Under the pieces are notes generated by a model. The model did no database searches, was not told where the DNA came from, and worked only from the letters and a program-made list of their open reading frames with translations. DNA of 64,000 nucleotides, from assembly GCA_963798085.1 (NCBI GenBank), contig CAWCRS010000003.1, forward strand, positions 736,001 to 800,000. The letters run 5' to 3'. The DNA comes from an uncultured Gemmatimonadales bacterium. GTDB lineage: Bacteria > Gemmatimonadota > Gemmatimonadetes > Longimicrobiales > RSA9. This document shows, in pieces, positions 1-64,000 of this stretch. How positions within the stretch are numbered: position 1 is the stretch's first letter; each line of letters starts with the position of its first letter. The position numbers were made by a program, and so were the translations under genes.

Positions 1-319
1 GCACGGTGTGCGTGCCGACGGCCGCATCGACCGTGGCGCTGGCCGACGACAGGGGACTGCCACTGCCGGCCGCCAGGCCCAGCGCCACCTTGTTGGTGCG
101 CAGTGCCGTGGACGACAGTGCCGCCGCCGCTGTCTGCAGTGTGGAGACCTGCGAGTTGAAGCTGTTCCACACGCTGGTACGCTGGCCGGCCGCGTCGATC
201 TTGCTCTGCAGGGAATTGGCAGGCGCCGCCTCCGCTGCAATGAGCTGATCGATCAGGTCCCGCCACTGGATACCGCTGGCGACGCCGCTGACCGAAGCGA
301 GTGGATTGGTTGTGCTCAT
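1..319 (-). CDS. fliD: Flagellar filament cap protein FliD, N-terminal part (runs off the window start)
   Basis: Manual translation from ATG 319 gives MSTTNPLASVSGVASGIQWRDLIDQLIAAE..., the FliD_N SG.ASG.....LIDQL motif. It lies directly downstream of the flagellin gene. Confidence 0.88.
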   Translation of the reverse strand, partial: MSTTNPLASVSGVASGIQWRDLIDQLIAAEAAPANSLQSKIDAAGQRTSVWNSFNSQVSTLQTAAAALSSTALRTNKVALGLAAGSGSPLSSASATVDAAVGTHTV

Positions 320-340
320 GGCCTTGTCTTCGAGTGCTCG

Positions 341-368
341 GCCCGGGACCGGCGAACCGGCCCCGGGC
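341..368 (-). terminator. 12-bp stem with UUCG tetraloop between fliC and fliD (terminator/attenuator or mRNA-stabilising hairpin)
   Basis: The minus strand reads GCCCGGGGCCGG-TTCG-CCGGTCCCGGGC, which pairs fully only on this strand (G-U). No U-tract follows. Confidence 0.6.
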
Positions 369-395
369 TTCTCTCAAGCGACCGCTCTACGCGGA

Positions 396-1535
396 CTACT
401 GGAGGAGCTTCAGCACCAGCTGCGGTGCCGCATTGGCCTGCGCCAGCATCGCTACGCCGGCCTGCTGCAGGATCTGGTTCTTCGTGAACTCCGTCATTTC
501 GTAGGCCATGTCGGCGTCGCGAATCGTGGATTCGGCAGCCGCCATGTTCTCGATTGTGGTCTTGACGTTGGCCGACGCGTAGTCGATCCGGTTCTGCGCC
601 GCGCCGATTTCACCGAACGCGCTGTTAACCGTGCCGATCGCGGTGTCCAGACCGGTCAGTGCCGCCTGCCACTCCGCACCCGTGCCGTTGCCGGTGAAGG
701 TGAGGGCAGTCAGGTTCAGGCCGGTGGAGCCCGTCGTCAGGTCGAGCCCGCTCAGCGTGATCAGGTCGTCCGTCGTGTAGGCACCGCTGGAGCGGACCAG
801 GAACGATCCACCGCCGCTGCCCGCCGTCACGTCGAAGGACGTGCCGTCGAGCGAACCAGTCGCCGCCGTCTCGTCGAAATTGGCGTCGAGCTGCAGCGTC
901 ACGCCGAACGAACTGAAGGAAACAGACTGCTTGCCGGCCACGAGACCCGAAACGGTCTGCGTGTTGCCGTTGCCGTCGTCGATCGTCAGCTCGCCGTCAA
1001 CCGCCTGTGTGAAGCTGTACGTGGCTGCGGCTGTGCCTGCGATGTTGACAGCGTAGAGCCCTGTGCCCGCCGCCAGCGCCGTGCTGTTCGCGACGTTGGT
1101 GTCGACGGCGTTACCGAACGAACCGTTGATCAGCGCCTTGCCCTGGAACTTGGTCGTGTCGGCGATCTTCTGGATTTCCGTCTGCAGCTGATCCCACTCG
1201 GCCTTGATTCGGCCGCGGCCAGCGTCGTCGACGTTGTCCGAACCCGCTTCCGTCGCCAGTTCCTTCATGCGGTCAATGATCTGGCTGACCGTCTGCACTG
1301 CGCCTTCCGCCACCTGCAACAGCGAGGTGGCCTGCTCGGCGTTACGCGAGGCCTGCTGCAGCGAACGAATGTCCGCGCGCAGCTTGTTCGCGATGCCCAG
1401 ACCGGCGGCGTCATCTGCCGCGCGATTGATGCGGAAGCCCGAGGACAGACGGCCGATGCTCCGGCTGACGTTCATGTCCGTGATCCCGAGCTGACGCTGG
1501 GTGTTCATCGCCGAGACGTTCGTGTTGATGCGCAT
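396..1535 (-). CDS. fliC: Flagellin
   Basis: Canonical N-terminus MRINTNVSA...RLSSGFRINRAADDAAGL and C-terminus IRDADMAYEMTEFTKNQILQQAGVAMLAQAN; AAGGAG RBS. Confidence 0.99.
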   Translation of the reverse strand: MRINTNVSAMNTQRQLGITDMNVSRSIGRLSSGFRINRAADDAAGLGIANKLRADIRSLQQASRNAEQATSLLQVAEGAVQTVSQIIDRMKELATEAGSDNVDDAGRGRIKAEWDQLQTEIQKIADTTKFQGKALINGSFGNAVDTNVANSTALAAGTGLYAVNIAGTAAATYSFTQAVDGELTIDDGNGNTQTVSGLVAGKQSVSFSSFGVTLQLDANFDETAATGSLDGTSFDVTAGSGGGSFLVRSSGAYTTDDLITLSGLDLTTGSTGLNLTALTFTGNGTGAEWQAALTGLDTAIGTVNSAFGEIGAAQNRIDYASANVKTTIENMAAAESTIRDADMAYEMTEFTKNQILQQAGVAMLAQANAAPQLVLKLLQ

Positions 1536-1542
1536 GGTGTAG

Positions 1543-1615
1543 CTCCTTACAACGAAACTGCTATCGAGTGGTGGGGCGTCCGTACCCCTGATTGGATCCC
1601 GGTCCAGGCTCCGAC
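1543..1615 (-). promoter_or_regulatory. Putative CsrA-binding fliC leader (several GGA motifs)
   Basis: Five GGA motifs in the ~85-nt leader, including the hairpin GGGGT-ACGGAC-GCCCC (1573-1588) and AAGGAG overlapping the RBS. csrA and fliW are in the cluster. Confidence 0.65.
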
Positions 1616-1627
1616 CGACGGGGGGTG

Positions 1628-1654
1628 TTATCGGCGATGTCAGGAGAAACTTTA
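1628..1654 (-). promoter_or_regulatory. Sigma28 (FliA) promoter of fliC
   Basis: Exact consensus TAAA-N15-GCCGATAA on the minus strand. Confidence 0.92.
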
Positions 1655-1860
1655 GGGGGAATGCGGGGGCGTTTCCGGGCTCGGGCTCGGGCTGCTTGCT
1701 GGGGTTTACGGATCGGACAGCGTTGCCGGGGCTGGTTGCTGGGGCTGGTTGCTCGGGAACGGCCTGAACGGATTGATCGGTGGGGTTTCGCGGATTTCAC
1801 GGATTACAGGCGACGATGGGTGGTCGGAGCGCCGGCGGTGGGTGCTGGCTCCCGCGCGGG

Positions 1861-2796
1861 TCACGGGTCAGGCTGGCGATGGGTGCCAGACGCCGGGGTT
1901 GTGCCGCCGGGCAGGGGGTGTTCGGGCAGGTTGAGGTGCACGGGCACGCCGGGCACGGGTGGCAGGACGTTGGTGGTGTCCTGGCCGGCCGGTTCGGTGC
2001 CTGCCTCGGGCGTGGCTGTCTCGAACGGCAGAAGAATCGAGACGCGGCGATTGGCCGGGTCGAGCGGACGGTCCGGGAAACGGAGGTGGCGGTCCGCGTA
2101 GCCACGCACTTCGGCGACGCGATCGGAGACCACACCGGAATCGACGATCACTCGCCGCGCCGCATTCGCGCGCGCGGCGGACAGCTCCCAGTTGCTGTAG
2201 CCCAGAGTGCCGTACTGCCGCGCGTCGGTGTGTCCCTCGAGGATCACGGGGTTGCCGATCTTGCCCAGCTCATCGCCGATGAGGCCGAGCGCGCGCATCG
2301 CCGGCTCACGCGGACTGGCGGACCCGATGGCGAAGAAGGTTTCGCCGCTGCCGGCATCCGTCATCTCAATGCGCAGTCCCTCGCTGGTCACACTGATCTC
2401 GAAATTGCCGGAGAGGCTCTTCAGCTCGTCATCGGCGGCGATGCGCGCGCGAATCCGCTCGGCCACGTTCTGGAACTGCGCCTGCTGCGACTCGCGCGGT
2501 GCCACCGCAATCGTGTTCACGCCCTGGTGCCGCATGGCGTTGCCATTGGCGAGCGGATTGGTGCCCGCGCCGAAGCCCTTCTTGAAGCCGACCGGATTCT
2601 GGAAATAGCCCTGGATCAGGTCCTTCGTCTCAGGCGACATGCCCATGATCCACATGACCATGAAGAACGCCATCATGGCGGTGACGAAGTCGGCGTACGC
2701 GACTTTCCAGGCGCCGCCGTGATGGCCGTGGTCGCCGCCGGATACGCGGCGAATGATGATCGGGCGGGCTTTTTCGTCCTTGGGCGGCGCGCTCAT
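1861..2796 (-). CDS. motB: Flagellar motor stator MotB
   Basis: HHGGAWKVAYADFVTAMMAFF motif; OmpA-like domain with EGHTD, NWELSAARA and NRRV. Confidence 0.97.
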   Translation of the reverse strand: MSAPPKDEKARPIIIRRVSGGDHGHHGGAWKVAYADFVTAMMAFFMVMWIMGMSPETKDLIQGYFQNPVGFKKGFGAGTNPLANGNAMRHQGVNTIAVAPRESQQAQFQNVAERIRARIAADDELKSLSGNFEISVTSEGLRIEMTDAGSGETFFAIGSASPREPAMRALGLIGDELGKIGNPVILEGHTDARQYGTLGYSNWELSAARANAARRVIVDSGVVSDRVAEVRGYADRHLRFPDRPLDPANRRVSILLPFETATPEAGTEPAGQDTTNVLPPVPGVPVHLNLPEHPLPGGTTPASGTHRQPDP

Positions 2797-3665
2797 GCGG
2801 CCTGCGCTGCCCGTGACTTCTTGCGCGTCATCTCCTCCAGCTCGCTGAAGGAGGGCCGGTCCTGCGGCTCGATGTTGCGGCGCGCGAATTCAACCGACGT
2901 CATGGGTGGATCGCCGCGGCCGAACGAGAGGATGGCGGTGCGGATGCAGCGCATGTACGAGTCTTCGCCCTTCACCCGGCCTTCCATGGCCTGTGCGATC
3001 GGGCCAATGACGCCGTAGGCGAGCAGCACGCCGAGGAAGGTACCCACCAGCGCCGCAGCCACGCTCTTGCCGACCTCATCCGCCGCGCCGCCAATGTGCG
3101 CCATGGTAATGATCACGCCCAGCACCGCAGCCACGATGCCGAAGCCCGGCATGGCGTCGCTGACCTTGGAGAGCGCATCGGGCACAGCCATCGCCTCGTG
3201 ATGATGCTGATCGAGGTCGAGATCGAGGATCTCCGACAGATGGTGATCCTCGACCGTGCCTGTCAGCATGACCTTCAGCGTATCCGTGAGGAAGCTCACT
3301 GCGTGGTGGTTCTTGCAGAACTCGGGATACTTCGCGAACAGGTCGCTCTTTTCCGGCTCCTCAATGTGCTTCTCGATGCCCACCAGCCCGTCCCGCCTCG
3401 CCGCGTAGAACAACTCGTACAGCACCTGCAGCAGCTCCGCGTACGCCTTCTCGCTGTAGGGCGATGGCTTCAGCAGCCCGAGGATCCCCGTGCTGATGCG
3501 AACGAGCATGCCCATGCCATTGCCCAGCAGCAGCGAGCCAATGGCCGCGCCTCCGAGAATGATGAACTCGGAAACCTGCATGAGCACCATGACACTGCCA
3601 CCGTGCATGGTGTAGCCCAGCAGGACGCTGCCGAGAACAATTGCGAGTCCAATCGCGAGGAACAC
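2793..3665 (-). CDS. motA: Flagellar motor stator MotA
   Basis: PGFGIVAAVLG and AALVGTFLGVLLAYG motifs; overlaps the motB start. Confidence 0.97.
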   Translation of the reverse strand: MFLAIGLAIVLGSVLLGYTMHGGSVMVLMQVSEFIILGGAAIGSLLLGNGMGMLVRISTGILGLLKPSPYSEKAYAELLQVLYELFYAARRDGLVGIEKHIEEPEKSDLFAKYPEFCKNHHAVSFLTDTLKVMLTGTVEDHHLSEILDLDLDQHHHEAMAVPDALSKVSDAMPGFGIVAAVLGVIITMAHIGGAADEVGKSVAAALVGTFLGVLLAYGVIGPIAQAMEGRVKGEDSYMRCIRTAILSFGRGDPPMTSVEFARRNIEPQDRPSFSELEEMTRKKSRAAQAA

Positions 3666-3720
3666 TTTACAATGCCCGTTCTGCCTTCTGGCTCCGGGGT
3701 GGTTTTCCAGACTGGCCCGA

Positions 3721-3747
3721 GTATCGGCGGGTTCCAGAGGAATTTGA
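3721..3747 (-). promoter_or_regulatory. Sigma28 promoter of motAB
   Basis: TCAA-N15-GCCGATAC, 55 nt upstream of motA. Confidence 0.8.
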
Positions 3748-3867
3748 GCTACGGATTCACTGCGGAGGGCGCTGTGGGGGTGAGGTCGTGGCCCGGCTCA
3801 GCACGCGCGGCCTGGCTGCGGCGCGGCGCCAGGCAATCCGGTCACGCGGAGGAGCGGAGGACGGAGA

Positions 3868-4055
3868 ACGACATCATCACACAGGGGGCACAGGGGGCAC
3901 GGAGGGGCGCTGACGTTTGAGGTCGCGGTGTTTCTTGAGGATGATTTGGAATCGCGGGCAATGGTTCCGGGGGGACGACATCATCACACAGGGGGCACAG
4001 GGGGCACGGAGGGGCGCTGACGTTTGAGGTCGCGGTGTTTCTTGAGGATGATTTG
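3868..4055. repeat. 81-bp direct duplication (3868-3948 and 3975-4055)
   Basis: Identical ACGACATCATCACACAGGGGGCACAGGGGGCACGGAGGGGCGCTGACG...GATGATTTG copies with a 107-nt period. Confidence 0.95.
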
Positions 4056-4269
4056 CATCACGGGCGATCGTTGCGGGCTATTGCAGGGTCGGCATCGAGT
4101 CGGTGAGGGCACCCGGATCCGTTGAATTCAATTCCTGATGGCTGTAATCAACTGTTTGGAACTTCTCTCAGTCAGACCCTCTGACGCCAGCAACCCCACC
4201 CCGCTGAAGCGCCCCGGCGAATCCGTCCTCAGTGCCCCCCGTGACTCCGGCAGCCTCTGAGTGATGATG
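3872..4269. repeat. MITE/REP-like element bounded by inverted CATCATCAC...GTGATGATG ends
   Basis: Left end CATCATCACACAGGGGG; right end CCTCTGAGTGATGATG. The same architecture occurs at 34013-34333. Confidence 0.6.
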
Positions 4270-4328
4270 CCGTGATCCGTTCTCCTCGCCCTCCTCGCCC
4301 TCCTCGCCCTCCGCGGTGGAAGGGCGGT

Positions 4329-4565
4329 TTACGCGGGGTCGGGCGCGGTTTCCGCGGGGCCGAGGAGTTCGCGCAGGGAATCGGTACGCGTGGCGCGGCG
4401 GTTCTCGTCGGCGATCTGCTGGGCGATTTCCTCGCGCACGATGCCGACGCTGCTGGGCGCTTCGATGCCGATGCGTACGCCGCGGCGGCCGCACTGCAGG
4501 ATGATGATGCGGATGCCGCCGGCGATGAGCACGGCGCTGCCCGGTTGGCGATTCAGAACCAGCAT
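4329..4565 (-). CDS. csrA: Carbon storage regulator CsrA
   Basis: MLVLNRQPG..VLI...IRIIIL......VRIGIEAP..VGIVREEI, the CsrA signature. Confidence 0.92.
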   Translation of the reverse strand: MLVLNRQPGSAVLIAGGIRIIILQCGRRGVRIGIEAPSSVGIVREEIAQQIADENRRATRTDSLRELLGPAETAPDPA

Positions 4566-4575
4566 TCAGGCTTCC

Positions 4576-5988
4576 TCAGCGCTTCATGTCGAGTAGACTC
4601 TGGAACATCTCATCTGCAGTGGTGATGACGCGGGCGGCGGCGGCGTAGGCGTTCTGGAAACGCATCAGGTTGACCATCTCTTCATCGATGTTCACGCCGC
4701 TCACGCTCATGCGCTGCGTATCCGCCCGGGAGGCGAGGGAGGCGTGCACCTCGGTGTTGTCCTGCGCGTCCTGCACAGCCGTGCCCAGCTGGGCAACCTG
4801 CTGGCTGTAGGCTTCGCCAATGCTGTGATTGCCGAACGCTGCGATGGGCGCGTCGCGCAAAGCCGCGAGCGAGAGGGCCGTGTCGTTGCGCGCCAATGCG
4901 TACACCGGATTGCCGGTGATGGGATCGGTGCCCGGCGTGCCCGCTGCGATGGCCTGCGGGTCGGCGGCCACGGCGGCGGACAGCGAGAGCGAAGCCGCGG
5001 TGATGGTGGCCGGATTGCCCTGGTCATCGAAAAACAGCACGTTAGTCTGACCCGCGGCGTTCATGCCCTGCGTGTGCACGCCATTGACGGCAATGGCCAG
5101 GTTCCGGGCCAGCGCGTCCAGGTCCGCGTGTCCCTGGGGCAGGTCGTTGTTGAGCACACCGATCGTGGCGCCCAGTGAGCCGCCCGCCGCGCCGACGGTC
5201 AGGCCATTGGCGTTCTTCAGGCTGTAGACGCCGCCCGTGCTGTCCACCTGCAGCGGAATCGACGTGGGGCCGTCCACGACATTGATGCCCTGTATGTTCA
5301 CGGCCACCGTGTGGTCGCTGCGCTCCAGCACCTGCACATCGGCCAGCTTGCTGATCTGGTCAATGGCGACATCGCGCGCATCGCGCAGGTCGCCCGCGGT
5401 GCGGCCACCGGCCTCTTCCGCCACGATGCGAGTGTTCAGCGAGGCGATCGTGCTGCTCAGCTTGTTCAGCTGACTCACGTCCTGGGTCAGCTGCTGGGCG
5501 CCGCCGGCGGCAATGCGATCCAGGCCGGTCGACATGCGGTGCAGGCTGTCCACCAGCTGCTGCGCGGTCTGCTTGACGACCCCGCGTGCGGTGGAACTGG
5601 CGGGGTCGTTCGACAGATCGCTCCACGCGTTCCAGAACGCGTTCAGCGAATCGGACAGACCGGGCGTCGAGAGATCGCCGTGCAGACCCTGCACCTGACC
5701 CAGCAGCCCGGCGCGCGTCTGATAGAAGCTGTTGCTGGCGGTCTCCTGGCGGAACCCGACGTCCAGCAGACTGTCGTGCACCCGTGCAATGTCGGCAACG
5801 GTGACGCCCGACCCGATAACACCGGAGGGCGTGATCTGCGGGGTCGCAGCGGCCAGGTCGACGCGTTGCCTCGAGTATCCTTCCGTCGCCGCGTTCGCCA
5901 CGTTATGGCCGGCTACCGCGATCGCCGTCTGGCTCGCGTTCATCGCCGACCTGGCAATGGAAAGAATGCTGCCGATGGACCCACCCAT
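4576..5988 (-). CDS. flgK: Hook-filament junction protein FlgK
   Basis: GHNVANAATEGYSRQRV at the N-terminus and SGVNIDEEMVNLMRFQNAYAAAARVI at the C-terminus. Start placed at ATG 5988. Confidence 0.97.
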   Translation of the reverse strand: MGGSIGSILSIARSAMNASQTAIAVAGHNVANAATEGYSRQRVDLAAATPQITPSGVIGSGVTVADIARVHDSLLDVGFRQETASNSFYQTRAGLLGQVQGLHGDLSTPGLSDSLNAFWNAWSDLSNDPASSTARGVVKQTAQQLVDSLHRMSTGLDRIAAGGAQQLTQDVSQLNKLSSTIASLNTRIVAEEAGGRTAGDLRDARDVAIDQISKLADVQVLERSDHTVAVNIQGINVVDGPTSIPLQVDSTGGVYSLKNANGLTVGAAGGSLGATIGVLNNDLPQGHADLDALARNLAIAVNGVHTQGMNAAGQTNVLFFDDQGNPATITAASLSLSAAVAADPQAIAAGTPGTDPITGNPVYALARNDTALSLAALRDAPIAAFGNHSIGEAYSQQVAQLGTAVQDAQDNTEVHASLASRADTQRMSVSGVNIDEEMVNLMRFQNAYAAAARVITTADEMFQSLLDMKR

Positions 5989-5989
5989 A

Positions 5990-6487
5990 TCAGACCTGCC
6001 GATCCAGGAGCGCGCCGTGATCAGCGCCTCCCAGCCCTCCACCCGAAGTCACTGCGCCGCTCAGGACCTGGATCAGTCGATTGCCCTGCTCCAGCGCGCC
6101 CTCGAGCACGCGGCGGTTGATGCGGATCTCACGGGCCAGAATGCGGGCTTCGTGACTCACCCGATCCCTCGTTTCCGCGAGTTCCAGCGTCATCTCATCT
6201 CCCAGTATCGTCTCCAACTGGTGCAAAGGCGTAGTTTCCGAGCCGGTCAGGATCGCCATCAGGGTGCGGCGGCGGATCTGCGCCTCGCGCAGCGTGCCCA
6301 GCACGCGGTGCGCGGCGAAGACGCTGCCATCCACCACTTCGAGGTCATCCGCGGCAATGCCTTCCCGCTGGCGGCGCAGAATCCCGTGCAGCTCGCTCAG
6401 CAGCCGCTCTTCCGCGGCCAGCGCCTCGGTGAGCAGCGCGCTGTCAGGCGGCGCCAGCTCCAGCACGGTGTTGTCCGCGCGCATCAT
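5990..6487 (-). CDS. flgN: Export chaperone FlgN
   Basis: Helical 165-aa protein directly upstream of flgK, with an INRRVL motif and a LLDRQV C-terminus. Confidence 0.75.
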   Translation of the reverse strand: MMRADNTVLELAPPDSALLTEALAAEERLLSELHGILRRQREGIAADDLEVVDGSVFAAHRVLGTLREAQIRRRTLMAILTGSETTPLHQLETILGDEMTLELAETRDRVSHEARILAREIRINRRVLEGALEQGNRLIQVLSGAVTSGGGLGGADHGALLDRQV

Positions 6488-6798
6488 TGGCCGCCTCCGG
6501 GGTTCTGCTGCTGCGATGGCAGCTTGTCGACCAGCTGGCGATACAGCGCATCACCGATCCGGTGCTGCTTCACGGCGGCCGCCTCGGCGACGTGCTCGTC
6601 CATCATGCTCGTGAACATGGCTTCGCCTTCGCCGCCGTCGAGCGCGCCGTCCTGTGGCACCGTGTCGCGCATGGCCTTGAACAGCTGTTCCATGAACACA
6701 CCCTCCAGCTGGCTCGTCGCCTTGCGCAGCCGGGCCTTGTCATCATCCGGTCCGCCGGCACCCAAACCCGGCGTTAGCGAGTCGAGTGGGCGGATCAT
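6484..6798 (-). CDS. flgJ: FlgJ rod-binding domain (no muramidase); in frame with flgI in this sequence
   Basis: LRKATSQLEGVFMEQLFKAMRDTVP...FTSMMDE...IGDALYRQL rod-binding motif; own ATG at 6798. Confidence 0.88.
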   Translation of the reverse strand: MIRPLDSLTPGLGAGGPDDDKARLRKATSQLEGVFMEQLFKAMRDTVPQDGALDGGEGEAMFTSMMDEHVAEAAAVKQHRIGDALYRQLVDKLPSQQQNPGGGQ

Positions 6799-7833
6799 TC
6801 GGACTTTCACCTCCGCCGTCAGCGCGCCCACGCGGTGCAGCGATTCGAAGATCGCCGCGATCACCGGTGCGGGTGCACCTACGGCCTGCAGCGCGGACGC
6901 GACATCCTGCACACTCGCGCCTGGCGCCACTCGTACTTCGCCGGCCGCAGGCTGATCCGTACGGGTCGCGCCCACGGTCAGGGTCAGGCCGCCGTGGCTC
7001 ACCACGCCCGGCCCCACTGTCACTTCGCCACCAACCACGACCGTGCCGTCGCGTGTATCCACCAGCACCGTCGCCGCGGCGTCGCGCTTCACGCGCAGGT
7101 CCGCGATCTTCGCCAGTGTCACCGCAGTGCCACCGGCCGAGTCCTTCAGCGTCAGAGCCACCGCGCCGGGGTCTTCCACCTGCGCGCTGTTCTCGCCGAT
7201 CGCCGTGTTGATCGCTTCCGCGATTTTCACGGCGGTCCCTATGTTCGGCTCACGCAGCAGCAACCTTGAGGGCGAAGTGACGGCCGGTTTGGGCAGGTCT
7301 GCCAGCAGCAGCGCGCCATCCGGAATTCTCGCCGTCGTTTCCACGCTGTAGCCGCCGCGCGCAACTTCGCCCTCGCTCAGCAGTAACGGTCCCTGCGCCG
7401 TGGCCACGGCGGGACTGCCGGGATCGAAGACGAGTGGCGTCGCCCAGAGCACACCGCCGCGCAGGGAAGAGGCATCGCCCACGGAGGCGACGTGCACCTC
7501 GAAGCGACCGCCCGGCCGCAGGAACGGCGAGGCCTCCGCCGTGACCAGCACGGCGGCGACGTTGCGCGTGCGCAGCACTTCCGCCGGCACCTCGATGCCG
7601 AAGTTGCGCAGCAGGTTCACGACGGACTGCACGGTGTGCCGCGCGCCGAAGCTGCCAATGGCGCGATCGCCTGTGCCGTCCAGACCCACGACCAGGCCGT
7701 AGCCGACGACGCGCACCGGCACGTTCACGTCGGTTATGGCCAGATCGCCAATGCGCGCGTCCTGCGCGCGTGCCTCGCTGCCGCCTGCAATGAGGGCGGC
7801 CGCGAGCACAACGGGGAGAAGCGTTTGCCTCAT
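6484..7833 (-). CDS. flgI: P-ring protein FlgI, read through into FlgJ as one ORF
   Basis: Signal peptide; VGYGLVVGLDGTGD, NVAAVLVTA and GDASSLRGGVL motifs; GALTAEV end of the FlgI domain. Confidence 0.95.
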   Translation of the reverse strand: MRQTLLPVVLAAALIAGGSEARAQDARIGDLAITDVNVPVRVVGYGLVVGLDGTGDRAIGSFGARHTVQSVVNLLRNFGIEVPAEVLRTRNVAAVLVTAEASPFLRPGGRFEVHVASVGDASSLRGGVLWATPLVFDPGSPAVATAQGPLLLSEGEVARGGYSVETTARIPDGALLLADLPKPAVTSPSRLLLREPNIGTAVKIAEAINTAIGENSAQVEDPGAVALTLKDSAGGTAVTLAKIADLRVKRDAAATVLVDTRDGTVVVGGEVTVGPGVVSHGGLTLTVGATRTDQPAAGEVRVAPGASVQDVASALQAVGAPAPVIAAIFESLHRVGALTAEVKVRMIRPLDSLTPGLGAGGPDDDKARLRKATSQLEGVFMEQLFKAMRDTVPQDGALDGGEGEAMFTSMMDEHVAEAAAVKQHRIGDALYRQLVDKLPSQQQNPGGGQ

Positions 7834-8474
7834 GGCCAGAGCATTCCCAGGATGCGGGCGAAGATTCCCTGCTTCGGCTTGCCCAGATCGCCCTTGGATT
7901 CGTACGCCAACTCGGCGTTAGCCAGACGCCACGACTCGACAATGTTGCGGGCCGAAATGTCCTGCGCGCGTACCCAGCCCGTGATGGTGACCTTCTGCAC
8001 CGCCTTGTCCAGCTTCAGCGTGCGCGTGCCTTCGATCTTCAGCAGACCGCCCGGCTCGACCGAGACCACGCGCGCCGAAAGCTCGGTGGTCAGGCCGTCG
8101 CGCCGGTCCGCCTGCCCCTTCACATTGGACGAATTGTCCAGCGATGTGCGGAAATCGACGTTCTTCTGCGTGCCGCTGGGCAGATTCGCGCCCAGGCTGC
8201 CTGTCGTGGAGCGGCCCGCCTGATCGACGTTGGACTTCTGTGCCAATGCGATCGTCTGCGCATCCACGAGCAGCGTCACCACATCGCCCACGCGGAAATC
8301 GCGGCGGTCCGTGGTCCAGTTGCCCAGGCCCGGCCGCAGCGCGGGCTTCGTGCTGTCCGCCTGCTGCGTGGCCGCCTGTCCGCCCGTCTGTCCCGCGGCC
8401 TGCGCCCTTGCGGGCGAGGCGCTTGCGGACAGTGCTGTCAGCAGCAGCAGCCAGCGTCCTGCGTGCCTGCTCAT
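7830..8474 (-). CDS. flgH: L-ring protein FlgH
   Basis: DRRDFRVGDVVTLLV, LKIEGTR and GWVRAQDISARNIVESWRLANA motifs; lies between flgA and flgI. Confidence 0.92.
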   Translation of the reverse strand: MSRHAGRWLLLLTALSASASPARAQAAGQTGGQAATQQADSTKPALRPGLGNWTTDRRDFRVGDVVTLLVDAQTIALAQKSNVDQAGRSTTGSLGANLPSGTQKNVDFRTSLDNSSNVKGQADRRDGLTTELSARVVSVEPGGLLKIEGTRTLKLDKAVQKVTITGWVRAQDISARNIVESWRLANAELAYESKGDLGKPKQGIFARILGMLWP

Positions 8475-9214
8475 GTGTCCTCCCTGAGGTTGCCGCGACC
8501 GCCTTCATTGCCTGCATGGTCCGCGCTGGCCGGTCCCTGCCGCACGACACCGGGCGCGATGACCGTACCTTCGAGCAGTCTGCCCGTCGCCGCGCGCACC
8601 GAAACCCGTCCGCCCAGCGGCGCCGCACCCGCGGCCCGGCCGGACAGTGTGATGGTGACCTGTCCACGTGTCACGATGAGCTGCACGGTATCACCCGGCC
8701 GCACCGCCAGCGGCGGCTCCACCGCGGGCGAGCGCAACGGCTCTCCCGCGCTGATGCGACGCTTCACGGTCCACCCTGAGACTGGCTCCGTGGTAGTGCG
8801 GGGTGGCCCCCATTGCAGCTCGCTGTCCAGCCGCATGTCTGCGGCGCTCAGTGTGGCGCCGCGCTCGAGGTCGTGGGCCGCCACCTGCACGGTGGCCAGC
8901 ACACCGGCGCGCACCAGCAGCCGCTTCTCGACGCCGGCCGCAGTGCAGGCGACGATCCAGGTACCGTCCTGGCCGTCGCCCAGAAGCCGCACTGCGTCCG
9001 CCGCTGCCGGCCATTGCGCCGGGGGCGAAGGTTCGACGCGCACGCGTGCGGCGGCCACGCCCCAGCGCGCCGCCACCGCCTGCGCCACTGCCTCGGCAAT
9101 GGCCAGACCGGCCGGTGCCCCGGCGGGCCGGACCGCATCGCCTGCATCCTGCGCGCGCAGCGGTCCGCCGGCCAGCAGCAGCACGGCAAATAGCGTGTTA
9201 GCGAAGCAGCGCAT
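8471..9214 (-). CDS. flgA: P-ring assembly chaperone FlgA
   Basis: Signal peptide; SAF domain (VAAHDLERGATL); PPLAVRPGDTV...G.A C-terminus. Start uncertain. Confidence 0.88.
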   Translation of the reverse strand: MRCFANTLFAVLLLAGGPLRAQDAGDAVRPAGAPAGLAIAEAVAQAVAARWGVAAARVRVEPSPPAQWPAAADAVRLLGDGQDGTWIVACTAAGVEKRLLVRAGVLATVQVAAHDLERGATLSAADMRLDSELQWGPPRTTTEPVSGWTVKRRISAGEPLRSPAVEPPLAVRPGDTVQLIVTRGQVTITLSGRAAGAAPLGGRVSVRAATGRLLEGTVIAPGVVRQGPASADHAGNEGGRGNLREDT

Positions 9215-9986
9215 TCGTCTCCTGTGACATGTCATCGCCCGCCTTCACCGCCTTGGAGTTGACCTCGTAGGCGCGCAGGGCCGCGATCATGTCGACCATT
9301 TCCTGCACCACTTCCACGTTGCTGGCCTCGAGCGAGCCCTGGATCAGGCGGCCGAAGCCGTTCTCCTGGGGCAGTCCCTCGGTCGGCTCACCGGACGCGA
9401 CGGTCTGCACGAACAGGTTCTCACCCATGGCGCGCAGACCCGTGGGATTGGCGAAGCGCACCAGCGAGAGGCGGCCCAGCTCGACGGGATTGGCGACGTC
9501 ACTGGTCACGGCCGTGATGACGCCGGTCTGTGAGACCGAGACCTCGCGTGCATCGGGCGGCAGGGTAATGCCGGGCTCGACGATGTAGCCGCCGTGTGTG
9601 ACGATGGTGCCCTGGTCGGACACCGAGAGGTTGCCATCGCGCGTGTAGGCCTGCGTGCCGTCCGGCATGGTGACGGCGAAGAAGCCTTCGCCATCAATGG
9701 CCAGGTCCAGCGGCCGGCCCGTCTGCTCGAGTGCGCCCTGCTCATCGATGCGCTGCACCGCGGCCAGCCGCGTGCCTCGCCCGATCTGCACGGCTTCCGT
9801 GGTCTGTGCGGCGCTGCCGCCCACGGTGGCCGGCGCTTCGACCATCTGATAGAGCAGATCCTCGAAGTGCGCGCGGCTGCGCTTGAAGCCGGTCGTGTTC
9901 ACGTTTGCCAGGTTGTTGGCGATCACTTCGACGCGCAGCTGCTGCGCCGTCATGCCGGTGGCCGCCGTGCGAAGTCCTGGATCCAT
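9198..9986 (-). CDS. flgG: Distal rod protein FlgG
   Basis: TAATGMTAQQ...IANNLANVNTTGFK...FEDLLYQ and LEASNVEVVQEMVDMI motifs. Confidence 0.97.
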   Translation of the reverse strand: MDPGLRTAATGMTAQQLRVEVIANNLANVNTTGFKRSRAHFEDLLYQMVEAPATVGGSAAQTTEAVQIGRGTRLAAVQRIDEQGALEQTGRPLDLAIDGEGFFAVTMPDGTQAYTRDGNLSVSDQGTIVTHGGYIVEPGITLPPDAREVSVSQTGVITAVTSDVANPVELGRLSLVRFANPTGLRAMGENLFVQTVASGEPTEGLPQENGFGRLIQGSLEASNVEVVQEMVDMIAALRAYEVNSKAVKAGDDMSQETNALLR

Positions 9987-10020
9987 GGCTCTCGTCCTCT
10001 GGTTGCCGGTACGGTCGCGA

Positions 10021-10722
10021 TCAGCCCACACGGCCAATGCGGTTGACGACGGTGTCCATGACGCCGTCGAGCGTGCGCACGCCGCCCAGGACCGAGGCGT
10101 AGGCGCGCTGGATCGTGATCAGCTCGACCATGGAGTCGAGTGTGTTGGTGTTGCTGTCTTCGAGGTGGCCCTGGCGTACGCCCGAGTCCGGTCCCTTGAT
10201 CGGCGTGGTCGGCCCCCTGGCGACGTAGAGGGAGCCCGCCTGGTGCTCCAGCTGATCCATCGAGCCCACGGACTCGATGCGCAGCCGTCCCAGCCTGTTG
10301 CCGTTGGCGCGCACCGTGCCGTCCTGCTCGATGGCGAGGGTCGCGCCCTCGGGCACGGTGATGGGGCCGTCCTCCCCTAACAGTGCGTTACCGGATGTGT
10401 CGACAATGCGGCTCCGGTCATCCAGCTGGAAGCCGCCGCCGCGCGTCAGGCGCTCGCCCTGCGGTGTGGAGACGACGAAGAAGCGGTCGTCACCCACGAG
10501 CGCGAGGTCGAGCGGATTGCCGGTGGGGCGCAGCCCGCCACTGCGCGCATCCGTGCGCGCGCCAATGTCGACGGTTGCGTCCCCCAGCAGTCGCGCAAAC
10601 ACCCGCTCAGCCTTGAAGCCTGGTGTCTCCGCGTTGGCCAGGTTGTTGGTGGCGACCTGCTGACGCAGCTCCCAGTAGCGGAGCGCTGCGGCCGCGTCGC
10701 CCAGTGATCCGGGTCCGTTCAT
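10021..10722 (-). CDS. flgF: Proximal rod protein FlgF
   Basis: NNLANAETPGFK, TGNPLDLAL, LTRGG and QGHLEDSN motifs. Start moved to ATG 10722 because a sigma54 promoter lies at 10748-10762. Confidence 0.9.
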   Translation of the reverse strand: MNGPGSLGDAAAALRYWELRQQVATNNLANAETPGFKAERVFARLLGDATVDIGARTDARSGGLRPTGNPLDLALVGDDRFFVVSTPQGERLTRGGGFQLDDRSRIVDTSGNALLGEDGPITVPEGATLAIEQDGTVRANGNRLGRLRIESVGSMDQLEHQAGSLYVARGPTTPIKGPDSGVRQGHLEDSNTNTLDSMVELITIQRAYASVLGGVRTLDGVMDTVVNRIGRVG

Positions 10723-10747
10723 CGTGATCCTCCCGGTGAGGCAGGGG

Positions 10748-10762
10748 GCAACGGTCGTGCCA
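10748..10762 (-). promoter_or_regulatory. Sigma54 -24/-12 promoter of the flgF operon
   Basis: Exact consensus TGGCACG-ACCG-TTGC. Confidence 0.88.
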
Positions 10763-10800
10763 TTGCGCAGGGTTCTCGCCGCATCAGCCATCCCTCGCCA

Positions 10801-10813
10801 TATCAGTGTGTTA
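10801..10813 (+). promoter_or_regulatory. IHF-like site
   Basis: TATCAGTGTGTTA matches WATCAR-N4-TTR and lies between the sigma54 promoter and the putative enhancer. Confidence 0.55.
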
Positions 10814-11933
10814 GAGCAGTTGCCGCAGTCCTGGCCTGACCCTGCCGCGGCCCCCGTCGAGGGGAAGTTTCTGCCGCAACCGGCAGCTTTGGCCGACCCG
10901 TCACCAGCAGCACGGCCGCGTCACGCGGCAGTCCGGTCTGGCGTGCAATGGCCTCCGCGTCCAGCCCCTTCTGCGCCAGTGTGCGCGCCGCCCACACGCG
11001 CGCGTCCGCATTGATGGCGGCGGCCGGCACTGCCGTCGACCGCCGTGGCCGCCGCAGCCAGGTCACGCCCAGAGCCAGCAGCGCGAGCGCGATGGCGCCC
11101 GAGACAATGGGCAGAACGGGCAGCCTGCCCGGCACGGTCGCGATGCGCCTCGCCGCGGCCGCGAGGGTCGAGCCTGCTGCGCGTATGGCCCGTGTCAGCC
11201 GCGCGGGCACGCTGCGCAGTGTTGCCAGCACCGTGGCTGTCGCGCTGCTGCGTGTGGGCGCTGCCTGCTGTGGCGGCTGACCCTGCGTGGCGCCCGCCCT
11301 GCCCTGCATCCCGCTGTTCGGGTTGTCGGTCGCTTCCCTGCCGGACCCGGCCGAGCGGGCGGCGGCGCGGGCCGCGGTAACGGGCAGCACCGGTGTTATT
11401 GCAGTGTTAGCACGGCCGCTGCTGTCGGGTTCGAGCCAGAGGCTGGCGCCGGCGTCGTCGTCTATCATGCCATAGGCGCGCAGGCCGGGCGCATCCACGA
11501 TGAGGCGCAGCGTGTCGGCGCTCGTTTCCGCGTTGAGCGCCAGCAGACCGGCCGCGCTCACGGCTGCTTCATCCGCGGCGGCGGGTGCCGGTGTGCCCGT
11601 GAGGGTGACATAGAGACGGACCCGGCCTTCGAGCAGGAACGGCTCGCTCAGCACGGGCAGGGCGCTGGTGTGCATGCCGGTGTGCACGTAGACGCGGTCC
11701 GCGTCGCGTTCCACGCGCAGCCGTGCCGTGGCGGGTGCCCCGCCCGAGCGATGCGTCGCGGCCGGGACGGGCGCCGGCGGCACGTGCACCCTGATGTGCG
11801 GCATGGCAATGACGGGCAGGCCCACACCGAGCGTGTCCTGCGCCGCCAGCTGTGCCGCCAGGCAGCAGAGTGCGGTAATGGCCAGCAGTGCCACGCGCGT
11901 GGCGAGGCCGGTGGCAGATTCGTGCTTCCGCAT
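10803..11933 (-). CDS. Hypothetical membrane protein after fliA, with C-terminal HTH-like (DUF2802/SwrB-like) segment
   Basis: Signal peptide, low-complexity middle, one TM helix (IVSGAIALALLALGVTWL), then ARTLAQKGLDAEAIARQTGLPRDAAVLL. Confidence 0.65.
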   Translation of the reverse strand: MRKHESATGLATRVALLAITALCCLAAQLAAQDTLGVGLPVIAMPHIRVHVPPAPVPAATHRSGGAPATARLRVERDADRVYVHTGMHTSALPVLSEPFLLEGRVRLYVTLTGTPAPAAADEAAVSAAGLLALNAETSADTLRLIVDAPGLRAYGMIDDDAGASLWLEPDSSGRANTAITPVLPVTAARAAARSAGSGREATDNPNSGMQGRAGATQGQPPQQAAPTRSSATATVLATLRSVPARLTRAIRAAGSTLAAAARRIATVPGRLPVLPIVSGAIALALLALGVTWLRRPRRSTAVPAAAINADARVWAARTLAQKGLDAEAIARQTGLPRDAAVLLVTGRPKLPVAAETSPRRGPRQGQARTAATALTH

Positions 11934-12706
11934 CAGTCTTCCTCCCGCAGGTGGCGCATGCGCGTGCGCAGCGTCTTCAGCGCCTTGGTGCGGATCTGTG
12001 ATACGCGTGATTCGGTGATGCCCAGGACTTCCGCGATCTGGCGCAGCTTCAGCTCGTCGTAGTAGTAGAGCATGAGCACGATGCGCTCGCGGTCGCCCAG
12101 CTTGAGGAACTCGCGGCGCATGGCCAGCCGCTCTTCGTCGAAGCCGATGCGCTCGTCCACTTCATCGCCGGAAGCGCCCGCGATCAGCTCGCCGATCGTG
12201 GGGCCTTCGCCTTCCGCGTTGCGTGTGGGCTGGTCCAGCGACACCTGCGATGCGCGGCGTGCGGCGGACTTCCAGCGGTGCAGCGTTTCCAGATCGATCT
12301 GCATGCGCTCGGCCGTCTGCCGGGCGCTGACCTCGCCGTCCTGCTCCGCCGCCACCTCGCGCTCGGCGCGCGCGATCAGGCGCTGGCGCTTGCGCACGGT
12401 GCGTGCGGCAATGTCGGACCTGCGCAGGTCATCGATGATGGCGCCCCGTATGCGCGGCACGGCGAAGGTGCTGAACGCGAGGCCGCGCTCGGGCTCGTAG
12501 GTGTCGATCGCGCCGAGCAGGCCGATGCAGCCGGCATTCACCAGGTCGTCCAGCTGCACATTGCCGCTCAAACGCCGCATTATGGTGCGCGCCACGTGGT
12601 AGACGAGGGGCAGATGCTTTTCCACTATGCGATCGCGTGTCCCCGCATTGCGCGAGGCCACGTAGTCATTCCAGAGCGTCGTCGCTTCCGATTCCATGTT
12701 CTGCAT
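11933..12706 (-). CDS. fliA: Flagellar sigma factor FliA/WhiG (sigma28)
   Basis: DDLVNAGCIGLL, FSTFAVPRIRGAIIDDLR and LYYYDELKLRQIAEVLGITESRVSQI motifs. Confidence 0.97.
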   Translation of the reverse strand: MQNMESEATTLWNDYVASRNAGTRDRIVEKHLPLVYHVARTIMRRLSGNVQLDDLVNAGCIGLLGAIDTYEPERGLAFSTFAVPRIRGAIIDDLRRSDIAARTVRKRQRLIARAEREVAAEQDGEVSARQTAERMQIDLETLHRWKSAARRASQVSLDQPTRNAEGEGPTIGELIAGASGDEVDERIGFDEERLAMRREFLKLGDRERIVLMLYYYDELKLRQIAEVLGITESRVSQIRTKALKTLRTRMRHLREED

Positions 12707-13509
12707 CAGGTCACGTGCAGGGGCGCGAAGCTGCGTCGCGCGGGCCGGCCCAGCAGCAGTTCAGCGAGCAGGCGGGCAGCCAGTCTCGCGGGACCATCCG
12801 TGGTGGCGGGGGACTGTCCGGTTTCGGTGGCCGAGCGCAGCGCTCCATCTTCCGGAATCACGCCGGCCGGCGTCACCGTACGACTGAGGAACTCCTCGAC
12901 ACCGGCGGCCACCGCGGCGAACGCGGCACTGCCTTCCGCCGGATCACAGCGGTTGAACAGCACCGCGACCGGCAGCGCCGTGAACTTCTCGCTCACGTAC
13001 TTGACGAGCGCGTAGGTGGCCACGGTGCTGAGACGGTCGTGGCTGCCCACGGCGAGGAAGATGCCGGCGCCCGCGGGCACGGCCGCACCCACCGCCTCGC
13101 AGGTTGCGCCCGCATCGACCACGACGAACGCGTAGTCGTCGTAGCGGGTGGCAATGCGGCGCAGTGCGGCCCGCCGTTCGCCGGTGCTCAGCTGCCCGCC
13201 TGCCTCCACGCTGACGAGGGTCAGGTGGGGCGAGAGCGTGCGGTACGCGGGTAACCCTGCGTTAGCATCGTCGCCTGCCATGACCGGCAGACCCAGCAGC
13301 GAGCTGATGGAGCTGCCCGAGGGCGAGGCATTGACGAGCAGCGTGTCGCGACCGAGCTGGGCGCCGCCCATGGCTACGAGCGTGCTTACGGTGGACACGC
13401 CCACGCCGCCCTTGCCGCCGCCCACGACGACCGCCTGCGTGACCGGGCGCCACGCACCGGTCGGGCGGGCGCCAACGAAGGCGCGCAGTGTTTCCAGCTG
13501 GCGACTCAT
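12706..13509 (-). CDS. flhG: FlhG/FleN MinD-like protein (degenerate Walker A)
   Basis: GGKGGVGVST, VVVDAGA and TYALVK motifs; lies between flhF and fliA. Confidence 0.82.
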   Translation of the reverse strand: MSRQLETLRAFVGARPTGAWRPVTQAVVVGGGKGGVGVSTVSTLVAMGGAQLGRDTLLVNASPSGSSISSLLGLPVMAGDDANAGLPAYRTLSPHLTLVSVEAGGQLSTGERRAALRRIATRYDDYAFVVVDAGATCEAVGAAVPAGAGIFLAVGSHDRLSTVATYALVKYVSEKFTALPVAVLFNRCDPAEGSAAFAAVAAGVEEFLSRTVTPAGVIPEDGALRSATETGQSPATTDGPARLAARLLAELLLGRPARRSFAPLHVT

Positions 13510-14294
13510 GGCCGGCTCACCGCGTTCACGGTGCGTGCCTGGCGCCGTACGGCTGCAGGCCTGGCCGCGGCCAGGTCATCGGGAACGCCGGGACCGTCGC
13601 TGAGCCAGCGCGCGGGCAGCGCCAGCGCTTCCGCCAGCTCGGTCACGCCCGCGCGGCCCGGCACTTCATTGAGCATGGTGAGCAGCGCGTGTGTGGGCCG
13701 GCAGCGGCGCAGTGCGTCGCGCATGGCGACGGCCACGTCGGCGCGCATGCTCGCGGGAATCACGAGGTGCACTTCGTCGGCCTGCAGTGCGGCGAGCGAC
13801 GCCTGCCAGTCGAGATCCAGCACACCGCGGAGTCCGCGTCCGGGGGTGTCCACGATCACGACATCGCAATCACTCAACCGGTGCATCGCCTGACTCACGC
13901 CGGCGGCGTCGTACGCCACTTCCAGCGGCAGTCCCACGATCTCGGCAAACACCTGCAGCTGTTCCACCGCGGCCGCGCGGTAGGTATCGAGCGTCAGCAG
14001 ACCCACGCTGCGGCCGGCAAAACCCGCGCTGTGCAGGGCCAGCTTCACGGCGGTGGTGGTCTTGCCCGCGCCGGGTGGACCAATGAGTGCGACGACGTAC
14101 ACGCCGCGTTCCTGGCGCAGCTGCTCGCCGGCTTCTTCCGCGAGTGCCGCGGGTGCGGCCATCACCTCGTAGCCGGACCGTCCGGTTTCGGCGGGGCCGC
14201 GCACGGAGACGATGACGACGTCGTCGCCCAGCGCCTGCCGTGCTTCCTCGAGCAGCCGCGTCAGATCGGGGCCGCGAAAGATTTCAGCCTGCAT
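13506..14294 (-). CDS. flhF: SRP-type GTPase FlhF (short)
   Basis: N-terminal LGDDVVIVS; GPPGAGKTTT, DTYRAAAVEQL and DTPG motifs. Confidence 0.9.
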   Translation of the reverse strand: MQAEIFRGPDLTRLLEEARQALGDDVVIVSVRGPAETGRSGYEVMAAPAALAEEAGEQLRQERGVYVVALIGPPGAGKTTTAVKLALHSAGFAGRSVGLLTLDTYRAAAVEQLQVFAEIVGLPLEVAYDAAGVSQAMHRLSDCDVVIVDTPGRGLRGVLDLDWQASLAALQADEVHLVIPASMRADVAVAMRDALRRCRPTHALLTMLNEVPGRAGVTELAEALALPARWLSDGPGVPDDLAAARPAAVRRQARTVNAVSRP

Positions 14295-16377
14295 CGTTCC
14301 AGTCCCAGACAGCCACGGTGTCGAGCGTCACCTGCGGTGGCAGCTCGGCCAGTGACAAAACAGGAATGTTAGGGAGCACGGGCTCGAGCAGGCGGCGCAC
14401 GCCGACACGCAGTGTGGGCGGCGTCACCAGCACGACCGGGTGGCCATCGCCACCGTGCTTGCGGGCCAGCGCATCGAGCCGGCGCATCAGGTCGGTGAGC
14501 TGATCCGGCCCGGGCAGGGAAGCCGGCCCCTTGTTGCCGCGCGGGCTGAAGAAGCCCATGAGCGTGGCCTCGAGACGGGGCGAGAGCACGATGCCGCGCA
14601 GTGTGCCGGCCTCGTCGACGTGCTGCTCGCTGATGACCTTGCCCAGCGAGCGGCGAACGTGCTCGACCAGAATCTCCGGGTCCTTCGTCGAGTCGGCGAC
14701 ATCGGCCACCGCCTCGAGGATCGTGACCAGGTCGCGAATGGGCACACGCTCGCGCAGCAGGCGCTGCAGCACGCGGTGCAGCACACCCAGCGAGACCCTG
14801 GCCGGCACGATCTCGTCGACCAGCGCCGGGTACGTGCGCTTGAGCGAATCCAGCATCGCCTGCACGTCCTGCCGGCCCAGCAGCTCGGCGGCGTTGGACT
14901 TGAGCGTCTCCATCAGGTGCGTGGAGATCACCGTGCCCGGCTCGACCACCACATAACCCGCTGTTTCCGCCTGCTCCTTCTGGGGCGGCATGATCCACAC
15001 GCCGGGCATGCCGAAGCTCGGATCCTGCGTGGGAATGCCATCGACGCGCTGCGAGGTGCCGCCCGCGTCCAGCGCCAGCAGCATGCGCGGCATGATCTCG
15101 CCGCGCGCCACTTCGGACCCGCGCAGGCGGACCACATATTCGCTGGCGCCCAGCCGGATGTCGTCGCGGATGCGGATGCGGGGGACGAGAATGCCCAGCT
15201 CCGTAGCAGCCTGTTTGCGCAGCATGCGGATGCGCTCGAGCAGATCGCCGCCGTGGCGCTCATCCACGAGCGGGATCAGGCCGTAGCCCACCTCCAGCTC
15301 GACGGGATCCACCTGCAGCAGATCCTGCACGGTGGTGTCCACCGGCACCGGCGCCTTGGCCTCCGCCTGCGGCGTGACCTGGACCGTGCGCTGCGCCTCT
15401 TCATTGTGACGCGTCGCGGCGCGTGCGCCCAGCGCGGCGACCGCAGCCAGCGCGAGGAACGGAATCGTGGGCATGCCCGGCACAATGGCGAGGCCGGCCA
15501 GGAACGCGGAGGACAGCCACATGGCGCGCGGCTGGCGCGCCACCTGCGTGATCATGGCCGCACCGAGGCGCACACCACCCGCGGAGTACGTCACCATGAT
15601 GCCCGCGGCGGTGCTGACGATCAGCGCCGGCACCTGGTTGGCGAGACCGTCGCCCACGGTCAACACGGTGTATTGCGAGACCGCGCGCGAGAAGGGCAGT
15701 CCGCGCTGCACCACACCAATGAAGATGCCGCCCAGGATGTTGATGGCGGTGATGAGCAGTCCGGCAATGGCATCGCCGCGCACGAACTTGGCCGCGCCGT
15801 CCATGGCGCCATAGAAATCGGCCTGGCGCGAGATCTCCGAGCGCCGGCGCCTGGCTTCCGTGTCATCGATGAGGCCGGCGCTCAGGTCGGCATCAATGCT
15901 CATCTGCCGGCCCGGCATCGCATCCAGCGTGAACCTGGCCGCGACTTCGGCAATGCGGCCCGCGCCTTTCGTGATCACCACGAAGTTGATGATCACGAGG
16001 ATGACGAACAGCACGATGCCGACGGCGTAGTTGCCGCCCACCACGAACTGGCCGAACGCCTGGATGACGTGGCCGGCCTGGCCCCGGCTCAGGATCAGTC
16101 GCGTGCTGCTGACGTTCAGCGCCAGCCGGAACAGCGTCATCAGCAGCAGCGCAGTAGGGAAGACACTGAACTCGAGCGGATCCGTGGTGTGCAGTGCCAC
16201 CAGGAACATGATGAGCGACGACGTGATGCTCGCGGCCAGCAGCAGATCCAGCACGAAGGGCGGCAGGGGCAGCACGAGCAGTGCGACAATGAAGACGATG
16301 CCGGCGACGACCGTGATTTCCGGCCAGCGGCCGCGCAGTCCGGGCGCGAGAGGCAGGGCGGTGGCGGTCGTGCTCAT
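14284..16377 (-). CDS. flhA: Export gate protein FlhA
   Basis: TKGAGRIAEVAARFTLDAMPGRQMSIDADL and FYGAMDGAAKFVRGDAIAG motifs. Confidence 0.99.
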   Translation of the reverse strand: MSTTATALPLAPGLRGRWPEITVVAGIVFIVALLVLPLPPFVLDLLLAASITSSLIMFLVALHTTDPLEFSVFPTALLLMTLFRLALNVSSTRLILSRGQAGHVIQAFGQFVVGGNYAVGIVLFVILVIINFVVITKGAGRIAEVAARFTLDAMPGRQMSIDADLSAGLIDDTEARRRRSEISRQADFYGAMDGAAKFVRGDAIAGLLITAINILGGIFIGVVQRGLPFSRAVSQYTVLTVGDGLANQVPALIVSTAAGIMVTYSAGGVRLGAAMITQVARQPRAMWLSSAFLAGLAIVPGMPTIPFLALAAVAALGARAATRHNEEAQRTVQVTPQAEAKAPVPVDTTVQDLLQVDPVELEVGYGLIPLVDERHGGDLLERIRMLRKQAATELGILVPRIRIRDDIRLGASEYVVRLRGSEVARGEIMPRMLLALDAGGTSQRVDGIPTQDPSFGMPGVWIMPPQKEQAETAGYVVVEPGTVISTHLMETLKSNAAELLGRQDVQAMLDSLKRTYPALVDEIVPARVSLGVLHRVLQRLLRERVPIRDLVTILEAVADVADSTKDPEILVEHVRRSLGKVISEQHVDEAGTLRGIVLSPRLEATLMGFFSPRGNKGPASLPGPDQLTDLMRRLDALARKHGGDGHPVVLVTPPTLRVGVRRLLEPVLPNIPVLSLAELPPQVTLDTVAVWDWNDAG

Positions 16378-17474
16378 GCGCTGGTGCTCCCCTGCCACGC
16401 CTCAGTCGCCATGCCGCGGCGCCGCTTGTAGACGAATGCCAGCACCTCGGCGACGGCCACGTACAGCTCGGGCGGAATGGGAAGTCCTACGCGGCCGGCG
16501 GCGAACAGCGCGCGCGCCAGCGGCTTGTCCTCGATGACCGGCACGCCCGACTCGTACGCCAGCTTCTTGATGCGCTCCGCGACCTTGCGCTCGCCCATGG
16601 CCAGCACAATGGGTGCAATGGAAATGAGCGGATCGTACTGCAGCGCGACGGCGATGTGCGTGGGGTTCGTCACCACGACATCCGCTTTGGTCACGTCCTT
16701 GAACATCTGCTTGCGCACGAGTGCGCGGCCCAGATTGCGCAGGCGTGCGCGGTTCTGCGGGTCGCCTTCCGATTCCTTCAGCTCCTGCCGCACTTCATCC
16801 TTCGTCATACGCAGCTGCTTCTCGTGCTGCCACAGCTGGAAAGCGTAGTCGGCGGCGGCGAGGAACAGGTAGGTGCTGCCGGCCGTGAACAGCAGCCGTA
16901 TCGCGAAGCGGCCCAGCCAGTGCGCCAGCACGGCGGGATCCTGCTGGCCCAGCGTGAGAATGTCGGACCACGCGTGACGCAGTGTCAGGAACAGCGCGCC
17001 GCCCACAATGCCGAGTTTGAACAGCGACTTGGCCAGCTCGGCGAGCGCGCGCACACCCCAGATGCGGCTGATGTTCTTGTGCGGCGCAATGCGCGACCAG
17101 TCGGGCTGGATGGGCTGTGCGCTGAGCACGCCCCTCGCCTGTGCCGCGGCCAGTATCAGCCCCGTCAGCGCGAGTCCGCCGAAAAGCGGTGCGGTCGCAG
17201 TCGCAGTCTGCCGCGCGATGCCGCGGATCCACTCCGCATTGGCGCCGGCGCCGGCCAGCGGTGTGCCCGCGCGCATGGTGCCTTCGCTCAGCAGTCTGGC
17301 GAAGGTGCCCGTCATGAACGGTCCCATCGCCCACAGCAGTCCGCCCGCTGCCAGCAGCAGCAGTGCAGTGGTCAGCTCCTGGCTGCGCGGTACCTGCCCC
17401 TTGTCGTGCGCATCCTTGCGCTTGCGCGGGGTCGCGGCTTCGGTGCGGTCCTGGAGTGATTCGCCGCCCGCCAC
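16374..17474 (-). CDS. flhB: Export switch protein FlhB
   Basis: TEAATPRK, EGDP and NPTH autocleavage motif. Confidence 0.98.
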   Translation of the reverse strand: MAGGESLQDRTEAATPRKRKDAHDKGQVPRSQELTTALLLLAAGGLLWAMGPFMTGTFARLLSEGTMRAGTPLAGAGANAEWIRGIARQTATATAPLFGGLALTGLILAAAQARGVLSAQPIQPDWSRIAPHKNISRIWGVRALAELAKSLFKLGIVGGALFLTLRHAWSDILTLGQQDPAVLAHWLGRFAIRLLFTAGSTYLFLAAADYAFQLWQHEKQLRMTKDEVRQELKESEGDPQNRARLRNLGRALVRKQMFKDVTKADVVVTNPTHIAVALQYDPLISIAPIVLAMGERKVAERIKKLAYESGVPVIEDKPLARALFAAGRVGLPIPPELYVAVAEVLAFVYKRRRGMATEAWQGSTSA

Positions 17475-17475
17475 G

Positions 17476-18252
17476 CTACCTCGCTCCCAGCGCGCCCAGC
17501 AGGTCGCGCACCACCGTCTGGTAGTATCCGGGAAAACCGCTGACGGAAACGCCCAGCAGCGGCAGCGACAGCGCCAGCACGCCCAGGCCCATCACGATCT
17601 GCAGCGGATACGCCAGCATGAAGACCTGCAGCTGCGGCGCAGTGCGCGCCAGGACACCCATCGCGATGTTGCCCACGAACACGGCCGCGATCACGGGCGA
17701 TGCCAGCTTGAGTCCCATTGCGAACAGCGCGCTGCCCAGGTGCACCATGGCCATGGTGCCCTGCTGCAGCTCAATGGGCGAGCCGGGCGGCAGCAGTGTG
17801 GTGCTGTCGGCCAGCGCCTGCAGCATCAGCAGGTGGCCGTTCATGGCTAACACAAGTGTTATAACCACCAGCTTCATGAAGTCGCCCATGGTCTGCGACT
17901 GCTGACTGGTCAGGGGATCGAGGCTGCCTGCGCCCGAGAGACCGGTCTGCAGTGCCAGCACATCGCCAGCGACTTCGGCGCCGCCCACGAACACGGCGGC
18001 GCCCATGCCCAGAGCGAAGCCGATCAGCAGCTCGGACATCAGCGTGCCCGGACCCACGGCAGGAAAGGGGCCGCCCGCGAGCACGACCGGTGCGAACGCG
18101 GCTGTCAGCGCGACCATCAGTGCCGCGCGCACACCGGCCGGCACCGTGCGCGCCGAGAAGACGGGCGCGACCAGCATGAGACCGCCCAGGCGGGTGGCGA
18201 CCAGCGCAATGCCCGCGGCCGGGCCCGGCTCGAAAGGATTCAGCACACTCAC
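17476..18252 (-). CDS. fliR: FliR
   Basis: RLGGLMLVAPVFS and ARTAPQLQVF motifs; hydrophobic. Confidence 0.95.
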   Translation of the reverse strand: MSVLNPFEPGPAAGIALVATRLGGLMLVAPVFSARTVPAGVRAALMVALTAAFAPVVLAGGPFPAVGPGTLMSELLIGFALGMGAAVFVGGAEVAGDVLALQTGLSGAGSLDPLTSQQSQTMGDFMKLVVITLVLAMNGHLLMLQALADSTTLLPPGSPIELQQGTMAMVHLGSALFAMGLKLASPVIAAVFVGNIAMGVLARTAPQLQVFMLAYPLQIVMGLGVLALSLPLLGVSVSGFPGYYQTVVRDLLGALGAR

Positions 18253-18518
18253 GAGACCAGGCCGGGCAGACTCTGGAACAGCTCGACCGTGTAGCGCACG
18301 ATCGCCTGCAGCATCCAGTTGAGCGTGAGCAGGAACACCGCGCTCACGGCCACCAGCTTCAGCACGAAACCGACGGTCTGCTCCTGGATCTGCGTCACTG
18401 CCTGGAACACGCTCACCACCACGCCCACGGCGAGCGCCACGAGCAGCAGCGGTCCGCCCAGCATGAGCGCCAGGAACAGCGCGTTGCGCGCGAGGTCGAC
18501 GACGACCGAATAGTTCAC
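18249..18518 (-). CDS. fliQ: FliQ
   Basis: VSVFQAVTQIQEQTVGFVLK; GTG start at 18518. Confidence 0.96.
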   Translation of the reverse strand: MNYSVVVDLARNALFLALMLGGPLLLVALAVGVVVSVFQAVTQIQEQTVGFVLKLVAVSAVFLLTLNWMLQAIVRYTVELFQSLPGLVS

Positions 18519-18528
18519 GTGTTGTCCT

Positions 18529-19887
18529 CTACACGAAGCTGTGGACCAGGCTGCCCACCAGCAGGGACCAGCCATCCACGAGCACGAACAGCAGCAGCTT
18601 GCAGGGAAGCGCGATCATGGTGGGCGGCAGCATGAACATGCCCATGCTGGTCAGCACCGCGGAAACCACGAGATCGATGACCACGAACGGCAGGAAGATC
18701 GCGAAACCCATCTGGAACGCCGCGCGCAGCTCGCTGGTCGCGAACGCCGACATCAGCACGGGCAGCGACACATCCTCCGGCGCATCCGGCATGGGCTGTC
18801 CACTCAGCTCGACGAAGTGGGCCAGGTCCTGCTCCGGCACCTGCCGCAGCATGAAGGCGCGCAGCGGCTGACTGCCCGTCTGCATCATCTGCACTTCATC
18901 GATTTCGCCGTGCATCCACGGCTGGATCGCGGTGGAATTCACTTCCGCGATCGTGGGCGCCATGATGAAGCCCGTCAGCAGCAGCGCCAGCGCGGCCAGC
19001 AGCTGCGCCGGCGGCACGCTCTGTGTGCCCAGCGCCTGCCGCATGAAATGCAGCACCACGAGCACGCGCGTGAAGCTGGTCATGAGCAGCAGCAGCGTGG
19101 GCAGTGTCGCCAGCAGGCCGATGAAAAGCACGGTGCCCACGGTACCGCTGATGCGCAGATCGGATTTCGAGCCGTCACCGAACTGCAGCGCCAGGCGAGG
19201 CACACTGCCCTGCGCCGGCAGCTGCGCGATCTGGGCGGGGTTCAGCTTCTGTGTACTGGCGGTTGCGGCCGGCGCTGCGCCGCGGCCGCCCTGGTTCGGC
19301 TGTGCCGCCGGATTCGTGTTCGCCGAGCTGCCGCGACCGCTCGCATTCTGCGTCTGGTTCTGCGCGGCGGCGCCGCCGCTCTGCGCGCCGCGGCCCGCCT
19401 GATTCCCCGTACCGCCATTCTGTGCTGCCTGCACCCGCGCGGGCGCCGCGGACAGCGGCTCGGCGTGCACGCGTGCGCTCGCGAAGGACAGGGAGAAGCC
19501 CGCGGCGGCCAGCACGCGCAGCAGCCCGAGCGCGCGCAGACCGCGCGCGGTGGCTCCCGTCGCGCCGGCGGCCGAGGCGGTGTCGTCGCCTGCATCACCG
19601 GACGCGTCCCGCAGTCCGGCCTTCAGCGATTCCTGCGGTGTCAGCTCGGTGAGCAGGTGGACGCCGCCATCGCCTACGGAGACGACCAGCACGCGATCGG
19701 CCACGCGCACCGCGGCCACGCCCTGGCGCGGCCCGATGGCGGTGCGCTGCAGCACGTTGAGGCGCAGGCCGGAGCGGCCCGCACCGGTCACACCGGCAAA
19801 GCGGCGGGCCGCGCCCACCGCCAGTCCCAGCAGTCCCAGCACCAGCCCCAGCGCCAGGATCAGACCTAACACGGCGCTAACGGTCAC
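18529..19887 (-). CDS. fliP: FliO-FliP fusion protein
   Basis: N-terminal FliO (TM then LNVLQRTAIGPRQGVAAVRVADRVLVVSV); C-terminal FliP (MTSFTR, LRAAFQMGFAIFLPFVVIDL, GMFMLPP, LFVLVDGW). Confidence 0.93.
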   Translation of the reverse strand: MTVSAVLGLILALGLVLGLLGLAVGAARRFAGVTGAGRSGLRLNVLQRTAIGPRQGVAAVRVADRVLVVSVGDGGVHLLTELTPQESLKAGLRDASGDAGDDTASAAGATGATARGLRALGLLRVLAAAGFSLSFASARVHAEPLSAAPARVQAAQNGGTGNQAGRGAQSGGAAAQNQTQNASGRGSSANTNPAAQPNQGGRGAAPAATASTQKLNPAQIAQLPAQGSVPRLALQFGDGSKSDLRISGTVGTVLFIGLLATLPTLLLLMTSFTRVLVVLHFMRQALGTQSVPPAQLLAALALLLTGFIMAPTIAEVNSTAIQPWMHGEIDEVQMMQTGSQPLRAFMLRQVPEQDLAHFVELSGQPMPDAPEDVSLPVLMSAFATSELRAAFQMGFAIFLPFVVIDLVVSAVLTSMGMFMLPPTMIALPCKLLLFVLVDGWSLLVGSLVHSFV

Positions 19888-21236
19888 GGCTGCTCGTCAG
19901 CGACGTTCTGTGAGTGCAGCCGGGTGATGCGAATGCCGAACTGCTCGCCGATCACCACCACTTCGCCCTCGGCGAAGGGCCGGTCGCCCACGATCACGTC
20001 GACGGGCTCGCCCACCAGCCGGTTCAGGGCGATGACCGAGCCGCGACCCAGCTCGAGCACGTCCTGCACGGTCATGCGCGTGCGGCCCAGCTCAATGGTC
20101 ACCGGCAGTGTCACCTGAAAGACGTTGCTCAGGGATCCGGCCCCGCCCGTCGGCTGCGCTTCCAGCTCGGCCAGCTCCATTCCGCCCTCGCCCTTCGATT
20201 CCGGTTGTACAATGGTTGCCATTATGCTCATTCTCCGGTGCGGTTCTTCCTGCTCGTTGTCCTCCGCCATCACACCGATGACGCGCGCCGCCAGCGTGCG
20301 GCCCTCGCGTCCGGGCAGCGCCACGAAGCGCGGTGTGCCTTCGATGCGCACAGCCAGCTGCGTCTGTGCCGGCAGGCCCGTGTGCCACACCGTGCCGGGC
20401 ACGGTGCTGGCCATGTCGCCCAGCGCGATGCCGAACAGTGGTGTTCGCACTGTGATCTCCACCGTCGCCGTGCGTACTGCCTTTTCCGCGGCCACGCGGT
20501 CCAGCTCGCGATCGCGCGAGGCGCCGCGCGGCTGGTTCACGCGCTGCGTGCTCGAGGCGCTGAAGAATTTCTCCAGCACCACGAAGGGCACGCAGATGAG
20601 CAGGCTGCCCTCGAAGTTGGCCGCCTTCACCTCGATGTTGGCCACCAGCATGGGATCTTCGCGGTTGGCCGTGCGCAGCAGCTCGGGCACCGCCTCGAAG
20701 CGGTTCATGGTGAGGCCCAGCGGTACGTTGTCCTTCCAGATCTCGTTGAGCTGCGCCGCCGTCTGGTCCGCCGCCATGCGCACCACCATGCGCTCCAGCA
20801 CGGTGAGCGAACGCTCGGGCGCGGGCGGTTCGTCGTTCGAGCCCAGCAGCCGGTCCACGAGGAAGAAGGCGAAGGCGCGGCCGAAGTCGATAACAACCTG
20901 TTGGCCGCTGCCGTTGGCCACGTCGAATACGAAGCTGGCCGTGGGATTCGCCAGCGACAGCGTGAACTCGCCGAAGCTCAGCTGCTCCACACCCAGCAGA
21001 CGCAGATCGATGGAGGTGCGCACCCTCGCCGTCAGCCAGCTCTCCAGCGCCTTGCACAGCATGCCGTACTTGGCGCCCAGCGCGCGCAGCTTGTCCTTCG
21101 ATACCAGGTTGGGGCGGCGGAAATCGTAGACCTGCACGTCTTCGCGTGCGTCCGCCGGCGTCTCGACGTTCGGCGACGGCTCGCCCCCGCTGAAGAGGCG
21201 GTCGATCTCCTGCTGGGAGAGCGTTTCTGATGTCAC
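19884..21236 (-). CDS. fliM: FliM-FliN fused ORF (C-ring)
   Basis: FliM: LSQQEIDRL, YDFRRP, EQLSFGEF. FliN domain at 19884-~20231: VTIELGRTRM...GEPVDVIVG...GEVVVIGEQFGIRIT. Confidence 0.92.
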   Translation of the reverse strand: MTSETLSQQEIDRLFSGGEPSPNVETPADAREDVQVYDFRRPNLVSKDKLRALGAKYGMLCKALESWLTARVRTSIDLRLLGVEQLSFGEFTLSLANPTASFVFDVANGSGQQVVIDFGRAFAFFLVDRLLGSNDEPPAPERSLTVLERMVVRMAADQTAAQLNEIWKDNVPLGLTMNRFEAVPELLRTANREDPMLVANIEVKAANFEGSLLICVPFVVLEKFFSASSTQRVNQPRGASRDRELDRVAAEKAVRTATVEITVRTPLFGIALGDMASTVPGTVWHTGLPAQTQLAVRIEGTPRFVALPGREGRTLAARVIGVMAEDNEQEEPHRRMSIMATIVQPESKGEGGMELAELEAQPTGGAGSLSNVFQVTLPVTIELGRTRMTVQDVLELGRGSVIALNRLVGEPVDVIVGDRPFAEGEVVVIGEQFGIRITRLHSQNVADEQP

Positions 21237-21240
21237 GCGA

Positions 21241-21774
21241 TTACTGCAGCACGAACTGCGGCATGAGGATGTTCGCCACAGTGCCCTTGCCCATCACCGT
21301 CTCCACCGCGGCACGCAGCTGCACCTTCAGCGAATCGCGGATCCCGGGATTGGAAAGCTGCTGCACCGTGCGCGACGCCAGCAGGCCCAGCAGCGCATCG
21401 CGGATCTCCGGATCGTGCGCCACCAGCTGTTCCGTCGTTGTCTTGTCGGAAACGCGGATCGCCAGGCTGACCACCAGGAAGCGTGTGCCCTGGGTGCCGG
21501 ACGGGTTTACCACGAGGTTGTCGATCGTGTAGAGCGGCGCGCCATCCGTCTTCTCGCCTTCGCCGCCGTGACCGGCGTGCTTCTCGCCCTGCGGTTTGCC
21601 CGCAGCCTCGGCGCTCGATTTGGGCCCGAGCATCGGGCCCAGCGCAAAGAGCCCCGCCCCGGCACCCGCTCCCAGGCTGGCCACCGCTGCAAGGAGAAGC
21701 ATCACCAGGCCGCTGCCCTTTTTCGGAGCAGGCGGCTCGCTGGTCTCCTCCGCTTCCTTCGCCTCATCCGCCAC
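21241..21774 (-). CDS. fliL: FliL
   Basis: Single TM; LVVNPSGTQGTRFL and IRDALLGLL motifs; FVLQ end. Confidence 0.93.
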   Translation of the reverse strand: MADEAKEAEETSEPPAPKKGSGLVMLLLAAVASLGAGAGAGLFALGPMLGPKSSAEAAGKPQGEKHAGHGGEGEKTDGAPLYTIDNLVVNPSGTQGTRFLVVSLAIRVSDKTTTEQLVAHDPEIRDALLGLLASRTVQQLSNPGIRDSLKVQLRAAVETVMGKGTVANILMPQFVLQ

Positions 21775-21844
21775 GGCGGTATCCCTCCACGCTGCATCGC
21801 GTTGCCGTATTTCGTCCCGGTCCCGGCCGGGTATCTACGCCCGG

Positions 21845-21859
21845 GCAAGGGCATGCCCC
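21845..21859 (-). promoter_or_regulatory. Putative sigma54 promoter of the fliL operon
   Basis: GGGGCATGCCCTTGC (GG-N10-GC with TTGC); AT-rich tract at 21904-21930 and a palindrome at 21988-22002 upstream. Confidence 0.6.
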
Positions 21860-21987
21860 GTACCACGCGTGAGCGGCCCGCGCGCAGAGCCCGGGCTTCC
21901 CCCATAATTCATTGCAGTAAAGTCAATTACGGACTATGCGACGACATCGCCTCGGGTCTGCTTCGCACCCCTTCTTCCCGTCGCGTC

Positions 21988-22002
21988 CGGCAGATCTTGC
22001 CG
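21988..22002. promoter_or_regulatory. Putative enhancer (UAS) CGGCA-GATCT-TGCCG
   Basis: Palindrome ~130 nt upstream of the fliL sigma54 site; the same motif occurs upstream of flgB and flgF. Confidence 0.6.
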
Positions 22003-22400
22003 GGAGGGAGGAGAGGATTGCCGGTGCAAGCCGGCGGGTGGAGCGTGAATGGCGGGCGGGCCGAACGGCGTTGCTGGGGCTCGGGCTCGGGCTGGTTGCT
22101 CGGGAACGACCGCATCCATCACGGGGAACGGGTTTGCGGGGAGGGGTGAGGTTCAGGGGTCGGACGCGGGCAAGGGGCACCCGTTGAGGGGTGGGGACGA
22201 GGGAGTGGATGCGGCCGGGATGCGCGAAGGCTTGCCTCCCCGCTCCCCCAGCCCTCAACGCCAACCCGCGCCCGCGTCCATCCCGGACCCGGACCCTTTC
22301 CTGGTCCCTTCCACACGCGCCTAACGCGTAGTTACAGGCCGGGGGAAGGGAGCGGCCTCATCCCGCCCCTTCCCCTGCCCCTCAACCTGCCCCGCGAAGC

Positions 22401-23658
22401 CTACCGCTTGAGGTTGACCAGCTCCTGGAGCATCTCGTCGCTGGTGGTGATCACGCGCGCGTTGGACTGGAAGCCGCGCTGCGCGGTGATCAGGTTCGTG
22501 AATTCCTGCGCCAGGTCGACGTTGGACATTTCGAGCGCGCCGGACGTGACGACGGACTGGCTGCCTTCGCCGGCGAAGCCCAGCACGGCGGCGCCGGAGT
22601 TGGGCGATACCGTGTACATGTTGTCGCCCACGCGGATCAGGCCCGACGGATTGTTGAAGTCGGCCAGCACCAGCTGCGCCAGCGTCTGTGTCGTGCCGTT
22701 GCTGAATGCGCCCACGATCGTGCCCGTCGGATCAATGCTGATGCGCTCGAGCAGACCCATCGTGTAGCCGTCCTGCTCTTTCAGCACCGCGGTCGAGGGC
22801 CCGGCGAACTCGGAAAGGCCGTTGATCTCGCCTGCCGTGCCGAACGTCAGCGTGACTTTCTGCGAGGCGGCGAAACCGGCGGGCGTGAACTCGAAGTCCA
22901 CGGTCTCGGGATCCAGCAGCGAGCCATTCGTGTCGAACGTCACGGTACCGGTGTCGTTCACGTACGTCGAGCCGGGCTCGTTGTTGGTCGTCGTGATCGC
23001 GTAGTCCCACTCGTTGGCGTTGGCGTTCTTGGTGAACTCGATGTTCAGGTCGTGCTTGCCGCCCTGCTCGTCATACACGGTGATCGAATGTGTTGCGCGT
23101 CAGGCCCTGCGCCGCGCCCGCATCGAGGTTGCCGCCCAGGACCGCGTTCTCGGTGGCGTGGGCCGGCGCCTTCTGGCCGAAGGGCAGCTTGATGTCGTCG
23201 ATCGTGTCGGTCAGCACGCCGTTCACAGGCACGCGACCCTGCACGATGAAGCCGTTCGTGGACGCCACCAGCTTGCCCGACGCGTCCAGCTGGAACGCGC
23301 CCGAGCGCGTGTAGAAGCGCTGCGTGCCGTCGGACACGACGAAGAAGGAATCGCCCTGGATGGCCAGGTCGGTGTCCACGCCGGTCGTCTCGAGGTTGCC
23401 CTGCGTGAACATGGCGTCGATGCTGCCGATGTTCATGCCCAGGCCGATCTGGATCGGGTTGCGGCCGCCGGACACGTTGGTGGCGCCGCCCGGCGGACGG
23501 CTCGCGCCCTGCACGATCTGCGCGAACGCTTCCTCGAATGTCACACGACTCGACTTGAACGCCACCGTGTTCACGTTGGCGATGTTGTTGCCGATCACGT
23601 CCATTTTGACCTGGTGATTGCGCAGGCCGGACACGCCGGCGAACAGAGAACGCATCAT
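22401..23658 (-). CDS. flgE: Hook protein FlgE (one frameshift near 23080-23105)
   Basis: N-half MMRSLFAGVSGL...GNNIANVNTVAFKSSR; C-half SITVYDEQG...LEMSNVDLAQEFTNLITAQRGFQSN in another frame. Confidence 0.95.
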
Positions 23659-23681
23659 TTCGGATTCTCCTCGTTGCCTGT

Positions 23682-24359
23682 TTACTGGCTGATTTCGATG
23701 ACGTTGCCGAGCGGGATCGTGATCGAGCCGCTCGACAGCACCGGCCCGCTGGCGGTGTACCTGACTCCGTCGACGCGCAGTCGCGAGTACGTGGTCACGC
23801 TGACCGCCGTGCCCGCGCTGTCCTTCACATCGAGGCTGTAGGTGTACTGACCGGCCGGCACGTTGCCGACCAGCTTGCTCAGGTCGATGTTCTGGTCACC
23901 GGCATCCAGCCGGCCCACATCGTAGCGCGCCACTTCCTTGCCCGTGTCGTCCTTGATCACGACCTGACCGACGCCACCCTCGCCGCCCACATTCACCTTC
24001 ACATCGAGCGGGCCGCTGGCCGGCATCTGCAGCGCATCACCCTGAATGAGCACGCTCTTGCCCAGCAGCTGGGCTGCGGTGCTGGCATTGATGCTCTGGA
24101 TCAGCGAATCATTGCCTGCGCTCTGCGCCTTCAGCTCGTCGCCGATGTTAATGAGCTGTTCGACCGCCGAGAACTGCGCCAGCTGAGCCGCCATTTCCTT
24201 GGGATCCGCGGGATTCATGGGGTCCTGGTTGCGCAGCTGGGATACCAGAAGCTGCAGGAAGTCGTCCTTGCCGAGGACGCTGCCTGCTGTGGCCGCCGCC
24301 GCGCTCGACGTCGAGCTGGCTGTCGTGCTGCCGCCGGCACTCGTGATGGGATCGATCAT
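23682..24359 (-). CDS. flgD: Hook-cap protein FlgD
   Basis: LGKDDFLQLLVSQLRNQDPMNP...AQLAQFSAVEQL; start ATG 24359. Confidence 0.97.
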   Translation of the reverse strand: MIDPITSAGGSTTASSTSSAAAATAGSVLGKDDFLQLLVSQLRNQDPMNPADPKEMAAQLAQFSAVEQLINIGDELKAQSAGNDSLIQSINASTAAQLLGKSVLIQGDALQMPASGPLDVKVNVGGEGGVGQVVIKDDTGKEVARYDVGRLDAGDQNIDLSKLVGNVPAGQYTYSLDVKDSAGTAVSVTTYSRLRVDGVRYTASGPVLSSGSITIPLGNVIEISQ

Positions 24360-26449
24360 TTGCCATTCTCCTTGCCATGTCTCCGGGCGTTCCGGTGTTC
24401 CTGCTGCGCGCCGCCCTGGCGGGCCCACGCGCTTTCGTTCTGGTTGCTGCCATTGCCTTTGTTGCGCGACGCGTCCCTGCCCGCCTGCGGCATCACCAGC
24501 GGCGAGGCCTCGCCTGCTTCGCGGATCAGTACCGAAGCATCCAGCCCCCGCCGTTCGAGGATCTGACGCAGTTCGCCGGTGTGCGTGGCCAGCTGCGCCG
24601 CGGCCGTCGGATCAGTCACATCAATGGCCGCATTCACGCTGGTGCCGCGCAGGCCCACGCGGATGCGGGCGGCATCACTGCCATCGGCGCCCGTGATGTG
24701 GAGTGTGACGCCGGAGGCAGGCGAGGCTTGCGCCGCATCCTGCAGCGCGAGTACACGCGCCACGCGTGCGCCAATGTCCACGCCCTGCGCTGCGCCCGCG
24801 CCCGCCGCCTGCTGCGGCTGCGATCCGGCCACGGCGCGCCAGAGCGCGCGGGCCGCGTCGTCGCCCTGCAAACCTGCGGTCAGCGGATCCGCGCTGCTGC
24901 GACCATCACCATCACTGCTCGTGCCCTGCTCGCGCAGAGCGGCCGCCAGCTGGCTGGCCCGTGTGTTGCGCGCGGTCAGACTGCCCGTGTCCGTGGTCTG
25001 CGGCGCACCGGCGGTCGTGTTGACCGTGGCCCCGGATGCGGCCGCGAGTGCGCCTCGCGCCGCCGCAGTGACCGCGGCCGGTGCCTCCAGCAGGCTGGCC
25101 ACGCGCGCCACCTGCGCGGTCGCCGCCACTGTCGCCACCGGCGCGGGCGCCGAAGCGTCTCCGCTCATGACCGGCGGGGCTGCGGAGCGGCCGCCTTCCA
25201 GCGCACCGTCAGGAGCCAGCTGGCGAATGGTCTGCATGTCGCCCGCCGCGCCGCGCAGTTCGATGTGACCGGGATCGGACGGGCCCAGTGTGCTCAGTCC
25301 TTCCTGTGCGCAGAGCTGCGCCAGGCGGGCGTACTGGGCGTCGTCGCCTCCCTCGATGACGACATTGGCCGCGAGGCCGGCAGTGTGGTTCGAGTGCTTC
25401 GTCCACGTCACCGTCTGGCCCGGCTGCGTGCGACCCTGCGCGTACAGCGCATCCTGCCGCGGCTGCGAGCGCCAGGTCTCGACCACGTGCACATCCTCGC
25501 CGAATTCCTGCTTCATGCGCTCGATCACACGCTCCAGCTTCGTGCGGAACTCGGGCGCCAGTGCGTCCAGCGAACGTTGCACGTGTGTGCTGTCCGTATC
25601 CGTCGCCACCGGTTGCGCCAGCGCCGCGGCTGCGGCCTGTGCGGCAGCCGCGCTGTCCGCGGCATTGGAGGCGACACTGTTCTTCTGTGCGCCGGCGTTG
25701 TCAGAGGCGGCCGCACCGCTGCCAGCGGTCGGGGCCGGAGTGCGGTTGTCTGACTGGCTGTTAGGATCGTCCGTCGCCGTGCCGCCGCTGGCGCGGCCTG
25801 CCGCGGAGGCGCTGCGGCGCGACCCCTGGTCCGTGGCTGTGGCATCATCCAGCGCCTGCGCGGTGGCCCGTATGGCTGCCCGCCGCGTGCCCGGGTCGCC
25901 CGGCTCACTCGCCGTTGCCTCCGGCTGCATCAGGCCGGCCGGCCTTGCCGTGCCGCCATGGCCCGCGTCGCTGGCCGGGGCCCGTGCGCGGGCCAGCAGC
26001 AGTCCGAAGTCCGGACTGCCTGACACGGTATTATCGTTGCCCGGGTACGCCGCCGCCTGGGCGAGGCGTCCGTTGGCATTGCTGCCGTGGGCGCGCGTCT
26101 CGACGGACGCACTCGCGCCCGACAGCAGGCCGGCCACGCCGGCTTTGAGACGTCCCGCGGCTGCACGCGCTTCACCCGCATCCTGCATTGCGTCACCGCC
26201 TGTGTCATTGGTACTGCTGCCTGTTGCTGACGCGGCACCCGTCGCCCCGTCACCCACCACCTCCGCGTCATCCATGAAGCGGGCGAGAAGACTGCCAAAC
26301 CCCGGTACCGCCCTGCCCCGTTCAGCGCGCAGGCGGACGTCTGACGACGTCGCCTGCAGACCGGCCAGGGCCCGCTGCCCCGCGTGCTCACGCAACGGTG
26401 CAGAGTTCGGCGATTGCGCGCCGATCGCGGAGCCCGGGATCATCGCCAT
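24356..26449 (-). CDS. fliK: FliK-like hook-length control protein with internal M15-family peptidase domain
   Basis: Directly upstream of flgD; long Ala/Ser/Thr-rich ruler; C-terminal ARIRVGLRGTSVNAAI...GELRQILERRGL (FliK_C-like); central ETWRS..RQDALYAQGRT..SNH..GLAA..DPGHIEL. Confidence 0.78.
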   Translation of the reverse strand: MAMIPGSAIGAQSPNSAPLREHAGQRALAGLQATSSDVRLRAERGRAVPGFGSLLARFMDDAEVVGDGATGAASATGSSTNDTGGDAMQDAGEARAAAGRLKAGVAGLLSGASASVETRAHGSNANGRLAQAAAYPGNDNTVSGSPDFGLLLARARAPASDAGHGGTARPAGLMQPEATASEPGDPGTRRAAIRATAQALDDATATDQGSRRSASAAGRASGGTATDDPNSQSDNRTPAPTAGSGAAASDNAGAQKNSVASNAADSAAAAQAAAAALAQPVATDTDSTHVQRSLDALAPEFRTKLERVIERMKQEFGEDVHVVETWRSQPRQDALYAQGRTQPGQTVTWTKHSNHTAGLAANVVIEGGDDAQYARLAQLCAQEGLSTLGPSDPGHIELRGAAGDMQTIRQLAPDGALEGGRSAAPPVMSGDASAPAPVATVAATAQVARVASLLEAPAAVTAAARGALAAASGATVNTTAGAPQTTDTGSLTARNTRASQLAAALREQGTSSDGDGRSSADPLTAGLQGDDAARALWRAVAGSQPQQAAGAGAAQGVDIGARVARVLALQDAAQASPASGVTLHITGADGSDAARIRVGLRGTSVNAAIDVTDPTAAAQLATHTGELRQILERRGLDASVLIREAGEASPLVMPQAGRDASRNKGNGSNQNESAWARQGGAQQEHRNARRHGKENGK

Positions 26450-26460
26450 GCCGGAACCGA

Positions 26461-27018
26461 CTACCGCCCGGCCAGCAAAGCCTTCGCGATGGCCGTGCCC
26501 CGTTCACCCTTGAACTTGGCCAGGATCGCTGCGGCCTTGCGTTCCGAGAGAGTCAACAGCACTGCCTTCACCGGAGCATCCTCCAGCGGTTCCAGGATGC
26601 GTGCCGCTTCTTCCGGCCGCATCGCTGCGAGAATGCGCGCCAGCCGCGCGGGAGGCGCATTGTGCGCGCTGAGTGAATCGAGGCGCATGCTGTCCGCGGG
26701 CGAGGTCTCCGGTGGCTTCGCGCCCGCGCTGGCCGCTGCGTGCTGCGCCTCGCCGGCTGCGGCTTCGTGCGCCTGCGCGCTGTCGCCCGTCATGGCGCTG
26801 GCCGCCGCCGAGTCAGGCTGCGCGTCTTCTGCCTGCCCCGTCGCGTTCGCCGCGGAATCCGCGGCCAGCGAGTCGGCGCGCAGAGAATCGGCCTTGAGCG
26901 AGCCGGCCGCCATTTCGGCGGCGTACCGGGTCGCGGCCTTGCGCATGGAAACGGTGGTGCCGCCGCCCGCGCCCAGCGCGAAGCACACGGTCGCGGCAAT
27001 CACGACTTTCATGTTCAT
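26461..27018 (-). CDS. MotE/MgtE_N-like flagellar accessory protein
   Basis: N-terminal hydrophobic segment; [19 protein letters not shown]...[10 protein letters not shown] helical motif; lies between fliJ and fliK. Confidence 0.75.
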
Positions 27019-27476
27019 GAAACGTCATCCTCCTGCTGGCGGCGCGTGAACCGGGCGAGCGCCACAGCATCCATCGTCGTGCGGTCCAGCCGCTCCTCGC
27101 CTTCCCGCCACAGTGTGAGATAGCGCTCGCGCAGCCGGTCCATGACCTGACGCTGCGTTAGAGCGTGCCGGAATTCATTGCGCGCCGTGTCCACGCGCGC
27201 GCCGGCTTCTTCCTGCGCCTTTTCCGCAACCGCCAGGTGTTCGTCGAGCTGCGCAATGAACAGCGCCATCTGCTGCAGCGTCCCTGCCGGCGCGGGTGTG
27301 CCGCTGCCACGGCTGGTGCCTTCGACCCCGCGATTGCGCGCGGCTTCGATGGCCAGGCGCTTCTGTTCGGCCAGTACCGCCTCGTTGTGCGCTTCCGCGA
27401 GCCGGGTGGCACTTTCCTTTTCCCGCTGCTCCCGTACTTCGAGCACCTTCTGCAGGCGAAACCGGAATCCACTCAC
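27015..27476 (-). CDS. fliJ: FliJ
   Basis: GTG start; (M)[18 protein letters not shown] and coiled coil ending MDAVALARF. Confidence 0.9.
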
Positions 27477-28810
27477 GATGCACCACCCGCCACGATTTTC
27501 GCCGCCAGCTCCAGCACGGCCTTTCTCGTATCGCCGAAACCCGTGCGCTCTGTCGGCGACTGCACCAGGAACGATTCCAGCGCGGGCCGCACGCGCAGTG
27601 CGGTGTCCAGCAGTGCGTCCGTGCCCGGCTGGTAGGCGCCCACGGCGATCAGGTCTTCCTTTTCGCGGTAGGCCGCCATGCATGCGCATCACCAGGTCGG
27701 CCGCCCGCCGGTGCTCGGCATCGGCCACGTGGTCGCGCACACGGCTGCTGCTCTCCAGCGCATCGATCGCGGGGAAGTGCGACGCCATGGCCAGCTTGCG
27801 CGTCAGCACGATGTGCCCGTCCAGGATCGAGCGCGCGGCGTCGGCCACCGGCTCGTTGAAGTCATCGCCTTCGACGAGCACCGTGTAGATGCCGCTGATC
27901 GCGCCATCGGCCGCGTTGCCGGCGCGCTCCAGCAGCCGGGGCAGTGCCGCGAACACGGAAGGCGGATAACCCTTCGTCGTGGGCGGCTCGCCTACCGCCA
28001 GTCCGATCTCGCGCCAGGCCATCGCCACGCGCGTGATCGAGTCGACCATGAGCAGCACGTGCTTGCCCTGGTCGCGGTAATACTCGGCGATGGCCGTGGC
28101 GAACTGCGCGCCGCGCGCGCGGATCAGTGCGGCCTCGTCGCCCGTCGCCACGATGACCACCGAGCGCGCCAGGCCTTCCGGGCCCAGCGAGTTCTCGATG
28201 AAGTCGCGCACCTCGCGGCCGCGCTCGCCCAGCAGCGCGATCACGTTGACGTCGGCCGACGTGTTGCGCGCGATCATGCCGAGCAGCGTGCTCTTGCCGA
28301 CGCCGCTGCCCGAGAAGATGCCGACGCGCTGGCCCCTGCCGATGGTGAGCAGGCCGTCGATGGCGCGCACACCGGTCGTGCAGCGGCTCGCCGATCATGC
28401 GGCGCTCGAGCGGGTTCGGCGGGTTGGTCTGCCATGGGCACGCGCGCGGTTGCCGCGCGGACCTGGCCCTTGCCGTCGATCGGGATGACCGAGGCCGTTG
28501 AGCACGCGGCCGAGCAGCGCCGGGCCCGACGTCCGGCGCCCAGGGAGCGGCCCAGCGGCTGCACGCAGGCTGCCGGGGTGCAGGCCATCCAGCTCGCCCA
28601 GCGGCATCAGCAGCACGCCGCGCTCGTGGAAGCCGACGACTTCGGCGAGCACCGTGTGACTCGCCGCGCGTCGCGCGCACACGGCACAGCTCGCCCAGTG
28701 CCACGTCCATGCCCGAGGCCTCGATGACGAGCCCGACCACGCGCGTCGTGCGGCCGAGGCCAATGGAAGCGCGTCGACGCTCTCCACCTGCGGATCAGTG
28801 ACTCAACCAT
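27473..28810 (-). CDS. fliI: Flagellar export ATPase FliI (several frameshifts)
   Basis: Pieces in several frames: [63 protein letters not shown]. Confidence 0.93.
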
Positions 28811-29488
28811 CGACCAGCCGGTGGTAGATGCGTTCCAGCCATGGTCGACGCGGCCGTCGATCACGCGGTGTCGGCCCTTCGACCATGCAGCCGCCCGGCT
28901 GGATGTCGGGGTCGGCGACCCAGCGCGACTTCGCGCCCCGGTGCGATCGAGATGTTGCCGCCATCCGCGGCTGTGGCGGAGAGTCATGGACAGATCCTGC
29001 GGGTGCAGGCGCACGCGCAGCGGCTCGTCCACCGGGAACTGCGCCAGCGCCCGCCGTGTCAGATCGGCGACAATGTGCGCGTCACCGGTCAGCTCGCGTC
29101 CAACCAGCTGTTTGGCCACGGCCACGGCCAGCGCGCAGATGTTCTCGCGCGCGTTGTCCACCCATGTGCCCTCGCCGGCGCTCAGCTGTTCCATCACGCT
29201 GGCCAGCGCACCGAGCGCCGAGCGCACGCCCGCGGCTTGACGCTGCATGGTCTCGGCGGCGCCTTCGTCGAAGCCGCGCTGATAGGCTTCTTCCAGCTCG
29301 GCCTGGCGCTCGAGGGCCGCGCGCCGGTCGGCTTCGCGCCGCTCGCCCACGCCACGCAGTGCTTCGCCCGGTGCGGGCGGCATGGGTTGCGCGGCCACCT
29401 CGTCGGGCGACCACGTGTCGGGCACCACGCCGACCTTTTCCGGCAGCGGCGCCAGCGATGTCGCGATCCAGTCAGAGGACCATGTCAT
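28803..29488 (-). CDS. fliH: FliH (frameshifts in the C-terminal part)
   Basis: EEAYQRGFDEG, LAVAVAKQLVGREL and LRVRLHPQD motifs; lies between fliG and fliI. Confidence 0.85.
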
Positions 29489-30508
29489 CGTCGCTGCCTC
29501 CGATCACGATCTCGCCCGCCGCCTCCAGTGCACGCACCATCTTCACGATCGCCGTCTGCGCGCTCTCCACATCGCGCAGCCGCACGGGTCCGAGGAAGCC
29601 CATTTCCTCACGCAGCGCGTCGGCCGCGCGGCTCGACATGAGCGACAGGATACGCTGTTTGAGCGGATCGCTCGCCGCCTTGAGCGCGAGCGCCAGTTCT
29701 TTCATCTGCACGTCCTTCAGGACGCGCTGCAGCGAGCGATCGTCCAGCCGCACAATGTCCTCGAACACGAACATCAGGTTCTTGATCTGCTCGGACAGTG
29801 TCGGATCCCTGGCGGCGATGCTCTCGAGCAGTTCCTTCTCCACCGAGCCGGTCATCCGGTTGAGCACGGTGGCGACCGCCTGCGGTCCGCCGGCCACGCT
29901 CAGGTCCTTCGTGATGGACACGGTCGACTCGCTGCCGTAGCAGCGTTCGAGCACCTGCAGCACTTCCGGCAGCACCTTGTCCAGGCGAGCCAGGCGCAGC
30001 AGGATCTCGCCGCCCAGCTCGGTGGGTAACTGCTTGAGGATCGCGGCCGTCTGGTCCGCCTCGAGGTGCGCCATGAGCAGCGCCACTGTCTGTGGATGCT
30101 CGGCACGCAGCAGTGCGCTGATCTGTGTGGGATCGGCGTTGCGCAGATTGCGGAAGCCCGCGTTCTCACGCAGCTGTGCTTCGATCCGCTTCAGGATGCC
30201 TGGCTGCTTTCTGTGGCCCGATCGCCTGCTCCAGCACCTGACGCGCGTAGTCGACGCCGCCTTCCGCGATGGAGTTCGCCGCCGTCTCCATCTGGCCCCA
30301 CTCACCCAGGACCTCGGTCACGATTTCCGTGGGCACGCGCTCGATGCGCGCGATCTCGAAGGAGATCTCTTCGATCTCCTGCGGCGTGAAAGTCCTGGTC
30401 ACTTCGGCCGCCGTCTGCGGCCCCATGGCCATCAGCACGATCGCGGCCTTCTGTTTGCCGGACATGTCCTCGATCGGCGAGCGCCTGCGCGACGCGGCGG
30501 GTTGTCAC
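29472..30508 (-). CDS. fliG: Rotor protein FliG (frameshifts near 30210 and 30475)
   Basis: SGKQKAAIVL and EGGVDYA in one frame; EHPQTVAL, MFVFEDI and GPVRLRDVESAQ in the next. Confidence 0.95.
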
Positions 30509-30509
30509 G

Positions 30510-31985
30510 TCACGACTCCTTCATCCAGGCGCGCAGCATGCGCGCGGCCGTTTCCGGACTGTCCGCCGAGCGTTGCAGCATGGCCGCGAACGGCGAGGGC
30601 GCTATGACCGGCGCTTCCGGAAATTGCAGCGCTTCGGCTCTGCCGCCAGCCGCCGCGGGCAGTGCGCCGCGCGCCGCCGGAGAGGGCACGGCCGCAGCCG
30701 CGCGCAGTGCCTTCATCAGCTGCAGTGCGACCACAAACGCGAGCGCCAGTCCAATGCTCATGAAGATCTCGTTCCTGTAGCGCGGCACCATCATGAGGAC
30801 CGATGGCTTGCTGACCGGTTCCTGGGTGGGCACGCTGACCGAGAACGGCGCCGACATGACGGTGATCGCATCGCCGCGCGTCTTGTCCAGGCCAATGGCG
30901 TTGGAGACCAGCTGGTCCACGCGCGACAGCTCATCCGGCGTCCACGGCTGCGGCGTCTTGCCATCGGCCGCCGTGCGCTCATTCAGCATCACCGCGACCG
31001 TCAGCCGGTGCACCGTGCCGGCGGCGCCGGAGAAGGTCTCGATGCTCTTCGTCGTCTCGTAACTCGCCGATGATGCCGATGACGCCGCGCCCACCTGGCC
31101 TGGACTGGGCATGATATCGGAGCGCTCTTCCTTGGTCGTGACCTGCTCGTCCGGATTCAGCTTCTGCGTCGTGCGATCGATCTTGTCGAAGTTCAGGTCG
31201 GCGGCCACGCGAACACGCGCGTTACCCGTGCCCACGGTCTGCCCGACCAGGTCTTCGGCCTTGTGCTCGAGGTAGGCTTCCACGTCGCGGCGCATCTGCA
31301 GCTGGCGCTTGCTCAGTCCCGCCGCCGAGCCCGGCTCCACCGCGGCCGTCAGCAGGTGACCCGCATCATCCAGCACCGTCACGCGATCGCTTTCCAGGCC
31401 GTCCACGCTGCTCGCGACGAGCGAGGAGATGGCATCCACCAGCTCTTCGCCCGGCCGCGTGCCGCCCCGCGTAGCGTCAGCACCACCGACGCAGCTTCCG
31501 GCTGACTCGTCTTGCGGAACCCCGACGACTCGTTGATCGCAATGTGCACCGCGCAGACTGCACACCGCGCATCTCGCCGATCGTGCGCTCCAGCTCGCCT
31601 TCCAGCGCCCGCCGGTAGTTGATGCGCTGCGTGAAGTCGGTCATGCCCCAGGCCGGCTTGTCGAACAGCTCGAAGCCCGGGCGGCCCTTGGCCGGCAGAC
31701 CATCCCGCGCCAGTGCGACTCTCGCCTTGGCCAGGTCGCTTTCCGCGACCAGGATCCTGCGAGCCGCCATTTCCAGCTGGTATTTAATGCCCTGTTCGTC
31801 CAGCTTGGTCGTGACCTGGCTCACTTCGTCCAGCGAGAGCCCGGGCATGAGCGGCACATAGTCGGGCCGCGCGGCAATGCGCGCGATCCACAGGATCCCC
31901 ACAATGGAAGCGGCACCTGCTGCCAGGATGACAAAGGAACGCCCGCGACCGGCGCGCTCCATCCAGTTCCGAAGCAATCCGGCAT
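30510..31985 (-). CDS. fliF: MS-ring protein FliF (frameshifts near 31470-31560; start approximate)
   Basis: GFELFDK...GMTDF.Q.INY.RALEGELERTI; ASSVDGL...VTVLD; RLTVAV; PETAARMLRAW. Confidence 0.93.
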
Positions 31986-32014
31986 CGTCGCCACGGCTCA
32001 GGAATTCTCTCTGA

Positions 32015-32352
32015 TCAGGTCTGCATGTTGATCACCGTGCGGTATGCCTCGGTGATCTTGTTGCGGATCTCGATGAGCAACTCGAGGGCGAGGCCGGCTT
32101 CTTCACTCGCCGCCATCACATCGTGCAGTTCCACGGGATCGCCACGCACGAACGCGGCAATCGCGTCGCTCGCCGTGTCCTGCAGCTCACTCACTTCTCC
32201 AATCGCCTGCTTGAGCGCGTCGCCGAACGAAGGGCCGGGCGTGAAGCCCAGCTCCAGCTTGCGGAAATCCTGCGGCCGCGGACCGCCGACGCCCTGCGGA
32301 CCCTGCAGCGTGCCGCCACTCTGCACCGCGCCCACACCCTGATCGCGCTCAT
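32015..32352 (-). CDS. fliE: FliE (apparent 1-nt deletion after codon 4)
   Basis: SFGDALKQAI...LHDVMAASEEA...EIRNKITEAYRTVINMQ. ATG 32352 gives MSAI(Q)GVG if one base is restored. Confidence 0.9.
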
Positions 32353-32354
32353 GC

Positions 32355-32687
32355 TCAGACCGTCCGATCAATGCGCGCGCCGCGCACCAGGCCCGGCGGA
32401 ATGTTGGCGCTGCCCGGTCCGTAGGTGAGCGGCCCCGACGACTGCAGCCGCGAGAAGAACTGCCGCTCCTCCGCCGACAGCACACTCCACAGCTCGGGAT
32501 CCGTGCCCGGCGGCGCTTCCGCCGGAATCGCGCCATTGTCGGCGACGATGCCCGTCGGTGTCTGCTTCGTTGCCGGCACATTCGCCGGCAGCCGCTGCAG
32601 CCCCGTCGACTCCGGCCTCGCCGGCCGAGGCCCGATGCCGCCCGGCCCGTAGCTGCCAAACCCGCCGTTAACCCCCTGAATCGCCAC
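32355..32687 (-). CDS. Hypothetical protein between flgC and fliE
   Basis: Good RBS (GAGGAG); 110 aa with PAEAPPGTDPELWSVLSAEERQFF and RG..ID C-terminus; tightly coupled to fliE. Confidence 0.8.
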   Translation of the reverse strand: MAIQGVNGGFGSYGPGGIGPRPARPESTGLQRLPANVPATKQTPTGIVADNGAIPAEAPPGTDPELWSVLSAEERQFFSRLQSSGPLTYGPGSANIPPGLVRGARIDRTV

Positions 32688-32839
32688 TGTTGCTCCTCGT
32701 TCCTTCGTCTGCCTTACAGTCTGTTATGGCAATCCCGCGCGCCCGTCTCTCTCGTTTCCTTCTGCCCGACATTGCGTTTCTGGTTCAATCTGTTCCCCAG
32801 CCCCAGCCCGAGCCCCAGAAACGTTTCTGCCGTTTCCGT

Positions 32840-33365
32840 TCAGATCTGCGTCGCCCGCTGCAGCATGTTCTTGATCGCCTGGAACACCGTCGCGTTCGCT
32901 TCGTACATGCGCCTCGACTCCATCAGGCGAACCGTCTCCTGCGTCAGGTCGACATTGGGCATGTGCACGTAGCCATTGGCGTCGGCGTCCGGGTGGCCCG
33001 GGTCATAGACCATGGGTCCGTGCGTCTGGTCCTGCGCAATGCCCGTCACCGCCACACCGCCTTCCTGCTCCACCTGCGGCAGCGGCAGTTCGCCTGCCAG
33101 CTCGCCCGACGGGTAGAATGCGACCCGCCTCGAGATAGCCCGCCTGCGGCACGTAGACCTGCTCCGCCAGCTGCGCCTCGCGCCGCTGATACGGTCCGCC
33201 CTGCGGCGTGCGCGTGGTCTCGGCGTTGGCAATGTTCGAGACGATCATGTCAATGCGCTGCCGCTGCGCGCTCAGTCCGCTCGCCGAAATGCTCAGCGAA
33301 CGGAACATCGGGCGGATCGCGCCCGGCAGCTGCATCAGCGAAGCACCGATACGACGAATGTCCAT
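32840..33365 (-). CDS. flgC: Rod protein FlgC (frameshift near 33115-33130)
   Basis: ISASGLSAQRQRIDMIVSNIANAETTRT..GGPYQR, then YDPGHPDADANGYVHMPNV...RMYEAN in a shifted frame. Confidence 0.95.
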
Positions 33366-33367
33366 GA

Positions 33368-33688
33368 CTAGCGCTCCCGTACGCTCGAGCGTACCTGCGT
33401 ATACGTCTGCTGCAGCAGCCGGGTCAGTGCCTCGTACCGGATCTGCTCATCCGCCAGCGACACCATCTCCTGCTCCACATCGACGCCTTCTTCCGGCAGT
33501 CCCGCATTCGCCGCGTTCGCGGGATTCGCGGGATCCGCCGTCTGCGCCGCGTTCAGCGCGCCCGCGAAGCCCGGCGTCGAGGCATTCGCCACGCGATGCG
33601 CAATGCCACGCGCTCGCGCACTCGAAGCATCGAGGCCGCTCCTGAGCAGCGCAGCTGCGGACTCCGGTCCCATCAGCCGTGTGAACAT
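33368..33688 (-). CDS. flgB: Rod protein FlgB
   Basis: IAHRVANASTPGF and VDVEQEMVSLADEQIRYEAL motifs. Confidence 0.9.
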   Translation of the reverse strand: MFTRLMGPESAAALLRSGLDASSARARGIAHRVANASTPGFAGALNAAQTADPANPANAANAGLPEEGVDVEQEMVSLADEQIRYEALTRLLQQTYTQVRSSVRER

Positions 33689-33725
33689 CGTCGTTCATCC
33701 TCCGAACAGTCGCCATCCCCCGAAG

Positions 33726-33740
33726 GCAAGCGCCATTCCA
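33726..33740 (-). promoter_or_regulatory. Sigma54 promoter of the flgB operon
   Basis: TGGAATG-GCGC-TTGC, 37 nt upstream of flgB. Confidence 0.72.
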
Positions 33741-33861
33741 GTGGGCAGAAACCGCGGCGGCAACTCCTGGCATCCGCCGGAAGTCGCCGCATGGCAACAC
33801 GTTGCGGGTTCAGACATGGCGCCATCACAAGCCCCGCCAAACAGCCGGTTCCCACGAATGG

Positions 33862-33876
33862 CGGCAAGTTCTGCCG
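33862..33876. promoter_or_regulatory. Putative enhancer (UAS) CGGCA-AGTTC-TGCCG
   Basis: Palindrome ~120 nt upstream of the flgB sigma54 site. Confidence 0.6.
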
Positions 33877-34012
33877 CCTCCAGACGGGTCGTTCTTGCCG
33901 GTTGAGGCAGACGCGAGGCTGCTGCGGCGAGGCAGACTCCGGCCGGTTGTTTGCTTGTCGCTGATCTTCCTGCCGGTATCGTGGTTCCGCGCGAACGACT
34001 AACGGAATACTT

Positions 34013-34333
34013 CATCATCACACGGAGGCATCGGGGGGCGGAGGGGCGCTGCTGTGGCGTGAGGGCTGAACCGCAGCGGACCGGTTGTGATGGGTTGCCT
34101 GCTGGGATTGAAGGCGATTTCGTGCGGTGTTCTGCTGCAGGCGCATCGCTGTGATTTCAAACGATCCGGACTGTCGCTGAATTCCTCCGATCAACCGCCT
34201 CGATCACTCGATCGAGCAGTGCCCGATCCGCGCCTCGTGCGATTTCCTTGTCGTGCGTTCACGCCCCGGGGCCACGCAGCCGCAATCCGTCCCCCGTGTC
34301 CCCCGTCCCTCCGACCACCTCAGTGTGATGATG
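34013..34333. repeat. Second CATCATCACAC...GTGTGATGATG inverted-end element
   Basis: Perfect 11-nt terminal inverted repeat, with G-runs facing C-runs inside; shares GGAGGGGCGCTG with the element at 3872. Confidence 0.65.
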
Positions 34334-34434
34334 CAGTTATCCGTTTCCGCACCAGATCACATCTCGGCAAGACGTCGCCGCCATGCCGCTTACACCAGGA
34401 CTCACTGCATCCTCGAGCCACGCCCCAGACACCT

Positions 34435-35836
34435 TCAAGCCTCCCCCACAACCTCGTCTTCGAGGCCGTCGGGGCGATTGAGCTTGTTGCGCAGTGTCCG
34501 GACGCTGATGCCGAGCAGGGTGGCGGCGCGGGTGCGATTCTGTTTCGCGGTCTCGAGCGCGGTCTCGATGAGACGGCGTTCGGCCTCTGCGATATTCAGT
34601 GTGGACAGCACCACCGCGTCTTCAATGCCCGTGTGTCTGGTCCGTGCGGGACGCGCCTCGGCCATGACGTGCGTGGTACCGGGCAGATCGAAGGCGTCGG
34701 GCCCGATCACTGTCGTGCGCGTCATGATCACGGCGCGCTCAATGGCGTGCGCCAGCTCGCGGACATTGCCGGGCCAGGCGTGTGCGCGCAGCCGTTCCAT
34801 CGCTTCTGCTGACACGCCGGTTATTTCGCGCCCGGATTCCTGGGCGGCGCGGGTCACGAAGTGCTGCACCAGTGCGGGCAGGTCTTCCAGTCGCTCGCGC
34901 AGTGGCGGCACGCGGATCTGCACGACGCCCAGACGATAGTAGAGGTCTTCGCGGAAGCGGCCTTCCTGGATCTCGCGGCGCAGGTCGCAGTTGGTCGTTG
35001 CGATCACGCGCACGTCGACGCGTACGGGCGAGTGCCCGCCCACGCGCTCGAACTCCTGTTCCTGCAGCACGCGCAGCAGCTTCGGCCTGCAGGTCGAGAC
35101 GCATCTCGCTCACTTCATCCAGCAGCAGCGTGCCGCGGTGCGCCCGCTCGAACACAGCCTTGGTCTGGCGGATCGCGCCTGTGAAGGCGCCGCGCTCGTG
35201 GCCGAACAGCGTGCTTTCCACCAGGGCTTCCGGCAGTGCGGCGCAGTTGATCGCGATGAACGGACCATTGCGCCGGTCGCTCCGTTCGTGAATGCCCCTC
35301 GCCAGCAGTTCCTTGCCGGTACCGGATTCGCCGTGCAGGAGCACGGTGGCGCGCGCCGTGGCCACGGTCTCCATGGCTTCCACCACCTGCTGCAGCGCTT
35401 CGCTCTCGCCCACGATGGTGCGCTCGGCGCGCTCGCTCACGCGTGCGCGGAGGCGCGCGGTCTCTTTCCGCAGGCGGTTCGATTCAATGGCCTGGTTGAC
35501 CACGACCAGCAGCTGGTCCGAGCGAATCGGCTTGGACAGATAGTCCACCGCGCCCGCCTTCATGGACAACACCGCGTGCTCCACACTCGGCGCGCCGGTC
35601 AGCATGATGAGCGGCACCGTGGCGCCGTTCTGGGTCAGGTAATGCAGGAATTCGAGGCCCGAGCTGTCGGGCAGGCGATAGTCGGATACAATGAGATCCA
35701 CCGTCTCGGCTTCCAGCACATCGATTGCCGACTCCACATCGGCCGCCGTGAGCGCGCGGTGGCCGGCGCCGGCCAGCGTCCGCCGCAGAACGGAGAGCAC
35801 TGCGGGTTCGTCATCGACACAGAGAATCGTCGCCAT
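34435..35836 (-). CDS. Sigma54-dependent response regulator (REC-AAA+-Fis HTH; NtrC/AtoC/FleR type), +1 frameshift near 35085
   Basis: ILCVDDE, GESGTGKE, ESTLFGHERGAFTGA and LLLDEV motifs; LQA(K)LLRVLQE is split by one extra base; RFREDLYYRL, WPGNVREL and LGISVRTLRNKL follow. Confidence 0.95.
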
Positions 35837-35882
35837 TCGCTTCCGTCGGGCTCAGGATCTCGAAGATCCTTTGCATCCGGTC

Positions 35883-35909
35883 TCAAGTTTCAATCGGCGC
35901 CGCCGAGAA
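35883..35909 (+). promoter_or_regulatory. Sigma28 promoter of flgL-fliW
   Basis: TCAA-N15-GCCGAGAA, 45 nt upstream of the flgL GTG. Confidence 0.7.
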
Positions 35910-35954
35910 TACCGGCCAGATGGACCGGTTCTGTCTCAGGCAACGCGAGGATCC

Positions 35955-36836
35955 GTGAGGATCACAAATCAGATCATCGATCGCCGCGCGCTCGAGGCCA
36001 TTCAGCACAACATGTCTGGTCTCGCGGAGGCGCAGTCACGCGTGTCAACGGGTACGCGTGTGCATACTGCTTCGGACGACCCTTCGGCTTACGTCGGCAT
36101 TCAGACCGCCGACCGCCGGCTGGCCGCCCTCGATCAGTATCGACGCAACATCAGTTCGGCAGGAGCCCGCCTTTCTACCGAAGAAGGCGTACTCGATCAG
36201 GTGACGGACCTGCTGACCCGCGCGCGCGAGGTTGCCACATCGCAGGCGGCGTCGAACGGCACAACCTCCACCCGCCTCGTCGCCAAGTCCGAAGTCGATC
36301 AGCTGCTTTCCGAGGTAGTGGCACTCGGCAACACGCGTCAGAGCAACGCCTTCCTCTTCGGTGGGGATTTTGCCGACAGTGCGCCCTTCACCACGGCAGG
36401 CGTGGCCAACCCGAACCGGCCGCCAGCCGGCGGCGGCAGTGTCGAGTACGGCGATGGCCAGACCATGACCGTGAACCATGACGGTACGCAGGTCTTCCTC
36501 GACACCGGCGTCATTGCGTCGCTGCAGCAGCTCTCCACTGCGCTCGGCACGGATGACACCGCCGGCATTGCCGCCTCGCTGACCAGTCTGTCTGCGAGCT
36601 TCGACGGCGTGCAGGGCCTGCTGGGCGAGGTTGGAGCGCGCACGCGGCAGCTGGACACCGCGTCGGCCAACATCGATTCCCTCCAGAATACGCTCCAGAC
36701 CCAGCGGTCCGACCTCAGTGATGCCGATATTGAGAAGGCAGTGTCGGATCTCGCCAGCCGCCAGACCGCCTATCAGGCGGCTCTGCTGGCCACGGCGCGC
36801 CTGAATTCGCTCTCGCTAACGGACTATTTGCGATGA
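35955..36836 (+). CDS. flgL: Hook-associated protein 3 FlgL
   Basis: (M)RITNQ...STGTRV..ASDDP, FLFGG and AYQAAL...SLTDYLR motifs; GAGG RBS before GTG 35955. Confidence 0.95.
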   Translation: MRITNQIIDRRALEAIQHNMSGLAEAQSRVSTGTRVHTASDDPSAYVGIQTADRRLAALDQYRRNISSAGARLSTEEGVLDQVTDLLTRAREVATSQAASNGTTSTRLVAKSEVDQLLSEVVALGNTRQSNAFLFGGDFADSAPFTTAGVANPNRPPAGGGSVEYGDGQTMTVNHDGTQVFLDTGVIASLQQLSTALGTDDTAGIAASLTSLSASFDGVQGLLGEVGARTRQLDTASANIDSLQNTLQTQRSDLSDADIEKAVSDLASRQTAYQAALLATARLNSLSLTDYLR

Positions 36837-37297
36837 ACGTAAGGAGTGAGGTCGCCGCCGCCGCCACGCTGGATGCGCAGCGTGGTGACGCCGGAGCGCC
36901 GCTCGCCATGCCCATCGAATTCGATCGTGGCCTTTTCGGTTTTCCCCAGGCTACCTCTTTCCTGCTCGCACCCACGTCGCGCGAAGGCTTCTACTGGCTG
37001 CAGTCGACCGAGCACGACGCGCTCTGCTTCGTGCTGGCCGATCCCTTCGTGTTCTTCCGTGGCTATGTCGTGGACCTGCCGGACATCGAGGCCGCGTACC
37101 TGGGCGCTAAGGTGCCCGGCAATGTGGTGATTCTCGTGACCGTGACGCTGCCTGATGGCAGCGGTCGCGCCGCATCGGCGAATCTGCAGGGTCCCATCGC
37201 CATCAACGTGCGCAACCGCGTCGGCCGCCAGGTGATCCTGAATCAGCCCGGCTTCGGTGTACGCGAGCCGTTCGACATGACCGTGCGTCAGGGCTGA
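36833..37297 (+). CDS. fliW: Flagellar assembly factor FliW (CsrA antagonist)
   Basis: F..GLFGF, FYWLQS, F.LADPF.FF.GY and ANLQGPIAIN...GRQVIL motifs. Confidence 0.93.
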   Translation: MNVRSEVAAAATLDAQRGDAGAPLAMPIEFDRGLFGFPQATSFLLAPTSREGFYWLQSTEHDALCFVLADPFVFFRGYVVDLPDIEAAYLGAKVPGNVVILVTVTLPDGSGRAASANLQGPIAINVRNRVGRQVILNQPGFGVREPFDMTVRQG

Positions 37298-37325
37298 TCG
37301 CAGACGCGAGAGGCGAGCGCAGCAG

Positions 37326-37358
37326 AAAGGGGCGGCTGGTTCATTCCGGCCGCCCCTT
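37326..37358 (+). terminator. Hairpin after fliW
   Basis: AAGGGGCGGCTGG...CCGGCCGCCCCTT inverted repeat. Confidence 0.55.
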
Positions 37359-37537
37359 CACGCATTCCGGCCCGGCGTACACCGGCAGTATCGCGGCCGC
37401 AGCCGGCTGCGCATCTTCGTCGCGGCCTGCGCTCGGGTCTGAACCTCGAGTTGATCGCGGCAGTGTCTGAGGCGACTCCCGGCACAACCTGAAGGCAGGT
37501 CGCAGAAGACTGTTGTGTCCCTCGATCCGTGGAGGCG

Positions 37538-38670
37538 ATGATGCTACTCAACTACCTCGACAGCGCCATCGGTTTCGCCGTGATCATGCTGCTGCTGAGT
37601 CTGCTGATCACTGTGTTCGTGCAGGCGCTCGTCGTCGCGCTCGGGCTGCGCGGCATCGCGCTTCGAAAGGGCGTCGCACTCCTGCTGGACCAGTTCGCAG
37701 ACCTCGGCCCCGGCCTGAAGGACCGGGCCGAGGACATTGCCGATGGCGTCCTCAACCACCCCGCCATCCGGCGGCAGGGTTGGTTTCTCACTTCGCTGTG
37801 GCAGCGAGCGAGCGACATCCGCAAGGACGAACTTCTCGCGCTTCTCTCGAATGCCGATGCCATTGCAGACATGCCCGGACTCGATAAGGAGAAGGACACC
37901 ATCGCCGCGGCGGTGAAAGCGAAGCAGGATGCGCTCGAGACGTGGTTCGACCACGTCATGGATCGCACGACCGAGCGCTTCGTTTCCTGGACCCGTGGCA
38001 TCTCGCTCGCCGCGGCACTCCTGCTCGCGCTCTTCCTTCAGGTCGATTCCATTGCGCTGATCAAGCGCATCCAGTCGGACAGCACGCTGCGTGCGAAGCT
38101 CGTCGGCCTGGCGCCCACCGTCCTTGCGCTCGCCGACACCGTGGACCAGGGCCGCTATGTCGCCACCGCCGCGCTCGACAGTCTGCGAAACAGTCGGGAC
38201 CAGGTCATTCGCACGGCCGTTGCCGCGAAGCACGACTCGCTCGCGACCCGCGATCAGGGCCGAGTCTTCCTCATCAACAACGTGAGCGACAGCACAAGGC
38301 GAGCGACAGCCCTCAAGACGTACGAGGCGAGGTTCGACTCCATTCCTCGAATCGGCGCCTGGCAAGACTCGACTCCACCAGCAAACGCATTCTCACGACA
38401 CTCGGCGATTCCCTGCCCGGCGTCTTCCACCTGCCGCCCGCGCTGCCCGCATGGCCATGGAACGGGATGCAGCTTCTGGGCATCCTCCTCAGCGCGGTCC
38501 TCATCAGCCTGGGCGCGCCCTTCTGGTACAACCTGCTGCGCCAGGCCACCAACCTCCGCCCCATTGTCGCGGGCAAGATCGACGAGCAGCAGTCGCAAGA
38601 GGCGTCACAGCAGGGCGCAAGCGCCATAGCAGACACAGCCGCGACAGCGGCCGGCAACCCGAACGCCTGA
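37538..38670 (+). CDS. Hypothetical membrane protein (frameshift near 38370-38380)
   Basis: N-terminal LDSAIGFAVIMLLLSL TM; WFD.VMDR..ERF; C-terminal GILLSAVLISLGAPFWYNLL in a shifted frame; GGAGG RBS. Confidence 0.75.
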
Positions 38671-38758
38671 CCGGCGTGTGAGACTGTGGCAGCCTGGATG
38701 CGAGAAACGCCCGGCGCAAGCAGCGCCGGGCGTTCCCCGAACAACACGTTAGCAAGCG

Positions 38759-40936
38759 CTACGCCGCCCGGTGCTCGCCGGCGGAAGTGCTGCGCGCCGA
38801 GAAGCGCGAGACCGACAGCAGCTCGTTGACATTGAGGATCAGACCTACGCGGCCATCGCCCAGAATGGCGCCGCCGCTGATGCCGCTGATCTTGCCCACG
38901 CCGGCGCCCAGAGCCTTGGCCACCACCTGCTGCTGCCCCAGCAGCTCGTCCACCAGCAGCGCAGTGCGCCGTTCGCCGCTCACCACCACCAACAGCAGCG
39001 CTTCCGTCGGATCCGTGGCCGCACCCGGCACGCCCAGCACTTCGTGCAGCCGCAGAATGGGCAGCACCTGGTCGCGCAGCAGCACCATTTCACCGCGGCC
39101 GGCAACCGTCGACAGTGACTCGCGTGCCGGCCGGAAGCTGAGATCAATGCTGACCGTCGGCACGATGTATCGCTCACTGCCCACGCGCACGAGCATGCCG
39201 TCTGTTATGGCAAGCGTGAGCGGCAGGCTGATCGTGAACGTCGTGCCGCGGCCTGCCGCGGAAACGATCTCGATGCGGCCGTGCAGCGCTTCGACATTGC
39301 GCCGCACCACGTCCAGGCCTACGCCGCGACCGGAAAGATCGGTGACCGTTTCGACTGTCGACAAACCGGGCGCGAAGATCAGCTTGTGGATCTCGCTGTC
39401 CGCGGGTACGTGGTCTTCGGCAATGAGTCCGCGCGCTACCGCCTGGGCGCGGATGCGCTCGCGATCGAGCCCGCGGCCGTCGTCCCCCAGTGTCAGCACG
39501 ACACTGCCACCCGCGTGCTTCGCGGTCAGCCGCACTGTGCCGCGCGCCGGCTTGCCAGCCTGCTGGCGCTCCGCCCCGGACTCGAGTCCGTGATCCACCG
39601 CGTTGCGCAGCATGTGTACGAGCGCATCGCCGATCATCTCCACCATGTTGCGGTCGAGCTCGGTGTCCTCGCCTTCGGTCACGAACTCCACCCACTTGCC
39701 GCTCTTCCGGGCTGTGTCGCGACACAGTCGCGCCAGCTTCTGGAACAGCGCCTTCATGGGCACCAGGCGCATCGTCATGCCCAGGTCCTGCAGCTCGCGC
39801 ACGATCTTGCCCGCGTGCGTGACCTTGCGGCTCAGGCCGTCGCCCTGCGCGACGGAATCGGCTTCGGCGATCATCGCGTGCGCGATCACCAGCTCGCCGA
39901 TCGCGTCGAGCAGCCGGTCCAGCCGGTCGGTGCGCACCCGCGTGAACGGCTCCGCACTGCCCTCCATCGCAGCGGGCGAGCTGGCTTCCACCCCACGGGA
40001 CGCCTCGCCGGCCGACTTCGCCTGCGCTCGGGTCGCCGCCGCAACATCGGCGTTGCTCTCTGCCAATGCCGCGGCTTCCAGCTCGGCCAGCAGCTCGGCA
40101 TAACCCTGTGTTGGCTGCGCGCCCGGGCGCCGCGCTCCGCCCACGCCCCGCACCAGCGCGCCCAGCATGTCGACCGACCGCAGCGCCAGGTCCGCGACCG
40201 CGCCCTCCAGCTTCAGCGTGCGATCGCGCACACGGCTCAGCAGCGACTCGGCACGGTGCGCCAGCTCGCAGGTCTTCTCCAGGCCCAGGAATGCGCTCGT
40301 GCCCTTGATCGTGTGGAAACACCGGAAAATGCCGTTGATCGATTCGACGTCGAAGCTGCCCGATTCGAGCTGCAGCAGCGACTCCTCCGCGCTGCGCAGG
40401 TACTCATCGCTTTCCGCGATGAATCCCTCGATCAGCTCGGCGTCATTCTCGGGTTGTGTCTCCGCGGCCCGCCCGGCCGGCGTCCGTTCCGCGAGGGCCG
40501 GCGCCACCACCACCGCTGAAGGCGCTCGTGCGGCCGCTTCCGCCGCCTCCTCCGCATCCAGCGCGGCCAGTGCGGCGAGCATCAGCGGATCAATGGCGAA
40601 GCCTGCCGGCGCGGCGCTCGCGGGAGCACTCCCCACCCACAGATCGTCGGCCTCGTCGTCGCCTGCAACCGTTCCGGCAACTTCCTGTTGCTGCATGGCC
40701 GCTTCCAGGCAGCGACCTGCCTCGGCCAGTGCCGCGTCGCCATCCATTCCGCGCAGCAGACCACCGAGCGCGGCAGCGGCCGCCTCGACCTTCGTGGATG
40801 CACTTCCGGCCTTGCGCGCCAGGCGCTTCAGCCGATCGCGCAGCTTGCGAACACCAATGTTATCAGAAGCCACGAGCTGCATCAGCTCGACGGCCGCGTC
40901 ATCCAGCGTGCATCCGGACCTGGCCATTGCTCGCAT
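38759..40936 (-). CDS. cheA: Chemotaxis histidine kinase CheA
   Basis: Hpt (FHTIKG), dimerisation (RLDRLLD.IGELVI), HATPase (HMLRNAVDHG, DDGRGL, SGRGVGLDVV) and C-terminal CheW domains. Start approximate. Confidence 0.96.
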   Translation of the reverse strand: MRAMARSGCTLDDAAVELMQLVASDNIGVRKLRDRLKRLARKAGSASTKVEAAAAALGGLLRGMDGDAALAEAGRCLEAAMQQQEVAGTVAGDDEADDLWVGSAPASAAPAGFAIDPLMLAALAALDAEEAAEAAARAPSAVVVAPALAERTPAGRAAETQPENDAELIEGFIAESDEYLRSAEESLLQLESGSFDVESINGIFRCFHTIKGTSAFLGLEKTCELAHRAESLLSRVRDRTLKLEGAVADLALRSVDMLGALVRGVGGARRPGAQPTQGYAELLAELEAAALAESNADVAAATRAQAKSAGEASRGVEASSPAAMEGSAEPFTRVRTDRLDRLLDAIGELVIAHAMIAEADSVAQGDGLSRKVTHAGKIVRELQDLGMTMRLVPMKALFQKLARLCRDTARKSGKWVEFVTEGEDTELDRNMVEMIGDALVHMLRNAVDHGLESGAERQQAGKPARGTVRLTAKHAGGSVVLTLGDDGRGLDRERIRAQAVARGLIAEDHVPADSEIHKLIFAPGLSTVETVTDLSGRGVGLDVVRRNVEALHGRIEIVSAAGRGTTFTISLPLTLAITDGMLVRVGSERYIVPTVSIDLSFRPARESLSTVAGRGEMVLLRDQVLPILRLHEVLGVPGAATDPTEALLLVVVSGERRTALLVDELLGQQQVVAKALGAGVGKISGISGGAILGDGRVGLILNVNELLSVSRFSARSTSAGEHRAA

Positions 40937-40980
40937 GTCTGTTGGACACGCACTCGCCCGCTGCGACGAGTGCGCCCTCA

Positions 40981-41007
40981 TTTTCGACCATGGAGGAGGT
41001 TACTTGA
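40981..41007 (-). promoter_or_regulatory. Possible sigma28 promoter of cheA
   Basis: TCAA-N15-GTCGAAAA; overlaps a GGTTACTTGA tandem repeat. Confidence 0.5.
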
Positions 41008-41123
41008 GGTTACTTGAGGCAGGACGGGCGGAAAATGGCGCAACCACTCCGCGTGCGGGACGCTGCGCGACCGGCCTCGCCTGACGCCGGCCTCATTGCG
41101 GGGCCGGCGTCAGCGTCTGCCGC

Positions 41124-42074
41124 TCAACGCCGGCTGTCGCAGGGAGATACGCGGATGTCGGCGATCTCGAGTCCCGGATAGAGGCGCAGCACCCGGCCAT
41201 CCAGACCGTAGAGCGTCACGCTCTCGCCACGCGACAGGCGCTCGTCAATGGCGAGGTCCAGGTCGGAGGCGCGGGCCAGGCCTACCGTTTCGAGACCCAC
41301 CGGCACGTCGTAGCGCACGCCGTTCGCCAGTTCCACGCTCACGCGCGCGCACTCGCCTGTGGCCATTCCCGGCCAGGAGAAGCGGTAGCCTCCTGCGGGG
41401 CCCGACTGGAAGCCGAACGGGTAGAGCGGCATGTAGCCGTAGTAGCCCCAGCCGTACGCATCGACGCCGCCCCCGATCCCGGGAAAGCCGGCCCCCGGGT
41501 AGCCCCACCCATAGCCGGTCGCGTCGCCAACGCCGCCACCAGGTCCACCCCAGGGCGAGTACATCCAGGGATTGCAGTTGCCGGCGCCGTAACCCAGGCC
41601 GGGCATACCCCAGCCCGGGTTGAGACCCGGTCTGCCAGTGTTGTCGCCTCGGCCGCTGCCGCCGGAGCGGTTGCCCGAGCCGTCCCGGCCCCGGGTGGAG
41701 CCAGCGCCACGCTGGCCACCACCGCGCAAGCCACCCGCCCGGCCCACGCGGCCATCCAGGCCGGCGCCCGCGCCGGACCAGCCACGACAATTCGCTGGCG
41801 CACCGCCCAGTCCCGGAACGGGACCATAGAGTGGCGCACCCGCGAAGCCGGAACCAATGCCCGGTGCGCCTACGACCGCGGAGCCGTAGCCCGATCCCGT
41901 GCCCAGCTGTCCCAGCCGCCTCGCTTCGAGCCACTGGCGACGCTGCGCCTGATACTCCTCGACCGTCAGCGGGCGGATCGTGTCCGCTCCCGCGCCACGC
42001 TGCCCGAGTACGGGCCGCGCGCCCGCCAGCACCACGCAGGCCGCGACTACGGCGACACCTGTGTTCCGCAACAT
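41124..42074 (-). CDS. Hypothetical secreted Gly/Tyr/Trp-rich protein
   Basis: GGGAG RBS; signal peptide MLRNTGVAVVAACVVLAGARPVLG; Gly-rich core; globular C-terminus. Confidence 0.65.
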   Translation of the reverse strand: MLRNTGVAVVAACVVLAGARPVLGQRGAGADTIRPLTVEEYQAQRRQWLEARRLGQLGTGSGYGSAVVGAPGIGSGFAGAPLYGPVPGLGGAPANCRGWSGAGAGLDGRVGRAGGLRGGGQRGAGSTRGRDGSGNRSGGSGRGDNTGRPGLNPGWGMPGLGYGAGNCNPWMYSPWGGPGGGVGDATGYGWGYPGAGFPGIGGGVDAYGWGYYGYMPLYPFGFQSGPAGGYRFSWPGMATGECARVSVELANGVRYDVPVGLETVGLARASDLDLAIDERLSRGESVTLYGLDGRVLRLYPGLEIADIRVSPCDSRR

Positions 42075-42564
42075 CCGCTGCTCCCTGCACAGGTTAGGCG
42101 CCGTCCCTGGCACGCACATCGGCGCGCAATACCGCAGCCGCGCGCATTCTCCGGTTGAGCCCGGAACTCCTGTTCCGAAGCTAACCTCCATCGGGTCGAG
42201 CCTTCAACCCGTTCAGCACAGTCTCGGCCGCCCGCCCGCTTTCAGAACACCTGCCTCCATGGCGTGGCTGGGTTTCCGCACAAGGGAAGCCCCGACTTGC
42301 GGGCGCTCGTCCGCCCTGCATCTTTCGCCGTTCGTGCATTCTGGTACCTGCGCGCCACTCCCCTGGACGCGGGTCCCACCCGGCGCATTCGTGCCGGTCC
42401 GTGCCGGGAATTTCCGCCGCGGCGCCAGGCCCAGTGCCTGTCCGCTGCGACCTTCGCGTGCTCTGAGCCCGTCGAAGCCGGAGCGAGCGCGCCCCGCTAC
42501 GCAGTGCCGATATCCTGTCGGCGTGCGGGGAACGGTGGGCTGTCAGCCCGCCTTGCAGGACGAC

Positions 42565-45500
42565 ATGGCCGAGTCTGCTGCTGCGCATTCCCCTCGCGAG
42601 AGTCCCAGCACCGCTGACGCTGCCGTTGCGGATGCGGCATTCTCACGTCCTGGCGGGAGCCTGACTGCTACCGCGCTGCTCCTGGGACGCAGCGGCGCCG
42701 TCCTGGCTGTCGCTACGGGCCTGTTAGGGCTCGCCGGATGGGCGTTTGGCGTCGTGGCACTCAAGTCTGTGTTCGTGGGCGACGCGACCATGAAGCCGTT
42801 CACCGCGTCCTGCTTCGTGCTCGCCGGCCTGTCGCTGCTGCTCTCGACAACGCCTGACAATGCGTTTGCCCGTGCACGCTGGCGCGTGCGTGCCGCCGCC
42901 GGCGCGGCGCTGCTGGTCTCGCTCACGGGCCTCGTCACGGTGGCCGAGTACGTGACCGGCGTCGATCTGCCGTTCGAGAACCTCCTGTTCAGGCGGGCGC
43001 TCGTGGCTTCAGCCATCCCGTACCCGGGGCGGATGTCGCCGGCGACCGCCATCGGCTTCCTGCTTCTGGGTACGGCGCTGCTGCTGCGCCGTCGCACGAT
43101 CAGGCCGCACACGGAGCAGCTGCTCGGCCTCTTGACGCTGCTGCTGGGGGGCCTCGCCTGCACCGGTTACCTCTTCGGGGGCCGCGCACTGTACAACGTG
43201 TTTGTCTTTTCCTCCATGGCCGTGCACACGGCCGTGATGTTTGCCATCACCGGCGCCAGCGTACTGCTGGCGCGGCCGGCCGGACCGATCACGAAGATCA
43301 TCGTGAGCGATGGTCCGGGCGGTATCGCCGCCCGCCGGCTCCTGCCGGTCGTCGTGCTGCTGGTGCCGCTGCTGGGCTGGCTGTACGTGCGCAGCCAGAT
43401 CGCAGGCTGGTTCGAGCCGGGGTTCGGCGCGGCCCTGCTGGCAGTCGTTAATATTGTGTTGCTGACCGCCGTTGTATGGGGCACGGCGCATCGGCTGGAT
43501 CGCCTGGACGGCCAGCGCCGCAGCGCGCAGACCGGCATACGGGAGAGCGAAGAGCGCCTCCGCGCGCTGATCGAAGCCTCGAGCCAGATCGTGTGGACCG
43601 CGGACCCCACGGGCGCCGCGGTTGACGATTCGCCCTCCTGGCGCGCGTTCACCGGGCAGTCTGCGGAAGAGCGGGGCGGCTTCGGTTTCCTCGACGCACT
43701 GCATCCCAATGACCGCGATCGCGCCCTTGCGGACTGGCGCCAGGCGATTGCGTCGCGTAAACCGCTGCGCGCCGAGTACCGCGTGCGCCACGCCAGCGGT
43801 GAATGGCGCTGGACCGCCACGCGCGCCGTGCCCCTGCTGGCGCCCGATGGCTCCATCCGCGCGTGGGTCGGCATGAATGCGGACATCACCGTGCGCAAGC
43901 AGGCCGAGGATGCGTTGCGCGCGAGCGAACAGCGCCTGCGCTCGGTAGTCGATTCCGTGCCCCAGCTCGTCTGGACTTCATTGCCGGATGGCGCCTGCGA
44001 CTTCTTCAGTGCGCGCTGGATCGAATACACCGGCATGGCGCCTCCCGAACAGTTTGGCGCCGGCTGGCTGCAGCAGGTTCACCCCGACGATCTCACGCGC
44101 GCGCAGGCCGAGTGGCAAGCGGCTGTCGCCACCGGGTCCGACTTCCGCGTCGAATGCCGCCTGCGGCGCGCCGACGGTGTCTATCGCGAGTTCGATATGC
44201 GTGCCGTGCCGCTGCGGGATCATGCCGGACGCATCGAGCGCTGGTTCGGCTCCAGCACGGACATTGAAGATGTGCGCGTCGCCGAACGCCTCGCCCGCGA
44301 AACCGAAGAACGCCTGTTTGCCGTCGTCGACAATCTCGAGGAAGGCCTCGTCATTTCCGACCTCGAAGGCCGGCTGACGCACTGGAATCGCGCAGCCCTG
44401 CGCATGCACGGCATCAGGCGAGTCGAAGAGGTGCTCGTCCCGGTGGAGAAGTTCCTCCAGATCTACCAGCTGAGCACGCTGGACGGCGCGATTCTGCCCT
44501 TCGACCAGTGGCCGTTGCCACGCATCATGCGTGGTGAAGTGCTGAATAACGTCGAGCTGCGGCTGCGACGGCTGCCCGGAATCGCCAGCGAATCGTTCGG
44601 CATGGCCGAGTCCGGGTGGGAGCGCATCTTCAGCTACGGCGGCCGCATTGTGCGCGGGTCCGCGCAACGCTCCGTCGCCTTCCTCAGCATTACGGATGTC
44701 ACGCAGCGCCGCGAAACCGAACAGCAGCTGCGCACCAGTGAGGGCAGGTTCCGCGGCATCTACGAGACCGCGCCCGTTTCCATCTGGCAGGAAGACTGGA
44801 GCGCAGTGAAGCGCTCCCTTGCTGCGCTGCGCGACGGCGGCATCACCGACTTCGCGAGGTACTTCCGCGACCATCCCGAGTTCGTGACGCTCGCGCTTGC
44901 GGACGTGAAAATCGACGACGTCAATCAGCACACCATCGACCTTTTCCGCGCGGCCAGCAAACAGGAAATGCTCACGTCGCTCGAAGCCGTGTTCGCCGCA
45001 CCGCCCGCGCGCGCGGCGTTCGTGGCGCAGCTGACGGCGTTCGCCAGCGGAGAGCGCAGCTTCAGCTCCGAGATGTCGGTCAGCACACTCACGGGTGAGA
45101 CGCTGCACGTTTCCAAGGGCATGGCGTTCCCGGACCCGGACTCGGAGTCCGGCCAGGTTCTCGTGAGCGTCGTCGACCTGACCGAGCGATGGAACGCCGA
45201 GGCCGCACGCCTCGAATCGGAAGCGCGCTTCCGCCAGCTGGCCGAAAACGTGCGCGAAGTGTTCTGGCTTACCAATGTAGCCAAGGCCCAGATCGTCTAT
45301 GTGAGTCCGGCATACGAGACCATCTGGGGTCGCAGCTGCGAGCGCTTGTACGAGTCGCCCGGTGACTGGCTGGAGGCAATTCATCCGCAGGACCGCCCGC
45401 ACGTCGAGCAGGCCATGATGCGGCAGGCCGAAGGCACGTACGACGAAGAGTATCGCATTGTCCGTCCCGACGGTGCCATCCGCTGGATCCGTGACCGCGC

Positions 45501-46725
45501 GTTCCCCGTGCGCGACGCGCGCGGCGACATCATTCGCATCGCCGGCGTGGCGCAGGACGTTACGACACGGCGCAGCCTGGAGGCTCAGCTGCTGCAGACG
45601 CAGAAGATGGAATCGATGGGCCGTCTGGCGGGCGGTGTGGCTCACGACTTCAACAACTGGCTCACTGTCGTTTCCGGTAATGTCGAGTTACTGCGGCTGC
45701 TGCTGACCGATCGGACCGAAGAACTCGAATTGCTCAAGGAGATCGCGGACGCCGCCGAACGGGCGGCCGGCCTCACCCGCCAGCTGCTCGCATTCAGCCG
45801 CAAGGAAGTCCTCGAGCCCCGCGTCATCGACCTCAATACGGTGGTCACCGACACGGAGAAGCTGCTGCGCCGCATCATTGGCGAGGACATCGTCCTGAAG
45901 ACGGTCCTGGACACGAGAATCAGCCGCGTTCGTGTCGATCCCGGACACCTCGTGCAGGTACTCATGAACCTCGCCGTCAACGCACGCGACGCCATGCCCC
46001 GCGGCGGAACCCTCAGCATCAGCACCCGAGACGTGCTGCTGGATGAGGCGTACGTCGCCGAACACGCCGGATTCGTGAGCGGGCGCTACGTGCTGCTCGC
46101 CATCTCCGACAGCGGCGAAGGCATGACGCCCGAAGTGCAGGCGCGCGTATTCGAGCCCTTCTTCACCACCAAGGACGCCACGCACGGCACCGGCCTCGGC
46201 CTCGCTGTAGTGCACGGCATCGTGCGCCAGAGTGGAGGTCAGATCCAGCTCTACAGCGAGCCCGGCGAGGGCACGACATTCAAGATCTATATGCCGGCCA
46301 TCGACCACGCGCCTGTGGCGGTGGCTGCGGAGCGGTCGGATGTCGCCTTGCGCGGCTCCGAGACGATCCTGCTCGTCGAGGATCAGGAAAGCGTACGCCG
46401 TGTCGCGACCCGCGCGCTCACCTCATACGGCTACAACGTGATCAGTGCCGCCAACGGGCAGGACGCACTGCAGAGGCTCGGGGATCTGATCTCCTCGCTG
46501 CAGCTGCTGGTCACCGATGTCGTGATGCCACTCATGGGCGGACCGGAGCTCGCCACCACCATCAACCGCCTGAATCCCGCTGTGCGCGTGCTCTTCACCA
46601 GCGGCTACACGGATGACGCCGTCGTGCGTCATGGCGTCCTCAATGATGAGGTTGCCTTCCTGCAGAAGCCGTACGTTCCGGTAACGCTGGTGCGCAAGGT
46701 TCGCGAAGCCCTGGACCGCGACTGA
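42565..46725 (+). CDS. Membrane-bound multi-PAS hybrid sensor histidine kinase
   Basis: About eight TM helices, five PAS/PAC repeats, AHDFNN H-box, NARDAMP.GG, PFFTTK..GTGLGL and a C-terminal receiver. AGGA RBS before ATG 42565. Confidence 0.95.
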   Translation: MAESAAAHSPRESPSTADAAVADAAFSRPGGSLTATALLLGRSGAVLAVATGLLGLAGWAFGVVALKSVFVGDATMKPFTASCFVLAGLSLLLSTTPDNAFARARWRVRAAAGAALLVSLTGLVTVAEYVTGVDLPFENLLFRRALVASAIPYPGRMSPATAIGFLLLGTALLLRRRTIRPHTEQLLGLLTLLLGGLACTGYLFGGRALYNVFVFSSMAVHTAVMFAITGASVLLARPAGPITKIIVSDGPGGIAARRLLPVVVLLVPLLGWLYVRSQIAGWFEPGFGAALLAVVNIVLLTAVVWGTAHRLDRLDGQRRSAQTGIRESEERLRALIEASSQIVWTADPTGAAVDDSPSWRAFTGQSAEERGGFGFLDALHPNDRDRALADWRQAIASRKPLRAEYRVRHASGEWRWTATRAVPLLAPDGSIRAWVGMNADITVRKQAEDALRASEQRLRSVVDSVPQLVWTSLPDGACDFFSARWIEYTGMAPPEQFGAGWLQQVHPDDLTRAQAEWQAAVATGSDFRVECRLRRADGVYREFDMRAVPLRDHAGRIERWFGSSTDIEDVRVAERLARETEERLFAVVDNLEEGLVISDLEGRLTHWNRAALRMHGIRRVEEVLVPVEKFLQIYQLSTLDGAILPFDQWPLPRIMRGEVLNNVELRLRRLPGIASESFGMAESGWERIFSYGGRIVRGSAQRSVAFLSITDVTQRRETEQQLRTSEGRFRGIYETAPVSIWQEDWSAVKRSLAALRDGGITDFARYFRDHPEFVTLALADVKIDDVNQHTIDLFRAASKQEMLTSLEAVFAAPPARAAFVAQLTAFASGERSFSSEMSVSTLTGETLHVSKGMAFPDPDSESGQVLVSVVDLTERWNAEAARLESEARFRQLAENVREVFWLTNVAKAQIVYVSPAYETIWGRSCERLYESPGDWLEAIHPQDRPHVEQAMMRQAEGTYDEEYRIVRPDGAIRWIRDRAFPVRDARGDIIRIAGVAQDVTTRRSLEAQLLQTQKMESMGRLAGGVAHDFNNWLTVVSGNVELLRLLLTDRTEELELLKEIADAAERAAGLTRQLLAFSRKEVLEPRVIDLNTVVTDTEKLLRRIIGEDIVLKTVLDTRISRVRVDPGHLVQVLMNLAVNARDAMPRGGTLSISTRDVLLDEAYVAEHAGFVSGRYVLLAISDSGEGMTPEVQARVFEPFFTTKDATHGTGLGLAVVHGIVRQSGGQIQLYSEPGEGTTFKIYMPAIDHAPVAVAAERSDVALRGSETILLVEDQESVRRVATRALTSYGYNVISAANGQDALQRLGDLISSLQLLVTDVVMPLMGGPELATTINRLNPAVRVLFTSGYTDDAVVRHGVLNDEVAFLQKPYVPVTLVRKVREALDRD

Positions 46726-47111
46726 TGTCGGCCAGCGCCCGGCCTGCTACCATCCTGGTCGTGGATGACAACCGCGCCGTGCGCTCGCTCATCCGCCGCA
46801 TTCTGGCAATGCGTGGTTATGGCATCTTCGAGGCAGGCAGTGCGGACGAAGCGTTCGCGCTGCTCGATTCAGCCGGCGCATCGATTGACCTGCTGATCAC
46901 CGATCTGGTTCTGCCCGGCATGGACGGTGTCCGCCTGAGCGAGCACGTTCGCCGGCGCTTCCCCGATGTGTTCGTCATCCTGATCTCGGGCCGGCTCGAT
47001 CTGTCCGAAACTGCGACCGGTCGACCGCCGCGTTCCATACTCTTGCGCAAACCGTTCAGCCCGGACCAGATCCTGGACGCAGTGACGCGTGCCCTCGCGC
47101 CCGCGTCGTGA
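46725..47111 (+). CDS. Single-domain response regulator
   Basis: ILVVDD, LLITDLVLPGMDG and LRKPF motifs; overlaps the kinase stop. Confidence 0.93.
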   Translation: MSASARPATILVVDDNRAVRSLIRRILAMRGYGIFEAGSADEAFALLDSAGASIDLLITDLVLPGMDGVRLSEHVRRRFPDVFVILISGRLDLSETATGRPPRSILLRKPFSPDQILDAVTRALAPAS

Positions 47112-47166
47112 CCCTGCGCTCACGTGTGTGCAGGCGCGCCGGCGCCAGCGGCTTTAGTTTGACTGC

Positions 47167-47970
47167 ATGACGGGTCCTCGCTATCAGGAAATTGCGCCGC
47201 AGCCCGCATTGGCGCCCTTCGTCGAGTGCTTCTGGACCAGCCGCTCGGAAACGCCGCTGCCGGCAACCGCGCAAAGTCGCGTGCTTCCCGACGGCTGCGC
47301 GGACGTGATCTTCGACTTCAGCGAGCATCCCGTGGGACCCGCGTCACCCGCGGGTGGTGAGCGAAGCTACGTCGTCGGCGCCATGACCGCGGCGCTGGTG
47401 GTCGAGCATTTCGGGCGCGTCGACCTCCTGGGTGTGCGCTTCCGGCCAGGCGGCGCGGCCGCGTTCCTGCACCTGCCGCTTGGTGAGTTGACCGACCGCC
47501 GCATCGATGCCCAATCGCTCGGTGACGGATGGCAGGCGACGACAACTCGTATCCTCTCGGCGGAATCCGTCAGCGAGCGCATTGCCCTGCTCGAGGCCGC
47601 CCTCTCCATTCGCCTGCGCTCCGCTGCGATGACGGACCGGCTCGTGGCGCGCGCATGGTCGCGACTCGTCGAGACCGCCGGCGCGTTGCCGGTGCGCCAG
47701 CTGGCCAATGAGGTCGGACTGGGTGAGCGCAGACTGCAGCGCCTCTTCCACGAACGTGTCGGCCTCTCGCCCAAGGAAGCCGCACGCATTGCCCGCTTCC
47801 GCGCCACGCTCGAACACATGCGCAGCCATCCACACGAGCCGCTCGTGCGCATTGCGCTGGAGGGCGGCTATTACGACCAGCCTCATTTCACACGCGAATT
47901 CTCCCGCCTCGCCGGCCTGCCGCCGGAAGCCTGGCGTCGCGAGCGCGCGCAGGCTGATCACTCAGGTTGA
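47167..47970 (+). CDS. AraC-family transcriptional regulator
   Basis: VLPDGCAD, GVRFRPGG, ERRLQRLF...VGLSPK and GYYDQPHFTREF motifs. Confidence 0.93.
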   Translation: MTGPRYQEIAPQPALAPFVECFWTSRSETPLPATAQSRVLPDGCADVIFDFSEHPVGPASPAGGERSYVVGAMTAALVVEHFGRVDLLGVRFRPGGAAAFLHLPLGELTDRRIDAQSLGDGWQATTTRILSAESVSERIALLEAALSIRLRSAAMTDRLVARAWSRLVETAGALPVRQLANEVGLGERRLQRLFHERVGLSPKEAARIARFRATLEHMRSHPHEPLVRIALEGGYYDQPHFTREFSRLAGLPPEAWRRERAQADHSG

Positions 47971-48027
47971 ACCGCCCGCCCACGGGCTGCAGGATTTCTT
48001 CGGGTTGCGCGAGATCGTCAGCTCCGC

Positions 48028-48825
48028 TCAGCCGCTGCCGATGGGAAACAAGCGGCCGAGATTGCAGACCAGGCCTGCATACACGGCGTTAGCCTGCGGT
48101 CCGCGGATGCGGCGGATGACGCCCGCGTCGATGACCAGTCGGGTCTGCACGGCGATCGTCGGCCCGGCCAGCAGGGCCACGGTCGGACTGTTCCCCGCGC
48201 GACCCAGCGTGCCCGGCATGCCGAATACCTCGGCCGCCAGCCCCAGCGCACGGCGCACCGGCGCGCCCGCGGACACCGTCCACAGCGTGGCGTTGCGGGG
48301 CGCATCCTGGCCGTTCCCCGAACGACGCGTGTACCCGAGGTTCACGTCGAGGCCGATGGCACCCAGCTGGTGGCTCGATATCAGCAACAGGGAAAAGTCA
48401 GTCGTGCCCGTACCGCGCGGCCCCGTGCCCAGGGGCAGCTTTACGCCCGGCAGCACCGCGAATCCGCCCAGCAGCGGCGCGTTGTCGGTAAGGCGGTACT
48501 TGAGGAGCAACGCGAAGTCAGTCACTCCCGCGTTCGCACCGGGCGGCTTGATCAGCCCGGCCTGCAGCCCGAGTTGAAGCCGTCGAGCCACACCGATCTT
48601 GAGCAGCGACGGCGTGCTGAACGCGCGTCCACCGTCCGGGTTCCGATCCCATTCGATGCCCGTTTCCAGCTCGAACCAACCCGGCGCAACCGTCCAGGCA
48701 TGGGTCGCCACCGTGGGTCGCTCGGGTAACACCGCGTAAGGATCGCGTTGTGCCGCCAGCGGTGCTGCCGCCAGCACCAGCGCCAGGCAAATGGCACCGC
48801 TCCCGGACGCAGGCCGTGTGCGCAC
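48028..48825 (-). CDS. Putative outer-membrane beta-barrel 'transporter' family protein
   Basis: Signal peptide ending AAQ; PERP...A.TVAPG.FELETG N-terminal motif; amphipathic beta-strands. Start uncertain. Confidence 0.7.
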   Translation of the reverse strand: MRTRPASGSGAICLALVLAAAPLAAQRDPYAVLPERPTVATHAWTVAPGWFELETGIEWDRNPDGGRAFSTPSLLKIGVARRLQLGLQAGLIKPPGANAGVTDFALLLKYRLTDNAPLLGGFAVLPGVKLPLGTGPRGTGTTDFSLLLISSHQLGAIGLDVNLGYTRRSGNGQDAPRNATLWTVSAGAPVRRALGLAAEVFGMPGTLGRAGNSPTVALLAGPTIAVQTRLVIDAGVIRRIRGPQANAVYAGLVCNLGRLFPIGSG

Positions 48826-49104
48826 GCCTGCCCCGGCAACAACTCCAGTCGTGACTCGCAACTCGACTCCCTGCCCGGTCGCTTGTCCGTGTCGCTGCCC
48901 GGGCCAACGTAGAGGAACCGCACGCCGAGCGACAAGCACTGCCCTGCGGCGGCGCCCGGCCGGCCGGCCCGGCTTCCCTGCGGCGCCAGCCGCGACCGGC
49001 CGCACGTCGGTTTCGTACAAGCCGGCAGCCGCGATCCGGGTTATCCTGCACGTGAACAGGAGAAACCGGCCTCGCCGCCGGCTGACGCAACACGGAGGAG
49101 AGCC

Positions 49105-49488
49105 ATGACTAACTCACTGTCAGAGAGGCATACGCGATCGCGGGCCGCGCGCCGGCCACGCTCGCGACCGCGCAAGGCCATCGATGCCATGTCGGCCGCG
49201 CGGCTCGAGCACATCCCCAACATCGGCCCCTCCCTGGCCGCCGACCTGCGCCGCCTCAATGTGCGCGAGCCCGACCAGCTGCGCGGCCGCGATCCATGGC
49301 AGCTGTACGAAGCACTGTGTCAGGCGACCGGCGCGCGTCAGGATCCCTGCGTTCTGGATGCCTTCATTTCCGCCGTGCGCTTCATGGAGGGTGAGCCGGC
49401 CCGCCCGTGGTGGCACTACACCGAAGAGCGGAAGCGCGTCATGCGCCAGCGGGCCCGGCGGCGGCCAGGACCGGAACGCGTCGTGTGA
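49105..49488 (+). CDS. Helix-hairpin-helix protein (Cdd1/'pathogenicity locus', mitomycin-resistance-like)
   Basis: IPNIGP..AADL, GRDP..LYE.LC..TG.RQDPCVLD.F and PWW motifs. Confidence 0.85.
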   Translation: MTNSLSERHTRSRAARRPRSRPRKAIDAMSAARLEHIPNIGPSLAADLRRLNVREPDQLRGRDPWQLYEALCQATGARQDPCVLDAFISAVRFMEGEPARPWWHYTEERKRVMRQRARRRPGPERVV

Positions 49489-49527
49489 AATCCGCGGCCG
49501 CCCGGCAGTGTGCTGACCGCGTGTTAG

Positions 49528-52275
49528 TCAGCTCGAGCGGATGGCGCGCGCTGGATCGATGCCCGCCGCCCGCCTGGCGGCCCAGGCACTGGCACCGGCG
49601 GACAGAGCCACGAATCCCGCGGTCGCGGTGAGCACTGTCAGCGGATCACGCGCGCTCACGCCATAGAGCAGGCTGGCCAGAAAACGTGAGAGCGCGAGCG
49701 CCGTGAGCAACCCGCCCGCTGCCCCGATCGCAACCGTCTGCAGGGACTGGGCGACGACGCTCGTCACGACGTGACCGGCGCGCTCGCCCAGGGCGAGGCG
49801 GATGCCGATCTCGCGGGTGCGCCGGCTCACCGCCCACGCGACTGTGCCGTGAATACCCACCACGGTCACAGTCAGCGCCGCCAGCGCGAACAGTGTCACC
49901 AGACTGAGGAAGAAGCGGCGGCGCGCCAGCGTCGCGCGCAGACTGTCGCCCAGATTCGCAACCTGATCCACCGGCAGCACCGGGTCGATCGAGCGCACGC
50001 GTTCGCGCACCGCCGCGGCCAAAGCAGGAAGCGGCAGATCCGTGCGCAGCAGCAGCGTCACGTACGGAATCAGCCGGCCCCGCGTCGCGGGCAGGTAGTA
50101 CTCCATGTCATTGCCCAGCGGATCATCCAGGCCGATCTGCCGCGTGTCTGCCGCTACGCCCACCACGGTGCGCCAGCTCTCGGTGCTGCGCACGCGCATC
50201 CGCCGCCCGAGTGCGCCTCCCGAGGGCCACAGGCGCTTCGCCATGGTCTCGTTCACGATGATGACATTGCTGTCAGCAATGTCACCCGCACCGAAGGCGC
50301 GACCCGCGAGCAGACGGATACCCAGCACCGCGAAGTAGTCGGGCCCGACTTCATTGAAGGGAATGAACGTGCCCGCCTGTGCCAGCGCGCCCGGGCCCCT
50401 GTCGTCGGTCTCGATCGTGGCAGCCACGCCCATGGAAGCGAGCGGCGGCGCCAGTCGCGCCGTTGTCGCACTGCTCACGCCCGGCAGTGCGCGCAGCGCA
50501 TCGAGCGCGCTGCGCACGAAGCTCTCGATCGCTCCCGGCGTCCCGTAGCGCGTACGGGGCAGCTGCAGGGTCACCGACACGACGCGGTCTGCATCGTAAC
50601 CCGGATTCACGCGCTCGAGTCGCACGAAGCTGTTGAGCAGCAGCGCCGAACCGGTGACGAGTGTAAGGCCGAGCGCCACCTGCAGGGCGACCAGTGTCGC
50701 GGCCGCCGCGCGCGTGCTCCGATCCCCGCTCTGACCCCCGCCTGATCGCAGCACCCGCGTCGGATCGGTGCGCGCGGCAAACCACGCGGGCGATGCCGTG
50801 GCCAGCAGTCCGGCTACCAGCGCACAGGCGCCAGCGAACGCGAGCACGCGCAGGTCAATGGCCGGCGTCCGTCCCGATTCCAGCAGGCGCAGCTGCGCCG
50901 GCGCCGTGCGCACCATCACCTCGACCAGCCAGCGCGCCAGCAGCACACCCGGAATCGCGCCCGCAACGCCCAGCACGACGCCATCCGCGAGCCGCTCGCT
51001 CAACAGGCGCATGCGACCGGCGCCCAGAGCGGCCCGCACCGCGATGTCATTCCGGCCATCCGTCGCACGACGCAGCGCCAGAGCCGCGACGTTCGCGCAC
51101 GAGATGCCCAGCAGCAGCACCACCGCGCCGAGCAGTATGAGCAGACCGACGCGCGTCGGTGCGGGCGCCTCGTGCCACTCCATGGTTTCGATGGCGTAGC
51201 CCTGACCGCTTGCGAACACGCCTGTTCCGCGGAGCGACTGCGACAGGCCGTCGAGCCAGCGCTGCGCCGCCGCGAGCGTGACGCCGGGCCGCATGCGCGC
51301 CATGGCCCAGACTCCGCGCACACCCGCCGCAGCGAGCGGTTCCGCCAGCGGCAGCCATGCCTGCGTCTCGGCCGCGGGGATGGCGAACGTGGATGGCATC
51401 ACACCAATCACTTCGTAGGTCTGACCATCGAAGCGCAGGCGCCGGCCGACAATGTGTGGATCCCCGCCAAACCGCTGCCGCCAGGTGTGCTCCGCAATGA
51501 GGATCGCCGACGCATCCTCGCGCGCCGCGCTGCCACTCGCAAAGCTGCGGCCCAGTCGCGGTGTGCTGCCCAGCATGCTGAACAGACCCGGCGTGACCCT
51601 CGCCGTCTGCCACGTCTCCGGCACGTCGCCTTCGAGCAGGATCATGCTCTGCGACGAGCCGCCTTCCACCGCCTCGAACAGACCGCCAGCCGCGCGCAGC
51701 GCAACCGCCGCATCGGTCGTGAGACCGGGCACCCGATCCTCGCCGTTCTGCACACCCGTCCATAGCTCGACCAGCCGGTCCGCATTGCGGTAGGGCAGCC
51801 CGCGCACGATCAGCGCATCCACGACGGTCACGACGGCCGTGGTCATCCCCATGCCCACTGCGAGCACCACGATCGCCGCCGTCGCTTGTGCCGGGTGCCG
51901 CCCCAGCTGCCGGACTGCGTGTCGCAGGTCGCTTCCCGCGGCCAGCACGCCACGCCCCAATTTCTGTCCGCGTGCCCATCGCCTTTGCGAACCGACCCCA
52001 TCGCCGCCGCCGCCTGCTGACACCGCTGTAAGCGAGCTGGTACGCACGCGCGTTCCGCGACGCAACCGCCGGCTGCGCTCGAGGAACAGCTGCAACAGCC
52101 CGTCAGCCAGGGCGCGCATTGACAGCACCGTGAGCGAGCTGCCACCCGCGCGCGCGTCGCTCAGCCGCTCGGCCAGCACCGCCACCATCGCGGCACCGTA
52201 GCGCTCGCGGAACGCGCGCGGAAACGCCCGCAGCAGCACCCGGTACAGCCACAACGTCACTCGCTCGAGCATCAC
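49528..52275 (-). CDS. ADOP-family duplicated ABC permease (MacB/FtsX-like)
   Basis: FPRAFRERYG leader; DLRHAVRQL; two FtsX halves (CANVA...R.ALGAGR and RTREIGIRLALG); DPARAIR end. Confidence 0.93.
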   Translation of the reverse strand: MMLERVTLWLYRVLLRAFPRAFRERYGAAMVAVLAERLSDARAGGSSLTVLSMRALADGLLQLFLERSRRLRRGTRVRTSSLTAVSAGGGGDGVGSQRRWARGQKLGRGVLAAGSDLRHAVRQLGRHPAQATAAIVVLAVGMGMTTAVVTVVDALIVRGLPYRNADRLVELWTGVQNGEDRVPGLTTDAAVALRAAGGLFEAVEGGSSQSMILLEGDVPETWQTARVTPGLFSMLGSTPRLGRSFASGSAAREDASAILIAEHTWRQRFGGDPHIVGRRLRFDGQTYEVIGVMPSTFAIPAAETQAWLPLAEPLAAAGVRGVWAMARMRPGVTLAAAQRWLDGLSQSLRGTGVFASGQGYAIETMEWHEAPAPTRVGLLILLGAVVLLLGISCANVAALALRRATDGRNDIAVRAALGAGRMRLLSERLADGVVLGVAGAIPGVLLARWLVEVMVRTAPAQLRLLESGRTPAIDLRVLAFAGACALVAGLLATASPAWFAARTDPTRVLRSGGGQSGDRSTRAAAATLVALQVALGLTLVTGSALLLNSFVRLERVNPGYDADRVVSVTLQLPRTRYGTPGAIESFVRSALDALRALPGVSSATTARLAPPLASMGVAATIETDDRGPGALAQAGTFIPFNEVGPDYFAVLGIRLLAGRAFGAGDIADSNVIIVNETMAKRLWPSGGALGRRMRVRSTESWRTVVGVAADTRQIGLDDPLGNDMEYYLPATRGRLIPYVTLLLRTDLPLPALAAAVRERVRSIDPVLPVDQVANLGDSLRATLARRRFFLSLVTLFALAALTVTVVGIHGTVAWAVSRRTREIGIRLALGERAGHVVTSVVAQSLQTVAIGAAGGLLTALALSRFLASLLYGVSARDPLTVLTATAGFVALSAGASAWAARRAAGIDPARAIRSS

Positions 52276-52449
52276 CGCGTCCTTCCTCCCGCTGCCGTCA
52301 CGTTCGCTCCCGGTTCGGTCGGTCCTTCACGGCCGCGCCGTTCTCGACTCCCTGCCAGCACGCTCGCCGCGGCGCGTGCCGCGCTTCACCCGCTCGCCGC
52401 TGCGCGTGTCCACCGGCCCGTGCGCTCGCTACGCGTCCACGGCCCGCGC

Positions 52450-52542
52450 GCGCTGAGCCCTCCACCGGGCGAGCTGACCACGAGCGCTGAACCCTCCACG
52501 GGGCGGGCTGACCACGAGCGCTGAACCCTCCACGGGGCGGGC
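52450..52542. repeat. 34-bp tandem repeat (~2.7 copies)
   Basis: GCGCTGA(G/A)CCCTCCAC(C/G)GGGCG(A/G)GCTGACCACGA at 52450, 52484 and 52518. Confidence 0.9.
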
Positions 52543-52729
52543 GCCACGGTGCAGTTCGCCTCACCATCTGTCGCGCCGCGTGCTCGGCATGTTCGTGCAA
52601 GGTCGCGGCGTTCGGACCGTAGTGTCAGATGGATACTATCAAGTTGACAGGATCGCAACCACCCGCGTCAGGCGCAGTGGCGAAAGTCTCCCTCGAGGGA
52701 TGCTTGCGGGCTCTCGTGGGACCGGCGTA

Positions 52730-53330
52730 TCGGACCGTCTTGGCGTTCTTGGGTTGTGGCTGGCTCGAGCATGCCGCCGACCCGCGCGCCTATCGATTGA
52801 CCACTTCCCATGCGGCTCGGGGTCGCGACCATGGCTTGAACGGCCGGAAAGAAAGATTGCCAACACGGTCCGACAAATCTGGGTGGAACAGCGCCAGGAC
52901 GGTCCGACAAGTCTGGGTGAGGACAGCCACGACGGTCCGACAAGTCTGCGTGAGGACAGCCCCAGGACGGTCCGACAACCTCGGCGCATAGCTCGTCAGC
53001 ACAGTACGAACAACGCGCCAGGGCCGGCCCGACAAAACCGTCCGGAACGAGCGCCATGACGGACTGCTGCGTCATATCGTGTCGGACCGTCTTGGCGTTC
53101 TTGGGTTGTGGCCGGCGCAAGCATGCCGCCGACCCGCGCGCCTATCGATTGACCACTTCCCATGCGGCTCGGAGTCGCGACCATGGCTTGAACGGCCGGA
53201 AGGAAAGATTGCCAACACGGTCCGACAAACCTGGGCGGAAGATTGCCAGACGGTCGACAAACCTGGGTGGAAAGATGGCCACGACGGTCCGACAATCTGG
53301 AGATTTCGCCAGCACAGTCCGAACACCGCG
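52730..53330. repeat. Two ~159-bp direct copies (52730-52888, 53082-53240), each followed by ~34-bp ACGGTCCGACAA tandem units
   Basis: Near-identical copies bounded by the inverted ends TCGGACCGTCTTGGC and GCCAACACGGTCCGA. Confidence 0.92.
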
Positions 53331-53348
53331 AACAGGCGGTCCCTGCAA

Positions 53349-54746
53349 TCACGCTCTCAATGCGTTGCGCAGGCGGCGCAGGCGGACCATGTCGCGGATG
53401 CCGAGAGCGGGGCCCGCCGCCAGCAGTGCGAAGGCTGGGCCCCAGCCGAAGTGCGATCGCACCGTCAGCATCAGCCAGATCGAAAGCGCGGTCAGCAGGA
53501 ATCCGAGTGATGTCTGCAGTGTCAACGCTGTGCCCACGGCGTGTTGCGGCGCCAGCTCCGTGACGAGCGCGGAGAATTGCGCGGAATCCGCGACGACGGC
53601 GAAACCCCACACGAGTGCGAGTCCCACCACCAGCCACGCAGGCGCGGTGAGCAGCCAGCCAATGACGAGTGCGCACGCGCCGCTCACGACGAGTGCCGCG
53701 ATGGTCACGTTCTCGCGACCCAGCCGGTCGGCCCATTGTCCGGCCAGCACGGAGCCCACGCCGCCGATCGCGATGCCGCCGAACGCGGTGAGCGCGGCGA
53801 GCACGTGCGCGGCGGCGGGATCGGCGGCGCGTGACGCGTAGAAATCGCCGAAGAACAGACTGAGCGCGGCCCACATCGCATACAGCTCCCACATGTGACC
53901 GAGGTAGCCGCCAATGGCGAGGCGCGTACCACGGTCGCGCAGCACTGTGCCCACGAGACCCCATGAGAAGGGTCGTCGCGGAAACGGCACGGGGCCATCG
54001 CTGTACCGCAGTGCCACGAGTACTGCTGCCACCAGCGCGCCGGCGGTCGAGGACAGGATGACGATGCGGAAGTGCACCGACGCGAGCGCGTTGACCAGGT
54101 ACGGCATGGCTTTGCCCACCGTGAGCGCGCCGACGATCGTGCCAATGGCCAGGCCCCTGCCGCCCTTGAACAACATCGCGGTCGCGTGGGCAGCCGCGTC
54201 GGCACGCGCACGTGCTGCCCGGCCGCTCGCGGTGGCGTCGTCCTGCGCATCATGCGCATGCGTCGAGCCGCCGCTGCCGGCGTCACCGTTTGCAGGCGAC
54301 GCTTCCCGTCTCGCGACCGGCGTTCTTCCGGCGCTGCCGCTGCCGCCGCGAAACCAGGTCGAGATCATCTTCATGGCGGGAGGATAGACGCCTGCGAGGA
54401 AGAAGCCGGTGAGAAAGCGCAGGCCCAGCGCCGTCCCCCAGCCCGGCGCGACCAGCAAGGCCGCGTTGACCAGTGCAGCTGCCAGCGCGGCGGTGGCGAA
54501 GAACCCCCGCGATGGAAGCACATCGGCAAGGTTGAGCAGTGCTGCGGTTGCGGTTCCCGCGACGAACCCCAGCTGCACGATCGTCGTGAGCCAGCCGGCC
54601 TGGCTCGAGTCGAGTCCCCAGAGTCGCTGCAGCTGTGGAGCCACGGCGCTCGCCGTGAACCAGAGTGACATGCCCAGCAGCTCTGCGATCGCCAGCAGCG
54701 CCAGCATGCTCCACGGAGAGGACGCACTTCGATTCCCGGTGGACAC
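53349..54746 (-). CDS. MFS transporter
   Basis: LGMSLWF, VQLGFVAG, LAGVYPPAMK, GYLGHMWELYAMW, ADR.GR and DSAQFSA motifs. Start approximate. Confidence 0.92.
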   Translation of the reverse strand: MSTGNRSASSPWSMLALLAIAELLGMSLWFTASAVAPQLQRLWGLDSSQAGWLTTIVQLGFVAGTATAALLNLADVLPSRGFFATAALAAALVNAALLVAPGWGTALGLRFLTGFFLAGVYPPAMKMISTWFRGGSGSAGRTPVARREASPANGDAGSGGSTHAHDAQDDATASGRAARARADAAAHATAMLFKGGRGLAIGTIVGALTVGKAMPYLVNALASVHFRIVILSSTAGALVAAVLVALRYSDGPVPFPRRPFSWGLVGTVLRDRGTRLAIGGYLGHMWELYAMWAALSLFFGDFYASRAADPAAAHVLAALTAFGGIAIGGVGSVLAGQWADRLGRENVTIAALVVSGACALVIGWLLTAPAWLVVGLALVWGFAVVADSAQFSALVTELAPQHAVGTALTLQTSLGFLLTALSIWLMLTVRSHFGWGPAFALLAAGPALGIRDMVRLRRLRNALRA

Positions 54747-54897
54747 TTGTTTCTGCCCGCTGTTGCCCGCCTGTGCCTGATGTCCGAGAGCCAATTGCGT
54801 TGCCTCCAACGATTTCCGGCCGCACGCACAGTTTGGAACGAAGGTTGCTTTGGAATGGTAGCGAGTTGCGGGACGGGAGGCACGAAGGGAGGCAAGG

Positions 54898-55182
54898 ATG
54901 CGAGAAAAAAACGGCAAAGAACAGAGTGCGTACACGACGGCCGAAGGGCTGTCGCTGACGCTCGGCTATCTGGAAGATCCGTCCAACGTCGAGTGCCCGA
55001 GCTGCGGTTACGACAGCATCGAGGTGGTTGGCTACGTGGACGCTGACAGCCTGGACGGGGGAGATCCGCGCACCGTTTCGCCGGATGAGGAGTACGCCGT
55101 CATTCTCTTCTGCCACAGCTGCAAGCGCGCCGCTGCGCTGCACCTTTCGTATCGCGCACGGTCGGATCGCGAAGCCGCCTGA
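54898..55182 (+). CDS. Small zinc-ribbon hypothetical protein
   Basis: GGGAGG RBS; CPSC and CHSC pairs; terminator follows. Confidence 0.75.
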   Translation: MREKNGKEQSAYTTAEGLSLTLGYLEDPSNVECPSCGYDSIEVVGYVDADSLDGGDPRTVSPDEEYAVILFCHSCKRAAALHLSYRARSDREAA

Positions 55183-55204
55183 TCCACCCAAACGGATCGT
55201 TAGT

Positions 55205-55243
55205 GGGGTGCCCGCGCCATTCGCGGCGTGCACCCCGTTTTTC
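55205..55243 (+). terminator. Rho-independent terminator
   Basis: GGGGTGC...GCACCCC hairpin followed by GTTTTTCTT. Confidence 0.7.
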
Positions 55244-55297
55244 TTGCCGCACTGACTCGGCGCTGCCGCCCCCTGCGCCACGGCCGGTCAGCGCAAC

Positions 55298-55696
55298 TCA
55301 TTGCCCGCGCAGCAGATCCTCCACCGTCGTACGCTGGAAGAACGAAGTAACGGACGCCGCCACATCCTTCCACGCATGATGCGCCACGCACGGCTCCCTG
55401 CCGCATGACTGCCGCCGCAGCAGACACTGCTGCTGCGAGCCCACTGCGTCGAACGGCGCCACCACCTGACTGAGCGTTAGATCCCTCGCCGGCGTGCGCA
55501 GGCGGAACCCGCCACCCGCGCCTCTCGCGGATTCCAGCACACCCGCATGCGCCAGCGCGTTCAGCACCCGCGCGAGGTAGCGCTCCGGTACCGCAAGCTC
55601 CTGCGCAATGTGCACGGCCTGCGCGCGTTCTCCCTCCGCCCTGGCCGCCATGTTGAGTACTGCGCGCAACGCATACTCGGCCGAGCGCGACAGCAC
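55298..55696 (-). CDS. Rrf2-family transcriptional regulator (Fe-S type)
   Basis: (M)LSRSAEYALRA and S.RGAGGGF motifs; C-terminal C-x6-C-x4-C-x2-H ligand set. Confidence 0.92.
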   Translation of the reverse strand: MLSRSAEYALRAVLNMAARAEGERAQAVHIAQELAVPERYLARVLNALAHAGVLESARGAGGGFRLRTPARDLTLSQVVAPFDAVGSQQQCLLRRQSCGREPCVAHHAWKDVAASVTSFFQRTTVEDLLRGQ

Positions 55697-55867
55697 GTGC
55701 CACAGGGCCTCGCCTGCAACGGATATCTCTGCGCCGCTTTCTGCCTGATACATGCTGCCTCGCATTCTGCCATCGGCATCTCAATGTGCGAAGCGGGAGG
55801 GGCATCCTGCCCGCTCCCGCCCGCGACGGACTGTGCGGCCAGCATCGGCCACCTGCCGCACCGCTCC

Positions 55868-56875
55868 TCAGTGCGTCACGCCGGCCAGTACGGGACGGCC
55901 CACCTGGATCAGCCCGGCCGCGCCCTTGTCCGCGTCTGCGAACGCGTGTGTTACGAACGCGTACACACCCTCGCCGCTGCCGTCTTCGTTGAAAACCGTC
56001 TCGAACACCGCGCCGCCGCCCGCGGGCACCGACCACGTCTGCACACTCTGCAGCGCGTTCGCTGGACTGCCGTCCACATACACATGGTTGAAAATGGTGC
56101 CCACAATGTGAAAATCACTTGTCAGGCTGGGGCCCGCGTTCACCACGAAGAAGCGCACGCGGTCGCCGACATTCACCTTGAGTGGATGTGCCTTGTACTG
56201 GAATGCGCGACCATTGAATACAATGTAGCTCGGCTGCTTCAGCTCCGCCGCGTTCCAGTCCGGTCCTTTCATGCCATCGGGCTGGTCTTTCGTGTAGAAC
56301 TCACTCTGCACGAGCACGAATTCCTTGTCGGCTCTTCGACCCCAGCCACCGCGCGGATCCACAATGATGGGCAGGTACATGCCCTGCATGATGTGCATCA
56401 GCACCGGCGGCGTGCCGCAGTGCACGAGGAACGCACCCGGATCGCGCGCCGTGAATTCGAACGACGCCTCCTGATTCGGCCCGATCGTGCGGAACGCATC
56501 GTTCATGGGGATCCTGGCCGCGTGAAAGTCGATCGAGTGCGGCATGTTCGACCTGTTCACGAGCGTGATGCGCACCAGGTCGCCCTCATTGACGCGGATC
56601 ACCGGGCCCGGCACGGTGCCGCCGAACGTCCAGCCCTCGTACCTCACGCCATCCGCGATATCGATTACCTCGTGCGTGATGGGGATGCGGAATTCCTTGA
56701 TCGGCGCATCCGACGGCGGCTGCAGCTCCGCTTGATACGCGGGCTGCACTGGCGTCTTCACCACACTGAAGTCCGTCACCTCGACCCGCGGCGGCCGGCG
56801 TGCGGCGCCCAGCAGCAGCACGACCAGGCCCGTCGCTCCCAGCAGCGCCGCGCCACCGAGGACTCTCGTCCGCAT
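55868..56875 (-). CDS. nirK: Copper-containing nitrite reductase
   Basis: HSIDFHAA, HCGTPPVLMHIMQGM, SDFHIVG and YAFVTH: type-1 and type-2 Cu ligands; N-terminal export signal. Confidence 0.85.
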   Translation of the reverse strand: MRTRVLGGAALLGATGLVVLLLGAARRPPRVEVTDFSVVKTPVQPAYQAELQPPSDAPIKEFRIPITHEVIDIADGVRYEGWTFGGTVPGPVIRVNEGDLVRITLVNRSNMPHSIDFHAARIPMNDAFRTIGPNQEASFEFTARDPGAFLVHCGTPPVLMHIMQGMYLPIIVDPRGGWGRRADKEFVLVQSEFYTKDQPDGMKGPDWNAAELKQPSYIVFNGRAFQYKAHPLKVNVGDRVRFFVVNAGPSLTSDFHIVGTIFNHVYVDGSPANALQSVQTWSVPAGGGAVFETVFNEDGSGEGVYAFVTHAFADADKGAAGLIQVGRPVLAGVTH

Positions 56876-57086
56876 TGCGTGATCTCCAGTCAGAATCGAT
56901 TTCATATATCAAGGTAGGAATTACGGCGTCGCCTGAATGTCCGGACTTGCCGGAAATTCGTGTGCGGCTGCCGGTGTTGTGCAGTCAGGATGGTCCCGCG
57001 CGCGAAACGCCCGGGCGAGGGGATTTGTCCTACGCGTGCGTCGGCCGGAAGCGTTCACGAAAAAGTGTCCCGCTCGCGGACCTCCT

Positions 57087-58385
57087 TCAGAAACGCAGGA
57101 ACGACCCGTTGAAGGCGTCGTTGAAGCGCGGGTTCACTACGGTGCTGAAAATGGAGCCGAAGCGGTATGACAGGCCGAAGCTCATGTAGTAGCTGTAATT
57201 CGTGCGCAGCAGCCGCTGGCGCAGCAGGATCTCGTCGTGGGTTGCAGCACCGGCTTCGACCGCGAGCTGGTCGCGTACACGGCCGTAGTCGCCGAACAGG
57301 TTGAGCGAGAGCCCCTTGAACAGCCGTACGTCAGCGCCGGCGGATGCGCTCCAGCTGTATTTCGACAGGTCGTGCAGGAACTCATTGCTGCTGAGCCCGA
57401 GACTGACCGAGCCCCAGGCTTCGCGCGTGCTGTAGTTGATCCCGAGCGTCTGCGCGGGTCGCGTCTCGCGCAGCTCGTCGAAGATGGTGCGCTCCGCATA
57501 GCGATAGGTGTTGAACCCCACCGTGTAAAGCACGGTCAGGCTGCGACGGGTCGACAGATTGTAGGGAAAGAAATCGTACTCCAGTGCCGGCGCGACACGC
57601 AGCGCAAACTTCACGTTGCTGAACGTGCTCGATTGGAGACTCGCCTCAACACCTGCGCTGAGCTGCCTGGCCACGCTGCCGGCAATCAGTGCCGAGCCCG
57701 AATAGGCCCGCTGAAACGACTTGACCGTGGTGACACTGTCGACATCGAACGTGCTCGCGCTGTAGTCTGCGTCGCCGTTCAGCCGGACTTTCCACCTGTC
57801 CGTCGTGCGGTTCGCGCTCAACCGTAACCCGTAGTTAGAAAAGCGCTGCTGGCTTTCGCCGTTCAGGTACCCGTTGCCGCTGATCTGGAACACCCGGTTG
57901 TTCCAGGGATCACGCGTGCGCGGAACCTGGCCCCCGTTCGTGTTTCCCGCCTCCTCCGCCATGCTGATGCGCAGACGTCGCGACTCGGGCCGGCCGGCCA
58001 GGTAGCGCACCAGGCCCATCCTGATGCGATCGACCAGCGCGGCGCGCGTCCGTTCCGACGTATCATCAGGCGACGCGATGTACTTCAGCGTGTCCGACTT
58101 CGCCTCGTAATCACCGCGCCCCATGAAGAACAGCGTGTACTCGGCGCCGCCAGCGCCGGTGCTCTGCCAGGTCACGAGGATGTGCAGATCCGCGACCTGC
58201 CGATCCAGCACGTAGTCCACCCACTTGATCTCCGTGCGGATGTAGTCGCCCTCGCAGTATGGGCAGTCGAGGTAGACGCGCAGCCGGGGCGCGCCCGGGG
58301 CGGGTTGTTGCGCCAGTGCGCGGGAGGTCCCGAGAAACGCCGGGGCCAGGCAACAAGCGCGCAGGACGGGGGCTCACCGCTTCAT
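57087..58385 (-). CDS. Hypothetical outer-membrane beta-barrel protein (in-frame TGA at codon 4)
   Basis: ATG AAG CGG TGA, then a signal-like segment and LRVYLDCPYC...DYV.DR..AD; beta-strand pattern; YRFGSIF..VVNPRF end. Confidence 0.7.
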
Positions 58386-58617
58386 CGCTCACCTTCGGCC
58401 AATGCAACACCTTCACCCGCAGCTTCCGCGGGTGACGGACCGAACCGGGGGTCGGTTGCGTTCCGGAATACCATGACCATAGTAGCACGGTCCGGTGAAC
58501 ACCAGCGTTTCGGGACCTGTGGCACACGGGCCTGGCCTGCCGCCCGGGCGTGTTTTGCTCGGGCGGACTGGAATGTCTTGCGACGGTCGGGCGCGCTGCC
58601 GGCAACGGGTTGCTGAA

Positions 58618-58762
58618 TCGGACCAGCTTGGCATTCTTTCCATTCGGCCGCCGCCACTATCCAGGCGACCCACGCGACGATCAAAACCGGTCACTCCATG
58701 CCTGCCCGAGCCTCGATCCTGTGCGTATGGCGCACAACCCAAGAATGCCAAAGACGGTCCGA
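58618..58762 (-). repeat. Inverted, diverged third copy of the 52730/53082 element
   Basis: CACAACCCAAGAATGCCAAAGACGGTCCGA closely matches the reverse complement of the element's left end; TCGGACCAGCTTGGCATTCTTTC matches its right end. Confidence 0.8.
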
Positions 58763-58791
58763 TGCGCGCGGCCCTTGTTATATTCCCCGGC

Positions 58792-59070
58792 ATGAGCAAG
58801 TTCGCGAAGGGCAAATCGTGGATCGAGCACCGCCTCGCGGATGACCTGGCGGTCGACGGTTCGCACTACACGGTCAACCTGATCGCGCGGAAGGGCACGG
58901 GTGTGCAGGGCTTTCGTGTGACGCTGGTCTACATCCCGCACGAGGGCGGTCGTGATCTCGAGGTGGACCTTCCCAATGCGGCCACGACGGCCGACGTGCA
59001 TCGCGTGACCCGCGAGCTGGCGGAGGACGGCGCCCAGCTGGTGCGGCTCTCGGCGGGTGCGGTGTCGTGA
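58792..59070 (+). CDS. Hypothetical protein
   Basis: ATG 58792; typical GC-rich codon usage; overlaps the next gene (GTGA). Confidence 0.75.
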   Translation: MSKFAKGKSWIEHRLADDLAVDGSHYTVNLIARKGTGVQGFRVTLVYIPHEGGRDLEVDLPNAATTADVHRVTRELAEDGAQLVRLSAGAVS

Positions 59071-59894
59071 CGGTTCCGGCACCGTCCGCGCGGTCCCGGC
59101 TGGCGCAGCTGGTCGCCGGGCTCGACTCGGATGTGGACCTGGCCCTGGGCGCGCTGCTGATCGCCGCCGAAGAGTACCCGCAGCTGGCGCCTGAGCTGTA
59201 CCTGCGCCGGCTGGACCTGCTGGCCGAGAAGGTACGCGACCGGCTGGCAGATGAGACAGCGACGCTGCTCGTGATGCAGGAACTCAGTCGCGTGCTGTTC
59301 GAGGAAGAGGGGTACCGCGGCAATGCCGACGCGTATTACAATGCCCGCAATTCCTTCCTCAACGACGTTCTCGATCGCCGCCTTGGCATCCCGCTGACGC
59401 TGAGCATCATCTATCTCGAAGTGGGATGGCGTCTGGGTCTGCCACTCGAGGGCGTGAATTTCCCCGGCCATTTCCTGGTCCGCTACATGGGCGAGGCGCT
59501 GCGGCTGCTGATCGACCCGTTCCAGGGCGGCGAAGTGCGCTTCGAGGACCAGGCGCAGGAGCTGCTCGATCGTGTGTACGACCGCCAGGTCAAGCTCAAG
59601 AGCGAGTACCTGCGTGCGGCCAGCCGCAAGGACATGCTGGTCCGGCTGCTCGACAACCTCAAGGGCATCTACATGAATGCGCGCGATGATGCGCGCGCGC
59701 TGGCCGCGGTCGAGCGCATCATCCTGATGCGGCCCACCGCGTGGGAGCAGGTGCGTGATCGCGGCATGCTGCTGGCGCGCATTGGCCGAGTGGATGAAGC
59801 GATCGTCGATCTGCAGCGCTACCTCTCGACCGCTCCCGACGCGACCGATGCGGAACGCGTCCGCCTGCTGCTCGATGAGCTGGCCCGCGAATAA
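59067..59894 (+). CDS. SirB1-family transglutaminase-like/TPR protein
   Basis: GN...YY..RNSFLNDVLDRRLGIP, GVNFPGHFLV, IDPF and TPR (RDRGML) motifs. Confidence 0.92.
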   Translation: MTVPAPSARSRLAQLVAGLDSDVDLALGALLIAAEEYPQLAPELYLRRLDLLAEKVRDRLADETATLLVMQELSRVLFEEEGYRGNADAYYNARNSFLNDVLDRRLGIPLTLSIIYLEVGWRLGLPLEGVNFPGHFLVRYMGEALRLLIDPFQGGEVRFEDQAQELLDRVYDRQVKLKSEYLRAASRKDMLVRLLDNLKGIYMNARDDARALAAVERIILMRPTAWEQVRDRGMLLARIGRVDEAIVDLQRYLSTAPDATDAERVRLLLDELARE

Positions 59895-59912
59895 GCGGCG
59901 AGCGGTGCCCGC

Positions 59913-61199
59913 ATGACCCGGCCCGACGAACCGCAGAACACCGCCCTCACGCCGGCCCCGGCCGCGCCCTCGCCGGTGCCCGCTACCGCGCCGCCGTCGC
60001 CGTTGCGCGCGCTGCACGAGCGTCTGGGTGTGCGCTGGACGCTGCGCGCGCTGGGACCGGACGCGGCGCCGCTCGAGCTGCCGCGCAATTACGGTGATCC
60101 GGCCGGGGAATACAATGCCGCGCGCACGGGCGCGATCCTTGTCGATCGTGTGGATCGCGCGCTCATTCGCGTGTTCGGTCGCGATCCCGTGCGCATGGTG
60201 CACGGCCTGGTCACGAACGATGTGCAGAGCGTGGCTCCCGGCCAGGCGGTGTACAGCGGGCTGCTCACGCCCAAGGGTCGTCTGCTCGCGGACCTGCGCA
60301 TCCTGCGGCGCGTCGATGATCTGCTGCTCGAGACCGACATCGCCGCGGCCGTCAATGTGCGGACCGCGCTGACGAAGTACGTGCCGCCGCTGTTCGCGCG
60401 CAGCGCCAGCGAGGCGGGCAAACTCGCTGTTATGGGCGTCTACGGTCCGGCGGCCCGCCGTGTGCTGGCGCGTGTGCTGGAGCCTGAGGCGGAATCGTCG
60501 CCTGCAGCCGTACCCTCCCCGGTGGACGCATCGGCCGCCGAACTGCTGCCGGCGGGACAGCGCGAGGATGCGGTTACGCCGGCCCGCTTCCGTGGCCAGC
60601 CGCTGACGCTGCTGTGCACCCGCTACGCGGGCGTCGAGGGCTGGGACGCCATCGTCGCCTGCCACCTTCTGGAAGAGCTGTGGACCGCGCTCCAGCAGGC
60701 CGGCGCGCGGCCCGCGGGTCACGCCACGCTCGACGTGCTGCGCATCGAAGCCGGCCGGCCGCGCTGGGGCGCCGAGCTGACCGAGGAAGTGATCCCGCTC
60801 GAGGCCGGCATCCAGGATCGCGCCATCAGCATGACCAAGGGCTGTTACACGGGGCAGGAAGTGATCGTCCGCATCCTCCATCGCGGGCATGTGAACCGCC
60901 ACCTGCGCGGCCTGCGCTTTCCGCCGGTAGCGCAGACGCCGGGCGCAGGATCGGGCGACGATTCACCTCCACCCGCCGAAGCGTCCGACGCCCCCTCTCC
61001 CGCCGCCGGCGCCGCGCTCTACCGCCCGCCCGAAGCCAAACCCGTTGGTACCATCACCAGCGCCTGCGATTCCCCGCTCGCCGGCCAGACCATCGCGCTC
61101 GGCTACGTGCGGCGCGAGGTCGAACCTGGAACTACCGTTGGGGTTGGCGCTCCCGAAGGCCCGGGCGCCGTCGTTGTGGCGTTACCGTTTGCCTTCTGA
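59913..61199 (+). CDS. ygfZ: YgfZ/GcvT folate-binding protein
   Basis: KGCYTGQE signature; LLTPKGR and LRIEAG.P motifs. Confidence 0.88.
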   Translation: MTRPDEPQNTALTPAPAAPSPVPATAPPSPLRALHERLGVRWTLRALGPDAAPLELPRNYGDPAGEYNAARTGAILVDRVDRALIRVFGRDPVRMVHGLVTNDVQSVAPGQAVYSGLLTPKGRLLADLRILRRVDDLLLETDIAAAVNVRTALTKYVPPLFARSASEAGKLAVMGVYGPAARRVLARVLEPEAESSPAAVPSPVDASAAELLPAGQREDAVTPARFRGQPLTLLCTRYAGVEGWDAIVACHLLEELWTALQQAGARPAGHATLDVLRIEAGRPRWGAELTEEVIPLEAGIQDRAISMTKGCYTGQEVIVRILHRGHVNRHLRGLRFPPVAQTPGAGSGDDSPPPAEASDAPSPAAGAALYRPPEAKPVGTITSACDSPLAGQTIALGYVRREVEPGTTVGVGAPEGPGAVVVALPFAF

Positions 61200-61266
61200 C
61201 GAGTATTCCCAACCGCCAATTGCCTCGCCCCGCTTTGCCGGTCATCTTCGCTCGGGAGGTGAAAGG

Positions 61267-61536
61267 ATGAAGGGTACGCCTGAGGGCGAGGCGCGGCGCG
61301 CGCTGGCGAGGCTGCGCCGCTCGGTGGAGAAGGCACGGGCCGAGCTCGATGCCGTGGAGGGCTCATTGAAGCATGCGGAGGGTCGGGATTTCCCGGCGGA
61401 CGCGTTCGCCGAGACCGCGCGCCACCTGCATGCGGTCGAGGATTTCGTCGATGAGCAGGCCGAGCGGCTCGAGGAAAAGATGCTGCACGCGGGCGGGCTG
61501 GAGCCGGGTCGTGTGCGGCGCACGGGGGGCGGTTGA
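61267..61536 (+). CDS. Small helical hypothetical protein
   Basis: GGAGG/AAAGG RBS; MKGTPEGEARRALARL...; coupled to the next gene. Confidence 0.75.
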   Translation: MKGTPEGEARRALARLRRSVEKARAELDAVEGSLKHAEGRDFPADAFAETARHLHAVEDFVDEQAERLEEKMLHAGGLEPGRVRRTGGG

Positions 61537-61979
61537 TGCGGGACGGGCGGGACGGGCGGGATGGCAGGGAAGTGGTGCAGGATTCAGGCGACGCATCGCC
61601 TGCCGCGACCGGCGCTCACTTCCACCTGTTCGTGTACGGCACGTTGCGTTCGCACGGCGGTGCCGCGGCTCGCCTAACCGGTTGTCAGCTGGCAGGCGAT
61701 GCCGTGCTCGAAGGCACGTTGTACGATCTCGGCGATTTTCCCGCGCTCATGCTCTACGGCTCATCGCCCGTGCACGGCGAAGTCTGGCGCTGCCCGGCCG
61801 ACATGCTGCCCGGTCTGGACGAGTACGAAGGCGTGGATCGCGGGCTGTTCCGGCGTGCCGCCGTGACGGCGGGTGGCGTTCCCGGCTGGACGTACGTCGC
61901 CGGCCCGGCGCTGGCGCATCAGCTGACGCCGGAGCGGCGTCTGCGCAGCGGCGACTGGCGACCCCGCACGCCCGCATGA
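61536..61979 (+). CDS. Gamma-glutamylcyclotransferase (AIG2-like) family protein
   Basis: LFVYGTLR, LYDLGDFPAL, GEV and LDEYEG motifs. Confidence 0.92.
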   Translation: MRDGRDGRDGREVVQDSGDASPAATGAHFHLFVYGTLRSHGGAAARLTGCQLAGDAVLEGTLYDLGDFPALMLYGSSPVHGEVWRCPADMLPGLDEYEGVDRGLFRRAAVTAGGVPGWTYVAGPALAHQLTPERRLRSGDWRPRTPA

Positions 61980-62011
61980 AACGGGGCCGCTCTCCCGTGC
62001 GCGGCTGATTC

Positions 62012-63685
62012 GTGGAGCGCCGCGCCTTCCTGCACGCGGCCGCGGCGAGTCTCGTCGCGGGCCCGCTGCTCCGGCGGGGCGGGCGGGGAGTCCCCCGCAG
62101 CCGGGCGGACATCCTCATACGCGGCGGCATGGTCTACGACGGCACAGGCACGGCGCCGGTGGCCGCCGATGTGCTGGTGCAGGGCGACCGCATCCAGCGC
62201 GTCGCGAGAGGCATCACCGCCACGGGCGCGACGGTGATTGATGCCCGCCGCATGGCCGTGGCGCCCGGTTTCATCGATATCCACGCGCACACGGACACGG
62301 TGCTCTTCGCATTTCCCGAGGCGCAGAGCAAGATCCGGCAGGGCGTGACCACGGAAGTGGCGGGCCAGGACGGTTCATCGGTAGGGCCCATGTCACCGGA
62401 GAGCGCGGCTCGCGTGCGCGAGCAGTATCGCGCGCAGCAGGGCATTGCCGTCGACCTCTCCACGCTGGGCAGCTTCTTCCGCAGCCTCGAGGCCCACCCC
62501 GGCGCCGTCAACGTCGCCAGCATGGTGGGCACGGGCACGCTGCGCGGTCTGGTCGTGGGCGAAGACGATCGGCCCGCCACCGACGCGGAGATCGCACGCA
62601 TGGCCGCGCTGGTGGCCGATGCGCTGCGCAATGGCGCGTGCGGCGTGTCCAGCGGGCTCGAGTACGAGCCGGGCGGTTTCGCCTCGCGCGAGGAGCTGGC
62701 CGCGGTGGCGTCGCCCATGAAGGGCATGGGCCTGCCCTATGCCACCCACATGCGCAACGAGGATGACGCGCTGTTAGGCGCCATCGAAGAGGCGCTGTTC
62801 GTGGGCCGCACCGCCGGCGTGCCCGTGCAGATCTCGCACCTCAAGGCGCAGGGCCAGCGCAACTGGTGGAAGGCCGAGCCGGTGCTGCACCTGCTCGAGT
62901 CCGCGCGCAGCGGCGGCATCGACGTGATGTTCGACCGCTACCCCTACGTCGCGTACAGCACGGGCCTCTCGAATCTGTTCCCGCTGTGGACGCGTGATGG
63001 CGGCACGTCCGCGTTCCTCGCGCGCCTCGATGATGCGCAGCAGAGCGCGCGCATCGAGACCGCGGTGCGTGACAAGATCGCGCAGCTCGGATCCTGGGAC
63101 GCGGTGCAGATCACATCGACCGCAGCGGAATCGCTGGCGTGGGCGAGAGGCCAGCGGCTGGGCAGACTCGCGGAGTCCCGGGGCCGGGAACCGTACGCGC
63201 TGCTCCTCGAAATCATGCGCACGGACCGGGCGAGCACCGGCATGGTGGGGTTTGCCATGAGCGAGGAGAACACGGCGAGGATCCTGGCGCACCCGCTCGG
63301 CATGGTCTGCTCCGACGGCAGCGCGCTGGCCACATCGGGCCCGCTGGCGAGCGGCTCACCGCATCCGCGCTCCTTCGGCACGTTCCCGCGCGTGCTCGGC
63401 CATTACGTGCGCGAACAGCGTGTCATGAACCTGCAAACCGCCATCCACAAGATGACGGGTATGCCGGCAACACGGCTGCGCCTGCGCGGCCGCGGCACGA
63501 TAGCGCCGGCGGCGTTCGCCGACATCGTCGTATTCGATCCGGAAACGGTGGCCGATCGCGCCACGTTCGAGAACCCGTTCCAGTATCCCGCCGGCATCCC
63601 GTGGGTGCTCGTGAACGGCGTGCCCGTGATCCGCGAAGGCGAGCACACTGGCGAAAAACCGGGACAGGTGCTGAGGCCCGGCTGA
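62012..63685 (+). CDS. N-acyl-D-amino-acid deacylase (D-aminoacylase) with Tat-like leader
   Basis: PGFIDIHAH, HMRNE, ISHLK, HPRSFGTFPR and ADIVVFDP motifs; ERRAFL N-terminus. Confidence 0.92.
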   Translation: MERRAFLHAAAASLVAGPLLRRGGRGVPRSRADILIRGGMVYDGTGTAPVAADVLVQGDRIQRVARGITATGATVIDARRMAVAPGFIDIHAHTDTVLFAFPEAQSKIRQGVTTEVAGQDGSSVGPMSPESAARVREQYRAQQGIAVDLSTLGSFFRSLEAHPGAVNVASMVGTGTLRGLVVGEDDRPATDAEIARMAALVADALRNGACGVSSGLEYEPGGFASREELAAVASPMKGMGLPYATHMRNEDDALLGAIEEALFVGRTAGVPVQISHLKAQGQRNWWKAEPVLHLLESARSGGIDVMFDRYPYVAYSTGLSNLFPLWTRDGGTSAFLARLDDAQQSARIETAVRDKIAQLGSWDAVQITSTAAESLAWARGQRLGRLAESRGREPYALLLEIMRTDRASTGMVGFAMSEENTARILAHPLGMVCSDGSALATSGPLASGSPHPRSFGTFPRVLGHYVREQRVMNLQTAIHKMTGMPATRLRLRGRGTIAPAAFADIVVFDPETVADRATFENPFQYPAGIPWVLVNGVPVIREGEHTGEKPGQVLRPG

Positions 63686-63807
63686 GAACACAAGCCCGAC
63701 GCCCGGAGGCGGCGGGCCCTTCACAGCAAGGGCCGACGGTTGAGGCCCGGCTGAGAACACAAGCCCGACGCCCGGAGGCGGCGGGCCCTTCACAGCAAGG
63801 GCCGACG
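63672..63807. repeat. 69-bp tandem duplication covering the aminoacylase stop and a hairpin
   Basis: TGAGGCCCGGCTGAGAACAC...GGCCCTTCACAGCAAGGGCCGACG at 63672 and 63741. Confidence 0.93.
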
Positions 63808-63895
63808 TCCGCCAAATGGGCGCGACGGCGGCAAGCGCTGTTCTAACACTTTGTTTGGGACGTCTGTTGAACGACAGCCTGGGAGGCTCGGGACA

Positions 63896-64000
63896 ATGCA
63901 GCTCGGAATGATCGGACTCGGTCGCATGGGCGCCAACATGGTCCGGCGCATCATGCGGCGCGGGCATTCATGCGTGGTATACGACGTCAGTGCGCAGGCC
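63896..64000 (+). CDS. gnd: 6-phosphogluconate dehydrogenase (decarboxylating, short YqeC type), N-terminus only
   Basis: [18 protein letters not shown]....[14 protein letters not shown] upstream. Confidence 0.85.

Follow-up and report, generated by a model that had tools for sequence, protein, structure and literature searches.

The window analysed here, a 64,000-nt stretch from an uncultured Gemmatimonadales bacterium (contig CAWCRS010000003.1 of GCA_963798085.1, forward strand, 736,001-800,000), encodes a flagellar hook-length ruler, FliK, whose low-complexity ruler region houses a predicted zinc peptidase domain of the M15 type. Both component families are known, and their union in one protein appears to be new. 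The purpose of the fusion is probably to help the growing rod through the wall. No report of a FliK-peptidase fusion was found in a literature search that ran largely over main texts outside subscription journals. No NCBIfam model covers the fusion, and among the matches listed its members are named either "FliK" or "M15 family/CwlK", never both.

The fliK locus and the identity of the carrier protein

The preliminary description of this DNA placed the gene in the fliK slot, between a motE-like gene and flgD. Pfam scans of the window ORFs bear this out: fliK::M15 lies within a near-complete, single flagellar cluster, and its upstream neighbour is an MgtE_N/FliG_M-like (motE-like) gene (Table 1).

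Table 1. Features of the fliK::M15 locus, in window coordinates
Feature	Position	Strand	Remarks
fliK::M15 gene, 697 aa	24356..26449	(-)	no internal stop; stop overlaps flgD start (ATGA)
N-terminal low-complexity ruler/export region, aa 1-285	25595..26449	(-)	67% A/G/S/T/P/D; no obvious Sec signal
M15 (LAS-type) zinc peptidase domain (predicted), aa 286-400	25250..25594	(-)	sequence and profile matches
M15 domain residues in this copy			R327, Q332, S353, H355, N362 (Asp in relatives), D392, H395
AAT codon, Asn362 at the Asp zinc ligand	25364..25366	(-)	GAC/GAT in 74/74 related loci
(V/I-A-x)n period-3 repeat	25094..25147	(-)	accompanies M15 domain
FliK C-terminal (Flg_hook/T3S4-type) switch domain, aa ~560-645	24515..24772	(-)	
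flgD, hook cap	23682..24359	(-)	directly downstream of fliK::M15; Pfam
motE-like (MgtE_N/FliG_M-like) gene	26461..27018	(-)	directly upstream of fliK::M15; Pfam
flgJ, Rod-binding domain only, ~104 aa	6484..6798	(-)	followed directly by flgN

Judged by three sequence features that were tested, namely the Flg_hook domain, the place before flgD and a ruler region without Sec signal, the carrier is a true FliK. The disordered ruler noticed earlier is present, with A/G/S/T/P/D making up 67-68% of the residues outside the domains, and it is of variable length among relatives, the fusion proteins ranging from 381 to 1022 aa. A crude hydrophobicity screen for signal peptides was positive for one of 154 N-termini. 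The FliK_C-like end is weak in this copy, which matches Flg_hook at E 0.032, below the curated cut-off, and gives no match when the segment is cut out and searched by itself; it is supported through the relatives, 23 of 33 aligned sequences matching Flg_hook at E<=0.001 (best 9.3e-11). Searched against solved structures, the FliK_C profile matched no FliK or YscP chain. The spacer between the M15 domain and FliK_C (median 154 aa, range 71-433) is less variable than the N-terminal part (CV 0.30 vs 0.44).

The protein thus resembles the known rulers, Salmonella FliK (PF02120, Flg_hook) and YscP/InvJ, in its low-complexity N-terminal ruler and C-terminal Flg_hook domain, and it shares with Salmonella FliK the position beside flgD and the lack of an evident Sec signal. 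It differs from them in that the ruler is broken, some 150 aa ahead of FliK_C, by a folded enzyme domain and a conserved repeat; the cited flagellar literature describes no enzyme domain for FliK.

The M15 domain and its active site

Residues 286-400 form a compact island inside otherwise low-complexity sequence. The motifs quoted in the preliminary description were located at 25474-25463 (WRSQ), 25393-25382 (SNHT), 25372-25361 (AANV) and 25276-25265 (DPGH), and the M15 pattern of Ply500 type that it recognised was recovered by single-sequence matches to Ply500 (2vo9, E 6.5e-7) and LysB4 (6akv, E 5.3e-6). With a profile of the domain, the best solved structures were the same two L-Ala-D-Glu peptidases, at E 1.2e-12 and 1.5e-12, followed by weak matches to other M15 and Hedgehog chains; these PDB alignments span the N-terminal 80 positions of the domain only. 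The matches are compatible with a predicted zinc peptidase fold of the LAS/Hedgehog type, as far as sequence can tell.

LysB4 binds zinc through H80, D87 and H132, and its activity needs R50 and D129, being abolished in R50Q and D129A (PMC6354061). The counterparts of R50, H80, D87, D129 and H132 in this copy are R327, H355, N362, D392 and H395, the equivalence of D129 and H132 coming from the motif and from stand-alone relatives, not from the PDB alignment. Among 239 distinct domains, the five positions are all intact in 237; the Arg, the first His, the D129 equivalent and the distal His are invariant in 239/239, and the Asp ligand is replaced once by Asn (this copy) and once by Val (P0170). 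Mean column identity is 66% over the M15 domain and 22% over whole proteins. The Arg and the general-base Asp should be dispensable for folding, and a passive fold would not be expected to retain both. A family-wide pseudo-enzyme was rejected on the basis of the intact catalytic set.

The nearest stand-alone relatives are CwlK-type M15C proteins (E ~1e-17), most of them with PF13539 and several named CwlK-type. Matches were also found in 71 phage records, mostly of Bacillus and Listeria phages, whose endolysins are about 35% identical. With M15C peptidases (Ply500, LysB4, CwlK-type) the domain shares SxHxxGxAxD and the catalytic Arg, together with the DxxH general base/third ligand and a LYAQGRT.PG segment. 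Unlike them, it lies inside a type III export substrate, has no cell-wall-binding domain, is divergent from CwlK-type relatives in its C-terminal half and, in this one copy, has Asn for Asp. None of 77 aligned domains matched PF13539 at E<=0.01; weak matches were to Peptidase_M15_3 (50) and VanY (48), and also to MepK-, VanXY- and D-Ala-D-Ala dipeptidase-type models. By its active site the domain would work like an M15C lysin, although Pfam does not place it in M15C proper. The unmatched PF13539 and the divergent C-terminal half make the bond cut uncertain, cleavage between L-Ala and D-Glu being the most likely candidate.

Asn362 and the quality of the assembly

The preliminary description had cautioned that the expected zinc-ligand Asp reads Asn, so that the domain might only bind. 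The AAT codon (25366-25364) was confirmed, and the His-Asp-His zinc site is incomplete in this copy as assembled, with H355 and H395 present. The substitution is private to this genome and absent from the family, where the Asp codon in 74/74 loci makes a binding-only domain unlikely. AAT differs by one base from GAT, the codon used in 28 of the 74 relatives. A 151-nt contig of an independent soil run covers 25333-25483 with two differing letters, their places unlisted, and a search of sequencing runs listed no RNA run as a holder of this sequence.

Compared with a genome of the same genus, 16 of 141 conserved genes carry frameshifts, and the genome-wide rate in this assembly is about 1 per 10 kb (17 in 162 kb). 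Eight frame switches fall at 23.0-35.1 kb of the window, in flgE, fliI (twice), fliH, fliG, fliF, flgC and a sigma-54 regulator. False joins occur at flgI-flgJ and fliM-fliN, the apparent in-frame flgI-flgJ join resembling a single-base indel. Frame switches are denser here than across the genome, as would be seen if the consensus had poor support in this part or if the cluster were truly decaying. For Asn362 the odds are close to even between an erroneous base in the consensus and a private, weakened allele, with error very slightly ahead, and the family-level conclusion is independent of which one applies.

Distribution of the fusion in Gemmatimonadota

A search with the region returned 24 proteins, 10 of them with a precomputed Flg_hook domain. 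A genome scan gave 207 confirmed stretches; the best 80 of the 207 were analysed and comprised 74 loci of the fusion type (71 titled Gemmatimonadota, three only "bacterium") and six stand-alone proteins of 162-198 aa from other phyla. The M15 domain and FliK_C were found in one ORF in 65 of the 74 loci, so that the fusion is conserved as a single gene across many genomes; eight were cut by a contig end and one (L058) was split. When representatives of 50% clusters were searched with a profile, 455 matched at E<=1e-30, the best 150 being listed. Of 170 database proteins, 155 also had FliK_C, and most of the 15 without it ended shortly after the M15 domain. An assembly join of two genes is ruled out by this recurrence in independent genomes. 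The locus and protein sets are top matches, and therefore biased to conserved copies; a census of 301 genomes across the phylum is less so.

In the census 77 genomes had FlgD, in families f1, f2, f4 and f5 of Gemmatimonadota and in the sister class f10. Just upstream of flgD, a strong match (E<=2e-43) was found in 38 of 40 flagellated f1/f2/f5 genomes, and all 39 census matches lie 675-1203 bp upstream of that gene. The two exceptions belong to f5, one with a decayed remnant (G168) and one with none (G121). Among the near relatives of this genome, 5 of 41 had FlgD and the same five had the strong match. FliK carried no M15 domain in the flagellated f4 genomes (0/26) or in those of f10 (0/11).

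FlgJ and other wall hydrolases

FlgJ of the window had been described as limited to the rod-binding domain, which is indeed its sole content, flgN abutting it. It had also been stated that no other hydrolase was recognisable in the cluster; Pfam scans of 84 window ORFs found no peptidoglycan-hydrolase family besides the M15 domain, and none of the six SLT genes of this genome lies within the window.

FlgJ was short (71-136 aa) in 17/17 clusters of f1, f2, f4 and f5 read to that gene. In f10 it was 291-306 aa long with an SLT motif in 6/6 clusters read, family matches confirming two. Three states are thus present: FlgJ-SLT with plain FliK (f10), short FlgJ with FliK-M15 (f1/f2/f5), and short FlgJ with plain FliK (f4), the last in full flagellar clusters (10 read). 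A scan of 77 of 221 unassigned ORFs, taken as representatives of similarity groups, revealed no substitute hydrolase in the ten f4 clusters; its sole wall-hydrolase match was an M23 gene near an f5 cluster. Each of the 29 genomes tested had 1-9 SLT genes, almost all of them away from the flagellar cluster; another enzyme could therefore open the wall.

The proposed link between an M15-bearing FliK and a muramidase-less FlgJ therefore stands in part. The two occur together in f1/f2/f5, but not one-to-one, f4 having neither the M15 domain nor the FlgJ enzyme, which argues that the M15 domain is not an obligatory replacement. Strict replacement of the FlgJ enzyme is ruled out by f4 and by the flagellar tree.

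Evolutionary history and the repeat module

In a FastTree phylogeny of nine concatenated flagellar proteins, the f1, f2 and f5 clusters grouped with support 0.999 and f4 fell outside. Both other rootings were rejected at p<=0.009 by an AU test that used 13 of the 32 taxa and 2000 resamplings, with a long branch to the outgroup. On the simplest reading of these sequences, the M15 domain was gained once, when FlgJ was already single-domain, and at least two losses followed in f5. The M15 tree contains no clean FliK-only clade, three stand-alone proteins of the non-flagellated family f3 falling inside with support 0.62.

A (V/I-A-x)n repeat follows the M15 domain by a median of 38 residues. Of 153 complete fusion proteins 149 have it, against one of 17 FliKs without intact M15 (a poor match) and 0/109 short stand-alone relatives. 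The repeat tracks the M15 domain, suggesting that the unit gained and lost is a peptidase-plus-repeat module. A phage-lysin-like M15 domain with this short repeat would thus have been inserted once into the FliK ruler of the ancestor of the f1/f2/f5 flagellar clusters.

Discussion

We favour, at a probability of roughly 55%, the reading that the ruler is a rod-stage peptidoglycan peptidase, exported by the flagellum and predicted from its sequence to cut stem peptides at the rod tip. FliK-M15 would be exported unfolded by the flagellar type III apparatus, and copies would pass from the rod tip into the periplasm before the rod crosses the outer membrane. There the domain would fold, bind zinc and cut stem peptides, most likely at L-Ala-D-Glu, beside the growing rod, supplementing housekeeping lytic transglycosylases rather than acting as sole opener. 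Once the hook is complete, FliK_C would still trigger the switch in export. Salmonella secretes FliK during the whole of rod and hook assembly, and a FliK-beta-lactamase fusion reaches the periplasm and is active there while the rod is being built, when the outer membrane has yet to be breached (PMC13344023). The state of f4, with a full cluster, short FlgJ, plain FliK and no hydrolase in the clusters read, speaks against this reading, as do the loss of the domain in G121, its decay in G168, the Asn at the zinc ligand of this copy and the unmatched PF13539. The f4 clusters and the two f5 losses would make the domain an aid, not a requirement.

Co-export would suffice to explain the fusion, and the coupling of length sensing to wall cutting proposed in the preliminary description is not needed. 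In a stronger form, which we put forward only tentatively, FliK would be a tethered drill, opening the wall and timing the export switch in one protein. Taking the 0.2 nm per residue reported for insertions in FliK, the median spacer would span about 30 nm, that product being the only input to the geometry. With FliK_C still at the export gate, the M15 domain would come out at the end of a short rod and fold there. Wall cutting would then be limited in place to the rod tip and in time to the rod stage, and the repeat would dock the domain on the rod cap.

An active zinc peptidase might instead have a target other than the wall at the rod. It might cleave a different peptidoglycan bond or act at a different stage (3-3 cross-links, D,D-carboxypeptidation, making room for the P ring), or its substrate might be a peptide within a flagellar protein, FliK included. 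The weak MepK-, VanXY- and dipeptidase-type matches, the preference for Peptidase_M15_3 and VanY over PF13539, PDB alignments confined to the N-terminal 80 positions and a family-specific repeat that may bind a partner all leave room for this. We regard it as unlikely, though the least so of the alternatives, since the best solved and phage relatives are by far L-Ala-D-Glu wall peptidases and the M15/FliK_C split in L058 is an isolated case. Slightly less probable is a mechanical role, in which a compact, zinc-stabilised fold, formed on exit, would tune the timing of the switch by pulling FliK through or by anchoring it to the wall, with catalysis incidental. Folding of the FliK N-domain on exit has been proposed as a fast pull that prevents premature switching (bioRxiv 2020.03.25.007062), and the comparatively constant spacer and the Asp ligand missing here and in P0170 agree with such a role; the oxyanion Arg and general-base Asp, kept in every distinct domain, argue against it.

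The flagellum could also be a delivery route for an extracellular lysin, acting on neighbouring bacteria or scavenging wall fragments. Flagellinolysins, in which a metallopeptidase is reportedly inserted in flagellin (PMC5595980), are a precedent. They are like the present fusion in carrying a metallopeptidase within the variable region of a flagellar export substrate, and unlike it in that the carrier is the filament subunit, displayed outside in thousands of copies, and in that their peptidase family differs from M15. The closest phage relatives infect Gram-positive hosts, related stand-alone M15 proteins exist in the non-flagellated f3, and some FliK also escapes to the outside while the hook grows (PMC13344023). 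Few FliK molecules are likely per flagellum (bioRxiv 2020.03.25.007062), Salmonella FliK-Bla misfolds outside the cell (PMC13344023) and Pfam matched no wall-binding domain, all of which render this route improbable. It is scarcely credible that the fusion is an artefact of two joined genes or a chance motif in an error-rich assembly; frameshifts and false in-frame joins do occur nearby, but the same single-ORF architecture recurs in independent loci and database proteins.

The rod-stage peptidase reading can be set beside known solutions to wall crossing. FlgJ is itself a type III export substrate and breaks down the wall for the rod (PMC13737085), and where FlgJ is single-domain, separate lytic transglycosylases serve (PMC8517470, PMC6913195). 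The fusion resembles dual-domain FlgJ (the Salmonella glucosaminidase, FlgJ-SLT of f10) in placing a predicted wall hydrolase on an early flagellar export substrate, but the carrier is a transient ruler, not the rod cap, and the enzyme a peptidase, not a glycan cutter. As with Borrelia BB0259 and Rhodobacter SltF (PMC8517470, PMC6913195), FlgJ is enzyme-less and another protein supplies the enzyme; unlike these separate SLT proteins, the enzyme is fused to FliK.

How flagella cross the wall in the many phyla with an enzyme-less FlgJ is only partly known, and the answers described are glycan-cutting enzymes, either FlgJ-borne or separate. If our reading is true, the ruler-borne peptidase would add a third design, residing in a domain of 120 residues that can be assayed directly. 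The phylum offers a natural comparison between FlgJ-SLT (f10), FliK-M15 (f1/f2/f5) and neither (f4). The measuring region of the ruler would also accommodate a folded enzyme, a point relevant to models of the ruler and to the use of FliK in carrying cargo for export.

Frameshifts and a FliO-FliP fusion in the window

Eight frameshifts fall within positions 23000-35100 of the window, a density above the genome-wide rate of about 1 per 10 kb, and two false in-frame joins were found, flgI/flgJ (about 6798) and fliM/fliN (about 20224). Where a gene of the window is annotated as split or fused, the annotation should not be trusted without reads. FliO and FliP are encoded by a single ORF, and the FliO part is also matched by 18 of 20 fliP ORFs from relatives; the ORF is a natural fusion and no product of an indel.

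Coordinates of features in the window and in related loci
Feature	Location	Strand	Context
FliO and FliP in a single ORF	window 18529-19887	-	
Conserved small gene	window 32358-32690	-	between flgC and fliE
FliK with M15 remnant	L136:4833-6554		genome G168, family f5
FliK without module	L135:16046-17980		genome G121, family f5
FlgJ-SLT fusion	L138:9437-10330		sister class f10
FlgJ-SLT fusion	L140:9788-10705		sister class f10

Other flagellar genes

The small gene between flgC and fliE is kept in 11 clusters (families f2, f4 and f5) and in genome G006, with products of 80-133 aa that have a conserved C-terminal half and a low-complexity N-terminus. A Pfam scan of the product gave no match; its matching atlas clusters are unnamed, with Gemmatimonadota as their commonest taxon, and the closest named family is TP_0700 (score 0.92, a lead only). 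The gene possibly encodes an undescribed flagellar protein.

In the sister class f10, FlgJ is fused to a lytic transglycosylase (SLT) domain at L138, L140 and four further loci. FlgE of this class has about 1035 aa and FliK about 900-1000 aa, and after flgK lies an ORF of the flagellin family that is about 1055 aa long.

Duplication, loss and possible origin of the M15 module

One FliK-M15 protein, P0026, contains a second M15 copy, partial and decayed, at residues 169-207, upstream of an intact copy (392-503). Within family f5, the remnant in the G168 FliK lacks both the zinc motif and the repeat, and no trace of the M15 and repeat module was found in the G121 FliK; these represent two stages of module loss.

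A related M15 domain occurs in the non-flagellated family f3, on stand-alone proteins (L006-L010; open frames of 313-391 aa), several of which start with a signal-peptide-like stretch. Their domain keeps DPGH, and its zinc motif is interrupted by an insertion. FlgD was looked for in the f3 genomes carrying them and was not found. These stand-alone proteins may be the sister group or the source of the FliK M15 domain.
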